Position numbers and translations under genes: made by a program. A model generated the notes under the pieces. That model made no database searches. It worked only from the letters and a program-made list of their open reading frames with translations, and had not been told where the DNA came from. A stretch of 64,000 nucleotides of DNA, from contig JBBDYC010000019.1 in the NCBI GenBank assembly GCA_040901985.1, positions 158,403-222,402 on the forward strand. The letters are read 5' to 3'. This document shows positions 1 through 64,000 of the stretch, in pieces; positions within the stretch are counted from its first letter, which is position 1; each line of letters starts with the position of its first letter. This DNA is from Gemmatimonadaceae bacterium. Lineage in GTDB: Bacteria > Gemmatimonadota > Gemmatimonadetes > Gemmatimonadales > Gemmatimonadaceae.

Positions 1-283
1 ACACGTGGACCACGAAGTCCACGTAGTCGAGTAGCACCCATCGCCCCTGCTCGAATCCCTCGACCGACTCGACCCCAATCCCCTCGCGCTTGAGCGTCTC
101 CACCACGTGGCCGGCGGTGGCGCGCACGTGCGTATCGGAGGTCCCGCTCGCGACGATGAAGAAATCCGTCATGTCCGACACCGGCCGGAGGTCGAGGACG
201 ACGACATCGGTCGCCTTGTTGTCCACGAGGACGGCGGCGGCGCGTCGGGCAGCGGTCAGGCTGTCAGCAGGGTTGGCGACCAT
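1..283 (-). CDS. rsfS: Ribosome silencing factor RsfS (Iojap/YbeB), 3' end runs off the window
   Basis: Manual translation from ATG at 283: MVANPADSLTAARRAAAVLVDNKATDVVVLDLRPVSDMTDFFIVASGTSDTHVRA...EGFEQGRWVLLDYVDFVVHV; typical KA.DV..LD, D.F...SG.S..H and W.LLDY.D.VVHV motifs. Confidence 0.93.
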   Translation of the reverse strand, partial: MVANPADSLTAARRAAAVLVDNKATDVVVLDLRPVSDMTDFFIVASGTSDTHVRATAGHVVETLKREGIGVESVEGFEQGRWVLLDYVDFVVHV

Positions 284-404
284 CGCGTGGGCGGGAGACG
301 GAGGATAAGGGAGCGAACCCAGTGGGTCTTGAAAGGTTCCCGGGCGTCGAGGGCGGGGCAAGGGCGCGCACCCGTACTACCTCGGGAGGACGGCGGAACC
401 GCAC

Positions 405-445
405 GAATGTGAAGAGGGGCAGGCCGCGCACGCACGGCCTGCCCC
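405..445 (-). terminator. Probable intrinsic terminator after rplI
   Basis: 11-bp stem GGGGCAGGCCG/CGGCCTGCCCC (416-426/435-445) followed on the minus strand by TCTTCACATTC. Confidence 0.6.
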
Positions 446-483
446 CGCGATGCGCACGCGACGCCCGATCGCGACGCGCGCCC

Positions 484-930
484 TCACCCCTTGATGACCC
501 AGACCTTGATTTCCGGCCTGACGTCGGCGTGGAGGCGGATCGCCACCTTGTAGACGCCGAGCGCCTTGATCGGTTCGTGCAGGTCAATCATTCGCTTTTC
601 CACCTCGGCGAACCCCTGCGCCTCGAGCTGGTGGGCGATGTCGGCGGTCGTGACCGAGCCGAAGAGCTTGCCCTCCTCCCCGACCTTGGCCGAGAAGGTG
701 AGCGAGACCTCCTCGAGGCGCGCGGCAATCGTCGACGCGGCGTCACGCCGCGCGTTCTCGGCCGCCTCGAGCCGCCCCTTCTCCTGCGCAATGCGCTTCT
801 TGTTGCCCGCGGTCGCCTCGTAGGCGATCCCACGCGGCAACAGGAAGTTGCGGGCATAGCCGGCCGAGACATCCACGATGTCGCCGGGGTGCCCGAGATT
901 GTCCACCGCCTGCCGAAGGATGACTTCCAT
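484..930 (-). CDS. rplI: 50S ribosomal protein L9
   Basis: MEVIL...LG..GDIV.V..GYARNFLLP and GKLFGSVT motifs. Confidence 0.98.
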   Translation of the reverse strand: MEVILRQAVDNLGHPGDIVDVSAGYARNFLLPRGIAYEATAGNKKRIAQEKGRLEAAENARRDAASTIAARLEEVSLTFSAKVGEEGKLFGSVTTADIAHQLEAQGFAEVEKRMIDLHEPIKALGVYKVAIRLHADVRPEIKVWVIKG

Positions 931-933
931 GGG

Positions 934-1962
934 TTACTCCGAACGTTGGGATTTCGGCCGCGGTCGGCGGCGCCAGTCGAGCCACGTGTCGCCGAGTCCG
1001 ATCCCGACGGCCACCAGTCCGACGATCTGTGAGAACAGGACGACGACGATGGTGAGGAGCACCATCATCCATCGGCCCGGTGAAAGGTACCAGAGAATGA
1101 CGCCGAGGCCACGCAGCGCGTAGAGGACGCCGAAAAACACCAGCAGATTCACGCCAAGCGCCCGGACCACGCCGGGCACCGGCACGACCAACGCCAGCAG
1201 CCCGACGATGAAGCCCCAGACGAGCGCATCGTTGAACCGCAGGTCCCGCAACGACGCGAGCGGCGGACCGAGCCGCACGCGTCCGAACCGGTGGTAGATG
1301 GCCCAGGCGAAGGCCAGTACCGCCAACGATTCGACCGCCAGCATCGCCGGAGCGATCCGTCGCGCCGTGGCCGGCCAGAGCGCAAACTGCCGCTCCACCT
1401 CCTCGGCGAGCTTCCCGGCGTCCGGGTTCTCCCGCACCAGGTCCTGCCACTGCGGCCGGTTCACGAACTCCCGCCACGCCGCCTGCGCGATCTCCGACCG
1501 CCGGCTCACTTCCTCGGCGATGACCCCGCCGACCTCGGCGAACCCCGTCCCCGTGACGAGCAGGGCCAGCGCGCCGACGGCGAACGCGATCACCAACGCC
1601 AACAGGGCCCGCGGAAGGAACCGCTCCCCGATGCCGGCCAGGAGCACGCCGCCGAAACTCGCCGCCAGCAGGACGCCCCAGCCGCTCGAGAGCATGGCAT
1701 ACGTCCCCGAGCTTGCCGGGACCCACACCACCCAGAGCGCGAAGAGCGTCCAGAGCAGCGCCAGCGGAAGTCGCCCCCCGGCCCGCCAACCGACGATGGC
1801 GCAGACCGCGAGCGCCGGTGCCACGACCACGACGGTCTGCGCCACTGGCAGCATGATCCCCAACGGAGGCATCGCCGGGAGGATCAGCAGCAGGAGTCCG
1901 GCAGCGAGCGGTCCCCACCAGCCCTGCTCACGCGGTGGCGCCGCGTTCGCCTCCGTTGTCAC
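934..1962 (-). CDS. DUF2232/YybS-family membrane protein
   Basis: Multi-TM protein in the usual position between rpsR and rplI; C-terminal G..DTWLDWR motif. Confidence 0.8.
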   Translation of the reverse strand: MTTEANAAPPREQGWWGPLAAGLLLLILPAMPPLGIMLPVAQTVVVVAPALAVCAIVGWRAGGRLPLALLWTLFALWVVWVPASSGTYAMLSSGWGVLLAASFGGVLLAGIGERFLPRALLALVIAFAVGALALLVTGTGFAEVGGVIAEEVSRRSEIAQAAWREFVNRPQWQDLVRENPDAGKLAEEVERQFALWPATARRIAPAMLAVESLAVLAFAWAIYHRFGRVRLGPPLASLRDLRFNDALVWGFIVGLLALVVPVPGVVRALGVNLLVFFGVLYALRGLGVILWYLSPGRWMMVLLTIVVVLFSQIVGLVAVGIGLGDTWLDWRRRPRPKSQRSE

Positions 1963-1974
1963 GACGGTGCGGCG

Positions 1975-2199
1975 TTACTGCGCCGTCTGACTGCGCCCGT
2001 ACGGCAGGAGGGCCAGGTAGCGCGCCTTCTTGATGGCCTTCGCCAGCTGCCGCTGGTGACGTGAGTCCACGCCGCTGAGCCGGCTCGGGAGGATCTTCCC
2101 GGTGTCGGTGACGAAGCGCGAGAGGAAGCGCTCGTCCTTGTAGTCGATGTAGCGGATCCCGGCCTCGGTGACCGGGCAGGTCTTCTTGGGTCGGCGCAT
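1975..2199 (-). CDS. rpsR: 30S ribosomal protein S18
   Basis: IDYKD...L.RF....GKILP.R.SG....HQR.L..AIK.AR.LALLPY. Confidence 0.98.
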
Positions 2200-2201
2200 G
2201 G

Positions 2202-2567
2202 CTATTCCTCGTCGTCGTCGTCGTCGCCGTCACGCGCGCGGCGCGCGGCGAGTTGCTCTTCGGTCATCGGCGGCGCGCCGAGCTCGTGCTCGTGCACCGA
2301 GATGAGATAGCGGATCACGTGCTCGTCGAGCCTGAGCGAGCGCTCGAACTCCGGCAGCGCCTTGCCCTCGGCCTGGAAGCGCGCGACCACGTAGTAGCCG
2401 GCCTCTTTGTTGCCGATCTTGTAGGCGAGTTGGCGGCGTCCCCAATGGTCGAGCGTGATGGGGTCCTTGGTGCCGAGAAGGGCGTGATGCTTGTCGAGCC
2501 TCTCGGCGATGGCGGCGTCTTCGAGCGACGAATCGAAGATGTACACCGCCTCGTATTCACGAGACAA
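2202..2567 (-). CDS. rpsF: 30S ribosomal protein S6 (TTG start)
   Basis: [21 protein letters not shown] motifs; acidic tail; AAAGGGAGG SD upstream. Confidence 0.97.
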
Positions 2568-2574
2568 TGCGGCA

Positions 2575-2627
2575 ATCCTCCCTTTGGTCGTGAACGCCCC
2601 CCGCGGGTTGCCGACGCAGGAGGAGAG
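2575..2627 (-). promoter_or_regulatory. Candidate S6:S18 autoregulatory leader
   Basis: Minus strand CTCTCCTCCTGCG-TCGGCAACC-CGCGGGGGG...GACCAAAGGGAGG: inner hairpin plus a CTCTC that can pair with the SD, directly upstream of rpsF. Confidence 0.45.
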
Positions 2628-2715
2628 TGCGCGTGGGCCGACGGGAGTCGGACACTTTGAACGCGCGGTGGTGACAACCCCTAAACGTAGGCGGGTCGGC
2701 GACTTGGGTCAACCC

Positions 2716-3570
2716 TCACGGTTGGAGTCCAAGGCGGCGGGCGGTCTGCTCGGCGGCGATGTAGCCAAAGCTCGCCGCCGGCCCGAGCGCGAGTACCTCG
2801 CGCAGCTTCAGTTCCGCGGCGGCGCCGTGCCCGCGCGCCAGGTACCAGTGCGCCACGCCGTTCCCCACCGTCTGTCGCTCGAGAGCCGTGGCGTCGTCGG
2901 CGAGGAGTGCCGAGTCGGGAACCGTTCCCTTCATCCACAGCAGCAGGCGGTGGTACGAATGGTTCTCGAGGATGTCCCAGTCGGCCTGAATCGGTGCGAG
3001 GGCCGCGTACACCGCGTCCCACTGGTGCAGCTGGGCGAGGGAGAGCACCCACCAATAGGTCGCGGCGACCCGATGGTCGAGGTTGGGCGCGAGCTTGGCG
3101 TCCTCGTCCCACGCCACCACCGCCTGCGGGAAGTCGCCGGTGACGAAGTAGGCGAGCGCGAGGTGGTAGCGGATGTTGGAATGGAGCGTGCTCGTCGGGA
3201 TCCCGCGCGCGTTGGGCTGGCCGTCGGGCTCGACCTCGTCTGGGCGGCCGGTCACCAGCGCGCGCGCGCGGGTCAGGTCGGCGATCGCCGCCGGAAAGTC
3301 CCGGAGCGAGAGGTAGCGGTGGCCGCGATGGCGAAGGAGGCGCGGCTCGTTCGGGTGGAGCCGCAGCCCCTCGGTGTAGATCGCGACCGCGTCGTCGAAC
3401 GCCCCGGTGTAGCCGACGCGCCGTCCGTACCAGATGATCGAATCGACGTTCTCGGGGTGCCGCTCCCAGGCCGCGCGCGCAGTGGCGAGGGCGTCGGGGG
3501 GCTGGGCCGGCACTGCACCGGGCACGGTCAGCGCCAGGAGCACCACGGATGCGACGAGGGCACGGGTCAC
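2716..3570 (-). CDS. Exported TPR-repeat protein
   Basis: GTG start after GGAGG; signal-peptide-like N-terminus; TPR-like helices (AVAIYTEGLRLHP, AAIADLTRA, YHLALAYF). Confidence 0.75.
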   Translation of the reverse strand: MTRALVASVVLLALTVPGAVPAQPPDALATARAAWERHPENVDSIIWYGRRVGYTGAFDDAVAIYTEGLRLHPNEPRLLRHRGHRYLSLRDFPAAIADLTRARALVTGRPDEVEPDGQPNARGIPTSTLHSNIRYHLALAYFVTGDFPQAVVAWDEDAKLAPNLDHRVAATYWWVLSLAQLHQWDAVYAALAPIQADWDILENHSYHRLLLWMKGTVPDSALLADDATALERQTVGNGVAHWYLARGHGAAAELKLREVLALGPAASFGYIAAEQTARRLGLQP

Positions 3571-3587
3571 GCGAATCCCTCCGAATG

Positions 3588-3613
3588 AAGTCTCATTGCT
3601 CCCATCTCCCTGC

Positions 3614-3615
<2 letters not shown>
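3588..3615. repeat. Degenerate 7-nt-period tract at the ychF stop
   Basis: Minus strand GAGCAGG GAGATGG GAGCAAT GAGACTT. Confidence 0.45.
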
Positions 3616-4714
<1,099 letters not shown>

Positions 4715-4721
4715 CAGTTCT

Positions 4722-4761
4722 TCAGGTGTCAGGTATCAGGTATCAGGTGTCAGGTATCAGG
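4722..4761 (+). repeat. Tandem heptamer array (TCAGGTR)n, left arm
   Basis: TCAGGTG TCAGGTA TCAGGTA TCAGGTG TCAGGTA TCAGG. Confidence 0.97.
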
Positions 4762-4830
4762 AACAACGAAAGGTAGTGGGGGGTGGTGCAACGATGACGG
4801 TGCGGTGACGGCGTAGGCTGAGCTTGTGGC

Positions 4831-5283
4831 GTGTACCCGTTCCGTCGCCTCGCCGTCTGGGAGAAGGCGCATGCCCTGACGCTCCGGTGCTTCCAAGTCA
4901 CCGAATCGGTCACTGGGAGGCGCTTTCCTGGCCTTGTCGCTCAGTTCCGACGTGCGGTGGCGAGCATTCCCGCGAACATCGCGGAAGGGGCCGGACATTC
5001 GACCGATCCGCAATTCAATCGCTTTCTCGAGATCGCGATCGCGTCGTCGCTGGAAGCTGACTATCACCTCCTGCTCGCGCGCGACCTCGGGGTCATCTCA
5101 GGCAAGGACTATGCGCAACTCGAGGCCCGCCTCTCCGAGGTACGTCAGATGCTGACAGGACTGCGGAAACGCGTGCTGGAGCGAATGCGACTAGCAGGCA
5201 CGAGACGCGAAGGTGAACGACCAACGCGTGCAAGACGCACGGAAGCAGTAGGAGCGGAAAGAGCGGAGCGGAGCGAGATGTGA
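4831..5283 (+). CDS. Four-helix-bundle protein (23S rRNA IVP / TIGR02436-type, Avd-like fold)
   Basis: F.RL.VWEKAH.L...Q.RRA..SIPANIAEG......F.RFL.IA..S..E..Y.L.LARDLG.I....Y..L......V..ML.GL signature. Confidence 0.92.
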   Translation: MYPFRRLAVWEKAHALTLRCFQVTESVTGRRFPGLVAQFRRAVASIPANIAEGAGHSTDPQFNRFLEIAIASSLEADYHLLLARDLGVISGKDYAQLEARLSEVRQMLTGLRKRVLERMRLAGTRREGERPTRARRTEAVGAERAERSEM

Positions 5284-5291
5284 AAGGTGAA

Positions 5292-5320
5292 AGGGGGGAG
5301 GCCGTACCGGCCTCCCCCCT
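5292..5320. terminator. Perfect 13-bp GC hairpin inside the right end of the cassette
   Basis: AGGGGGGAGGCCG-TAC-CGGCCTCCCCCCT; followed by TTCACCTTTCAC on the minus strand. Confidence 0.6.
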
Positions 5321-5349
5321 GACACCTGACACCTGACACCTGACACCTG
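5318..5349 (+). repeat. Tandem heptamer array (CCTGACA)n, right arm, inverted relative to the left arm
   Basis: CCTGACA x4 + CCTG; reverse complement is (TGTCAGG)n. Confidence 0.97.
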
Positions 5350-5363
5350 CAGTTGTAGGAGTA

Positions 5364-7424
<2,061 letters not shown>

Positions 7425-7458
7425 AAAGTGGTGGAGTGAAGGTGGGTGAGGTGCTGCG

Positions 7459-8037
7459 TCAGCGATTGAAGGTGTTCATCACGCGCTCGATCCCCTCGGC
7501 CGTCCAAAGCCGCAAGGCGCCTTCCAAGGTTGGCAGGAGCGCACGGACGGTCTCGCGCTCCCCCTTCCCGAACTCGTCCAGCACATAGTCGGCGAGGTCG
7601 CCGACGCCCCGCTCGCGCTGCGGCCCGGTCGGGCCGACCCCGATCCGGAGCCGCGCGTACTCCTGGGTGTCAAGCGCCTGCTCGATGCTCTTGAGGCCAT
7701 TGTGCCCGCCCGCCGACCCGCGGGCGCGAAACCGGTAGGTGCCGGTTTCCAACTGCACCTCGTCCGCGACGACGATGAGGTCCGTCGAGGCCGCCCAAAA
7801 CGGGCGGCGGAGCCAAGGCCTCAGCACCGCGCCCGAAAGATTCATGTACGTCAACGGCTTGACCACCCGCATCTTGATCCGGTCGACCGTGCCCGAGGCC
7901 GTCATCGCCTCGCCATCCTTGCGCCACGGATCGAGCCGCCACGCCTCGGCGAGGTGGTCGGCCAACCACCAGCCCACGTTGTGGCGGGTATCGGCGTACT
8001 CCCGCCCGGGGTTGCCCAGACCGAGGATGACCTTCAT
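7459..8037 (-). CDS. pth: Peptidyl-tRNA hydrolase
   Basis: [34 protein letters not shown]. Confidence 0.97.
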
Positions 8038-8073
8038 CGCCGGTTCGACCGCGCCGCGGGCAGGAGGTCCGGC

Positions 8074-8730
8074 TCAGCTCGCTTCAGCCTCGTCCTCGTC
8101 CTTCGCCTTGCGGATCAGCTCAGGCTCGGCCGGCACCGCCTCTTCCGCCTCGGCAACGACCGGCTCCGCCTCGACCTTCGGCGCGGCGCAGACACAGACC
8201 GTCAACTCCGGATCGCTCAGGAGCTCCACGCCCTCGGGGAGCGGCACATCGCTGACGTGGAGCGAATGGCCGATCGTCAGCGCCGTGACGTCCACCACGA
8301 TGTAGTGGGGGATGTTGGACGGATCCACCCGGATCTCGAAGTCGTGCATGATCTGGTCGAGGATGCCGCCGCCGGTCCGGACGCCCTCGGCGGTGCCGCT
8401 GAACTGCAGCGGGACCTTCACCGTGACCTTCTCGCCGGCCACGAGCTCCTGGAAGTCCACGTGGAGGATCTGCTTCTTGAACGGGTGGCGCTGGATCTCG
8501 CGGATGAGCGTGCGCGCTGTGGCGCCGTCAACAGTCAGCTCGATCACCGTACTCTGGTACGGATTCTTCTCGAGTAGGAGCTGCAGCTCGTGGGCGTTGA
8601 GCGCCAGCGACTGCGGCGCCCGGAGGTGCCCGTAGATCACGGCCGGGACCTGGCCGGCGGCGCGCAGCTTGCGAGCGACGCCCTTGCCGGTGGCCGAGCG
8701 GGTGGATGCGTTGAGATTTGCGGAAGCCAT
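8074..8730 (-). CDS. rplY: 50S ribosomal protein L25 / Ctc (long form)
   Basis: GKG..RKLR..G.VPAVIYG, Q.HP.K..ILHVDF, plus the C-terminal Ctc domain. Confidence 0.97.
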   Translation of the reverse strand: MASANLNASTRSATGKGVARKLRAAGQVPAVIYGHLRAPQSLALNAHELQLLLEKNPYQSTVIELTVDGATARTLIREIQRHPFKKQILHVDFQELVAGEKVTVKVPLQFSGTAEGVRTGGGILDQIMHDFEIRVDPSNIPHYIVVDVTALTIGHSLHVSDVPLPEGVELLSDPELTVCVCAAPKVEAEPVVAEAEEAVPAEPELIRKAKDEDEAEAS

Positions 8731-8803
8731 GTTCGTATTCTCGTGCTGATGGGATCAAGCGCCGTGCGGGTTCCCGGTAGGTCCGGCCCGGTGGGTCCAA
8801 CCT

Positions 8804-9757
8804 TCATTCAAAGAGCGACGACACACTCTGATCCGAGTGCGTAAACCGAATTGCCTTCGCCAGCAGCTCGCCGACGCTGAGGACCGTGAGCCGGTCGAAG
8901 CGGCGTGACTCGGGGATGGCGATCGAGTCCGTGACGGCGACCTCGGTGATCGGCGCCTTGCTGAGCCGCTCGACGGCGGGGCCGCTCAGCAGGGCGTGGG
9001 TCGCGCAGACGTAGACGTCGCGGGCCCCAAGGTCCTTGAGCGCGCGGGCCGCTTCGGAGACCGTGCCGGCGGTGTCAATCATGTCGTCGGCGAGGAGACA
9101 ATCGCGTCCCTCCACCTCACCGACCACGTTCACCACCTCGGCCACGTTCGCGGCCGGCCGACGCTTGTCAATGATCGCCAGCGACCCGTTGAGCCGCTTG
9201 GCGAACCCGCGCGCCATCTTGGCCGACCCGACGTCGGGCGCCACGACGACGACATCGTGCAGCTTCTTCTTGCGATAATGCGCGGTGAAGACCGGTGCCG
9301 CATAGAGATGGTCCACCGGGATGTCGAAGAACCCCTGCAGGGCGTGCTGGTGGAAGTCGAGGCCGAGCACCCGGTCGGCGCCGGCGCGCATCACCATGTT
9401 CGCCATCAGCTTCGCGCCGATCGCCACCCGCGGCTGGTCCTTGCGGTCCTGTCGCGCGTAGCCGTAGTAGGGCATCACGCAGGTGATGCGGGCCGCCGAG
9501 GCCCGCCGCGCGGCGTCAATCAGGAGCAGCAGCTCCAGGATGTTCTCGGCCGGCGGGTTGGTGGGCTGGATGATGAAGACGTCGGCGCCGCGCACATTCT
9601 CGTCGAGCCGGACGAAGACCTCGCCGTCGGAGAAGCGTGTCACGGTGGACTTGCTCAGCTCCGCGTCAAGCGACTTCGCGATCGCTTCGGCCAGCCCACG
9701 GTTCGCGTTGCCCGTGAGCAACCGATAACCGTGCAGAGGGACCGCGAGTCCGTCCAT
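8804..9757 (-). CDS. prs: Ribose-phosphate pyrophosphokinase
   Basis: [35 protein letters not shown] 9757 chosen over the extended ORF. Confidence 0.97.
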
Positions 9758-9902
9758 TGGGAAGTCGTGTAAGGGTAACGCGAGACTGGAGATAGCCCGG
9801 TCGGCCGGGAGCCGGGCCAAGGGCGTCGGGAGAGCCCCGAAAGATATTCCGAAATGCCGGGGAATGGCAGGGGGCACCCACACCACGGTATTCTGTCGGG
9901 AT

Positions 9903-10802
9903 ATGAAAGGGATCCTCCTCGCCGGGGGCTCGGGCACGCGGCTCTTCCCGATGACCCGGGTCGTGTCGAAGCAGCTCCTCCCGGTCTACGACAAGCCGCT
10001 CGTCTACTATCCGCTGAGCACGCTGATGCTCGCGGGGATTCGCGACATTCTCCTCATCAGCACCCCCGACGACCTGCCGCGCTTCGAGGCGTTGCTCGGC
10101 GACGGGAGCGCGTGGGGAATCACCCTGCGCTACGCCGCGCAGCCGGCGCCGGAGGGCCTCGCGCAGGCGTTCGTGATCGGCCGCGACTTCGTCGGGCGCG
10201 ACCCGGTGGCGCTCATCCTCGGCGACAATCTCTTCTTCGGCGCCGGACTGCCGAGCCAGCTTCGCGTGGCGCGCGCGCGCGCCGAAGGGGCGTCGGGGGC
10301 CGGTGGGGCGACTGGAGCCACGATCTTCGGATACCGGGTCGGGAATCCGGAGCGGTACGGCGTGGTCGAGGTGGACAAGGCAGGGGCGGTACGGTCGATC
10401 GAGGAGAAGCCCCGCACGCCGCGGTCGTCCCTGGCGGTCACTGGGCTCTACTTCTATGACAACCGGGTGCTCCAGATCGCCGCGGGGCTGGGGAAATCGG
10501 CTCGCGGCGAGTACGAGATCACCGACGTCAACAACGCGTACCTGGCCGACGGGACGTTGCGGCTTGAGGTGCTGGGCCGCGGCATGGCCTGGCTTGACAC
10601 GGGTACGGTCGGCGCCCTGCAGGAGGCGGCGCGGTTCGTCGAGGCGATCGAGACGCGCCAGGGGCTCAAGATCTCGTGTCCGGAGGAGATCGCCTACCGC
10701 CTAGGCTACATCGGGCGCGCGCAGCTGCTCGCGCTCGCGGCGCCTCTCGGCCCCAGCGAGTACGGGGCATACCTTCGTCGCGTGGCCGAGGAGGCGGAGT
10801 GA
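9903..10802 (+). CDS. rmlA: Glucose-1-phosphate thymidylyltransferase
   Basis: [17 protein letters not shown]...[29 protein letters not shown]. Confidence 0.97.
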
Positions 10803-11905
10803 GCGCGCGCGGCGGGACGACGCGTCCGGTGCCGGAGGTGGTGCTGGTGACAGGGGGCGCCGGCTTCATCGGGGCGAATGCGGTGGGCTGGCTCCTCCGT
10901 CAACAGCCGACGGTGCGCGTGATCACGTACGATGCGATGACCTACGCGGCGCATCCCGAGACCCTGCCGATGGTCACCGCGGGCGCGGCGGACCGGCATC
11001 ACCTGGTCCGCGCCGACGTGCGGGACCGCGAGGCGCTCTCCGCGGTCCTCGGCGGCACGGCGCGCGACGGCGCGGGACGCGCGGTCCCGGTGCCGGACAC
11101 GGTCTGGCACCTCGCCGCCGAATCACACGTGGACCGCTCGATCCTCGGGCCCGATGCCTTCGTCGAGACGAACATCGTCGGCACCGAGCGGCTGCTCGAG
11201 GCGATGCGCCGTGCGCGGGGCGTCGGCCACCGGCCACTGCGCCTCGTGCACGTGAGCACCGATGAGGTCTACGGGTCGCTGGAGCCGCTCGACGCGCCGT
11301 TCACGGAAGCGCGGGCGCTGGCGCCGAGTTCGCCGTACGCGGCGAGCAAGGCGGCGGCGGACCTGCTGGTGCAGGCGTGGGCGCGCACGTACGGCCTCGA
11401 CGCCGTGATCACGCGCTGCTCGAACAACTACGGACCGTTCCAGTTCCCGGAGAAGCTCCTGCCGCTGATGGTCACGCGCGCGCTGGCCGGCGAACCGCTC
11501 CCGGTCTACGGCGATGGCCGGCAGGTGCGGGACTGGCTGCACGCCGAGGACCACGTCGCGGCGCTCTGGGCCGTCACCTGCCAGGGGGGAAGCGAGGGGC
11601 GCGTCTACAACATCGGCGGCAACGCCGAACGCGAGAACCTCGCGATCGTCCGGGCTGTGCTGCGCGCCCTGGGCAAGGACGAGTCGCTGATCGCCCACGT
11701 GCGCGACCGGCCGGCGCACGACCGGCGGTACGCGATGGACGCCAGCCGGCTGCGCGCCGAGACCGACTGGCGCCCGCGCATCGCGCTCGACGACGGGCTC
11801 GCCGCGACAGTCGAGTGGTACGTGACCCACGAGCCGTGGTGGCGCGCGGTGCAGCGGGAGTCGGCGGTGGCCGCCGAGGCGCTCTACCTCGGGACGAAGG
11901 CGTGA
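10799..11905 (+). CDS. rmlB: dTDP-glucose 4,6-dehydratase
   Basis: [50 protein letters not shown] overlaps the rmlA stop. Confidence 0.96.
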
Positions 11906-12756
11906 AGGTCCTCGCGATCGGTGCCCACGGGCTGCTCGGCACCGCCTTCCGCGACACGGCGCCGACGGACGTGACGCTGATTGCGCCGCCGCACCGCGAG
12001 CTCGACCTGACCGACGCCGACGCGGTGGCGCGCGCGCTCGACCAGGCCGAGCCGGCGTGGGTGGTGAACTGCGCGGCGTTCACGGCCGTGGACGCGGCGG
12101 AGCAGGATCCGGAGGCGGCGGCGCGCCTGAACGCCGACGCGGTCGGGGCGCTCGGCCGCCTCGCCGCCGCGCGCGGCGTGCGGGTCCTCCTTCCCGGGAC
12201 GGACTATTTGTTTGCCGGCGAGTCCACGCGCCCGTATCGTGAGGACGACCTACCGCAGCCGCGTTCGGTCTACGCGCGCACGAAGTGGGAGGGGGAACAG
12301 CTCCTGCAGGCGAGCGGCGCTCGCGCGCTCATCGTGCGCAGCGGATGGCTGTTCGGTCGCGGGGGGCGGAACTTCCCGGCGACGATGTGGGCCCGCGCGC
12401 GCGCACACACGCCCTCGGCGGTGGTGGACGACCAGCGGGGCGCGCCGACCGCGGCGCTCGACCTCGCCGAATGGTGTTGGCGCCTGATTGGACGCGGCGA
12501 CGACGGCGTGGTGCACGCGACCAACGCCGGGTCGGCGACCTGGTTCGAGGTGGCGCAGGCGGCGTACGCGGCGGCCGCGTGGCCCGAGGGCGTGACCGTC
12601 ACGACCACCGCCGCCTTCGGTGCCCGCGCCAACCGCCCGCGCTACAGCGTGCTCGACTGCTCGCGCTTCGACGAGCGGTGCCCGGGCGGTCGTCGCGACT
12701 GGCGCGAGGCGCTCGCGCAGTACCTCGGGACGCTCGGCGCGGAGCGGGCGGCGTGA
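11902..12756 (+). CDS. rmlD: dTDP-4-dehydrorhamnose reductase
   Basis: GAHGLLG, NCAAFTAVDAAE, TDY.F.G, Y..TK..GE, VDDQ.G.PT. Confidence 0.93.
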   Translation: MKVLAIGAHGLLGTAFRDTAPTDVTLIAPPHRELDLTDADAVARALDQAEPAWVVNCAAFTAVDAAEQDPEAAARLNADAVGALGRLAAARGVRVLLPGTDYLFAGESTRPYREDDLPQPRSVYARTKWEGEQLLQASGARALIVRSGWLFGRGGRNFPATMWARARAHTPSAVVDDQRGAPTAALDLAEWCWRLIGRGDDGVVHATNAGSATWFEVAQAAYAAAAWPEGVTVTTTAAFGARANRPRYSVLDCSRFDERCPGGRRDWREALAQYLGTLGAERAA

Positions 12757-13325
12757 GCGCCGACATCCGGATCGAGCCGACGGAGATCCCCGACTGCGTC
12801 ATCGCGCACGTCGCGGCGCATCCCGACGCCCGCGGCTCGTTTCGCGAACTCTTTCGTGCCGATCGGTTTGCCGCCGCCGGCCTGCCGGCGACGATTGCGC
12901 AGGTGAACCACTCGCGCTCGGCCCGTGGCGTGGTCCGGGGCCTGCATTTCCAGTGGGAGCCGCCGATGGCCAAGCTGATGCGGGTCGGGCGCGGCGCTGC
13001 CTTCCTCGTGGCGGTGGACATCCGCCGCGGCTCACCGACCTGCGGTCGCGCCGTCTGGCGCACCGTCACCGCCGGCGCCGACCTCTGGCTCGTCGCGCCG
13101 GCCGGATTCGCCCGCGGCCTTCAGGCGCTGGAGGACGCGACCGAAGTCGAGTACCTCTGCACGGCGCCGTACGCGCCGGCACACGAGGGGGGGATCCGAT
13201 GGGACGACCCGGCGCTCGCGATCCCGTGGCCGATCCCGGACGCGATCCTCTCGCCGAAAGATCGCTCGGCGCCGACGCTCAGCGAGTGGCTGGCGGGTCC
13301 GACGGGCGGCGTCTTCGCGGTCTAG
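12753..13325 (+). CDS. rmlC: dTDP-4-dehydrorhamnose 3,5-epimerase
   Basis: D.RG.F.E, Q.NHS.S..GVVRGLHFQ, VAVDIR.GSPT.G, IRWDDP...I.WP, LS.KD. Confidence 0.94.
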   Translation: MSADIRIEPTEIPDCVIAHVAAHPDARGSFRELFRADRFAAAGLPATIAQVNHSRSARGVVRGLHFQWEPPMAKLMRVGRGAAFLVAVDIRRGSPTCGRAVWRTVTAGADLWLVAPAGFARGLQALEDATEVEYLCTAPYAPAHEGGIRWDDPALAIPWPIPDAILSPKDRSAPTLSEWLAGPTGGVFAV

Positions 13326-13396
13326 TTGCCCCTGGTGGATTCGAACCACCATTCTCGCATCCAAAGTGCGATGTCCTGCCATTGGACGAAGGGGCA
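13326..13396 (-). tRNA. tRNA-Gln(TTG), CCA not encoded
   Basis: TGCCCCT...TCGCA-CTTTGGA-TGCGA...GGTTCGAATCC...AGGGGCAA cloverleaf. Confidence 0.95.
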
Positions 13397-13437
13397 GCGC
13401 TGGCAGGGTGACTGATTCGAAGCTAACGGAGGCCGCA

Positions 13438-14319
13438 TCAGTCGAGCAACCGCACGGCGGCGACGCTCGTGCAGGTGCGGGTATGGACGACCTGCGCGCC
13501 GCTGGGCAACCCAGCGATCTCGGCCGGTGGACGGCGGTCGAAGATCCCGAACACCGACGAGCCGGACCCGCTCATCCGGGCAATCCGCGCCCCGGCGCCG
13601 CCGAGCGCGCCGACGCACTGCGCAATCTCGGGGTGGCGCGCGCTGACGACGGGCTCGAGGTCGTTTCCGGCCAGTCTCGCGACCGCGTCCCAGCGGTCGA
13701 GGTCGTCAATCGAGAGCGGGGCTGGTGCCGCCAGGGCCGAAGACGCGCGCGACTCGTCGAGCCAGCGGTAGGCGGCGGCCGTCTCGACGCCAAACGACGG
13801 CAGCGTCACCAGCACTTCGCGCGCGGGGAGCGAGCGGAGCGCCAGGATGCGCTCGCCGCGGCCCCAGGCGATGGCGAGCGCGGCGTCGGTCGCAAGGAAC
13901 GGCACGTCGGCGCCGACCTGGAAGGCGACCGTGGCGAGCGCCGCCGCGGTCAACGGCGTGGGCGCGAGGGCGTTGAGGGCGCGCAGGACGGCGCCCGCAT
14001 CGGCGCTGCCCCCGCCCAGTCCGCTGCCGACCGGGATCCGCTTCTCGACCGTGATCTGGAACCCGGTCGGCCACCCGCACGCCGCCGCAAAGGCGTCCGC
14101 GGCGCGCCAGGCGAGATTCTGTTCCACCGGGACCGACTCGAGCCCCGGACAAACGAGCTCGCGCTTGCCGGTATCCGTCGCGACGCGGATCGTGTCGGCA
14201 AGCTCGATCCGGACAAAGAGCGTCTCGATCTGATGGTAGCCCGATTCCTCGCGCGCAAGGACGCGCAGGACGACGTTGATCTTGGCTTGCGCCTCGACGC
14301 TGGCGGCGGACGCGGTCAT
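13438..14319 (-). CDS. ispE: 4-diphosphocytidyl-2-C-methyl-D-erythritol kinase
   Basis: AKINV.L.V, GYHQIET, KRIP.GSGLGGGSADA, GADVPF, NDLE, MSGSGS. Confidence 0.96.
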   Translation of the reverse strand: MTASAASVEAQAKINVVLRVLAREESGYHQIETLFVRIELADTIRVATDTGKRELVCPGLESVPVEQNLAWRAADAFAAACGWPTGFQITVEKRIPVGSGLGGGSADAGAVLRALNALAPTPLTAAALATVAFQVGADVPFLATDAALAIAWGRGERILALRSLPAREVLVTLPSFGVETAAAYRWLDESRASSALAAPAPLSIDDLDRWDAVARLAGNDLEPVVSARHPEIAQCVGALGGAGARIARMSGSGSSVFGIFDRRPPAEIAGLPSGAQVVHTRTCTSVAAVRLLD

Positions 14320-15338
14320 GGCGTTGCCGTCGGCGGGGGCGTCACGCCGCCGAGGTCGCGCAACCGCAGGTCGAGCCGGGCGACGTACCAGACCCCGATG
14401 ACGGTGATGGGGATGAACGAGAGCAGGTGGAAGCCGATCGCCCAGCTCACCGCGTTGGCCGCCGGGATGCCGTAGAGCCCGAGTCCGGCGGTGCCCGCCG
14501 CCTCGAAGAGGCCGAAGAATCCCGGCGACGACGGCAGTACGACGCTGATTGCGATCAACCCCTGGACGAAGAACGCCGCGGTCAGTGGTGCCGCGATGCC
14601 CAGCGCGCGGAAGCCGAGGTAGAACGCCGCGGCGTTGGTGAGCCAGTGGAGGAGCGTCCACCAGAGCACCTCGAGCACGAGCCGGGGTTCACGCAGCACG
14701 CGCAGCCCGCTCGCAAATCCGGTCAGCAGGGCGTGCACTTTCGTCACGCCGCGTGCCCAGACGGCGCCGGTGACGCGCTCCGCGACCTGGATGAACGGTT
14801 CCGGTTTCAGCACGAGCGCGTAGAGCGCGGCGATCGCGACGGTGAGTGCGAAGCCGGCCGAGACGGCGATGTTGCCGGCCGTGGCGCCAAGGACGGTGGC
14901 GTCGGCGGGGAACCGTGGGTCGAGCGTGGCGGCCACCATCAGCGCCAACACGACGATCCCGTCGAACACGCGGTCCACCACGAGCGAGCCGAAGGCGGCG
15001 GTGAACCGGACCTCGGGCCGTTCGCGCGAGAGGACGAAGGCGCGCGCCGGTTCCCCCGCGCGCGCGAGGAGGACGTTGTTGACCATCATTCCGATTGCTG
15101 TGGCGCGCCAGAGCGGGGCCACCGGCAGCCGGCCGACGAGTGGCACGAGGATCGCCTGCCAGCGACGCGCGCGGAGCGGGAAAATCACGGTGGCGGTGAC
15201 GGCACTGAGCAGCCAGAGCGGGAGGCTCGACGTCGCAAGGATCCTCCAGACGGCGCGCAGGTCCACGCCGCGCAGCGTCAGCCAGAGGAGCAGGACACTG
15301 AGCGCGATCCCCAGCACCCCGCGCCAGTCAAGGCGCAC
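14316..15338 (-). CDS. Lysylphosphatidylglycerol-synthase TM / UPF0104 flippase-like membrane protein
   Basis: R..RW, IG.M.NN.L.AR.GE..R, DR.FD, PSSPG.FG.FE motifs. Confidence 0.85.
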   Translation of the reverse strand: MRLDWRGVLGIALSVLLLWLTLRGVDLRAVWRILATSSLPLWLLSAVTATVIFPLRARRWQAILVPLVGRLPVAPLWRATAIGMMVNNVLLARAGEPARAFVLSRERPEVRFTAAFGSLVVDRVFDGIVVLALMVAATLDPRFPADATVLGATAGNIAVSAGFALTVAIAALYALVLKPEPFIQVAERVTGAVWARGVTKVHALLTGFASGLRVLREPRLVLEVLWWTLLHWLTNAAAFYLGFRALGIAAPLTAAFFVQGLIAISVVLPSSPGFFGLFEAAGTAGLGLYGIPAANAVSWAIGFHLLSFIPITVIGVWYVARLDLRLRDLGGVTPPPTATP

Positions 15339-15343
15339 CGGCG

Positions 15344-16879
15344 TCAGTCCGCCGCTGCGAGCTGCAGCAGGTCGTACAGTTCGGCGAGGGTCTGTGGGTC
15401 CGGCGCGCCGTCCGCCGTCCGCAGCTCCTCGCCGAGCGCAGCGGCCCGGGCGAGCGCATCGCGGCCGCGGAAGAGGAGCTCGTCAATCGGGATGACATCG
15501 TCCTCCGGACCGACGAGGGGCTCGGCGAGATGCTCGGTGGCGAGCGGCGCGAGTCCGTCGAGTCCGGACGCGAGGAGTCCGTGGAGGGCGGCGCCGGACA
15601 GGGCGGCGCCGGTCGTGGGCCCGCCGGTCGTGGGCCCGCCGGTCGTGGGCCCGCCGGTCGTGGCGGCGGCGGACGGGGCGCCGCCGGCGACCGTGGCCGT
15701 GGAAAGCTCGGCGCTCAATGCACCGAAGGACGCCGTGAGGGAACTCGGCTCGACCTCGGACGCGCTGAGCAGGGCCGCCGCCCGGTCGAGGACGTCGAGC
15801 GTGTGCGCCTCGAGCGCGGCGGCATTTCGCTCGGCGGCGATGAACACGTTGGCTATCTCGGTCGCGCCGAAACTCTGGGCGGCGCGGGCGATGGCGCGCA
15901 CGGCGCCCCGCAGTTCGCGGCTCAGGCGCTCCCGCGTCGCGGCATCGGCGGCGCCGCGACCGTCGGCGACAAGGCGCCGCAGGTGCTCGGCCTGGCTCAC
16001 CACCTCGAGACGGAACCGGTTGGCAGAGGTGGTCGGCGGATGCGACGCGGACTGGACTGCGCCGCCCGCGGCGTCGTCGGGGAAGAGGGAGGCGATCGGC
16101 ACGACGTCGTCGCCGTCCCCCGCGTCGCGGCTCAGCGTGGCGGAGGCGTGGGCGAACTCGCGCACGGCGACCGAATCCGTCGGGGGCACCCCGCCGTTGC
16201 GGATGGCGTCGCCGCCTTCGAGGAGGACGCGGGCGGCGGTGCGGAAGAGCCGTCGCCGTTCGGCGGTCGCATCCTCGTGCCCGAGTTCGATTGCCTTGGC
16301 GGCGGCGTCCACGGCGTCCACGACCTCGCTGAGCGGCGGCAGGTCCTTGAGCGCGGCGACGCCGCGCAGGGCGCGGACCTTGCCCATCACGTCGCCGAAG
16401 CCCTCCCGCGACCCGGGTTGCTCGGCGTACTCGAGGAGTCCGGCGGCCGCGTCGGTGGCCGCGGCGGCGAGGTAAGCGGCACCGCTCTTGGCCGGCTCGG
16501 CGCTGGCGCGCTTCGGCGCGATCCGCTCGAGTTCGGCAATCCGCTCCGCGGCGCGCGCATCCTCGGCGGGTCCCCAGGTGCGGACGCCGCGGATGAGGAT
16601 CTTGGCGTCGTCAATCGCGGCGATCGCGACGCCGCGCGACGACGCATCCCAGGCGAGGTCACCGTCGCGGACGCGCCGGGCGAGCCGCTCGAGGCCGTGG
16701 GCGACCTCGGCGACGCCGTTCACCTTGGCCATCGTCGCGCTGCCGCGGAGCGCGCGGATCGTGCGCGCGAAGGCGTCCGCGTCGGGCGGGGCCGCCGACG
16801 CGCGCGACACGAGGGCGTCGAGCTGCTCGACGTACTCGCTGGCCTCCAAGGTGAAGAAATCGAGCAATCCGCCCGTCAT
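15344..16879 (-). CDS. Multi-Hpt-like helical protein lacking the phosphoacceptor His
   Basis: N-terminal F..EA.EY...L...RALRGSA.MA....V..VA..LE resembles a CheA-P1/Hpt bundle. Confidence 0.7.
   Translation of the reverse strand: MTGGLLDFFTLEASEYVEQLDALVSRASAAPPDADAFARTIRALRGSATMAKVNGVAEVAHGLERLARRVRDGDLAWDASSRGVAIAAIDDAKILIRGVRTWGPAEDARAAERIAELERIAPKRASAEPAKSGAAYLAAAATDAAAGLLEYAEQPGSREGFGDVMGKVRALRGVAALKDLPPLSEVVDAVDAAAKAIELGHEDATAERRRLFRTAARVLLEGGDAIRNGGVPPTDSVAVREFAHASATLSRDAGDGDDVVPIASLFPDDAAGGAVQSASHPPTTSANRFRLEVVSQAEHLRRLVADGRGAADAATRERLSRELRGAVRAIARAAQSFGATEIANVFIAAERNAAALEAHTLDVLDRAAALLSASEVEPSSLTASFGALSAELSTATVAGGAPSAAATTGGPTTGGPTTGGPTTGAALSGAALHGLLASGLDGLAPLATEHLAEPLVGPEDDVIPIDELLFRGRDALARAAALGEELRTADGAPDPQTLAELYDLLQLAAAD
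15607..15663. repeat. In-frame 15-bp tandem repeat (TTGGP)n
   Basis: CGCCGGTCGTGGGCC x3.8. Confidence 0.92.
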
Positions 16880-16928
16880 CGCGCCTCCGCGCAGTCCGCG
16901 CTAATGGTGGCCGGAAGCACGACCCCGG

Positions 16929-17654
16929 TCAACGGGGCCGCGCCGCGTCCATCGCCGTGCGCATCGCGCGCACGGCCGCCTCGAGTCCGACGAAGACTGC
17001 ATGACTGACGATCGAGTGGCCGATGTTCAACTCCTCGCACTCGGGAATCGCCGCCACCGGGCCGACGTTCTCGAGGGTCAGGCCGTGCCCGGCGTGGACG
17101 GCGAGGCCGAGCGCCTTGGCCTGGCGAGCAGCGTCCCGCAACGCCCTGAGCGCGCCGGGAATCCTCGGGAGGTGGCAGTAGCGGCCGGTGTGGAGCTCGA
17201 TTGCGGGGACGCCAAGCGCGGCGGCGCGGGCCACCTGGTCGGCGTCGGCATCTATGAAGAGGGAGACGCGGATTCCGGCGGCGGCGAGGGGGGCGATTGT
17301 CGCGGCCAGGCGCGCCGGATCGGCCGCGAGGTCGAGCCCACCTTCGGTCGTCACCTCTTCGCGCCGTTCCGGGACCAGGGTCACCTGGTGCGGCCGGAGG
17401 CGGAGCGCGATCGCGGTCATCTCCGCGGTCGCCGCCATCTCGAGATTGAGTGGCGTGCGGATGGCCGGACCGAGTGCCATCACGTCGGCGTCCTGGATGT
17501 GCCGGCGATCCTCGCGCAGGTGCACCGTGATGCCATCCGCGCCGGCGGCCTCGCAGCGAAGCGCCGCGGCGACGGGGTCGGGGTACGTGGCTCGACGGGC
17601 CTGCCGCAACGTCGCGACGTGGTCAATGTTGATGTACAGGCGTTGGCGGGTCAT
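16929..17654 (-). CDS. pdxJ: Pyridoxine 5'-phosphate synthase
   Basis: [47 protein letters not shown]. Confidence 0.97.
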
Positions 17655-17689
17655 CTTTGCAGGGACACCCTTGGCCTCGGAGTGAACTG

Positions 17690-18157
17690 GTGAGACGTGG
17701 ATTGCGGTGGATGGGAGTGGCGATGGTCGCGCTGGCCGGATGCCGGGCGCCCAGCACCGGCGTCCCGCCGGGTGCCGAGAGCTCGGAACAGGCGGTGGCG
17801 CAGTTCCTCAGCGGGGCCCGGAGCGAGGACTTGCAGGCGATCTCGGCGGTCTGGGGCAACGACCTGGCGCCGGCTCGCGAACGGATGGACCGGCGGGAGC
17901 TGGAGCAGCGGCTCCTGATCTTCACGCGATGCCTCAGGCACGACGCGTCGCTCGTCGGCGTGGCGCGCCGGGGCGAGAACGGACGCACCGTGCACGACGT
18001 CGAGATGACCCAGGGCGCGAAGAAAGCCACGGTGGCGTTCAAGACGATCCGCAACGTCCGGTCGGGCCGGTGGTACGTCGAGGAATTTGACCTGGAGGCG
18101 GCGCGCCCGTTCTGCGCGCGGTCGTCGGGTGGCGGACACGGGCTTAGTATTCGCTGA
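17690..18157 (+). CDS. Hypothetical lipoprotein
   Basis: GGAG then GTG; lipobox LAGC; NTF2-like ending ([10 protein letters not shown]). Confidence 0.65.
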
Positions 18158-18554
18158 GTTCGATGAGCACCCCAGCCGTGGATCTGGGGTGCAGGAAGGC
18201 GATCCGTTTTCCCTCGGCGCCACGCCGGGGCTGCTGGTCGATCAACTGGATCCCGGCGGCGCGGCAACGCTCGAGGGTGCGGTCGAGGTCGTCCACGGCG
18301 AAACAAATGTGATGGATGCCGGGGCCGCGCCTTTCGAGGAACTTTCCGATTGGGGAAGCGGATTCATTGGGTTCGAGGAGTTCGACCAGCGGGCCGCCGG
18401 CGTCGAGGCCGGCAATCCGGGCGCCGTCGGCGTCGTCGAGGGGCGTCTCCGCGAGGCCGAGGATATCACGATACAAGGGCAGGATCGCCGTGAGGGATTC
18501 GACGGCGATGCCGATGTGAGCGATGCGGGTCCTGCGGGGCGAGGGGGCGTGCAT
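18144..18554 (-). CDS. mce: Methylmalonyl-CoA epimerase (VOC family)
   Basis: HIGIAV, ELLEP....SPI.KFL..RGPGIHHIC, GAEG..IAFLHP....GVLIEL. Confidence 0.92.
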   Translation of the reverse strand: MHAPSPRRTRIAHIGIAVESLTAILPLYRDILGLAETPLDDADGARIAGLDAGGPLVELLEPNESASPIGKFLERRGPGIHHICFAVDDLDRTLERCRAAGIQLIDQQPRRGAEGKRIAFLHPRSTAGVLIELSEY

Positions 18555-18662
18555 GGACAGGGGTGGCCTCGGTAGCGTGCGTCGCGCAAGGGGTCGCCGT
18601 AACGTTAGCGCGGGTCCGCGGTGCGCGGCACCTCAGGATCCGCTGGAGCCAAGGGAGACGCG

Positions 18663-18989
18663 ATGTCGAAGACGATGGCGGTGACGGACGATTCGTTCGC
18701 GAGCGAGGTGGAACAGCACAGCGGCCTGGCGGTGGTGGACTTCTGGGCGACCTGGTGCGGGCCGTGCCGGATGATCGCCCCCATCCTCGAGCAGCTCAGC
18801 GAGGAGTTCGCCGGACGGGTCAAGGTGACGAAGCTCGACGTGGATGCCAATCAGAAGACGGCGATGCGCTTCCAGGTGCGGTCGATCCCGACCCTGCTGT
18901 TCTTCAAGGACGGGAAGCTGGTGGACCAGGTGATCGGCGCGGTGCCGAAACCGGCGCTCGTGGCGAAGTTCGAGCAGCACGCGGCTTAG
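18663..18989 (+). CDS. trxA: Thioredoxin
   Basis: DFWATWCGPC, SIPTLL.FK.G. Confidence 0.97.
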   Translation: MSKTMAVTDDSFASEVEQHSGLAVVDFWATWCGPCRMIAPILEQLSEEFAGRVKVTKLDVDANQKTAMRFQVRSIPTLLFFKDGKLVDQVIGAVPKPALVAKFEQHAA

Positions 18990-19005
18990 GGCGGCTCGAC
19001 GCGCA

Positions 19006-19986
19006 ATGGCGCTGACCCGGGACGCCATTCGATATCCGGCCAAGCGGATCCTGCTCCAACGGACCCGCTTGGCCTATGTGCATCTGCGCAACCTCCTGAC
19101 CGATGCCAAGCGCGATCGGGCCGCGCGCGTCTCCGGCTACGTCGCCGTCTGGATGCCCGAGGAACTGCTGGTGCTGTTTCTCGAGGAGGGCGAGGTCGTC
19201 AATGCCACCGCCAGCGCTGATGGCATGCATTTCACGCCGGTGGCGATCAGCGATGCGATCAGCCGGGTGCCGGCCTCGGCGGAATACGGGAGCGTCTGCT
19301 TCCACGAGACGTCGGACCAGCTGCTCGACCTGATGTATGCCAGCCAGACAGGGACGCCCGTGCCCTGGCCGCGGGAGCTGGTGCCGACGGACACCGACGC
19401 CCTGCTCGCCTTTCTGTACGCGACGATGCACGACGGCGCGCTCGAGATCATCACCGACGGCGCCGTGAACTACGTCGCGGTGAAGGCGGGGAAGCCATCG
19501 CAAGGGTACTTCGTGGACCCGCGGCCGGGGGACGTCGCGGTCTCGCTCCGCACACTGCTCGACACACGGATCCACGCGCAGGCACCGCTGGTGCGGCTCT
19601 GGCCGCCCGCCGAGGCGCTGCCGGCGCAGGCCTCGCCGGCGCTGATCCAGGCCTACCGCGAGCTGATCGGCGCGCTCACCGCGCGGCTGCGCGAGTCGGG
19701 CAAGGCGGCGGCAGACGACGTGACCGAAGGCGCCCGCCGGTCGCTCGTCGCACGCCACCCGCTGCTCGACCGCTTCTCGCCGTCGCTACCGACGGTGAAG
19801 GATCCGGTGACCGACGCGCAGGCGCTGACGAAGGCGATCGCGGCGTGGATCGGCGACATCCTCTGGGCCGCGGCGCCGGAGGGGACCACGCCGGAGGATC
19901 TCCTGCGCGCGCTGACCGCCTCGCGCCGACACGTCTTCCAGTCCGCGGGGCTCTACGATGCGCTCCCGTGGAAGGTGCACTGGTGA
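19006..19986 (+). CDS. Conserved hypothetical protein, possible tandem PATAN/DUF4388-like modules
   Basis: SGYV.V......LFLEEGEVVNA and DGALEI......Y.....G.P patterns; GC-biased codon usage. Confidence 0.6.
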   Translation: MALTRDAIRYPAKRILLQRTRLAYVHLRNLLTDAKRDRAARVSGYVAVWMPEELLVLFLEEGEVVNATASADGMHFTPVAISDAISRVPASAEYGSVCFHETSDQLLDLMYASQTGTPVPWPRELVPTDTDALLAFLYATMHDGALEIITDGAVNYVAVKAGKPSQGYFVDPRPGDVAVSLRTLLDTRIHAQAPLVRLWPPAEALPAQASPALIQAYRELIGALTARLRESGKAAADDVTEGARRSLVARHPLLDRFSPSLPTVKDPVTDAQALTKAIAAWIGDILWAAAPEGTTPEDLLRALTASRRHVFQSAGLYDALPWKVHW

Positions 19987-20822
19987 GCGCCGCTGACGCG
20001 GCCAACCGGGGGACCCTCTTTGTCGTCAGCACCCCAATCGGGAACCTCGGGGACCTCAGCCCGCGAGCGGTGGAGGTGCTCGGCCGGGTCGGGGCAATCC
20101 TCGCCGAGGACACGCGGCACTCGCGCGTGCTCTGCGACCGCTACGCCCTCAAGACGCCGCTGATCGCCCATCACGGGCACAACGAGGCCAAGACGACGCC
20201 GGGCCTCGTGGCGCGCCTCCTCGCGGGGGAGTCGCTCGCGCTGATCACCGACGCCGGCACGCCCCTGGTCTCCGACCCCGGCGCGCGGATCGTGCGCGCG
20301 GCGATCGAGGCCGGGGTGACGATCTCGCCGATCCCGGGCGCGTCGGCGCTCCTCGCCGCCCTCGCCGGCGCCGGCCTGCCGACCGAGCGCTTCACCTTCT
20401 ACGGCTTCCTTGAGCGCCGCGGCGGCGACCGCTCGCGCGCGATCGCCGAGATCGTCGCGCTCGCCCACACGGCGGTGCTCCATGAGGCGCCCGGCCGCGT
20501 GGCGGCAACCCTGGCCGATCTCGCGGCGGCCGGCGCCGGGAATCGCGACGCCGTCGTCGCCCGCGAATTGACCAAGACGTACGAGGAGTTCCGGCGCGGA
20601 ACGGTGGCGGACCTCGCTGCCTACTACGGGGCAACGGAACCGCGAGGGGAGATCGTGCTGGTGATCGCCGGGGCGGCGGACACGCCGCTGGACGAGGACG
20701 CCCTGCGCGCGCGCGCCGAGTCGCTGCGCGCGGCCGGCCGTTCGGCACGCGAGATCACGCAGCTCCTGATGGCCGAGGACGGCGCCCCCCGCAACCTCGC
20801 CTACCGTCTGGCGCACGAGTGA
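19983..20822 (+). CDS. rsmI: 16S rRNA C1402 2'-O-methyltransferase
   Basis: LFVVSTPIGNL.D, EDTR, DAGTP.VSDPG, ARELTK.YEEF.RG. Confidence 0.96.
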   Translation: MSAADAANRGTLFVVSTPIGNLGDLSPRAVEVLGRVGAILAEDTRHSRVLCDRYALKTPLIAHHGHNEAKTTPGLVARLLAGESLALITDAGTPLVSDPGARIVRAAIEAGVTISPIPGASALLAALAGAGLPTERFTFYGFLERRGGDRSRAIAEIVALAHTAVLHEAPGRVAATLADLAAAGAGNRDAVVARELTKTYEEFRRGTVADLAAYYGATEPRGEIVLVIAGAADTPLDEDALRARAESLRAAGRSAREITQLLMAEDGAPRNLAYRLAHE

Positions 20823-21517
20823 GGCGGCGTGGGCGCGTGACGGGGCTCGGGCTCGCCGCCGCGGCGCTCGTTGCGGCGGCGCCGGCCCCGCTTGCCGAGC
20901 TCTCACCGACCGCAAGCATTACGATCGCCCGCCTCCAGTACGACGGCGACGACTGGTACGCCAACCCGTCGAGTCTCCCCAACCTGATTCGCGCGGTCCG
21001 CGAGCGGACCACGCTCGCCGTCGAACCGAACGAGGTGCGCCTCACGCTGCTCGACGACCGCCTCTGGGACCAGGCGTTCCTCCACCTGACCGGGCACGGA
21101 CAGATCCGCCTCGCCGAGCGCGAGGTGGAGCGGCTCCGCACGTATCTGCTGCGCGGCGGGTTCCTCCACGCCGACGACAACTACGGGCTCGACGCGCATT
21201 TCCGCCGGGAGATCGCGCGCGTCTTCCCGGACCGGGCGCTGGTGGACGTGCCGCTCGACCATCCGATCTACCGGATCGTCTATCCGTTCCCCCAGGGCGT
21301 GCCGAAGATTCACGAGCACGACGGGAAGCCGCCGCGCGGCCTCGGCATCTTCGTCGGTGAGCGGCTCGTCGTCTTCTATTCGCACGAGAGCGACCTCGGC
21401 AACGGCTGGGAGGATGTCGGGACCTATCCCGACGACCCGCCGGCGCTGCACGAGGCGGCGCTGCGGATGGGCGTCAACCTGGTGGCCTATGCCGTCACGA
21501 GCGGGGTGGGGCGATGA
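20819..21517 (+). CDS. DUF4159-domain protein with signal peptide
   Basis: ARLQY.GDDWY.NP, L.LTGHG, YL..GGFL.ADDNYG, DLG.GWED, A.RMG.N. Confidence 0.85.
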   Translation: MRRRGRVTGLGLAAAALVAAAPAPLAELSPTASITIARLQYDGDDWYANPSSLPNLIRAVRERTTLAVEPNEVRLTLLDDRLWDQAFLHLTGHGQIRLAEREVERLRTYLLRGGFLHADDNYGLDAHFRREIARVFPDRALVDVPLDHPIYRIVYPFPQGVPKIHEHDGKPPRGLGIFVGERLVVFYSHESDLGNGWEDVGTYPDDPPALHEAALRMGVNLVAYAVTSGVGR

Positions 21518-24500
21518 CGGTGCTCACGGTGGTGGCGCGAGAGACCCGACGGGTGCGACGGCTGGCCGGCGTGGCGTACACGCTGGTGCCGGCCCTCGTC
21601 GGACTCGGCCTGTTGACCGGCGGCGCTGTCTGGCTGGCCGCCGGCCGGTGGCTCGCCCTGCCGGCCGTCGTGCCGATCGTGGTCTGGCTCGCCGCCGTCG
21701 CGGGCGCGGTCATCGTTGGCCGGTTGGCCTGGCGTCGGCTGCGCGCGCGCGCCACCCCGCCCGCGGTGGCCGGGGCGATCGAGCGCGAGCAACGGCTCCG
21801 GCGCGGCGCGCTGACCGGGCTGCTCGAGGTGGCGGACTCCGGCGGCGCCTTTGCCGACCACGCCGCGCGCGCCCTCGGCGCGCGGCTTGCCACCGTCGCG
21901 ACGCGGCCGGCGCCGCGCCAGCGCCGCCGCCTGCGCGGCGTGGCACTCGTCTCGCTGATTGTCTTCGCACAGGTGCTCACATTGGCGAGCGTGTCGTGGG
22001 CCCGACGGCCCGACGGCTGGCGGGCGCTGTTGCACCCGGTGGACGCGTGGCGGGGGACGCTCCTCCCGGCGCTCCGCGTGACCGAATACCCCGAGCGCGT
22101 GGCGCGCGGGGGCGCCGTGCCGCTCGGCGTGCTCGCGCTCGGGCGCTCGCGCGTGGGCGTCCGCTGGCGCGAGACCGGTGGCGCGTGGCGCGATACCGTG
22201 CTCGCGGTGGACGGCCGGGGGCGCGCACGGATGACGATCGCGCCCGCCGACGCCGACCTCGTGGTCGTCGTCGCCGATGGGCGGACCGAGAGCGACAGCG
22301 TCCACGTCCTCGTGGTGGACCGTCCGTTTGTCGGTGAGGTGACGGTCCGTGCGCACTACCCGACCTACCTCGCGCGCGCGGCCGAACGGCTGGCGCACGA
22401 CGAATCCGTGCGGATTCCCGCCGGCACGGCGCTCGAGGTCCACGCCCAGGCGTCGGAAGCGTTATCGTCGGCACGCCTTGTCGCGGACGCCGGCTCGGTG
22501 GCGCTGACCACCGACGGTCAGCGGTTCGGCGGCCGGTTCACGCCGCGCGCGAGCGGAACGTGGCGTTGGGTAGTGCGCGGGCGAGTGGGCGCGATCGACG
22601 ACGTGCCGCCGCCGCTGCACATCGAGGTCGTCGCCGATTCGGTCCCGCGCGCCGAGATCCTCGCCCCGGTCGGCGAGGTCCTCGTGAGCGTGGGCGATGC
22701 CGTGCCGCTCGATGCGTTGGCGCAGGACGACCACGGCCTGGTCGGCGTCTGGCTGCGGACGTGGGTGCGTTCGGCGGCCGGCGTGGACGGCCCGTCGCTC
22801 GACGCGCCGGTCGGCACGGCGCGCGAGAACACCTGGGTGGGGACGGCGGTGGTGGAGATGGGCCGCTTCACCGTGGAATCTGGCGACGCGGTGGTCGCAG
22901 TGCTGATTGCCCGCGACGCGGCGCCCGGCCTGCGCGAGGGGCGGAGCGCCGAACTGATCCTCCGGGTGCCGACCGCCGAGCAGGCGCGCGCCGTGGCGCG
23001 CGAGACGGGCGACGCCGCGGTGAGCGCGGCCGAGGCGGCCGCGCGCGCACAGGCGGAGCTCGCCGAGCGCACGGCGACCGAGGCGCGCACGCGGAGCGAC
23101 CGCGACCCGGGGCGGTCCGCGGCGTCGCCGACACGGCCCAACGACCCGCTCACCTTCGAGGGCGCCGAGCGCTCGCGCGACATCGCGGCGCAACAGCGCG
23201 AGTTGCAGCAGCGGATCGAGCGGCTGCAGCAGGCGGCCGCCGAGATGGAGGAGCGCCTGCGGCGCGCGGGAGCGCTGGACGCCGACCTGGCGCAGCAGCT
23301 GCGCGACGCGCAGCGGCTGCTGCAGGAGGCGATGACACCGGAGATGGCGGCGTCGCTCCAGGGACTTGAGGAGGCGACGCAGCAACTGGACGGGAATCGC
23401 GCGCGCCAGTCGCTGGCCGAACTGGCGGCGCAGCAGCAGCGCCTCCGTGAGGCACTCGAGAAGAGCGCCGAGCTGCTGCGGCGCGCGGCGCTCGAGGGCG
23501 CGCTGCAGACGACGGCGGACCGCGGACGTGAACTGGCCGCCGACCAGCGCGCCTTCGCCGACAGCGTCACCGCGGGCACGACCGGCGCCGAACGGGCGGG
23601 CGCGCTCGAGCGGGAGACGCGCCAGCTGGAGCGGGCGGTCGAACAGCTGCAGGAACGACTCGAGCAAGCCGGGGCGCGGCCGGGCGTGGCGGCGGCGGGG
23701 CAGGCGGCGGCGGCCGTTGAGCAATCGGCGGCGGAGCTCGCGCAGGCAGCCGGAGATCGTGCCGCGCCGGCGCGCGCCGCGACCGCGATGGAACGCGCCG
23801 CCGAGTCCCTGCAGGACGCCCGGACCCGTCAGGTGACCGAATGGAAGCAGGAGTTGACCGACGCGCTCGACCGCTCGGTGCAGGAGATGCTGCAGATGGC
23901 GCGCGAGCAGGACGGCCTCGCCGAGCGGGCGCGGCAGGATCGCGCGGCACCGTCGTTGCGCGCCGGGCAGTCGGCGCTCCAGCAGGGGGTGCAGGCGGCG
24001 CAGGAACGGCTCACCGAGCAGGCGCGGCGGTCGGCGCTGGTGACGCCGCGGACACAGGAACTCGTCGAACGCGCGCGCCAGCGCACGGCGCAGGCGACGC
24101 GCGAGGCAGCGACCGGCCAGCGCGGGCAGACCGAGCAGGCGATGCGCGAGTCGGCCGACGCGCTCCGGCAGGCGGCGGCGCAGTTGACGCGCGACCGTGA
24201 GCGCGCGGCCTCCGCGCAATCGGCCACCGGAATGCAGGAACTGTTGGAGCAGATGCAGCAGTTGGCGCAACAGCAGGGGGCGCTGAACAGCCAACTGCAG
24301 GGCCTGCTGCCGGGCGGTCAGGCGCGTGCCGGCGATCAGGATGCCGATGCCGCCGCCCGCGAGCAGGCACGCGCCCTTGCCCGTGCGCAGCGCGAGGTGG
24401 CGCGCCAGCTCGAGGAAGTGTCGGGCGCCGATCCCTCCGGTCGTGCGCAGGAGCTCGCCCGCGAGGCGCGCGCGCTGGCGCAGGCGATCGACCAAGGTGC

Positions 24501-24777
24501 GTTCGACCCCGCGCAGGCGGCGCGACAGGAGCGCCTGCTCCGGCGAATGCTCGATGCCGGCCGCGCACTGGAGCAGGAACAGCGCGACGAAAGCCAACGG
24601 CGCGAGGCACGGGCGGCGCGCGGCACCGATCGGGTGACGCCGGGGAGTGATGTCACCGGGCGCGCCGCCGAGCGCTACCGCGTGCCGACCTGGGAGGAGC
24701 TGCGCGGCCTGAGCGCCGAGGACCGTCGGCTGGTCATCGAGTACTTCCGGCGCCTGAACGCGGAGCCGCGCCCGTGA
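21514..24777 (+). CDS. Large membrane-anchored beta-sandwich/coiled-coil protein (DUF4175-like)
   Basis: N-terminal TMs, P.Y / A.DD.G beta region, long Q/E/A coiled coil, C-terminal YFRRL. Confidence 0.7.
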   Translation: MTVLTVVARETRRVRRLAGVAYTLVPALVGLGLLTGGAVWLAAGRWLALPAVVPIVVWLAAVAGAVIVGRLAWRRLRARATPPAVAGAIEREQRLRRGALTGLLEVADSGGAFADHAARALGARLATVATRPAPRQRRRLRGVALVSLIVFAQVLTLASVSWARRPDGWRALLHPVDAWRGTLLPALRVTEYPERVARGGAVPLGVLALGRSRVGVRWRETGGAWRDTVLAVDGRGRARMTIAPADADLVVVVADGRTESDSVHVLVVDRPFVGEVTVRAHYPTYLARAAERLAHDESVRIPAGTALEVHAQASEALSSARLVADAGSVALTTDGQRFGGRFTPRASGTWRWVVRGRVGAIDDVPPPLHIEVVADSVPRAEILAPVGEVLVSVGDAVPLDALAQDDHGLVGVWLRTWVRSAAGVDGPSLDAPVGTARENTWVGTAVVEMGRFTVESGDAVVAVLIARDAAPGLREGRSAELILRVPTAEQARAVARETGDAAVSAAEAAARAQAELAERTATEARTRSDRDPGRSAASPTRPNDPLTFEGAERSRDIAAQQRELQQRIERLQQAAAEMEERLRRAGALDADLAQQLRDAQRLLQEAMTPEMAASLQGLEEATQQLDGNRARQSLAELAAQQQRLREALEKSAELLRRAALEGALQTTADRGRELAADQRAFADSVTAGTTGAERAGALERETRQLERAVEQLQERLEQAGARPGVAAAGQAAAAVEQSAAELAQAAGDRAAPARAATAMERAAESLQDARTRQVTEWKQELTDALDRSVQEMLQMAREQDGLAERARQDRAAPSLRAGQSALQQGVQAAQERLTEQARRSALVTPRTQELVERARQRTAQATREAATGQRGQTEQAMRESADALRQAAAQLTRDRERAASAQSATGMQELLEQMQQLAQQQGALNSQLQGLLPGGQARAGDQDADAAAREQARALARAQREVARQLEEVSGADPSGRAQELAREARALAQAIDQGAFDPAQAARQERLLRRMLDAGRALEQEQRDESQRREARAARGTDRVTPGSDVTGRAAERYRVPTWEELRGLSAEDRRLVIEYFRRLNAEPRP

Positions 24778-26468
24778 GCGCGCCGTCCGCGCCGTGGGTG
24801 CTCGGACTGCTGCTGGCGGTCGCCGCGCCGCCGGCGCTCGGCGCCCAGGAGTCGGGCGGCGCCCTCGTGTCGAAGGCGATCGAGCTGGAGGGCGCGGGGC
24901 GGAATCGCGAGGCGGTTGCCGCCTGGCGCGCGGCAATCGCCGGCGGCGCCGTGCTCCCCGGCGTGCTCGGCCTCGAACGGGTCTTCTCGATGCTCGGCGA
25001 GGAGGACTCGGTGCTGGTGGTGATTGACTCGCTGCTCCCGCACTTCCCGCGCGAACCGCAGCTGCGGTCGGCTCAACTGCGGACGTACGTCGCGTTGGGG
25101 CGCGACGCCGAGGCGGCAGCCGCGTTCCGCGCGTGGCGCGACAGTCGGCCGGGAGAGGTCGCGCCGTATCGTGACTTTGCGCGCGTGCTCCTGTTCAACA
25201 ACCGGGCGTCGTCGGCCGACACCGTGCTGCGCGAGGCGGTGGAGACGCTCGGCTCCTCGCGCGTGCTGCTGCTTGAGCTGGCGCAGCTGCGGGCGGCACT
25301 CGGCCGCTGGCGCGACGCCGCCGAGGCGTGGCGCGAGACGATGCGTGACCAGCCGTACTTCGAGGCGGCGACGGTCTTCTCGCTCTCGCCGGCGCCCGTC
25401 GGCGCCCGGGATTCGATCCGCGTCGAACTCCGCGCGCCGGGCACGCCGCTCGGCGCCATCCAGTCGCTGGCCCTGCTCGAACTCGGGTGGGGCGCGCCGC
25501 GCGAGGGATGGCGTGTCCTCGCGCCGTTATGGCCGTCGGATACCGCGATCGCGATCTGGACCGAGTTCGCTGGCGAGGCGGAGCGCGCACAGGCGTGGTC
25601 CACGATGCGCGATGCGCTGCTGGCGGTGCATCGTGCGCGTCCGGGGCTGGCAATCGCACTGCGGACCGCCGTGGCGGCGCTTCGGGCCAACGATGCGGAA
25701 ACCGCCCTCGAGCTCGCGCGTACGGCGCGCGAACGCGCCGACACGTCGCTGGTGCGCGCCGAGATCCTGCCGGTCGAACTCGAGGCGCTCGCGCGGCTCG
25801 GCCGGGCGGCCGAGGCGGAGTGGGTCCTGGCGGCGGCCGCGCTCGGGCGGGCCGGGGAGCGCGCCTATGCGCGCACGATCGCGTGGGCGTGGATTCGCGC
25901 CGGCAATGTCGTGCGGGCCCGTGCGGTGCTTGCTGACGCGCCGCTCGATGCTGAGGACGCGGTGGCCGGGTGGCTCGCGCTCTTTGACGGCGACCTTGCC
26001 GCCGCCCGGCCGGCGCTCCGCTACAGCGAGTCATTCGGCGCCGAGGCGGTGACGGTGCTTGCCTTCCTCTCGCGGACGCGGGCAACGCGCGCGCCGGCCG
26101 CCGGCGCGGCCTTCCTCGCACTGGCGCGCGCGGATTCGGTGGCCTCGGTCCGCGAGTTCCGGCGTGCGGCGGCCGAGCTCACCGACGCGGCACCGTTGCT
26201 CCTGGCGATGGCGGCGCGGATCGAGATCGCGCGCGGGGCCAACGCGTCGGGCATCGCGCTCTGGGAGCGGGTGGCGACGGCATTTGCCGACGCGCCGGAG
26301 GCGCCCGAGGCGCGGCTCGAACTCGGGCGCGCGTTCCGCGCGCAGGGCGACGTGCGCGGCGCGCGCGCGCAGTTCGAGCAGTTGATCCTCGCCTATCCGT
26401 CGAGCGCGCTCGTGCCCCAGGCGCGGCGCGAGCTCGACGCGCTGCCGCCGCTGGCGGACGGACGCTGA
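24774..26468 (+). CDS. Exported TPR-repeat protein
   Basis: Signal peptide; C-terminal APEARLELGR...A...FE.LI..YP.S...PQAR. Confidence 0.75.
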   Translation: MSAPSAPWVLGLLLAVAAPPALGAQESGGALVSKAIELEGAGRNREAVAAWRAAIAGGAVLPGVLGLERVFSMLGEEDSVLVVIDSLLPHFPREPQLRSAQLRTYVALGRDAEAAAAFRAWRDSRPGEVAPYRDFARVLLFNNRASSADTVLREAVETLGSSRVLLLELAQLRAALGRWRDAAEAWRETMRDQPYFEAATVFSLSPAPVGARDSIRVELRAPGTPLGAIQSLALLELGWGAPREGWRVLAPLWPSDTAIAIWTEFAGEAERAQAWSTMRDALLAVHRARPGLAIALRTAVAALRANDAETALELARTARERADTSLVRAEILPVELEALARLGRAAEAEWVLAAAALGRAGERAYARTIAWAWIRAGNVVRARAVLADAPLDAEDAVAGWLALFDGDLAAARPALRYSESFGAEAVTVLAFLSRTRATRAPAAGAAFLALARADSVASVREFRRAAAELTDAAPLLLAMAARIEIARGANASGIALWERVATAFADAPEAPEARLELGRAFRAQGDVRGARAQFEQLILAYPSSALVPQARRELDALPPLADGR

Positions 26469-27754
26469 TGCGCGCCGAGGTCCGCGGCACCCTCCGGGCG
26501 GCGGGCGCGGCGCTCGCGCTGGCGCTCGCGCTCGCCGCGCCGCCGCTCCACGGCCAGCACCTGCTGATCCCGATGGACGACGCACAGACCAATCACCTGA
26601 AGGCATACGGCGTGACCTTCAGCGCGCTGCTTGAGAACGTGCGCAGCGAGTGGCTGCTCAACTTCCGCGGTGGGAGCTTCCTCGTGCCCGACCTCGCGGC
26701 GCTCCGTCGCGCGGCGGCGCTCGCCGGCGTACACGTCGAGCCGGTGGATGGCGCGGCGATGGCGGTGATCCGCCGCGAGATCGCCGAGGGCAATATGGAC
26801 GCAGTGCCGCTCGAGAAGGCGCCCCGCATCGCCGTCTACACGCCCCCGCAGTCGCCGCCGTGGGACGACGCGGTGACGCTCGCCCTCACCTATGCCGGCA
26901 TCCGCTACACGGCGATCTGGGACGACGACGTCCTCGACACCGACCTCTCGCAGTTCGACTGGATCCACCTGCACCACGAGGACTTCACTGGCCAGGCGAA
27001 TAAGCTCCATCTCGGATTCCGCGATGCCGCGTGGTTCGTGCAGTCGCGGGAGCGGGACCTCGCCACGGCGCGGAAGTACTCGCTGGCCGACGTGCCGGCG
27101 CTCAAGAAGACCGTCGCCGACCGGCTGCGCGGGTTCGTCGAGCGCGGCGGCTTCCTCTTTGCGATGTGCGGCGCCACCGAGACGCTCGAGCTCGCCAACG
27201 CCGCGCAGGGGGTGGACATCGCCGGCCAGTTCACCGACGGTTCGCCGATGGACCCCGATGCCGATGCCAAGCTGGACTGGACGCGGGCGTTCGCGGTGGA
27301 GGGGGCGCGGCTCGAGTTCGCGACCGGCGTCAATGCGATGAGCGACATTGACGGGCACCAGGTGAATGTCCCGTCCCGGCGGCAGCCGCTCGGGACCTTC
27401 ACGCTGTTTGGATTCTCGGCCAAGTTCGACCCGGTGGCGTCCATGCTCGTCCAGAATCACCGAAGCGTGCTGCGCGACTTCTATGGCGTCACCACGTCGT
27501 TCACGAGGCGCACGCTCAAGCCCGGCGTGACGGTGCTGGCGCACGAGGAGGGGGCGCCGTGGGTGAAGTACATCCACGGCGCGTACGGGCGCGGGTCGTG
27601 GACCTTCCTTGGCGGGCACGATCCCGAGGACGCGCAGCACAACATCGGCGCGCCGCCGACCGACCTCGCGCTGCATCCGAACTCGCCGGGGTATCGGCTG
27701 ATCCTCAACAACGTGCTCTTCCCGGCGGCCAGGAAGAAGCCGTTGAAGACCTGA
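26468..27754 (+). CDS. Exported protein with class I glutamine-amidotransferase-like features (family often labelled asparagine synthetase B)
   Basis: Signal peptide; LIPMD..Q..HLKAYG, PWDDAVTL.LTYA, WIHLHHEDFTGQ, GGFLFAMC, GHDPED, SPGYRLILNNVLFPAA. Confidence 0.7.
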   Translation: MRAEVRGTLRAAGAALALALALAAPPLHGQHLLIPMDDAQTNHLKAYGVTFSALLENVRSEWLLNFRGGSFLVPDLAALRRAAALAGVHVEPVDGAAMAVIRREIAEGNMDAVPLEKAPRIAVYTPPQSPPWDDAVTLALTYAGIRYTAIWDDDVLDTDLSQFDWIHLHHEDFTGQANKLHLGFRDAAWFVQSRERDLATARKYSLADVPALKKTVADRLRGFVERGGFLFAMCGATETLELANAAQGVDIAGQFTDGSPMDPDADAKLDWTRAFAVEGARLEFATGVNAMSDIDGHQVNVPSRRQPLGTFTLFGFSAKFDPVASMLVQNHRSVLRDFYGVTTSFTRRTLKPGVTVLAHEEGAPWVKYIHGAYGRGSWTFLGGHDPEDAQHNIGAPPTDLALHPNSPGYRLILNNVLFPAARKKPLKT

Positions 27755-30321
27755 TGACGCGGCAGGCGCGGGCGACCGAGGGCGCGGGCGGTGACGCCGT
27801 CGCGGACGGCGCCTTCCACGGCGAGACCGACCGCCTGACGCCGGGCGCCGCGGCGGCCATCCGCTCGGCGATCCGCCTCGCCGGCGGGCGCGAGGTCTGC
27901 TTCGTCTGCACGACGAACGACGCCGGCGTCGTGCAGACGGCGCGGGTGGCGGCGCGCGGCGACGTGCGCAGCGTGCTGGCGCTGCCCGGCTTTGCCAACC
28001 GCGGGGAGTTGCTCGTGCACAATCACCCGACTGGCTGGCTGGAGCCGTCGGGGGCGGACCTCGACGTGGCGGCGCGCCTGCACGACGACGGGATCGGCTT
28101 TGCGATCACCGACAACGACGGCGCGCGCCTCTACGTGGTCGTGGAAGCGCCGCGACCGGCGAAGCCGGCGGCGCTCGTGCCGGGCGACGTGGCCGGGGTG
28201 CTCGGCCCCGACGGTCCGGTGGCTGCCCATCTCGGCCGCTACGAGGATCGGCCGAGCCAGCGCGAGATGGCCCGGTTGATCGCGCAGCTCTTCACGCGTG
28301 GCGGGATCGGGCTCATCGAGGCGGGAACGGGGGTCGGCAAGTCCCTCGGCTACCTCGTGCCGGCGCTGCGGTGGGCGGCCGAGAGCGGCGAGCGCACGGT
28401 CGTCTCGACCAACACGATCACGCTGCAGGAACAGCTGACGACGAAGGACCTGCCATTTCTCGCCCGCGCGCTCGACGACCAGCCGGTGCGCTTCGCGCTC
28501 CTCAAGGGGTGGCGGAACTACGTCTGCCTGCAGCGCCTCGAACAGGCGCGCGCGCAGGGGGCGGTCCTGTTCGAGGACGACGCCAGCGCGGACCTCGCGG
28601 CACTCGAGGCGTGGGCCGAGCGGACGACCGACGGCTCGCTCGCCGATCTCCCAACGGCGCCGCGACCGGAGGTCTGGGACGAGGTCGCCGCCGAAGGGGA
28701 CCTCTGTACGCGGCTCCGGTGCCCGCACTTCGACGCCTGCTTCGTGTTCAAGGCGCGGCGACACGCGGCGCAGGCCGACGTGATCGTCGTGAACCACCAT
28801 CTGTTGATGGCCGACATTGCCGTGCGGCGCTCGTCGGGGCGCTGGGACGAGTCGGCGGTGTTGCCGGCGTACAAGCGCCTGGTGATTGACGAAGGGCACC
28901 ATCTGGAGGACGCCGCGGCGGCGCACCTCGGGCAGAGCGTGACCCGGCGCGGCCTCGAGCGGCTCTTCGCGCGGCTGGAGCGGCGGGAGAAGGGGCTGTT
29001 GCCGGCGCTGCAGCAGAAGCTGGTGGCGGGGAGGGACGCGCAGAGTGCGGCCAGCTTCGACCTCGTCACGGCGCGGCTCATCCCGTCGCTGCAGGCGGCA
29101 CGGCAGAAAGGCGCGGCGGTCTGCGACCTGCTCACCGCGTGGATGCGTGCCCAGCCGGAGCCGGTCGTGCGGCTCGCCGAGGCGTTCGATGACGATCCGA
29201 TCTGGGCGGCCGGCCTCGATGCCGCGCTCGACGACCTGCTCGCCGAGATCGAGATTCTCGGCGACGGCCTGCGGATGGTGCGCGACCGGCTCGAGTCCGA
29301 CGAGCGGCGGACCGAGGAGCTGGCCCCCCTGCTGAACGAGATCCGGGGTGTGACGCGCCGCCTGCAGGCGAGCGGCGACGCGCTCCGCGCCTCGCTGCGC
29401 TCGGACCGTGAGGCGCCATTGCGCGTCCGCTGGCTCGAACTCTTCGGCAAGGGCCAGAACGTCGGCGCGACCGCGGTGCCGCTCGACCTCGCGCCGGTGC
29501 TGCGCGAGGACCTCTTCCGGCGCGTCGAGACGGCGGTCGTGACGAGCGCGACGCTTGCGGTGGGCGACGGCTTCGATTTCATCACGCGCCGCCTCGGCCT
29601 CGACGACGCGGAACTCGAGCCGGTCACCGCGTCGCTGGCCTCGCCGTTCGACTATCCGCGGCAGGCGATGTTGCTCATCCCGAGCGACTTCCCGGCGCCC
29701 AACGTGGACGGCCCGGGACATCTCCGGCGGACGATGGACGCCGCGTCGGACCTGATTGAGTTCGCCGGCGGCGGGATCTTCATCCTCTTCACGAGCCATC
29801 GTGACGTGCGCGAGGCGGCGCGAACGCTGCGGGAGCGCGGCCTCGAGGGCCGACACCCGCTGCTGGTGCACGGCGAGGCGCCGCGCGACGACCTCCTGCG
29901 GAGATTTCGCGATCACGGCGATGCGGTACTCGTCGGAACGGCGAGCTTCTGGGAAGGGGTGGACGTGCCGGGGCGGGCACTCCGCGGGATGGTGATCGGG
30001 CGGATCCCGTTCCGCGTGCCGACCGAGCCGATGACCGCCGCGCACTGCGAGGCGATCGAGGCGGCGGGGGGCGACGCCTTTGCCGAGTATATGATTCCGC
30101 ACGCGGCGCTCCGCCTCAAGCAGGGGTTCGGCCGGCTGATCCGCACCGCGACCGATCGCGGCGCCGTCGTCATCTGCGACCCGCGCGTGGTCACCAAGGG
30201 CTACGGCCGGCACCTGACGGAGGGACTCCCGCCGGCGGCGCGCCTCCAGGGCCCGTGGGCGATGCTGCGCGAGGAGCTGGCCGCGTTCTATCGCGGCGCT
30301 GGGCCGGTGACAGCGGGGTAG
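27754..30321 (+). CDS. dinG: DinG-family Fe-S helicase with N-terminal JAB/MPN domain
   Basis: HNHPTGWLEPSGAD (JAMM); R..Q, EAGTGVGKS, NYVC...C....C.....C, DEGH, TSATL, FWEGVD, QG.GRLIR. Confidence 0.9.
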   Translation: MTRQARATEGAGGDAVADGAFHGETDRLTPGAAAAIRSAIRLAGGREVCFVCTTNDAGVVQTARVAARGDVRSVLALPGFANRGELLVHNHPTGWLEPSGADLDVAARLHDDGIGFAITDNDGARLYVVVEAPRPAKPAALVPGDVAGVLGPDGPVAAHLGRYEDRPSQREMARLIAQLFTRGGIGLIEAGTGVGKSLGYLVPALRWAAESGERTVVSTNTITLQEQLTTKDLPFLARALDDQPVRFALLKGWRNYVCLQRLEQARAQGAVLFEDDASADLAALEAWAERTTDGSLADLPTAPRPEVWDEVAAEGDLCTRLRCPHFDACFVFKARRHAAQADVIVVNHHLLMADIAVRRSSGRWDESAVLPAYKRLVIDEGHHLEDAAAAHLGQSVTRRGLERLFARLERREKGLLPALQQKLVAGRDAQSAASFDLVTARLIPSLQAARQKGAAVCDLLTAWMRAQPEPVVRLAEAFDDDPIWAAGLDAALDDLLAEIEILGDGLRMVRDRLESDERRTEELAPLLNEIRGVTRRLQASGDALRASLRSDREAPLRVRWLELFGKGQNVGATAVPLDLAPVLREDLFRRVETAVVTSATLAVGDGFDFITRRLGLDDAELEPVTASLASPFDYPRQAMLLIPSDFPAPNVDGPGHLRRTMDAASDLIEFAGGGIFILFTSHRDVREAARTLRERGLEGRHPLLVHGEAPRDDLLRRFRDHGDAVLVGTASFWEGVDVPGRALRGMVIGRIPFRVPTEPMTAAHCEAIEAAGGDAFAEYMIPHAALRLKQGFGRLIRTATDRGAVVICDPRVVTKGYGRHLTEGLPPAARLQGPWAMLREELAAFYRGAGPVTAG

Positions 30322-30329
30322 ATTGCAGG

Positions 30330-30944
30330 ATGGCCAGACCCGGGAAAATCGTCTGCGTGGGCCGGAACTATCGCGAACACGCGCGGGAACTCGGCCACGA
30401 GGTCCCGACGTCGCCGTTGCTCTTCTTCAAGCCCACCTCGGCCGTCATCGCCAGTGGAGAGCCGATTGTCCTGCCGACCGGCGTCGGCCGGGTGGACTTC
30501 GAGGGGGAGATTGGCGTGGTGATCGGCCGGGCGTTGCAGCGCGCGTCGCCGGCCGAGTGCGCGGCGGCGGTGCGTGGCATTGTCGCGGTGAACGACGTCA
30601 GCGCGCGCGACCTGCAGAAGAGCGAACCCCAATGGGCCCGCGCCAAGGGCACCGACACCTTCTGCCCGCTCGGTGCGGAGCGCACGGGAACGCCCGACCT
30701 CGGCGCGCTGACGGTCGTGAGTCGCCTGAACGGTGAGGAGTGCCAACGAGCGACATCGTCGGAGATGATCTTCCCGATCGGCGAACTCCTCGCGTACATC
30801 ACGGCCTCCATCACGCTCGACCCGGGCGACGTGGTCTCGACCGGGACTCCGGCCGGCGTGCGCGCGCTCGCGCCGGGTGACGTCGTGGAGGTGGAGGTCG
30901 AGGGGTGGAGCATCGTGCGGAACCCGGTCGTGGCCGCGTCGTGA
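30330..30944 (+). CDS. Fumarylacetoacetate hydrolase family protein
   Basis: KIVCVGRNY..H, DFEGE, NDVSARD, W..AK..DTFCP.G, PGDV..TGTP.GV. Confidence 0.92.
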   Translation: MARPGKIVCVGRNYREHARELGHEVPTSPLLFFKPTSAVIASGEPIVLPTGVGRVDFEGEIGVVIGRALQRASPAECAAAVRGIVAVNDVSARDLQKSEPQWARAKGTDTFCPLGAERTGTPDLGALTVVSRLNGEECQRATSSEMIFPIGELLAYITASITLDPGDVVSTGTPAGVRALAPGDVVEVEVEGWSIVRNPVVAAS

Positions 30945-31789
30945 AGCGCCCGCAGGCGTGGCGGTTGCCGACACGGCGCTCGGGCGACCCCCGTGCGTCC
31001 CTCGTCGGCCTGTTCGTCCAGCTCACGGTCATGGCGATCGTCGTGCCGGTGTTGCTCGTGCCGGTGGCGTGGGACTTTTTGCTCGACGATGCCGGTGGGC
31101 GGGTCGTGCCGGAGCGGATCAGCTTCATCGTGTCGCTCCCGACCGAGGGGCCGGCGCAGCGGGAGCCGGCGCGCGCCGGCGGTGACGGACGACCGCTCAC
31201 CGAGACGCCACCGCCGGCCGCGCCGCCGATCGTGGCGCCGACGGCCGTGCCGACCGGTGTCGCGCCGGCCCCGGCGACGCCGGCACCCGTCGGGGGGCTC
31301 GGACCGCTCATCGGCGGCGGCGGGCCGCTGCGCGGGATCCAGCCCACGTTCACCGATCAGCGCCTCTGGGTCCCCCACGGCGACGTGGTCGCCACGCCGA
31401 TGGTCCCGCTGTCCCGCGCCGACACGCTGCGCATCCTGCTGCAACGCCGGGCCATCGCGATGATGGATTCGATCAGCAGCCTGCCATCGGATCTGGGACG
31501 GCTCGGCGACTGGACGGTGAATCGCAATGGAAAGAAGTACGGGATTGATGGTCAGTTCATCCGGCTCGGGGCATTCTCGATCCCGACGCAGCTGCTGGCG
31601 CTGTTGCCGATGAACGTCCAGGCGAATCCGATCGCGATGGAGCGCGCACGGCGGCTCGATTCGATGCGCGAGGAGATCGAGACGCAGGCCAACCGGTCGA
31701 TCCGCGACGAGGAGTTCCGCAAGGCGGTGGACGCGCTGCGCGCGCGCCGGGAGCGCGAGCGCCGCGCGGCGGCCGACTCGCTCAACTAG
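30941..31789 (+). CDS. Hypothetical membrane-anchored Pro-rich protein
   Basis: Single TM, Pro/Ala linker, W.....GKKYG.D motif; GTG overlaps the upstream stop. Confidence 0.6.
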   Translation: MKRPQAWRLPTRRSGDPRASLVGLFVQLTVMAIVVPVLLVPVAWDFLLDDAGGRVVPERISFIVSLPTEGPAQREPARAGGDGRPLTETPPPAAPPIVAPTAVPTGVAPAPATPAPVGGLGPLIGGGGPLRGIQPTFTDQRLWVPHGDVVATPMVPLSRADTLRILLQRRAIAMMDSISSLPSDLGRLGDWTVNRNGKKYGIDGQFIRLGAFSIPTQLLALLPMNVQANPIAMERARRLDSMREEIETQANRSIRDEEFRKAVDALRARRERERRAAADSLN

Positions 31790-32459
31790 CGCCGGCGGGA
31801 TCGCCGGCGGGATTGCCGGCGGGGTCGTCGTCGGTATCGTCGTCGGGGCGGGGCGCGGTGAGCCGGAAGACGCCGCTCAGCGGGCCGAGGATCGCGAAAT
31901 CATCGCCGGGGCCGAGCTCGACGTCGTCGGCATCGGGGCGCGGGGCGCGCAGGATGAGCGTGGCGCCGCGATGGACCAGGGTCCGCGCAAGGATTGCCGC
32001 CCCGACGCGCGCCACCACCGGCGCCTCATCGGCCGCGCGCGCGCCCGGGTGCACGAGGAGCAGGTCGCCTTCGCGCACCGCGTGCGCCGGCGCGTCCTCC
32101 ACCGTCGAGCGGACGAGGAACGCCTCGTCGCCGGGAAGGAGGGCCCGGTCGAGGGTCAGGTGATGCTCGACCACCAACGTTCCCCCAGCGGTGAAGCGCA
32201 CGACGGGCACCGGCTGCGTGCCGACGCCGCCGGCGAATCCCGTGATCACGACCCCGCGCGAGCGGCCCGGCGTCCGGCGCACGTACCCCTTCGTCTCGAG
32301 CGACCCGATGAGGTCGGTCACCGTGCGCGTGGACGGGATCCGAAAGTGGCGCGCAATCTCGCGGACGCTCGGCTGATACGTATGCGTAGCGAGGAAGTCG
32401 ATCAGGAACTGCCAGAGCTTGCGCTCGACCGGCGTGAGCGCGGCGCGCGGCGCGTCCAC
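31782..32459 (-). CDS. lexA: LexA-family repressor with degenerate autoprotease site
   Basis: LT...RKL..F.........PSVREIA..F...S...V...I..LE.KGYV.R.PG.SR wHTH; S24-like C-domain (EGDLL, VVAR, ILG...GVFR). Confidence 0.8.
   Translation of the reverse strand: MDAPRAALTPVERKLWQFLIDFLATHTYQPSVREIARHFRIPSTRTVTDLIGSLETKGYVRRTPGRSRGVVITGFAGGVGTQPVPVVRFTAGGTLVVEHHLTLDRALLPGDEAFLVRSTVEDAPAHAVREGDLLLVHPGARAADEAPVVARVGAAILARTLVHRGATLILRAPRPDADDVELGPGDDFAILGPLSGVFRLTAPRPDDDTDDDPAGNPAGDPAGAS
31791..31826. repeat. 12-bp imperfect tandem repeat (DPAG/NPAG) in the LexA-like tail
   Basis: GCCGGCGGGATC GCCGGCGGGATT GCCGGCGGGGTC. Confidence 0.8.
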
Positions 32460-32460
32460 G

Positions 32461-33924
32461 TCAGCCGCCGGCGACCAGTTCGGCAAGACGTGCCTCGGCG
32501 CGCGCGATGCGCGCGACGGTGCGTTCGCGCCCAAGCATCAGCATCACGTCGAAGATGCCCGGTGAGACGCCGAGCCCGGTGAGCGCGACGCGGAGCGGCT
32601 GGAAGAGCTTGCCGCCGGCGAGGCCCTTCGACTCGGCGAGCGCGCGCAGCGCCTCCTCCATCGCCGCCGCGTCCCACGTCGCGAGCGCGGCGAGCGTCTC
32701 CCGCGTGGCGGCGAGGAGCGGCCGCACCGCGTCCGCGTCCTTCCACTGCTTGGCCACCGCCTCCGCGTCGTACTCGATCTCCTCGCGGAAGAACGGGACG
32801 GCCTGCCGGACAATGTCGTCGAGCAGGCGGGAGCGGACCCGGAGGAGGTCGAGCAGCCGGTGGTACCAATCGCGGCGCGCGGCGAGCTCGTCGGCGGTGG
32901 CGAGCCCGGCGGCGACGAGCGCCGGTGTCACGCGCGGCTCGAGGTCGGCGAGCGGAATCCGCGACAGGTGCTGGCCATTCATCCATTCGAGCTTCTTCGG
33001 GTCGAAGACCGACGCCTTGCGGAGCAGTCCGTCGGCGCTGAACGCGGCGACGAGCTGCTCCAGCGTCATCACCTCCTCGAACGTCCCGCCGGGCGACCAG
33101 CCGAGGAGGGCGAGAAAGTTCACCATCGCCTGCGGGAGGATGCCGAGGTGCTGGTAGTCGCCGACGGCGGTGGCGCCGTGCCGCTTGGAGAGCTTCTTGC
33201 CGTCGGTGCCGTGGATCATCGGCAGGTGGGCGAACTGTGGCAGCGGGACGCCGAGCGCCTGATAGAGCAGGATCTGCTTGGGGGTGTTGGAGATGTGGTC
33301 ATCGCCCCGCATCACGAGCGTGACGCGCATCGCGATGTCGTCGGAGACGACCGCCAGGTTGTAGATCGGCGTGCCGTCCGAGCGCAGGATGACGAAGTCC
33401 TCGATGTCCTTGTTCGGAAAGGCGACGCGGTCGTGGACGAGGTCTTCCCACGCCGTCTCCCCCGCGGCGACCCGGAAGCGGAGGACAAAGGGCGCGCCGT
33501 CGGCGACGCGGCGCTCGACTTCGGCGGCCGGGAGGCGGTCGCAGCGGCGGTCGTACTTGAAGGCGTCCTTGGCGGCGGCCGCCACCTTGCGCCGCTCTTC
33601 GAGCTCGGCGCTCGTGCAAAAGCAGCGATACGCGTGACCGGAGGCGAGCAGGCGCTCGGCGTCGGCGCGGTGCCTGGCAAGGTTGGCCCCCTGGAAGACG
33701 ACCTCCTCATCCCAGTCGAGCCCCAGCCACTTGAGGCCGTCGAAGATGGCGCGGGTGGACTCGTCGGTGGAGCGCGCCTTGTCGGTGTCCTCGATGCGGA
33801 GGAGGAACCGGCCGCCGGTGCTGCGGGCGAGGAGCCAGTTGAAGAGGGCGGTGCGCGCGCCGCCGACGTGGAGGTCGCCGGTGGGGGAGGGGGCGAAGCG
33901 GAGGCGCGGCGGGACGGCGGTCAT
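32461..33924 (-). CDS. gltX: Glutamate--tRNA ligase
   Basis: RFAPSPTG.LHVGG, LRIEDTD, RGDDHISN, KLSKR. Confidence 0.97.
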   Translation of the reverse strand: MTAVPPRLRFAPSPTGDLHVGGARTALFNWLLARSTGGRFLLRIEDTDKARSTDESTRAIFDGLKWLGLDWDEEVVFQGANLARHRADAERLLASGHAYRCFCTSAELEERRKVAAAAKDAFKYDRRCDRLPAAEVERRVADGAPFVLRFRVAAGETAWEDLVHDRVAFPNKDIEDFVILRSDGTPIYNLAVVSDDIAMRVTLVMRGDDHISNTPKQILLYQALGVPLPQFAHLPMIHGTDGKKLSKRHGATAVGDYQHLGILPQAMVNFLALLGWSPGGTFEEVMTLEQLVAAFSADGLLRKASVFDPKKLEWMNGQHLSRIPLADLEPRVTPALVAAGLATADELAARRDWYHRLLDLLRVRSRLLDDIVRQAVPFFREEIEYDAEAVAKQWKDADAVRPLLAATRETLAALATWDAAAMEEALRALAESKGLAGGKLFQPLRVALTGLGVSPGIFDVMLMLGRERTVARIARAEARLAELVAGG

Positions 33925-33973
33925 CGCGGGGCGGTGGGCGGAAGCGAGCAGTGCAGCGGGGCCGGACGGCCGG

Positions 33974-34013
33974 AAAACGAACGCGGACCCGACGAACGAT
34001 CGGCGGGTCCGCG
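33974..34013 (-). terminator. Terminator after tRNA-Ser(GCT)
   Basis: CGCGGACCCG/CGGGTCCGCG stem followed by TTCGTTTT on the minus strand. Confidence 0.7.
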
Positions 34014-34016
34014 CTA

Positions 34017-34107
34017 CGGAGACGGAGGGATTCGAACCCTCGATACAGGTATAACCCCGTATAACGGTTTAGCAAACCGCCGCCTTCAGCCTCTCGGCCA
34101 CGTCTCC
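34017..34107 (-). tRNA. tRNA-Ser(GCT), CCA not encoded
   Basis: GGAGACG acceptor, GCGGT-TTGCTAA-ACCGT anticodon arm, long variable arm, GGTTCGAATCC. Confidence 0.95.
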
Positions 34108-34192
34108 TCTCGCAGCTTGTGGCGCTGGGAGAGGAGGAAATGTCGCCTGATGCGGCGAGTGAATCAAGGACGAGGAGGACGCCGCGCCGCTG

Positions 34193-34657
34193 CTACACCA
34201 GGCTTCCGCGACTCGGGAAGACAAACGTCCGGCGGCTGAGCTTCCCGTCGGCAAGCGCCCGCACGAGGTCGAGCGTCGAGATGATGCCGACGAGCTTGGT
34301 GCCTTCGACGACGGGCAGGCGATGGACGCCCTCTTCCTTCATCAGCGTCGCGGCCTTGGTGGCGGCGTCGTCGGGCGCGATGGTGCAGAGCGGACCGCGC
34401 GTCATCGCCTCCTCGACGGTGTGGTCGTCGAGGATCCCGTGCTCCGTCCCGCCGTCCACCTCGGCCGGATCGCTGGGGAGCGAGGCGATGAAGTCGAGCA
34501 GGTCGCGCGCGCTGACCATGCCGACGATGTTGCCGCGGAGCACCACGGGTGTGCCGCCGACGCCTTCCGACGAGAGGAGTTCGGCCGCCTCGCGGACGCT
34601 GACGTTTGGCGCCACGGTGAGGACGTCGTGGGTCATCAGTTCGCGGACCTTGAGCAT
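34193..34657 (-). CDS. CBS-domain pair protein
   Basis: V.ELMT..V.TV.P, VGMVS..D, V.EAMT, LPVV....LVGIIS..DL. Confidence 0.88.
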   Translation of the reverse strand: MLKVRELMTHDVLTVAPNVSVREAAELLSSEGVGGTPVVLRGNIVGMVSARDLLDFIASLPSDPAEVDGGTEHGILDDHTVEEAMTRGPLCTIAPDDAATKAATLMKEEGVHRLPVVEGTKLVGIISTLDLVRALADGKLSRRTFVFPSRGSLV

Positions 34658-34779
34658 CGTCTCTCCCGGATCAGGGGTCGCGGTCGACGGGCATCCGCCC
34701 AGTCGAAATACATCACCGCCGGCGGGCGGGGAACATCGGGGTCGGCCTGACGCGGTGTGAGGGAATCGCCCGGCGTGCC

Positions 34780-34820
34780 TTGCCAGCGCCCAACAGGCGT
34801 ATTACCGTATCGGAGTATAG
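34780..34820 (+). promoter_or_regulatory. Candidate sigma70 promoter and overlapping operator for the sulfur operon
   Basis: TTGCCA-17 nt-TACCGT; overlapping AT-rich imperfect palindrome TATTACCGTATCGGAGTATA. Confidence 0.35.
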
Positions 34821-34861
34821 GGAATCAGCGGCGCTTTCCCCCCGGGACGAGGAACGCTTGC

Positions 34862-35815
34862 ATGCGGTACATTCTTTCGCGTTCGCCGGTCGCCGTCGCG
34901 CTCGCGGCGACCATCGCCATCGCGGCCTGCGAAGGTTCCGCCCGCGACCCGGTGGCCGACGCGCCCGTCCCCTTCGATGAGTCCCGCTGGACCGCCAAGC
35001 GCGAGGCGGACATCCCCAACGACTCGATGGGTGCCTCCATCCGGCGCGGCCTCGCGCTCCTTCGCTTTACGCCGGAAAGCCTTCCCCAGTACGCCACCTC
35101 GGGTCTCCGCTGCACGAGTTGCCACCAGGACGACGGCATCAAGGTCAGCGCCGGTTCGCTGACCGGCGTCCACGCGCGCTTTCCGCAGTACATGTCGCGC
35201 ACCGGCGCGGTGATCGGACTCCCCGACCGCATCAACTACTGCTTCACCCGCTCGCTCGCCGGCAACGCACTCCCGGTCGGCAGCCGGGAGATGACGGACC
35301 TCCTCGCCTATATGGCCTTCATCTCGGAGGGCGTGCCGAGCGGTGTCCACCTCTCGACGGCGCCGATGCCGAAGATGCCCGAGCAACACGACGGCGATGC
35401 GGCGCGCGGCGCGCAGCTCTACGTCGAGAAGACCTGCCAGACCTGCCACGGCCCCAACGGCGAGGGACTCGGGCCGCTGCCACCGCTCTGGGGTCCGCGG
35501 GCGTACTCGGTCGGCGCCTCGATGGCGCAGATCGAGCGCGCGGCGAGCTTCATCTTTCACAACATGCCGCAAACGGCGCCCGGCTCGCTGACGCCGAAGG
35601 AGGCGTTCGACCTCGCGGCGTTCATCAACACGCAGCCGCGTCCCGACTCGCCGGCCAAGGAGTTCGACTGGCCGCTCGGCGGGAACCCGTCGGACGTGCC
35701 GTACGACCTGCGGTCGGGCCATAAGGCGTACCGTCCGCCGACGTACCTTCCGCGCGCGACGCCGCAGCGCGCGATCGTGCCGGTGCCGCCGCGCGCGCCG
35801 ACCGGTGGCCGATGA
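34862..35815 (+). CDS. tsdA: Diheme thiosulfate dehydrogenase/tetrathionate reductase TsdA (lipoprotein)
   Basis: CTSCH and CQTCH hemes, catalytic RINYCFTRS, PPLWG...Y..GA.M, FI.HNMP; lipobox IAAC. Confidence 0.85.
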   Translation: MRYILSRSPVAVALAATIAIAACEGSARDPVADAPVPFDESRWTAKREADIPNDSMGASIRRGLALLRFTPESLPQYATSGLRCTSCHQDDGIKVSAGSLTGVHARFPQYMSRTGAVIGLPDRINYCFTRSLAGNALPVGSREMTDLLAYMAFISEGVPSGVHLSTAPMPKMPEQHDGDAARGAQLYVEKTCQTCHGPNGEGLGPLPPLWGPRAYSVGASMAQIERAASFIFHNMPQTAPGSLTPKEAFDLAAFINTQPRPDSPAKEFDWPLGGNPSDVPYDLRSGHKAYRPPTYLPRATPQRAIVPVPPRAPTGGR

Positions 35816-37062
35816 GCGGTCGGCTCTCGCGGCGTGAGATGATCGCCGGCGCGGCGGCCGTCGTCGGCGCCGCCGCCGTGGCGAAGCTCCCCGGCGACCT
35901 CGCCGCGCAGGGCGCGACGGCGGCCACCGAATCGCCCGCTGTCCCGGCCGACCCGACCAAGCTGCAGGGCCACCCGACGAGCGCGCTCGGCGCCCGCTCG
36001 CCCTTTGTGCGCCCGTCGCGGACACCGACCGGCGAGACGGTCGGCCATTCGCTCACGCCACTGCAGGATCTCACCGGATCAATCACCCCGGCCGACCTGC
36101 ACTTCGAGCGGCATCACGCTGGCATTCCGGTCATTGATCCGGCGCGCCACCGCCTGATGATCCACGGCCTCGTCGAGCGACCGCTCACGCTGACCGTCGA
36201 CGAGCTCCGGCGCTTCCCGCAGGTGACCCGGACGCACTTCATCGAGTGCGCGGGGAACGGCCGGGTCGCGTTCCGGGACCCCAAGCCCGAGATGACGCCG
36301 CAGCGCGTGGCGGGGATGGTCTCGACGTCGGAGTGGACGGGCGTGCGGCTCGCAACGCTTTTCCGCGAGGTCGGCGTCCGGCCGGAGGGGAAGTGGTTCC
36401 TCGCCGAGGGGGGCGACGCCTGCCTGATGACGCGCTCGGTGCCGATGGAGAAGGCGTGGGATGATGCGCTGATTGTCTGGGCGCAGAACGGCGAACCATT
36501 GCGACCGGCGCAGGGGTATCCGGTGCGCCTGCTCCTGCCGGGATGGGAAGGGAACATCAACGTGAAGTGGCTCCGCCGGCTCGAAGTCGGCGCGGCGCCC
36601 TGGATGACGCGGTGGGAGACATCCAAGTACACCGACCCGCTGCCGGGTGGAAAGGCGCGGCAGTTCAGCTTCGTGCTGGACGCGAAGTCCATCATCACCT
36701 CGCCGGCGACGCCGGGTGTGGTGCGCGCGCGGGGCTGGCATCCGGTGCAGGGCCTGGCCTGGAGCGGCCGCGGACGGATCACGCGGGTGGAGGTGAGCAC
36801 CGACGGCGGCCGGCGCTGGCGCGACGCCGAGTTGCTGCACGAGCCGCTGCCGAAGGCGACCGTGCGCTTCCAGCAGATGTGGGAATGGACGGGCGGCGAC
36901 GCCGTACTCCTCTCGCGGGCAACCGACGAGACCGGCTACACGCAACCGACCCGCGCCGCGCTGCTGGCGGCGCGCGGACCGGGAACCGATTTCCATTTCA
37001 ATCCGATCGTCGGGTGGCGGGTGGCGCGCGACGGCGCGATTGCCTTCCACGGGGAAACCTGA
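35812..37062 (+). CDS. soxC: SoxC/SorA-type molybdopterin sulfite (sulfane) dehydrogenase
   Basis: Tat motif SRREMI; TPLQ...G.ITP..LHFERHH, ECAGN, QNGE.LRP.QGYP.RL, KWLRR, GLAWSG.G.I. Confidence 0.9.
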   Translation: MSGRLSRREMIAGAAAVVGAAAVAKLPGDLAAQGATAATESPAVPADPTKLQGHPTSALGARSPFVRPSRTPTGETVGHSLTPLQDLTGSITPADLHFERHHAGIPVIDPARHRLMIHGLVERPLTLTVDELRRFPQVTRTHFIECAGNGRVAFRDPKPEMTPQRVAGMVSTSEWTGVRLATLFREVGVRPEGKWFLAEGGDACLMTRSVPMEKAWDDALIVWAQNGEPLRPAQGYPVRLLLPGWEGNINVKWLRRLEVGAAPWMTRWETSKYTDPLPGGKARQFSFVLDAKSIITSPATPGVVRARGWHPVQGLAWSGRGRITRVEVSTDGGRRWRDAELLHEPLPKATVRFQQMWEWTGGDAVLLSRATDETGYTQPTRAALLAARGPGTDFHFNPIVGWRVARDGAIAFHGET

Positions 37063-37691
37063 TGCGCGCGTTCCTGGCTGGTGTCGGCGCGCTCTCCGTG
37101 ATTGCCTGCGGGGCACCGGAGGGTGCCAATCCGCCCGGCGACCGCGTCGTGCGCGCCGCGTCTGCCGCGTCGGCCGAGCCGCAGGCGCCGGCCGGCGGAT
37201 ATGCGCTCGGTCGCGCGCCCGCCGCCAACGAGGTCAGGGCGTGGAGCACCGCCATCGGCCCGGACGGCGCGACGCTTCCCCCCGGTCGCGGCACGGTGGC
37301 CGAGGGCGCGGCGCTCTACGTCGCGCAGTGTGCCGCGTGCCACGGCCGGAACGGCGAGGGAATCCATCCGGTGTATCCCGCGCTGATCGGACGCGACGCG
37401 GCCACGGATGCGTTCCGGTTTGCCGAGGACCCGAAGCTCGTCAAGACCATCGGCAACTATTGGCCGCACGCGACCACGCTCTTTGACTACATCAGGCGGG
37501 CGATGCCGCTGCTCACGCCCGGCTCGCTCACCGACGACCAGTCCTACGCGCTCACCGCGTACCTGCTGGCCGCCAACCAAGTCATCCCCGATACCATCAC
37601 GCTCGATGCCGCCGCGCTCCGTGCCGTGCGGATGCCGGCGCGCGATCGCTTCGTTCCCGACGACCGGCCCAACGGGCCGGGCGTCCGCTGA
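37062..37691 (+). CDS. soxD: SoxD-like monoheme cytochrome c
   Basis: GR......W...I.PDG..LPPG.GTV..G..LY...CAACHG, TIGNYWP.ATTLFDYIRRAMP, MP.R..F. Confidence 0.8.
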   Translation: MRAFLAGVGALSVIACGAPEGANPPGDRVVRAASAASAEPQAPAGGYALGRAPAANEVRAWSTAIGPDGATLPPGRGTVAEGAALYVAQCAACHGRNGEGIHPVYPALIGRDAATDAFRFAEDPKLVKTIGNYWPHATTLFDYIRRAMPLLTPGSLTDDQSYALTAYLLAANQVIPDTITLDAAALRAVRMPARDRFVPDDRPNGPGVR

Positions 37692-37720
37692 TCTCCCCGC
37701 TCCCCGAGGTGACACCGACC

Positions 37721-38269
37721 ATGGCCACCACTGCCGCCCCATCCACGCCGATCGCCGCCGTGCGGCGATCCCCACTGCCGCCGTGGGCGTCGCTCGGCAT
37801 CATTTTCGGACTCGTCGGCGCCGCGTCCATCCTCCTCTGGGGGCCGATCGGCGTCTCGGGGACGTATCCGCGTTTCATCGGCGCGATCCTCCGCGTCGTT
37901 GACCCCGCCTACGCGGCCGCCAATCCGTACCTCGTGCGGATGGGGTCGCTGATGCGCCCCGAAACCTTCCTCCTCGTCGGGCTGCTGATCGGCGGGATTA
38001 TTGGCGCGCGGCTCGACAAGGCCAAGGCGCCCAAGGTCGAGATGCTCTACGCGGGCGAGCATTCGGAGAAGGCGCGCTACCGCAACGCATTCATCGGCGG
38101 GATCCTGATCGTCTTCGGCGCGCGCGTCGCCGGCGGCTGCACGAGCGGCCTGATCATCTCCGGGATGACGCAGCTGTCCATCGCCGGATTCATCTTCGCG
38201 GCGGGAACCTTCGCGGCCGGCATCGGCACGGCGAAGGTGCTCCAGGCCGTCCACGCCCGGGGGAACTGA
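37721..38269 (+). CDS. YeeE/YedE sulfur-compound transporter subunit
   Basis: FGAR.AGGCTSG motif; multiple TMs; GAGGT SD. Confidence 0.87.
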   Translation: MATTAAPSTPIAAVRRSPLPPWASLGIIFGLVGAASILLWGPIGVSGTYPRFIGAILRVVDPAYAAANPYLVRMGSLMRPETFLLVGLLIGGIIGARLDKAKAPKVEMLYAGEHSEKARYRNAFIGGILIVFGARVAGGCTSGLIISGMTQLSIAGFIFAAGTFAAGIGTAKVLQAVHARGN

Positions 38270-38271
38270 CC

Positions 38272-38808
38272 ATGGCCTCCTTCTTTGCGCTCCTGACCGG
38301 CATCGCAATGGGTTTCCTGATCCAGCGCGTCCGTGCCTCGAGCCCGGCGATGATCGCCCGCAACCTGCGGCTCGAGAATCTCTCGGTCATCAAGTTCATG
38401 GCGATGACGATCGCGGTCGGGTCAATGGTCGTCTACGCGCTCGCGCTCTTCGTGCCGGAGCAGTTGCACCTCGACATCAAGCCGACGTACGTGGTCGGCG
38501 TACTGCTCGGCGGCCTGATCTTCGGCGTCGGGTTCGGGCTGAGCGGCTACTGCCCGGGCACGTGCGTCGTCGGAATCGGCGAAGGCCGGCGCGACGCGAT
38601 CGCCGCAATCGGCGGCGGCGTCGTCGGTGCGCTCCTCTTCACGCTCGTCTACACCAAGCTCATCGCACCGATCGTCGCGGTGATGGACCTCGGGCGCATC
38701 ACGCTGGCCGACGTGACGAAGGCGCCGGCGTTCGCGGTGGCGCTGGTGATGGGCGTGGGCTTCATCGCGCTCATCTCGTGGCTGCCGACCGAGGTGAAGA
38801 AGGCGTGA
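38272..38808 (+). CDS. YeeE/YedE sulfur-compound transporter subunit
   Basis: GG.IFG.G..L.GYCPGT motif. Confidence 0.87.
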   Translation: MASFFALLTGIAMGFLIQRVRASSPAMIARNLRLENLSVIKFMAMTIAVGSMVVYALALFVPEQLHLDIKPTYVVGVLLGGLIFGVGFGLSGYCPGTCVVGIGEGRRDAIAAIGGGVVGALLFTLVYTKLIAPIVAVMDLGRITLADVTKAPAFAVALVMGVGFIALISWLPTEVKKA

Positions 38809-39167
38809 GGTCGCGTGCCCGGTCCACGGCGCGTCGGCGGGCGACGCCGGAGCTGCTGGCGCTGGTGGCCGGCCGCTTCCGCGCGCTCGCCGAGCCGGCG
38901 CGGCTCGCGATCCTCCACGCATTGGAGGATCGCGAGCTCACCGTGACCGACCTCGTCGCGGCGACGGGACAAGCACAGGGCAATCTCTCCAAGCACCTGC
39001 AGCAGCTGTACGCGGCCGGCTTTGTCACGCGGCGGCGCGAGGGGCTGTTCGTCAATTACGCGCTCGCCGACGACGACGTGCTCGCGCTCTGCGAGTTGAT
39101 GTGCGGGCGGCTCGAGGAGGAACACGCGGGCGCGCAGGCGCTCTTCCGGGCGGCCGGGCGGGGGTAG
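38805..39167 (+). CDS. ArsR/SmtB-family regulator with C-terminal CxxxC
   Basis: FRAL.EP.RL.IL, Q.N.SKHL..L...G.V.RRREG..V.Y, LCELMC. Confidence 0.88.
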   Translation: MRSRARSTARRRATPELLALVAGRFRALAEPARLAILHALEDRELTVTDLVAATGQAQGNLSKHLQQLYAAGFVTRRREGLFVNYALADDDVLALCELMCGRLEEEHAGAQALFRAAGRG

Positions 39168-39183
39168 GGCAGCGTGAATTGAG

Positions 39184-39266
39184 CGGAGGGCACAGGATTC
39201 GAACCTGTAAGTCCTTGCGGACGGCGGTTTTCAAGACCGCTGCATTAGCCATTCTGCCAGCCCTCC
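39184..39266 (-). tRNA. tRNA-Ser(TGA), CCA not encoded
   Basis: GGAGGGC acceptor, GCGGT-CTTGAAA-ACCGC, variable arm GTCC-GCAA-GGAC, GGTTCGAATCC. Confidence 0.93.
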
Positions 39267-39323
39267 CGACCGGCGGAACTGCGTGCTGACGAATAATATC
39301 AGGTCCATGCCCTCGGAGCGCAT

Positions 39324-39674
39324 CTGACCACTCCTCCGCGCGAGGCCGCGACGGCGCTTGCCGCAATTCGCGCCGTCGGCGGCGACGAGCTCGTCCGTGC
39401 GATGGCCGGCGCGTTTGCCGCCTTCGCCACGGCGCAAATGGACTGGATTGCCCGCCAGTTGGCGGCCGGCAAGCTGGACGTCGTCGCGCTGGCGGCGCGT
39501 GCGCTGCGGATCAGCGCGCTGCAGGTTGGGGCGCACGCGGTGGCCGGGGCCTGCGAAGGCGTCGAACTGGCGGGTGGCGGACGCGACGCGACCGGCGTGC
39601 GCGCCGGCGTCGCCGGGCTGCAGCGCGCCCTCGCGGCGGCGCGACCCTGGCTCGAAGGGCTCGCGGCGGGGTGA
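39324..39674 (+). CDS. Stand-alone Hpt-like protein without His; probable CTG start
   Basis: AL..I...GGDELV......F......AARALRISA..VGA..V...CE..E; GGAG 5 nt before CTG; in-frame TAA at 39294. Confidence 0.6.
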   Translation: MTTPPREAATALAAIRAVGGDELVRAMAGAFAAFATAQMDWIARQLAAGKLDVVALAARALRISALQVGAHAVAGACEGVELAGGGRDATGVRAGVAGLQRALAAARPWLEGLAAG

Positions 39675-39677
39675 GCG

Positions 39678-41933
39678 CTAGGGGCGGGTGGGGACGGGCG
39701 TCGCCACGCCGCTGTCACCCCGCGGGAACGCTGGCACCGGCGGTGGCCGTGGCCCGAAGATCTCGCCGAAGTTCGCCGCGATCGCCACCTCGCGCGCCGT
39801 ATCGAGGATGGCGTCGGAGCTCAGCGTGTCGCCGGTGCGCGCGAGCGCCTCGGCGGTGACGATTCCCGTGCTGGCAATCAGGTAGGGGATGCCGCGCGAC
39901 GGATTGTCCACCCAGTCGCCGCGCGCGATCAGCGACGCCGGGGCCTTGAACTCCTCCCAGAGCGCCTTGGACCGCGCGGCGTCCACGAAGCCCTCGCCGG
40001 GGACCCGCACGATGTTGTCCGATTCCTGCACGGGCGAGAGCATCAGCTTGCGCGCGTGGCCCTGCGTGACCGCATAGGCCCCGAGCCCGAGGTCCTCGAC
40101 GAGGCTGCCCGAGGTGCGGCTGAAGTGGAGCGCCCGGACGTCGTTGTCGAGGATCATCCGGAGCACGAGGATGTCGGCGCGCGTGAGGTACCGGGGTTGC
40201 AGCGTGGCGCGGAGCTCGCCCTTCACGAAAAGCTGCGCCTGGTGGAGCGGCTGCCCGAGCGGGATCGAATCGGCCTCGTCCATCGTCAGACTCAGCACTG
40301 GCTTGTCCGGCCGCACCCACTCCCGGCCGCGGAACACGGCGGGCCCCCGCTCCGCGTCGTACTCCTCAATCGGCCGACGGATCAGCTGGCGCGTGTACCA
40401 CTCGGTGTTGAGGAGGGAGGTGTTGGCGATCGTGACGTCGCGACGCACGCCGAGCACGGACTGCGCGTACCAGAGCGGGAAGGTGTCGTTGTCGCCGACG
40501 GTGACGAGGATGCCGTACGGCTCCACCGAGTTGAGCATGTCAATCGCGAAGTCGGCGGTGTCGGTCTCGCCGGCGCGCGACGACGCCTGCCAGTTGCCGA
40601 TCAGCGGGACGAACGCGATCAGGAGGAGCGGCGACGCCATCAGCCAGCCGCGGTCGGTCGGGAGGTCAAACGTCTCGGCGCCGACCTTCACCCGTTCGCG
40701 GCCGAAGACGACGGCGAGCGATTCCCAGACGTAGACGAGTCCGAGCGCGGCCCAGACGCTCCACGCCGAGAAGCTCCAGAGGTAGAAGTAGTCGCGGTCG
40801 CGCACCTCGCGGTCCACGCTCGCGCCGAGTTCCGGCGCCTGCGAGGCGCCGTACTTGAAGTTCAGGTAGTAGATCAGCCCGAGCGTCAGGGTGAACATCA
40901 GCGGGCCGAAGAACGCGAAACTTCGGGGGTCGCGGCGATAATGGACCCACCCGCCGAGGAGGCCGAGGATGAGGAAGATCGCGGCGAGGCCGGCCTGCAG
41001 GCCCGGGCGCTCGAGCTTGTGGTCGCGGTGCCATTGCCACTTGAAGTAGAGCCACCACATCCCGATCTGCGCCGTGAACGGCGCCATCCGCTCGGTCACG
41101 TCCGGCTTGCCGTACTGACCGCGATTGAAATTGTACTTGAAGGCGTCGTACGTGCCCCGTGAGAAGGTGCACGAGAAGTTGAGGCCGTCGCGGCAGGCTG
41201 TCGGTTCGCCTTCGTTGATCTCCGGGAAATGCGCGGCGCGGATCGGCTGGGTGGCGAACGAGCTGCCGCCGAGGACCAGCGCCAGCGCCGCGCCGAGGAT
41301 GAGCTTCCAGCGGAGGAGTGTCTGCGGGCGGCGGAGGATGACTGCGATGCCGACCGCCGGGACCGCCAACAGTCCGGCCATATGGTTGGCGTAGCCGAGG
41401 CCGCAGAGATACGCGATCAGGACGAGGGTACGATCGGCCTTGGCGCCGTCCGGCTCGTCGCACCAGCGGACGGTGAGCCAGGCGCAGATCGCGAGGCCAG
41501 CGAGCGACACAGTGTAGACCTTCTCGTTCACCACCGACTGGCTCCAGACCGTGAACGCGGTGGCGCCGATGAGCACGGCAAGCGAGCCGCCGACCACCCG
41601 CTGCCAGCGCCGCTCGAACCAGCCGACGAGGACGCGTTCGGTGATGAGGAACCACATCCCCGCCGAGACCGCGCTCGAGATGGCGGCCAGCAGATTCACC
41701 CGCATCGCGATGTTCGGCGCGATCGGCAGCAGCGTGAAGACGCGGCCGAGCAGAACGAAGAACGGATTCCCCGGCGGATGCGGCAGGCCGAGCGTGTAGG
41801 CCGCGGCGATGTACTCGCTGGTGTCCCACATCGCCGTCTCCGGCGCGAGGGTCACGAGGTAGAGCAGGAACGTCATCCCCGCCGCGATGCCGGCAGCGAG
41901 GTAGGACGGTCGATAGTCGAGTTCAGCGGACAT
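39678..41933 (-). CDS. DUF2723 / TMEM260-like GT-C membrane glycosyltransferase
   Basis: WD..EYIA.A..LG.PHPPGNP.F, EVRDRDYFY..SF, GDNDTFPLWY.Q...G.R.DV...N.SLLNT.WY. Confidence 0.85.
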   Translation of the reverse strand: MSAELDYRPSYLAAGIAAGMTFLLYLVTLAPETAMWDTSEYIAAAYTLGLPHPPGNPFFVLLGRVFTLLPIAPNIAMRVNLLAAISSAVSAGMWFLITERVLVGWFERRWQRVVGGSLAVLIGATAFTVWSQSVVNEKVYTVSLAGLAICAWLTVRWCDEPDGAKADRTLVLIAYLCGLGYANHMAGLLAVPAVGIAVILRRPQTLLRWKLILGAALALVLGGSSFATQPIRAAHFPEINEGEPTACRDGLNFSCTFSRGTYDAFKYNFNRGQYGKPDVTERMAPFTAQIGMWWLYFKWQWHRDHKLERPGLQAGLAAIFLILGLLGGWVHYRRDPRSFAFFGPLMFTLTLGLIYYLNFKYGASQAPELGASVDREVRDRDYFYLWSFSAWSVWAALGLVYVWESLAVVFGRERVKVGAETFDLPTDRGWLMASPLLLIAFVPLIGNWQASSRAGETDTADFAIDMLNSVEPYGILVTVGDNDTFPLWYAQSVLGVRRDVTIANTSLLNTEWYTRQLIRRPIEEYDAERGPAVFRGREWVRPDKPVLSLTMDEADSIPLGQPLHQAQLFVKGELRATLQPRYLTRADILVLRMILDNDVRALHFSRTSGSLVEDLGLGAYAVTQGHARKLMLSPVQESDNIVRVPGEGFVDAARSKALWEEFKAPASLIARGDWVDNPSRGIPYLIASTGIVTAEALARTGDTLSSDAILDTAREVAIAANFGEIFGPRPPPVPAFPRGDSGVATPVPTRP

Positions 41934-42051
41934 CACGTGGACGGTTCGGGGAGCCGGAAAGCTATGCCGCAGGAGCGTGAGCCGGGAGGTGGAAGGTGGG
42001 AGTGCGCAGGCGCGCCCGGCAGTTCCCGGCGCGCCTCTCTCCCCCGCCATA

Positions 42052-43584
42052 CTAGTGCCTGAACGTCCGCTGCCCGGTGAATACCATCGCAATGCCGTGT
42101 TCGTCCGCCGCCGCAATGACCTCGTCGTCGCGCACCGATCCGCCGGGCTGGACGATCGCGCGTACCCCGGCACCAGCGGCTTGGTCCACGCCGTCGCGGA
42201 AGGGGAAGAAGGCATCGGAGCCGAGGGCGGCGCCGGCGGTGTCGTGGCCGGCCGACCGGGCCTTGTGGACGGCCATGAACGCCGCGTCCACGCGGGACAT
42301 CTGGCCGGCGCCGATGCCGATCGTGGCGCCGTCGCGCGCGAGGACGATCGCGTTCGACTTCACGCTCGCCGCGGCGCGCCAGGCGAAGACGAGGTCCTTC
42401 AACTCATCCGACGTCGGCTGGCGCTTGGTCACGGTGCGCCATCCCGAGTCGCCGAGCGCCGCCGAGGCGCGCTGCTGCAAGAGGACCCCGCCGCGCACGC
42501 CCTTGAGGTCGAGGCTCGCGCCGGTCGCCCGTGCCGAGCCCTCCAGCACCCGCAGGTTCTTCTTCGCGCCGAGGGCGGCCAGCGCCTCGGGCGAGAACGA
42601 CGGTGCGACCACGCACTCGACGAAGAGCGAGGCGACGGCCTGCGCGGTGACCTCATCCACTGGAACGCTGAAGGCGATCACCGACCCGAACGCCGAGACG
42701 GGATCGCAGGCCAGCGCCTTCTGGTAGGCCTCGAGTGGGGTTGCGCCCGTGGCGAGCCCGCACGGCGTGGTGTGCTTGATGATCGCGCAGGCGGTCTCGT
42801 CGTCGAACGGATCGATCGCCAGCATCGCGCCCTCGAGGTCGAGCAGGTTGTTGAACGAGAGCTCCTTGCCGCCGTGCTGGCGGAGCGCGCCGAGGCCGAC
42901 GCCGGCGCGCTCGACATAGAACGCCGCCTCCTGTCCCGGATTCTCGCCGTAGCGCAGTGCCTGCGCGCGCTCGAACGCGAGCGTGAGCCGCTCGGGGAAG
43001 CGGTCGCCGCGCCGGGCGGCGAACCAGCCGGCAATCGCCGCGTCGTAGGCCGCGGTATGCGCGTAGACCTTCTCGGCGAGGTCGCGCCGGAGGTCGGTGG
43101 CATCGCCGCCGTTGGCGAACGCCTCGAGGACGCGCGTGTAGTCGGCCGGGTCCACCACCACGGTGACCGAGGCGAAGTTCTTCGCCGCCGAGCGGAGCAT
43201 CGAGGGGCCGCCGATGTCAATCTGCTCGATCACCTCGTGGGCATCGAGGCCCTGCTTCGCGGCGGCTTCGCGGAAGGGATAGAGGTTGACGCAGACGAGG
43301 TCGATCGGGGCGATCCCGTGCTCGGCGATCGCCTCCATATGCGCCGGCAGGTCGCGGCGCGCGAGGAGGCCCCCGTGGACCGCCGGATGCAACGTCTTCA
43401 CCCGGCCGTCGAGCATCTCCGGGAACTTGGTGACGTCGGCCACGTCGGTGACTGCCAGCCCCGCCTCGCGCAGCGCCCTGGCGGTGCCACCGGTCGAGAG
43501 GAGCGTCCAGTCCTGCTCGCGCAGTCCGCGGGCGAAGTCCACGAGGCCGGACTTGTCTGACACCGAGAGAAGGGCAGTGGGCAT
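42052..43584 (-). CDS. purH: Bifunctional AICAR transformylase / IMP cyclohydrolase
   Basis: ALLSVSDK.G, GRVKTLHP, IDIGGP, LRYGENP.Q, SDAFFPF, QPGGS.RD, F.H end. Confidence 0.98.
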   Translation of the reverse strand: MPTALLSVSDKSGLVDFARGLREQDWTLLSTGGTARALREAGLAVTDVADVTKFPEMLDGRVKTLHPAVHGGLLARRDLPAHMEAIAEHGIAPIDLVCVNLYPFREAAAKQGLDAHEVIEQIDIGGPSMLRSAAKNFASVTVVVDPADYTRVLEAFANGGDATDLRRDLAEKVYAHTAAYDAAIAGWFAARRGDRFPERLTLAFERAQALRYGENPGQEAAFYVERAGVGLGALRQHGGKELSFNNLLDLEGAMLAIDPFDDETACAIIKHTTPCGLATGATPLEAYQKALACDPVSAFGSVIAFSVPVDEVTAQAVASLFVECVVAPSFSPEALAALGAKKNLRVLEGSARATGASLDLKGVRGGVLLQQRASAALGDSGWRTVTKRQPTSDELKDLVFAWRAAASVKSNAIVLARDGATIGIGAGQMSRVDAAFMAVHKARSAGHDTAGAALGSDAFFPFRDGVDQAAGAGVRAIVQPGGSVRDDEVIAAADEHGIAMVFTGQRTFRH

Positions 43585-43598
43585 TGGCGATCGCCGAG

Positions 43599-44264
43599 CT
43601 AGTGGGGGAAGGGCGTGCGCGAGGGCACACGATCGAAGTCGAGGGTGGACGCGCCGTGCACCTGGCCGTTCCGGCCGAGTGTCACCGTCCCCGCCGCGAC
43701 GGCAGCCACGCAGGCCGGGTAGAGCCGATGCTCGGCGCCGAGCACGCGCTCGGCCAATGTCGCCGGCGTGTCGGCCGCGTGCACGGGGACGCGGGCCTGC
43801 GCGATGATCGCGCCCTCGTCGTAGCGCTCGCTGACGAAGTGCACCGTGGCGCCGGAGACGGCGGAGCCGGCGCGCAGCACCGCCTCGTGCACGCGCGCGC
43901 CGTACATCCCCGGGCCGCCGAAGGCCGGCAGCAGCGCCGGATGGATGTTGAGGAGCCGTCCGTGGTAGGCGCGCACGACGTCGGGCGGGATGAGGCGGAG
44001 ATACCCCGCGAGGGCCACCAGCGTGATGCGATGCTCGGCGAGGAGCGCGCCCAACCCGGCGGCGTTCGAGCGCGGCAGCCAGATCGCCGTCACGCCCCAA
44101 CCGCGTGCGCGCTCGAGGGCCCCGGCCCGCTCGCGGTCGCTCACCACGAGCGCGAGCTCGGCCGGCGCGGCCGCGCCACGCGCGACGAGGTCGTCGTGGA
44201 TCGCCTGAAGATTGGTTCCGCTGCCGGAGGCGAGGACGGCGAGGCGCGCGCGCGGTCGGTGCAC
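43599..44264 (-). CDS. purN: Phosphoribosylglycinamide formyltransferase
   Basis: ASGSGTNLQA, LAGY, NIHP.LLP.FGG.GMYG, GATVHFV...YD.G. Confidence 0.96.
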   Translation of the reverse strand: MHRPRARLAVLASGSGTNLQAIHDDLVARGAAAPAELALVVSDRERAGALERARGWGVTAIWLPRSNAAGLGALLAEHRITLVALAGYLRLIPPDVVRAYHGRLLNIHPALLPAFGGPGMYGARVHEAVLRAGSAVSGATVHFVSERYDEGAIIAQARVPVHAADTPATLAERVLGAEHRLYPACVAAVAAGTVTLGRNGQVHGASTLDFDRVPSRTPFPH

Positions 44265-44273
44265 GTGGGGAAG

Positions 44274-44828
44274 TTAGCCCGCGTGCTCGCCGGCGACGAG
44301 CGCGGCCACGTCGCCGAGGGACGCCAACACCTGCGCCTCGCTGCGCGCCTGCGCAATCTCGGCGTCCGGCGTGTTGGCGTTGGGCACGAGGAACCTGCGT
44401 CCGCCGAGCGCAATCGCCGGCGCGACGTCCCGCCAGCGGTCGCCCACGAACACCGACCGCGCCAGGTCGAGATCGTGCTCTTCCGCCGCGCGACGGTGCA
44501 GCGCGGTCCCCGGCTTTCGACACTCGCAGTCGCCCGAGACGTCCGGGTGGTGCGGGCAGTGATAGGTGGCGGTGAGCTGAATCTCTTTTTCGGCGAGCAG
44601 CACGTCGAGGCGGCGTCGCACCGCCTCATAGTCGGACTCGGTCATCAGGCCACGCGCGATCCCCGACTGGTTGGTGACAACCACGAGTTCGAACCCGGCG
44701 CCCCGGAAACGGCGGAGCGCCGTCCCCACGCCGGCCAGGAGCTCGACCTTCGCCGGGTCGCTGAGGAAGTGTGCGTCGCGGACGAGCGTTCCGTCGCGAT
44801 CGAGGAAGACGGCGGGACGCTTGGTCAT
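44274..44828 (-). CDS. gmhB: D-glycero-D-manno-heptose bisphosphate phosphatase (HAD IIIA)
   Basis: FLDRDGT, TNQSGIARG, CPHHP....C.CRKP, GDR..D. Confidence 0.88.
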   Translation of the reverse strand: MTKRPAVFLDRDGTLVRDAHFLSDPAKVELLAGVGTALRRFRGAGFELVVVTNQSGIARGLMTESDYEAVRRRLDVLLAEKEIQLTATYHCPHHPDVSGDCECRKPGTALHRRAAEEHDLDLARSVFVGDRWRDVAPAIALGGRRFLVPNANTPDAEIAQARSEAQVLASLGDVAALVAGEHAG

Positions 44829-46020
44829 CGGGGTCGCCCTGACGGTGGAGGGACCGAGTCCGTGGGGGGCGGTCGCGCGGCGGCCGAATCTGGCTTCGGT
44901 GGCGGCGGTTCGCGCACGCGGAACTCGCGCTCGGTGTCGCGCACGACGCCGTTCAGTCCGCGCACGCCGAGGATGCGGAGGCGATACAGACCCGGCGCAA
45001 GCGCCGTGTCGAGCGGCACGACCCACTGTTGGACCGGAAGCGCGCGCCCGAAGACCGGTGGCGGCACGAGGGTCGTGTCCGCCTGGGTGGTGTCCGCCTG
45101 GGTGGTGACGGCGCGAACGGTGTCGGCCTGCGCCGCCGGGAGCATCGTGCCGGTCGCGATTGGCAGGGAATCGGCGCCGACCAGCGACACCGCGCCGGCG
45201 GCCACCCAGTCGGCGGCGACGGCGCGATCGAAGCGCACCCGCAGCGCCGTCGAATCGCGCGGCACGACCTGGTCCAGCCGCGGCGAGAGCGTGTCGTGCA
45301 CAAAGGCGTAGAGCTCCACGGCGCCACGGTCGGTGATTGCCAGCGTCGCACGGTCAAACGCCTCGCGCGGATCGAGCAGGCGATTGCCGTTGGCGTCGAG
45401 CCAGGCGCGCACCACAAAGCTGCCCGGCGCGAGGTCGCGTACGACGAAGCGCCCGGTGGTGTCGGCGCTGGCCACCCAGCGGAGGGCGGTGTCCGTCTCG
45501 GCGAAGACCTCCACGCGCGCCCGCGACGCGGCGCGGCCGGCGGCCCAGTCGAAGACGACGCCCTCGATTGCCCCCGTCGGGATCTCGGCGCCGGTCGAGA
45601 AGACGAACTCGGACGGCGTGTCGAGCACGTTGCCGCGGAGGTCGGTGACCCCAGGGAGGAGCGTCACTCGGTAGGCGGTGTTCGGGCGGAAGCCCCGGCG
45701 CGGTTCCACCGCGATTGCCGTGCGCCGCCAGGTCACGCGCTCGCGGCCGTCGGTCGGCGACAGCTGGATGAGCGCCTCGAGGCCGGCGCCCGCCGGCGCG
45801 CCCGGCACACTCCGTGGCCGCTCGCTGATCACCTCGTCGAAGTGGATCACGATGGCCTTGGCGGTGACCCTGGTCGCGTTGGAGTCGGGCGTGACGCGCC
45901 GAATCGCTGGCGCGGCGGAGTCGGGCGGCCCGCCGGGCGGCATCGCCGGCGCCGCGCACGCGGTTGCCAGCGCGACGAGCGCCGGAACGAGTTGCACGCG
46001 CGCGCGCATCCGCACCGCCA

Positions 46021-46021
<1 letters not shown>
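44825..46021 (-). CDS. Ig-like (Big_5) domain lipoprotein
   Basis: Lipobox ATAC followed by P.GGP.D...P, FDE, NT.Y......V.D.RGN, FSTG. Confidence 0.8.
45075..45107. repeat. 15-bp tandem duplication encoding TTQADTTQADT
   Basis: GTGTCCGCCTGGGTG x2 + GTG. Confidence 0.85.
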
Positions 46022-48780
<2,759 letters not shown>

Positions 48781-48812
48781 CCGGGAAAGCTAGCCACGCC
48801 TCACGGTGCCGC

Positions 48813-49475
48813 CTACCGGCGATCGCGGACGCGGATCCGTTGGCGGACGGCGGTGACGCCGGGCACACCGCCGGCGATGGTCACGGCGTGCGACACCTCT
48901 CGCGCGGTGAGGACCTGGCCGTGGAGGAAGACGGCCCCCTGGGTGTCGGCGTCAATCTCGACCGCCCGCTTGGAGAGGATCGGGTCGTTGAGGAAGGCCT
49001 CGAGGACCCGGGTGCCAATCACGTCGTCGGAGGCGTCCTCGTCGGCGTCCTCGGCTTCGTCCTCACCTTCCTCCTCCTCCTCCTCGTCCTCGTCGTCGTC
49101 TTCTTCTTCTTCTTCGTCCGCTTCATCGAGGTCCTCGTCGAGGTCCTCGTCCAACTCCTCGTCGCCGTCGTCCGCGAACTCGCCGAACTCGTCGGCTTCG
49201 TCGTATTCGTCCTCGGCGAGGGCGAGCGCCTCGGCGCGCCGCTCGGCCCAACGCTCGCGGAGTTCGAGCGCCAGCTCGATCAACGGGACCCATTGACCGG
49301 CGGCGACCTTGGCGACGGAACGCGCGCGCCGCCACAGCGTGTGCGCACTGGCGCGCCGACCGCTCAGGCGCTCGGACACGAGGATTCCCGCGCCAAGGCC
49401 GACGGCCGTTCCGGCAAGGGTCCAGAGGACCCAGTGGCTCCGCGTGGACTTTTCCTCGATCTCGACGATGCGCAT
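48813..49475 (-). CDS. BON-domain protein with N-terminal TM and a long acidic linker
   Basis: TM 14-32; 64-aa D/E tract; C-terminal G.V.L.G.V...A..IA..VPGV..V BON motif. Confidence 0.78.
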   Translation of the reverse strand: MRIVEIEEKSTRSHWVLWTLAGTAVGLGAGILVSERLSGRRASAHTLWRRARSVAKVAAGQWVPLIELALELRERWAERRAEALALAEDEYDEADEFGEFADDGDEELDEDLDEDLDEADEEEEEDDDEDEEEEEEGEDEAEDADEDASDDVIGTRVLEAFLNDPILSKRAVEIDADTQGAVFLHGQVLTAREVSHAVTIAGGVPGVTAVRQRIRVRDRR

Positions 49476-49617
49476 CGTGCAGGTCCCGTTGAGCGAGCGC
49501 TTGGCGAGGGCATCCGCCCCCGGCTACCTTGAAGGGTGACCACGTGCGCGCCGTGCGGCAAGCGTGGCGCCGCCGACACGCATCGGCGCCTCTCCGACTT
49601 CGCCCGCCCACCCGCTG

Positions 49618-49779
49618 ATGCCCTCGTCGCCATCGGACCGACCCGCCGCCTCCGGCCGTAGCTCCTGGCGGGCACTCCTGCTCTGGGGGGGCTTCGTGGT
49701 CGTGCTGCTCGGAGGGGTTGCGCTCGCCGCTCGCCACGGGGCGACCGCGCCGACGCTGCTCGAGACGGTGGTCCGATGA
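49618..49779 (+). CDS. Small single-TM protein coupled to thrS
   Basis: MPSSPSDRPAASGRSSWRALLLWGGFVVVLLGGVALAAR...; stop overlaps the thrS start (ATGA). Confidence 0.5.
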   Translation: MPSSPSDRPAASGRSSWRALLLWGGFVVVLLGGVALAARHGATAPTLLETVVR

Positions 49780-51731
49780 GCGCGGCTGCCGCGCCCCTGG
49801 TCCTCACGCTGCCCGATGGCGCGACGCGCGAGGTGCCGGTCGGCACGCCGGCGCGCGAGGTCGTGGCGAGCATCGGCCCCCGCCTCCTCCTTGCGGCGAT
49901 CGCCGTCGCCGTGGACGGAGAGATCCTGGACCTGATGACACCGCTGCGCCGGGGCGGGGCATTCGAGGTCCTCACCGAGAAGGATCCGCGGGCGCTGGCG
50001 GTGCTGCGCCACTCGGGCGCCCACGTCCTCGCCACCGCGGTGCGTCGCCTGCGGCCCGACGCGAAGATCGGATTCGGGCCGGCGATTGACGACGGCTTTT
50101 ACTACGACTTCGAGGTCGCCACGCCGTTCACGCCGGAAGACCTTGAGGCGTTCGAGGCGGAGATGCGGAAAGTGGTGGCGGAGAAGTTCCCGTTCGTGCG
50201 CGCCGAGGTGTCCCAGGCGGAGGCCAAGGCGGTCTTCGCTGACGATCCGCTCAAGCTCGAGCGGCTCGCCGACTTCGAAGGGTCCGACGAGGTGATCTCG
50301 ACCTACACCGACGGGCCGTTCACCGACCTCTGCAAGGGGCCGCACGTCCCCGACACGTCGTACGTCAAGCACTTTAAGCTGCTCCAGGCGGCGGGGGCCT
50401 ATTGGCGCGGCGACGTGCGCCGCCAGATGCTGCAGCGGATCTACGCGACCGCGTTCTTCCGGAAGGACGAGCTGGACGCGCACCTCCACCGGCTGGAGGA
50501 ATCCAGGAAGCGCGATCATCGTGTGCTCGGCCGACAGCTCGACCTCTTCCAGTTCTTCCCGGTGGCGCCGGGCGCGGCGTTCTGGAGTCCCCGGGGCACG
50601 CAGCTCTGGAATGCGCTCGAGGGCTTCATCCGCGAGCGGCAGCAGGAGGCGTTCCGGGAGGTCAGGACGCCGCTCCTCTACACCAAGGCGCTCTGGGAAC
50701 AGTCGGGGCACTGGGGCAAGTACCGGGAGAACATGTTCCTCGTCCTCGACAACGAAACGGGCGGGCACGACATGTCGCTCAAGCCGATGAACTGCCCGTC
50801 GCATCACCTGTACTTCGCGGCGACCAAGCACTCGTATCGCGAGCTGCCGGTGCGCTACGCCACGTTCGACGTGCTGCACCGCAACGAGGTGTCGGGCGCG
50901 CTCTCGGGCCTCACGCGCGTGCGCCAGTTCTCGCAGGACGACTGCCACATCTACCTGCGCGAGGACCAGATCGCCGAGGAGGTCCGGTTCCTGATGGACT
51001 TCATCCTCGCCTACTACGACACCTTCGGCCTGACCTCGCGCCTCAAGTTCGCCACGCGGCCGCCGCAGCGGATCGGCACCGACGCGATGTGGGACCGCGC
51101 TGAGGCGGCGCTGCGCGCGGCGCTCGAGACCACCGGCCGGCCATACGAGCTCAAGGAGGGGGACGGCGCCTTCTATGGCCCCAAGATTGACTTCGACGTG
51201 ACCGATTCGATCGGCCGCGCCTGGCAGCTCGGCACCATCCAACTCGACTACAACGCCCCCGAACGGTTTGACCTCGCCTACACGGGAGAGGACAACACCG
51301 CGCACCGCCCGGTGGTCATCCACCGGGCCGTGAACGGGTCGTTCGAACGCTTCATCGCCATCCTGATCGAGCATTTCGCCGGCGCCTTCCCGGTCTGGCT
51401 TTCACCCGAGCAGGTCCGCGTCCTCCCGATCTCCGACGACGTCGCGGGGTACGCCCACGAGGTGACGGCGAAACTCCGGGGCGCCGGCGTCCGTGCTGTC
51501 TGTGACGACCGCAGCGACACGCTCAACTACCGGATCCGGGACGGAGAGGTCATGAAGGTTCCCTATATGGCGGTACTTGGGAAGCGGGAGGCGGAGGCGG
51601 GGCAGGTGGCCGTCCGTGTCCGCGGCGCCGGGAAGAAGCAGGATGTCATTGGTGTGGATGCCTTCATTGCCCGGGTCAGCGAGGAGATCCGCACGCGGGC
51701 GCTGACGCCCAGCGTTGGCGGCGACGCCTGA
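49776..51731 (+). CDS. thrS: Threonine--tRNA ligase
   Basis: TGS domain, RHS.AH, DLC.GPH, KPMNCP.H, GAFYGPKID, IHRA..GS.ERF. Confidence 0.98.
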   Translation: MSAAAAPLVLTLPDGATREVPVGTPAREVVASIGPRLLLAAIAVAVDGEILDLMTPLRRGGAFEVLTEKDPRALAVLRHSGAHVLATAVRRLRPDAKIGFGPAIDDGFYYDFEVATPFTPEDLEAFEAEMRKVVAEKFPFVRAEVSQAEAKAVFADDPLKLERLADFEGSDEVISTYTDGPFTDLCKGPHVPDTSYVKHFKLLQAAGAYWRGDVRRQMLQRIYATAFFRKDELDAHLHRLEESRKRDHRVLGRQLDLFQFFPVAPGAAFWSPRGTQLWNALEGFIRERQQEAFREVRTPLLYTKALWEQSGHWGKYRENMFLVLDNETGGHDMSLKPMNCPSHHLYFAATKHSYRELPVRYATFDVLHRNEVSGALSGLTRVRQFSQDDCHIYLREDQIAEEVRFLMDFILAYYDTFGLTSRLKFATRPPQRIGTDAMWDRAEAALRAALETTGRPYELKEGDGAFYGPKIDFDVTDSIGRAWQLGTIQLDYNAPERFDLAYTGEDNTAHRPVVIHRAVNGSFERFIAILIEHFAGAFPVWLSPEQVRVLPISDDVAGYAHEVTAKLRGAGVRAVCDDRSDTLNYRIRDGEVMKVPYMAVLGKREAEAGQVAVRVRGAGKKQDVIGVDAFIARVSEEIRTRALTPSVGGDA

Positions 51732-52267
51732 TGCGCGCCGCTCTGCGAGCACTCAGGCGCGCCGGGTTGAGCACGGTGATGGCGGTGGCGGCGGCGCTGG
51801 CCGCGTTGCTCCCGGCGGGCCTCGCCGCCCAGGAACAGCGTCCGCCGCTCAACGCCGGTCGCGTGGCTGCCGAAGTCGTCGTGGGAGCGTACGCGGGGAT
51901 CGGCGGCTTCGTCATCGGGCGATTCGTCGGCGAAGGCCTCAGCGATGCCATCGGGGTCGGCGCCGAGGATACCCGCCGCAACGTCGGCCGGGCGACCGGC
52001 TTCGTGGTGGCTGGCTTGGCGACGGCCGGGACCGTCTATGGAATCGGCAATATCGGCGACGAGACCGGGGACTTCGACGTCACCGCGCTCGGCACGGGGG
52101 TCGGATTCATTGCGGCGCTGGCCATCGCCCGCGTCGCGCTGGGTCCGAACGTCGGCACCGACCGCAAGATGGGCGCCAAGGGGCGCTGGCTCACCATCAA
52201 CGCCCTCGCACTGCTTCCCGCCGTCGGCGCCACCGTCGGCTTCAACTCCTCGCGTCGCATCCGTTAG
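51731..52267 (+). CDS. Hypothetical Gly-rich membrane protein
   Basis: Signal-like N-terminus and four Gly-rich hydrophobic segments; start overlaps the thrS stop. Confidence 0.6.
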   Translation: MRAALRALRRAGLSTVMAVAAALAALLPAGLAAQEQRPPLNAGRVAAEVVVGAYAGIGGFVIGRFVGEGLSDAIGVGAEDTRRNVGRATGFVVAGLATAGTVYGIGNIGDETGDFDVTALGTGVGFIAALAIARVALGPNVGTDRKMGAKGRWLTINALALLPAVGATVGFNSSRRIR

Positions 52268-52285
52268 CCCAAGGATTCCTTCCCA

Positions 52286-53497
52286 ATGTCTGACCGTACC
52301 CCCGTCATTGTCTCCGCCGCCCGCACGCCGATCGGACGCTTCCTCGGCGGGCTCTCCTCGCTGAGCGCGCCCGACCTTGGCGCGCACGCCATCCGCGCCG
52401 CGGTCGCGCGCGCGAAGATCGATCCGGCGGCGATCGGCGAGGTGATCATGGGGCACGTGCTCCAGGGCGGCGTCGGGCAGGCGCCGGCGCGACAGGCGGC
52501 GATCAAGGCCGGCGTGCCGAACACCGTACCGGCCTACGCCGTGAACAAGGTCTGCGGCTCGGGCCTCCAGGCCGTGATGCTCGCCGCGCAGGCGATCCGC
52601 GCCGGAGACGAGCAGGTGCTCGTGGCCGGCGGGATGGAATCGATGTCCAACGCCCCGCATCTCGTGCGCGGGATGCGAAGCGGCGTCAAGTTCGGCGGCC
52701 AGACGATGGCCGACCTCCTGATCACCGACGGCCTCTGGTGCTCGTTCTACGATCGCCATATGGGCGGGCACGCCGAATACACGGCCCGGAAGGCGGGCAT
52801 CGGACGCGAGCGGCAGGATGCCTTCGCGCTCTCGTCGCACCGGAAGGCGGTCGCGGCAATCGAGGGTGGCCGGTTCAAGGCGGAGATTGCGCCGGTGGAG
52901 ATCGGAGGCAAGAAGGGCGCGACGGTCGTGGATACGGACGAGTCCCCGCGGAAGGACACGTCACTCGAGGCGCTGGCCAAGCTCAAGCCGGCCTTCCCGA
53001 AGGACGCGCCAACGGAGATGAAGCCCGAGGAGATGACTGTCACGGCGGGGAACGCCCCGGGTCTCAACGACGGCGCCGCAGCGCTGGTGGTCGCGTCCGA
53101 GGCGTACGCGAAGGCGCACGGGCTGCCGATCCTCGCCCGCATCACCGGCTATGCGTCGGGCGGCGGCGACCCGCAGGACCTCTTCTTTGCCCCGATTGTC
53201 GCCGTCCAGAACCTGATGAAGCGGACCGGGGCGGCGATCGGGGACTACGATCTGATCGAGGCGAACGAGGCGTTTGCCTCGCAGGCGCTGGCCGACGGCG
53301 ACGGACTCGGCTGGGACTGGGACCGCGTGAACGTGAATGGCGGGGCGATCGCGCTCGGCCATCCGATCGGGTCCAGCGGCGCCCGCATCCTGACGACGCT
53401 CTTGCACGCCTTGGCCGCGCACGGCAGGCGGACCGGCCTCGCCACGCTCTGCCTCGGCGGCGGCAACGCCGTTGCGCTGAGCGTCGAGCGGGTCTGA
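52286..53497 (+). CDS. Acetyl-CoA C-acetyltransferase (thiolase)
   Basis: NKVCGSG, NEAFA, NGGAIALGHPIG.SG, LCLGGG. Confidence 0.96.
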   Translation: MSDRTPVIVSAARTPIGRFLGGLSSLSAPDLGAHAIRAAVARAKIDPAAIGEVIMGHVLQGGVGQAPARQAAIKAGVPNTVPAYAVNKVCGSGLQAVMLAAQAIRAGDEQVLVAGGMESMSNAPHLVRGMRSGVKFGGQTMADLLITDGLWCSFYDRHMGGHAEYTARKAGIGRERQDAFALSSHRKAVAAIEGGRFKAEIAPVEIGGKKGATVVDTDESPRKDTSLEALAKLKPAFPKDAPTEMKPEEMTVTAGNAPGLNDGAAALVVASEAYAKAHGLPILARITGYASGGGDPQDLFFAPIVAVQNLMKRTGAAIGDYDLIEANEAFASQALADGDGLGWDWDRVNVNGGAIALGHPIGSSGARILTTLLHALAAHGRRTGLATLCLGGGNAVALSVERV

Positions 53498-53608
53498 CGG
53501 CGCAACCTCCGTCCGGCAGTTACTTTTCATCGATAGGTCGCACCCCTGCCACGAGTGGTGGTACCCGATGAACCGCGGCCCGCAGGCCGCCCCTCCCGAC
53601 GTCCCACA

Positions 53609-54472
53609 ATGAACGATCGTTTCGCCGTTGTCGGCGCCGGCCAGATGGGCAACGGCATTGCGCACGTGTGCGCGACGAGCGGCTTTGCGGTCACGCTGAT
53701 TGACGTGGCGGCCGACGCCCTCGCGACGGCCCGGGCGACGATCGAGCAGAACCTCGAGCGCCAGGTGAAGAAGGGCGCGCTGACGGCCGCCGCGCGCGAC
53801 GCCGCACTGGGCCGTCTCCGGACCACCACGGAGTTCGACGCCGTGGGCGAGGCGACGGTGATCGTCGAGGCGGCGACCGAACGGAAGGAATTGAAATTCC
53901 AGATCTTCCGCGACCTTGATCGCCTGGCGCACGCCGACGCGATTCTCGGGACCAACACGAGCTCGATCTCGATCACCGAGATCGCCGCCCAGACCACCCG
54001 CCCCGACCGCGTGATCGGGATGCACTTCATGAACCCGGTGCCGGTGATCGAACTCGTGGAGGTGATCCGTGGACTGGCCACCTCCGACGCCACGGCGGCA
54101 CGGGTCATCGCGCTCGCCAAGGCGCTCGGCAAGACACCGGTCGAGGCGAACGACTTCCCGGGATTCATCGCCAATCGGATCCTGATGCCGATGATCAACG
54201 AGGCCTGCTACGCTGTTATGGAAGGCGTGGGCACGCCGGAGGCGGTGGACCAGGTGATGACCCTCGGGACGCGCCATCCGATGGGTCCGCTCGCCCTGGC
54301 GGACCTGATCGGCCTCGACACCTGCGTGGCGATCCTCGACGTGCTGCAGGATGGGCTCGGCGACCCGAAGTACCGTCCCTGTCCGCTGCTCCGGAAGTAC
54401 GTCGCCGCCGGATGGATCGGCCGGAAGGCGGGGCGCGGTTTCTACACCTACCCACCCGCGCGGGCCCGATGA
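53609..54472 (+). CDS. hbd: 3-hydroxybutyryl-CoA dehydrogenase
   Basis: [41 protein letters not shown]. Confidence 0.93.
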
Positions 54473-55632
54473 CCGACCTGAGAGTCCTGAGCGAGGAACA
54501 GACCGCGATCATCGAGACGGCGCGTCGCTTCGCCGCCGAGCACGTGCGGCCCTTCGCCGCGGCGTGGGACCGCGAGGCGCATTTCGAGCCGACCCTGGTC
54601 AAGCAGCTCGGGGACCTCGGCTTTCTCGGGATGATGCTGCCCCCGGAATACGACGGCCTCGGTCTCGAGACGCGCACCTACCTGATGGCCCTCGAGGAGA
54701 TCGCGGCCGCCGATGCGTCCACCGCGGTGATGATGTCGGTCCACAACTCCCTGCCGACGCAGATGCTCACCCTGCACGGGACCGAGGCGCAAAAGCGGGC
54801 GTTCCTCGCGCCGCTGGCCCGCGGCGAGTTGCTCGGGGCGTTCGCGCTCTCCGAGGCCGATGCCGGCTCCGACGCCTCGGCGATTCGCTGCCAGGCGGTC
54901 CGCGACGGCGACGACTGGGTCATCAGCGGCACCAAGGCGTGGATCACCAGCGGCACGCACGCCGGCGTGATCATCGCGATGGTGCGCACGGACACGCCGG
55001 ACGACCGCCGCCGGTCAAAGGGGATCTCGGCGTTCATCCTGACGCCCGACCTTCCGGGCTTCCAGCTCGGGAAGCGGGAGGACAAGATGGGCCTCCGCGC
55101 CTCGCCCACCGTGCACTTGAGCTTCGACGGGATGCGGGTCCCGGCCGACCGGATGCTGGGCGAGGAGGGGATGGGCTTCATCTACGCGATGCGGTCGCTG
55201 GAGCACGGGCGACTCGGCATCGCCGCGCAGGCGATCGGCATCGCGCGCGCCGCCTTCGAGGCGTCGGCGGCGTACGCGAACGAGCGCCGGCAGTTCGGCC
55301 GGCCGATTGCCGAGTTCCAGGGCGTCCAATTCAAGCTGGCCGACATGGCGACGCGGATCGCCGCCGCCCGCGCACTGCTCCACGCCACCGCGGCGGCGAA
55401 GGACCGCGGCGCCTCGGTCGCCGCCGAGGTCTCGATGAGCAAGCTCTTCGCCAGCGAGACCGCGATGTGGGTCACGACCAACGCCATCCAGATCTTCGGC
55501 GGCTATGGCTACGTGAAGGAGTATCCGGTGGAGCGCTACTTCCGTGACGCCAAGGCCACGGAGATCTACGAAGGGACGTCGGAAGTGCAGCGGATCGTGA
55601 TTGGCCGCGCCGTCTCGGCGCGGCAGGGGTGA
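54469..55632 (+). CDS. Short/branched-chain acyl-CoA dehydrogenase
   Basis: [48 protein letters not shown]. Confidence 0.95.
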
Positions 55633-55693
55633 GAGGAGCGCGATCCGGCGTGACCTCGCATCTGCCAGTTCCCATCTCCCATCTTTATTTCCC

Positions 55694-56770
55694 ATGAAGT
55701 TATTCGAGACGATCGCCGACCTCGGGCACGAGCAACTCGTCCTTTGCAGCGACGAGAGCGCGGGCTACCGCGGGATCATCGCGATCCACGACACCACGCT
55801 CGGGCCGGCGCTGGGCGGGACGCGCTTCTGGAACTACGCGTCGGATGAGGAGGCGATCACCGACGCGCTGCGGCTCGCGCGCGGGATGACCTACAAGAAC
55901 GCCGTCGCCGGCCTCAACCTCGGGGGCGGCAAGGCCGTCATCATCGGCGACAACCGCACCACCAGCCGCGAGATGATCTTCCGCGCGCACGGGCGGTTCG
56001 TCGAGACGCTCGGCGGGCGCTACGTGACGGCGGAGGACGTCGGCACGAGCACCGCCGACATGGATTTCGTGCATATGGAGACCGACTTCGTGGCGGGGCT
56101 GGCCAACAAGTCCGGCGACCCGTCGCCGGTGACCGCCCACGGGGTCTTCCGCGCGATCGAGGCGTCGGCCAAGTGGCGCTGGGGGTCGCCATCGCTCGGC
56201 GGCAAGACCGTCACCGTGCAGGGACTCGGCAATGTCGGCACCTACCTCTGCCGTGAGCTTCACGCGGCGGGAGCCAGGCTTGTCGTCAGCGACATCCGCC
56301 CCGAGCGCGTGAAGGGCGTGGTGGACGAGACCGGCGCCAAAGCCGTCAACGGCGACGCGATCTACGCCGCCAAGGCGGATCTCTTCGCGCCCTGCGCCCT
56401 CGGGGCGATTCTCAACGACGAGACGATCCCAATGTTGAACGTCGAGGTCGTCTGCGGCGGCGCCAACAATCAACTGCTCGAGCCCGCTGCGCACGGCGAG
56501 GCGCTCGAGCGGCGCGGCATCCTCTATGCGCCCGACTTCGTGGCCAACGCCGGAGGCGTGATCAACGTCTACGGCGAGCTCGCTGGCTGGTCGCGCGAGC
56601 GCGCCCTTCGCAAGGCCGACGAGATCTTCGACACCGTCCTCGGCGTGTATCGGATCGCCAAGGACGACGGCGTGTTCTCGTATCTCGCCGCCGACAAGCT
56701 TGCCGAGCGCCGGATTGCCTCGGTGCACGGACTGATGCGCACCCGGCCGCAATGGCCGCGGAAGCCCTGA
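55694..56770 (+). CDS. Leu/Phe/Val dehydrogenase
   Basis: IHDTTLGPALGGTR, GMTYK, GGGKAV, TAEDVG, GLGNVG, PCALG, NAGGVI. Confidence 0.93.
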   Translation: MKLFETIADLGHEQLVLCSDESAGYRGIIAIHDTTLGPALGGTRFWNYASDEEAITDALRLARGMTYKNAVAGLNLGGGKAVIIGDNRTTSREMIFRAHGRFVETLGGRYVTAEDVGTSTADMDFVHMETDFVAGLANKSGDPSPVTAHGVFRAIEASAKWRWGSPSLGGKTVTVQGLGNVGTYLCRELHAAGARLVVSDIRPERVKGVVDETGAKAVNGDAIYAAKADLFAPCALGAILNDETIPMLNVEVVCGGANNQLLEPAAHGEALERRGILYAPDFVANAGGVINVYGELAGWSRERALRKADEIFDTVLGVYRIAKDDGVFSYLAADKLAERRIASVHGLMRTRPQWPRKP

Positions 56771-56772
56771 CG

Positions 56773-57255
56773 ATGGCCAAGGCCGAGCGCATCCCGATCG
56801 CGTCGGACCACGCGGGGTTCGAGCTCAAGGAGCGCCTGAGCGCGACGCTCCGCGAGCTGGGCTACGAGGTGGACGACCTGGGGACGCACTCGGCATCGTC
56901 CACCGACTATCCCGACTTCGCCCATCCGCTCGCCGCCCAAGTGGAGCGGGGCGAGGCGGCGCGCGGGGTGTTGCTCTGCGGCACCGGACTCGGGATGGCT
57001 TATGCGGCGAATCGGCATACGGGGGTGCGCGCCGCCGTGGCGTGGACGCCGGAGATCGCCGAACTCGCGCGGAAGCACAACAATGCGAACGTCCTGGTGC
57101 TGCCGGCACGCTTCGTGAGCGAGGAGGACGGGGTGCAGATTCTCAAGACCTGGCTGGAGACGGAGTATGAGGGCGGTCGCCACGAGCGGCGGATCGCCAA
57201 GATCGAGCCCTCGTCGAGCGACGCGACCGGCGCCGGGCCGGCGGAGGGACGATGA
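56773..57255 (+). CDS. rpiB: Ribose-5-phosphate isomerase B
   Basis: SDHAG..LK, DYPD, CGTG.GM, HNNAN, GGRH.RR. Confidence 0.95.
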
Positions 57256-58529
57256 AGCCCGGCTGGCAGCACTGGGACCGTCGGCTGCCCGGCGCCGCGC
57301 TGCTCGGCACCGACCCGGAGATCGCCGCGCTGATTGCCGAGGAGACGACGCGGCAGAGCAACGGGCTCGAGCTGATCGCGAGCGAGAACTTCGTCTCGCC
57401 AGCCGTCCTCGAGGCGATGGGATCGTCGCTCACCAACAAGTACGCCGAGGGCCTGCCGGGGAAGCGCTACTACGGGGGCTGCGAGGTGGTGGACAAGGTC
57501 GAGCAGCTGGCCATTGACCGCGCCAAGGCGCTCTTCGGCGCCGACCACGCGAACGTGCAGCCGCACTCAGGGGCCACGGCCAACGCGGCGGTCTACCTCG
57601 CCTTCCTCAGGCCGGGCGACACGGTGCTCGGGCTCGACCTCTCGCACGGCGGACACCTCACGCACGGCTCGCCGGTGAACTTCTCCGGGCTCACCTACCG
57701 CGCCGTGCACTACGGGGTGGACGACAACGGGCTGATTGACTACGCGGCGATGCGCGCGATCGCGCGGAAGGAGCGGCCGAAGCTGATCATCGCCGGCTAC
57801 AGCGCGTACTCGCGCGTGCTCGACTACCGGCAGTTCGCCGACGCCGCCAAGGAGGTCGGGGCGATCTTCCTGGTGGATATGGCACACTTCGCCGGGCTCG
57901 CGGCGACCGGCGTCTATCCGAGTCCGGTCCCGTTTGCCGACGTCGTGACGACGACCACGCACAAGACGCTGCGCGGTCCGCGCGGCGGCCTCATCCTCTG
58001 CAAGGCCGAACACGCCAAGACGATTGACAAGGCGATGTTCCCCGGCACGCAGGGTGGACCGCTGGAGCACGTGATCGCCGCCAAGGCGGTGGCGTTCAAG
58101 GAGGCGCTCGACCCCGCCTTCGCCATCTACTGCCGTCAGGTGGTGGCGAACGCCAAGACGCTCGCCGAGGCGCTGATGTCGCGCGGGGTGAAGATCGTCT
58201 CCGGCGGCACTGACAACCACCTGATGCTCGCCGACCTCCGCTCGCGGAGCACCGAGCTCACCGGGAAGGTGGCCGAGGAGGCGCTCGACCGCGCGGCGAT
58301 CACGGTCAACAAGAACACCGTGCCGCGCGAGACGCAGTCGCCCTTCGTGACGAGCGGGATTCGCATCGGCACGCCGGCGGTGACGACGCGCGGGATGCGC
58401 GAACCGGAGATGGCGCAGATCGCCGGGCTGATTGACCGGGTCCTCGCCGCGCCGACGGATGCGGCGGTGGCGGCCGCCGTGAAGGCCGAGGTGCGGGAGA
58501 TGGCGGACGCCTTTCCGTTGTACCTTTAG
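57252..58529 (+). CDS. glyA: Serine hydroxymethyltransferase
   Basis: [40 protein letters not shown]. Confidence 0.98.
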
Positions 58530-58532
58530 CCG

Positions 58533-58919
58533 ATGCCAGAGCTCGCCTTTCGCGATGGGGTGATGGACCGGATCCGGCTGCGCGACCCGCGCTACGACGA
58601 GCGGGCGTATCTCTTCGTGCTCGCGGCGCTCGAGTTCCGCCAGCAGCAGCTGCCCGAGCGGCGACACCTCAGCGGACGTGAGCTCGCCGTGGGCTGTCGC
58701 GACCTCGCCCTCCATCGCTACGGCGTGCTGGCGCGCACGGTGCTGGAGCATTGGGGGCTACGCGAATCCTCCGACCTCGGCGAGATCGTCTTCACGCTCG
58801 TGGATCTCGGACTCCTGATGCGCCAGCCGCAGGACACCAAGGACAACTTCGTGGACGTCTTCGACTTCCACGCGTCGTTCGATCGGGACTACCCGTGGAA
58901 CCCGGCCGCGGCGGTCTGA
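58533..58919 (+). CDS. Minf_1886-like conserved protein
   Basis: D.RY...AY.FV..AL, H.SG.EL, YG.LA..VL.HWG.....D.GEIVF.LV..G, F..VFDF. Confidence 0.75.
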   Translation: MPELAFRDGVMDRIRLRDPRYDERAYLFVLAALEFRQQQLPERRHLSGRELAVGCRDLALHRYGVLARTVLEHWGLRESSDLGEIVFTLVDLGLLMRQPQDTKDNFVDVFDFHASFDRDYPWNPAAAV

Positions 58920-58929
58920 GGCGCGTGCG

Positions 58930-60489
58930 GTGCCTGCGGCGCGCGGCCACACGGTGACCGCGCGCGTCGTCACGGCGGCACAGTCGGCGGCGCGCGAGGC
59001 CGCGGCAATCGCCGCGGGGACCGATGCCTTTGCGCTGATGCGCGCGGCCGGCGAGGCGACCGCCCAACTGATCTTGAAGCGCTTCCCCGATGTGCGGGTC
59101 CTCGGCGCCGTGGTCCACGCCGGCACCGGCAATAACGGCGGTGACGCGTGGGTGGTCGCCGGCGCGCTCGCCCGCGCCGGATGTCCGGTCGCCGTCGCCG
59201 CAGTCGCGCCCCCGGTGGCGGCGCTGGCGAAGCGCGCCCACGAGGAGGCCGCCGATGCGATCGCCGCCGTCAGCGACCCGAAACATCCCGTGGTCGTGGT
59301 GGACGGGCTGCTCGGCACCGGCACCGAGGGCGAGGTGAAGGAGGCGATCGCCGAGCGCATCCGGCAGATCGCCGCGTCGCGGGTCGCTGGCGCCACGATC
59401 GTGTCGCTCGACCTGACGAGCGGCCTCGACGCGACCACCGGCGCCGGCGACACCGTCGTCCGTGCGCACCTGACCTGCGCGTACGGCACCGTCAAGCGCG
59501 GCACGCTGCTCCGCCGGGACGAGGCCGGCGAGATCGTCTGTCTCGATATCGGCCTGGGGCTGCACGCCGACGCGGCCGACGGCGCGCCGGGCCTCGTGGA
59601 CGCGTCCTGGGTGCGCGCGTCGGTGCCGCCGATCCCCGCTGACGCGCACAAGGGCGTGCGTCGGCGCCTCGCCATCGTCGGCGGCGGCGAGGGGATGGCC
59701 GGCGCCCCGATGCTCGCCGCGCGGGGCGCGATGCGCAGCGGGATCGGGATGGTGCACCTCCTCGTCGCGCCGACGAACGTGCCGGTCGTGCAGGCGTCGC
59801 TCCCCGAGACGATGGCCTCGCGCTGGCCGGTGACGGCCGAGGACCAATTGCGCGTGTTGGGCTGGGCGCACGCGTTGCTTCTCGGGCCGGGACTCGGGCG
59901 CACGACGATGACCCGGGCGCTCGTCGAGCGGCTGCTCGTCCAATGGCAGGGGCCGGTGGTCATTGATGCCGATGCGCTGAACGTGTTCGAGGGCGAGCCG
60001 CGCACGCTCGGCGCGCTGATTGGCAAGCGGCCGGCGGTGGTGACGCCGCACCCGATCGAGGCGGCGCGGCTCGTCGGCCGGGAGCCCGCCGACGTGCTGG
60101 CCGAGCGGTTCGAGATCGGCGTCGAGCTGGCTCGTCAGGTCGGCGCGACGGTCTTGCTCAAGGGTACGCCGAGCGTGATCAGCGCGTCGGACGGCCGGGT
60201 GATGGTAAGCGCGGCCGGGGCGCCGACGCTTGGAGTGGCGGGGAGCGGTGACGTCCTCGCGGGGATTGTCTCGACGCTGCTCACGCAGACCGGCGACCCG
60301 TTCGTGGCCGCCACTTGCGGTGCGTGGATCCACGGACGGGCCGGCGAGCACGCCGCCGCCGTCGGCTCCGTCCGCGGCAGTTCGCTCGAGGACGTGGTGG
60401 TCGCGTTGCGCGACGTCTGGGCGCTGACCGATCCCGTGCCCGAGCCACCGATCCTCGCGGTGTTGCCGGCGGTCGGACAACGGCGGTGA
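58930..60489 (+). CDS. nnr: Bifunctional NAD(P)HX epimerase/dehydratase
   Basis: G.GNNGGD, D.L.GTG, HKG, GPGLG, DADAL, TPH..E, G.GDVLAG. Confidence 0.92.
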   Translation: MPAARGHTVTARVVTAAQSAAREAAAIAAGTDAFALMRAAGEATAQLILKRFPDVRVLGAVVHAGTGNNGGDAWVVAGALARAGCPVAVAAVAPPVAALAKRAHEEAADAIAAVSDPKHPVVVVDGLLGTGTEGEVKEAIAERIRQIAASRVAGATIVSLDLTSGLDATTGAGDTVVRAHLTCAYGTVKRGTLLRRDEAGEIVCLDIGLGLHADAADGAPGLVDASWVRASVPPIPADAHKGVRRRLAIVGGGEGMAGAPMLAARGAMRSGIGMVHLLVAPTNVPVVQASLPETMASRWPVTAEDQLRVLGWAHALLLGPGLGRTTMTRALVERLLVQWQGPVVIDADALNVFEGEPRTLGALIGKRPAVVTPHPIEAARLVGREPADVLAERFEIGVELARQVGATVLLKGTPSVISASDGRVMVSAAGAPTLGVAGSGDVLAGIVSTLLTQTGDPFVAATCGAWIHGRAGEHAAAVGSVRGSSLEDVVVALRDVWALTDPVPEPPILAVLPAVGQRR

Positions 60490-61432
60490 GCCGGCACCTG
60501 GCGATGGGTCCCGGCGCCGAGTTCGATGCGGTGCGGGCCCTCCTCGCACAGTGGGGACCGGCGGCCGTCGGCGTGGGCGACGACGGTGCGGTGCTCGACG
60601 TGCCGCCGGGGTCGCGCCTGGTCGTGAGCACCGACAGTACGGTCGAAGGCATCCACTTCCGGCGTCCCTGGCTCACGCCGGCCGAGGTCGGCTGGCGGGC
60701 GACACAGGCGGCGTTGAGCGATCTCGCGGCGATGGGCGCCGCGCCACTCGGCGTGCTGCTGGCGCTGACGGTGCCGGCCGACTGGCGCGGGGCGTTGGGC
60801 GAACTCGCCGAGGGTATCGGGGCGGCGGCCAACGCCGCGGGCGCGCCGATTGTCGGCGGCGACGTGGTGGATGGCGACCGCCTGGCGCTGGCCATCACGG
60901 CGCTCGGACACACGGCGCGGCCGCTCTCGCGCGCCGGCGCCAGCCCCGGCGATACGCTCTTCGTCACTGGGTCGCTCGGCGGACCGGGCGCGGCGCTCGC
61001 GGCCTGGGAACGGGGCGACGTACCGGCCGCCGCCGCGCGTGACCGCTTCGCACGACCGATTGCCCGGCTCGGGGCGGGGGCGTGGCTGGCGGCCCACGGC
61101 GCCAGCGCGGCGATTGACCTCTCGGACGGTCTGGCTGGTGATGCCGGGCACCTCGCCGCGGCGAGCGGCGTGCGCTGCGTGCTGACGCTCGACACCGTGC
61201 CGTGCCACGAGGGCGTCAACGTCGCTGACGCCCTGATGAGCGGCGAGGAGTACGAGCTGCTCGTCGCCGCCCCAGCGCTCGACGGGCGCGCCTTTGCACA
61301 GGCGAACGCCGGGCTCACGCTCACGCCGATTGGCCGCGTCGAGGCGGCGACCGGGAAGGCCGGCGAAGTGGTCGCTGAGCGCGATGGCCGCCCTGCGCCG
61401 CTCCCGGCGGTGCACGACCACTTCGCCGGCCG

Positions 61433-61436
<4 letters not shown>
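60486..61436 (+). CDS. thiL: Thiamine-monophosphate kinase
   Basis: GVGDD.AV, STD..VEG.HF, LSDLAAMGA, IVGGD, IDLSDGL, GEEYEL. Confidence 0.94.
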
Positions 61437-63518
<2,082 letters not shown>

Positions 63519-63527
63519 GGCCGCGCG

Positions 63528-63884
63528 ATGGCAAGGCGGGGGCGCTCGAGCGAGACGGGACGTAAGGTGCCCTTGACGACCCAACAGATCGTCGGGCGTG
63601 TGATTCTCGCGGCAATCGGCCTCAGTGTCATCGTCTTTGCCATCGAGGGCGGCGAGTACGGGACGACCGACCTGCTGCGCCAGCGCGACGCCATCGCGCA
63701 CGAGAGGGCGGTCGTGGATTCCCTCGTCCGTCGGGTGGCTGAGTTGGAGGCGTACAAGGCGGCCGTGGAGTCCGACCCCCTGACGCAGGAACGGATCGCG
63801 CGCGAGGAGTTCGGGATGGTGAAGGGGTCGCGCGAAGTGCTCTACCGGTTTGCCGAGCCGGCCGACTCCATACGCCGGCGCTAG
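63528..63884 (+). CDS. ftsB: Septum formation initiator FtsB/DivIC
   Basis: TM + coiled coil + ERIAREE.GM; conserved position after eno. Confidence 0.82.
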   Translation: MARRGRSSETGRKVPLTTQQIVGRVILAAIGLSVIVFAIEGGEYGTTDLLRQRDAIAHERAVVDSLVRRVAELEAYKAAVESDPLTQERIAREEFGMVKGSREVLYRFAEPADSIRRR

Positions 63885-63908
63885 GGCGTCAAGGACCGCA
63901 TCGCCGCC

Positions 63909-63936
63909 TTGACTGGGGCGCCGCGACGCCTATCTT
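63909..63936 (+). promoter_or_regulatory. Sigma70 promoter of tRNA-fMet
   Basis: TTGACT-16 nt-TATCTT ending 12 nt before the tRNA. Confidence 0.65.
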
Positions 63937-63948
63937 TCAGCTCAATGA

Positions 63949-64000
<52 letters not shown>

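Follow-up and report, generated by a model that had tools for sequence, protein, structure and literature searches.

Structure of the hppA–ychF cassette

The analyzed window, a DNA stretch of 64,000 nucleotides, harbors a short cassette between the host genes ychF and hppA, both located on the minus strand, and the four-helix-bundle (4HB) gene of this cassette is antisense to both neighbors (Table 1). A preliminary description of this DNA had reported heptamer arrays at both ends of the segment, a 4HB gene opposite in strand to hppA and ychF, and the pentamer CAGTT at both outer borders. All of these features were found (the right CAGTT copy being located at positions 5350–5354), and removal of positions 4720–5354 indeed yields the claimed 14-nt spacer. 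In the following, the inverted arrays bordering the gene are termed arms, and the sequence of their repeat unit is termed the word. A contig of run X1, possibly the source sample, is identical to window positions 4300–5347, with zero differences.

Table 1. Features of the cassette and its flanking genes (window coordinates)
Feature	Position	Strand	Remarks
ychF, flanking host gene	3614–4714	-	TIGR00092 match
CAGTT, left copy	4715–4719	+	proposed target duplication; judged coincidental
Heptamer arm (TCAGGTR)x5.7	4722–4761	+	purine-rich strand directed away from ychF
-10-like box TACCTT	4770–4775	-	conserved; predicted promoter of ychF, next to the inner end of the arm; putative function
-10-like box TAGGCT	4814–4819	+	predicted 4HB gene promoter, 11 nt before GTG; putative function
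4HB gene, S23p/IVP, Avd-like, 150 aa	4831–5283	+	PF05635, E 4.5e-29; TIGR02436, 98 bits (cut-off 24)
Second heptamer GTGAAAG, two units	5280–5294	+	same word class as the arms of locus L094
G+C hairpin	5292–5320		conserved in orthologues; lies between hppA and the 4HB gene and is predicted to terminate transcription in both directions
Heptamer arm (TGTCAGG)x4.6	5318–5349	-	equals (CCTGACA)x4.6 on the plus strand; purine-rich strand directed away from hppA
Outer-end motif AACTGCAG	5347–5354	-	includes the right CAGTT copy
hppA, membrane pyrophosphatase, flanking host gene	5364–7424	-	right-hand neighbor of the cassette

The two arms can pair on the minus strand over 32 uninterrupted pairs, 29–30 of them Watson–Crick and 2–3 G.U (fold z −7.0), and the ychF-proximal arm, read on this strand, represents the predicted ychF 5' leader. 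A TAYVTT box within 130 nt of the ychF start was found in 38 of 45 junctions (a raw count, with no background rate computed). A YAnnnT box lies 5–8 nt ahead of the 4HB start in 36 of 39 orthologues, compared with a background of 4%; the spacing between box and start in the window exceeds that of the typical orthologue. Sigma-70 and terminator scans of the cassette region returned no calls, the TACCTT box and the hairpin included. The two GTGAAAG units, as judged from their word class, are possibly the remnant of an earlier cassette type. The Rfam search gave no match at gathering score, with weak miRNA-type hairpin matches far below it, and no known defence protein or RNA family was found in the cassette.

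The PF05635 family is represented by one copy in the window genome, which is rated 99.97% complete, and the nearest relatives are labelled Gemmatimonas or Gemmatimonadaceae. To our knowledge, members of this family feature no recognised catalytic or enzyme motif. The predicted structure (pLDDT 94) matches the fold of XCC0516/2GSC (TM 0.88), BT_0352/2RLD and the DGR accessory protein Avd (TM 0.75–0.77 to the structures 4DWL, 8UB7, and 8UBE, at 12% sequence identity). 2GSC is described as a homopentamer (PMC4990558). For Avd, RNA binding has been described, in which all five protomers contact a stem-loop and flipped-out bases enter crevices between the protomers (bioRxiv 10.1101/2023.10.23.563531). 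The residues N49 and E52 are invariant in the 4HB alignment A1, and dN/dS values of 0.04–0.33 in 11 of the 12 closest 4HB pairs, with a dN of 0 in the twelfth, indicate purifying selection on the gene. Helix-4 motifs were rejected as specificity residues: they track the word classes, but are confounded with descent and absent in distant proteins having the same word (L060). A distant, arm-less 4HB gene with 38% identity precedes ychF in G018 (L005), where hppA is not located within 1.5 kb.

Apart from the cassette, the window contains a 15-bp repeat with 6.8 copies (15586–15687) and acidic low-complexity repeats (49022–49211), both apparently coding. Furthermore, a sugar-nucleotide cluster resembling rfbA/rfbB/rfbD, judged from translations, starts on the plus strand beside prs (9864–12756).

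Cassette replacement at the hppA–ychF junction

In the preliminary description, the segment was interpreted as a recent insertion of a transposon-like element with heptamer terminal repeats, placed between hppA and ychF with a 5-bp target duplication. The flanking CAGTT copies and the inverted arms agree with this reading, and gene-less arrays elsewhere feature filled and empty alleles (at the rpsD site and at the ychF stop of G063 versus G062), so that arrays must once have reached new sites. However, the 4HB gene was present in 39 of 45 distinct Gemmatimonadota hppA–ychF junctions, and a word of at least five nucleotides common to both ends occurred in 2 of the 39 orthologous cassettes, compared with 9.5% of mismatched pairs. 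Among the 45 junctions, AACTG directly ahead of the ychF start is confined to the window. The left CAGTT copy overlaps the commonest ychF start context, CTGATG (12 of 45 junctions), and the right copy belongs to the motif AAC(T/G)GC, which follows the stop codon of hppA in 11 of the 45. Motifs related to the outer end accompany 14 of 52 arrays of the window genome, compared with 6.7% of random 22-mers. Judged from these counts, the direct repeat is a chance occurrence.

The empty site predicted from the window was not recovered either. None of the six gene-less junctions (L006, L027, L028, L040, L045, and L048) showed the 14-nt single-copy form; they are 75–192 nt long and retain a hairpin, a promoter-like box or heptamer arms. 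The gene-less relatives hence exhibit another junction, an outcome which the preliminary description itself had named as speaking against the insertion. No contig joint at 4719/5355, representing an excised or empty form, was detected in four public runs, and the array-to-array joints seen in X1, spanning at most 33 nt per side with few other letters between, fit gene-less pairs elsewhere. The evidence was drawn from runs other than those with small shares, and no RNA contig (run X15) extends over the 4HB gene. Filled rpsD sites showed no duplication by eye. No transposase was found in the cassette, and the window genome, searched for Y1_Tnp among the transposase families, yielded no match to it and none to the reverse transcriptase family RVT_1 (PF00078). 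The insertion reading is largely refuted by these results and was considered extremely improbable. What was borne out, by the same-site replacement described below, is the claim that the gene and its inverted arms move as one unit without a transposase of their own. The definition of the element by its heptamer ends held in part: the arms do border the cassette, but they are not peculiar to it, as approximately 50 intergenic arrays of the same family occur elsewhere in the genome.

Among 14 genomes of two other families, 12 had a different gene before ychF, and two had the hppA–ychF arrangement with heptamer arms and no gene. The distribution over all junctions indicates that the cassette is old at this site. 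Its mobility there consists of same-site replacement, not of insertion at new sites. In AU tests on 30 loci with sufficient flank, the 4HB alignment rejected the host trees (delta logL 446–617), and the 4HB tree had 3–4 of 27 splits in common with them, compared with 8 of 27 for the ychF and hppA trees. The latter two also reject each other, more weakly (delta logL 124–167), which points to a high level of background recombination. A Mantel test (rho 0.06, p 0.24) was uninformative, since the ychF–hppA distances also correlate poorly (0.21).

Host sisters gave the clearest picture, with flanks being 94–97% identical and 4HB genes 63–74%: L020/L096 (flanks 96.7%, gene 74%) and L109/L116 (95.4%, 63%) each feature different words, and the same applies to the host sisters L013 (AGGTGKG), L029 (AGATGKR), and L111 (AGGMTGR) (L013/L029: 94.3%, 71%). 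Concordant pairs were found as well (L014/L106 with 96% flank and 99% gene identity; L008/L012 with 91% and 87%). The unlinked genes gyrB and rpoB confirmed the host-sister relations; an array scan around these two loci returned none. Sister identity remains high up to the last hppA codons and amounts to 0.84 in nucleotides 1–60 of ychF compared with 0.88–0.94 further in. According to this profile, the crossovers lie no further than approximately 60 nt from the flanking genes, and in the relatives the exchanged tract includes the initial ~60 nt of ychF. The heptamer word tracks the 4HB gene clade, and the clade-specific protein motifs would not have arisen twice by mutation alone. The sequence comparisons thus show an exchange of the cassette as a unit between species at hppA–ychF, and plain vertical inheritance is ruled out by the tree tests, the sister pairs and gyrB/rpoB. 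The match between word and gene at the cassette itself represents linkage, and alone says nothing on specificity. In genomes of the Ignavibacteria type (L122–L135), a cassette with GAGTATT-type arms occupies one conserved operon junction.

Gene-less arrays and the resident word

Flanks of 4HB genes were compared over 61 non-orthologous loci, not all of them independent, from Gemmatimonadota, Ignavibacteria, Bacteroidota, Chloroflexi, Acidobacteria, and further groups; short flanks led to the exclusion of 5 of 105 distinct loci. As the preliminary description had suggested looking for, flanking arrays were common: upstream and downstream flanks formed a stem with a score of at least 14 in 44 of the 61 loci, compared with 9 of 250 crossed pairs. 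Among the 47 loci scoring at least 12, period 7 was found in 30 and period 8 in 11, and the 5' arm was G-rich in 42. In orthologous loci, the ungapped stem search reached 14 in 18 of 39, with coding-region noise in about half, and the arms were therefore read separately. Flanking by arrays is a well supported general trait of the 4HB family. Some loci have arms built of 8-mers, 9-mers or 6-mers (L064, L066, L068, L070, L072, L075, L076, L080, L081, L086, and L089; L085; L140), which suggests that the repeat period can change, and L083 and L130 have long non-periodic inverted arms. The Coxiella S23p intervening sequence (IVS) has a 28-bp stem that contains three to four tandem heptamers and is cleaved by RNase III (PMC4990558), and according to the supplement of PMC4692102, the gene of the solved pentamer XCC0516 abuts a GGGAATC array (repeat 15).

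In the window genome, 35 period-7 arrays reached a score of at least 14, compared with 0–2 for periods 4, 5, 8, 10, and 13; period 7 is far above chance. At a score of at least 10, approximately 50 arrays are intergenic according to our own gene caller; for most of them the nearest start or stop is no more than 15 nt away, and many adjoin housekeeping genes. Array length peaks at 4–5 units (31 of 50), and the density is 20.4 per Mb. The purine-rich strand leads away from the adjoining gene irrespective of the orientation of the latter: G-rich arrays lie at left edges in 17 cases and at right edges in two, C-rich arrays at right edges in 17 and at left edges in four, and neighboring inverted pairs follow the order G-then-C eight times and C-then-G never. 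G-quadruplex formation was rejected as a general cause, as the words TCAGGTR and TGAGACK, by inspection, have no G3 runs.

Several arrays deserve separate mention. The largest gene-less pair of the genome (G000:C9:189892–190060) has arms of 74 and 66 nt with the window word and a 29-nt loop. Two contigs terminate within perfect (CACACCT)n arrays (G000:C5:1–44 and C6:122324–122378), indicating that assemblies are interrupted at arrays and that counts from draft genomes may be too low. Within the window, a decayed AGATG-like arm lies 3' of the ychF stop (3592–3613), and a degenerate C-rich arm of 4.3 CTCCCAT units, a non-resident word, is found just ahead of a start codon (55655–55684). In a tRNA cluster of G032 (L223; C18:328500–333000), nearly every spacer carries a C-rich heptamer arm, with two words being represented.

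The main feature, absent from the preliminary description, is that gene-less arrays throughout the genome follow the resident cassette. Six patterns were drawn from cassette arms ahead of the search, two being run with one mismatch and four with none; the counts are overlapping windows including the cassette's own arms, the patterns were run on differing sets of genomes, and all genomes are metagenome assemblies. TCAGGTR was counted 40 times in the window genome, 29 times each in G001 and G034, 33 times in G036, and 10 times in G015, with 23 other genomes at 0. For TGAGACK, the counts were 327 (G011), 181 (G004), 161 (G022), 50 (G016), and 6 (G031), again with 23 others at 0. G026, nested among the TGAGACK hosts and bearing another cassette, has 0 TGAGACK and 22 copies of its own word. 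Counts of the resident words were 105, 43, and 42 in G009, G033, and G064, a host clade in which words of kin linger at lower counts. Overall, the resident word was top or tied among the six in 25 of 29 genomes, the fits being weak for G000 and G034 (unequal mismatch settings) and G062 (counts of 1), and the misfits being G027, G069, G061, and G020. Three genomes with no PF05635 match (G013, G024, and G035) had 0 for all six words; G015 has arrays, and no 4HB gene was found in this 88% complete assembly. These counts suggest that gene-less arrays mostly carry the word of the resident cassette.

Replacement of the word at individual sites was followed in the sister genomes G032 (AGATG cassette) and G065 (AGGTG), where 38 of 64 G032 sites, taken from pattern hits, were mapped to G065 by anchors on either side. 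The word differed at 21 of the 38 sites, each time toward the own cassette and never against it, and 17 sites were unchanged or unclear; this count comes from one sister pair, whose words are one base apart. Often both arms change while the inner hairpin remains homologous with compensating changes, and some pairs are mixed, their two arms carrying different words. Within 60 nt, divergence was 10–12.5% at the 21 changed sites compared with 2.5–5.4% at 16 unchanged ones (one with Ns being left out); beyond 90 nt, it was 3–5% at both. The level of 10–12% corresponds to the between-species distance in the genus. The divergent flanks and the diverged but homologous hairpins are as expected of a short tract received from another species.

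Single sites add to this picture. The rpsD stop site was empty in 8 of 29 genomes (five of the gene-bearing genomes among those with an empty site), decayed in one (G035) and filled in 20, and 17 of the filled sites matched the resident word by eye, the exceptions being G026 (a one-base variant), G025, and G027. The rpsD insert of G009 has an identity of 0.77 to that of the distant G007 (gene body 0.88) and of 0.49–0.57 to close kin (gene body 0.96–0.97); G009 and G007 have an identical inner hairpin, which is missing from closer kin. The likeness of the G011 rpsD insert to those of G016 and G022 could be retained ancestry. At lepA, few genomes have a filled site, and G009 holds a non-resident word there, and a ~60-nt hairpin of G063's word at the ychF stop of G063 is absent in its sister G062. 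Within this one genus, the comparisons provide good support for cassette swapping with genome-wide retyping of arrays.

Retyping might also proceed within a genome: gene conversion or template switching would copy arms of the cassette or of other arrays, and the neighborhood would be resynthesized in an error-prone manner, so that gene-less sites need no foreign donor. Variant order is matched between the arms of a locus (32 of 32 in L026; likewise in L025 and L070), many G032 arms carry a near-identical string of ~35 nt, and mixed-word pairs are found. Furthermore, GC3 over the last 10 codons drops by 0.10 beside arrays compared with 0.05 in controls (23 versus 630 genes, p 0.004), and synonymous divergence of the 4HB gene is inflated even in the concordant pair L016/L018 (dS 1.68 versus 0.32–0.36); the raised dS and the GC3 drop indicate that local hypermutation contributes. 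Together with the possibly retained rpsD ancestry, the GC3 sag and the common arm string count against a pure donor model. However, the homologous inner hairpins with compensating changes at changed sites require long divergence, the identical rpsD hairpin of G009 and G007 is missing from closer kin, the flank differences are unpolarised (100 versus 89), and the window genome has no RVT_1. Within-genome rewriting as the principal process was regarded as improbable.

Natural losses of the gene also bear on the role of the protein. In G020, the 4HB gene is in place, N49, E52, and E75 are lost, the arms are decayed, and the genome has a second weak PF05635 match; 0 period-7 arrays were found in 278 kb, where ~5.7 would be expected at the density of the window genome. 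G035, having no gene, showed one array in 366 kb, outside the family (~7.5 expected), and G033 with an intact gene had five arrays in 144 kb, three of them of the family. The loss samples amount to 8% and 16% of the two genomes, and within these portions hardly any arrays remain where the 4HB gene is missing or its invariant residues are lost. The gene might nonetheless be a passenger in one array-bounded segment, the word being set by a factor elsewhere. In favor of this, the cassette is exchanged as any array-bounded segment would be, G027, G069, and G061 carry mismatched words, and the family has no recognised enzyme motif; against it, the family is array-flanked across phyla, the multi-copy genome G039 has a separate word at each of its loci, and arrays dwindle in G020, whose gene has decayed at its site, and in G035, which has none. 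A mere passenger role was judged very unlikely. As cassette versions differ at one site and the gene-less repeats match the resident version, the protein likely recognises its own repeat.

Proposed mechanism and relation to known systems

In the favored reading, considered about as likely as not, the window cassette is the only copy with a gene within a family of intergenic segments that have heptamer arms, and its Avd-like protein would bind its own arms of 4–5 units and thereby bias host recombination toward alleles with matching arms. Points against this reading are the missing catalytic motif, the four misfitting genomes, the 17 sites without a change of word, the empty rpsD site in five gene-bearing genomes, the high background recombination, the second weak PF05635 match in G020 and the arrays of G015. 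By analogy with 2GSC and Avd, the 4HB protein would assemble into a pentameric ring, and each subunit of this ring could read one heptamer, the nucleic acid being single-stranded or folded into a hairpin. The protein might then protect or load matching incoming DNA, or leave non-matching hairpins for cutting and repair, while host enzymes would perform the exchange, its outcome being tilted to alleles with the own word. Binding of one repeat per subunit by a protein ring is familiar from TRAP, and cutting of hairpins from SbcCD, both serving here as analogies. The gene comEC is present in the window genome. A resident reverse transcriptase or RAYT was rejected as the motor, neither being found in this genome. 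In a broader and more tentative form of the proposal, a selfish system with neither transposase nor reverse transcriptase would employ an Avd-like ring reading a heptamer code, driving homing-like interspecies replacement of dozens of intergenic segments; a new cassette would rewrite the repeat dialect of the chromosome, and the 23S IVS as well as the bacterial heptamer excess would be its products.

The main rival is a host benefit via RNA, and the sequence data alone do not separate it from biased recombination. According to this explanation, the protein binds transcribed arms, located in leaders, 3' ends or tRNA spacers, or else RNase III stems are formed by the arms; following a cassette swap, selection sorts matching alleles from ordinary recombination between species, which itself is unbiased. 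It would account for the position of arrays 0–15 nt from a gene start or stop, in many cases that of a housekeeping gene, and for the window stem being perfect on the host-sense strand only. The heptamer stem of the Coxiella S23p IVS cut by RNase III, the RNA binding by Avd and the purifying selection on the 4HB gene also agree with it. However, selection for an RNA stem of the host strand via G.U pairs, which holds for the window, was rejected across loci, where G.U was not favored over A.C (54:57 and 16:22). A hairpin and the predicted ychF promoter lie between the arms, which may rarely be co-transcribed; moreover, gene-less and array-less relatives exist, the rpsD site being empty in several genomes, and the polarity rule is independent of gene orientation. 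This explanation was considered rather unlikely.

Should recombination indeed be biased by the 4HB protein, an explanation would be at hand for the surprisingly high number of 7-base repeats in bacterial genomes, and a new route of gene flow to promoters, leaders, and terminators of core genes (rpsD, lepA, ychF, tRNA clusters) would be indicated. The proposal joins two questions, namely the role of the S23p/IVP 4HB protein and the heptamer excess between bacterial genes, and natural protein–word pairs (at least six in one genus) as well as natural loss-of-function alleles make both testable. It would furthermore suggest an origin of the DGR accessory protein, and the protein could serve as a small, retargetable tool for reading repeated words in nucleic acids. 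Each of the parts is known by itself; the coupling of cassette swapping with genome-wide retyping, and a link between 4HB proteins and genome-wide heptamer arrays, were not found described in the literature searched, which left out most subscription papers.

Among known systems, the cassette differs in a defining property from each of IVS, RAYT–REPIN, DUS/ComP, IS/MITE and DGR. The 23S rRNA IVS with an S23p ORF in Coxiella burnetii and Leptospira (PMC4990558) likewise encodes a PF05635 protein of similar size and features complementary ends of ~30 bp. Unlike these, the window cassette lies between protein genes in antisense orientation, with a predicted promoter of its own and an internal hairpin, is swapped between species, and is matched by gene-less arrays throughout the genome. 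RAYT–REPIN systems (bioRxiv 10.1101/2021.07.10.451892) also combine a single-copy master at a fixed extragenic site with matching inverted-repeat satellites, and the satellites decay on loss of the master, with which the partial samples of G035 and G020 agree. In contrast, the cassette master is not a Y1/HUH transposase, and the arms are tandem heptamers; RAYT trees follow the host, whereas the 4HB master is exchanged horizontally and satellites are retyped at the same sites.

The heptameric repeats which Rehm et al. (2015, PMC4692102) described in Xanthomonas and Nostoc correspond to the arrays described here in their period of 7, intergenic location within 50 bp of gene ends, polarity and frequent inverted pairs. 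In that work the heptamers are interpreted as G-quadruplex formers, and its main text contains no mention of four-helix or S23 proteins. DUS/ComP of Neisseriaceae (PMC3630211) have in common with the arrays the lineage dialects tied to one binding protein (here proposed) and the inverted pairs after genes, and the spread of DUS is ascribed there to biased recombination. DUS are single 10–12-mers that number in the thousands, occur also in coding DNA and follow the core-genome tree; here, by contrast, ~50 tandem arrays, nearly all intergenic, show a distribution incongruent with the host tree, and the protein, judged from its family, is cytoplasmic. Compared with IS/MITE elements, the cassette has neither a target-site duplication nor a matching empty allele. 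Finally, DGR/Avd systems (bioRxiv 10.1101/2023.10.23.563531) feature the same fold, a stem-loop-binding pentamer and in-place locus replacement, the pentamer and the binding being predicted for the window protein; DGR differ in their RVT_1 reverse transcriptase, which the window genome does not encode, and in the low sequence identity between Avd and the 4HB protein.
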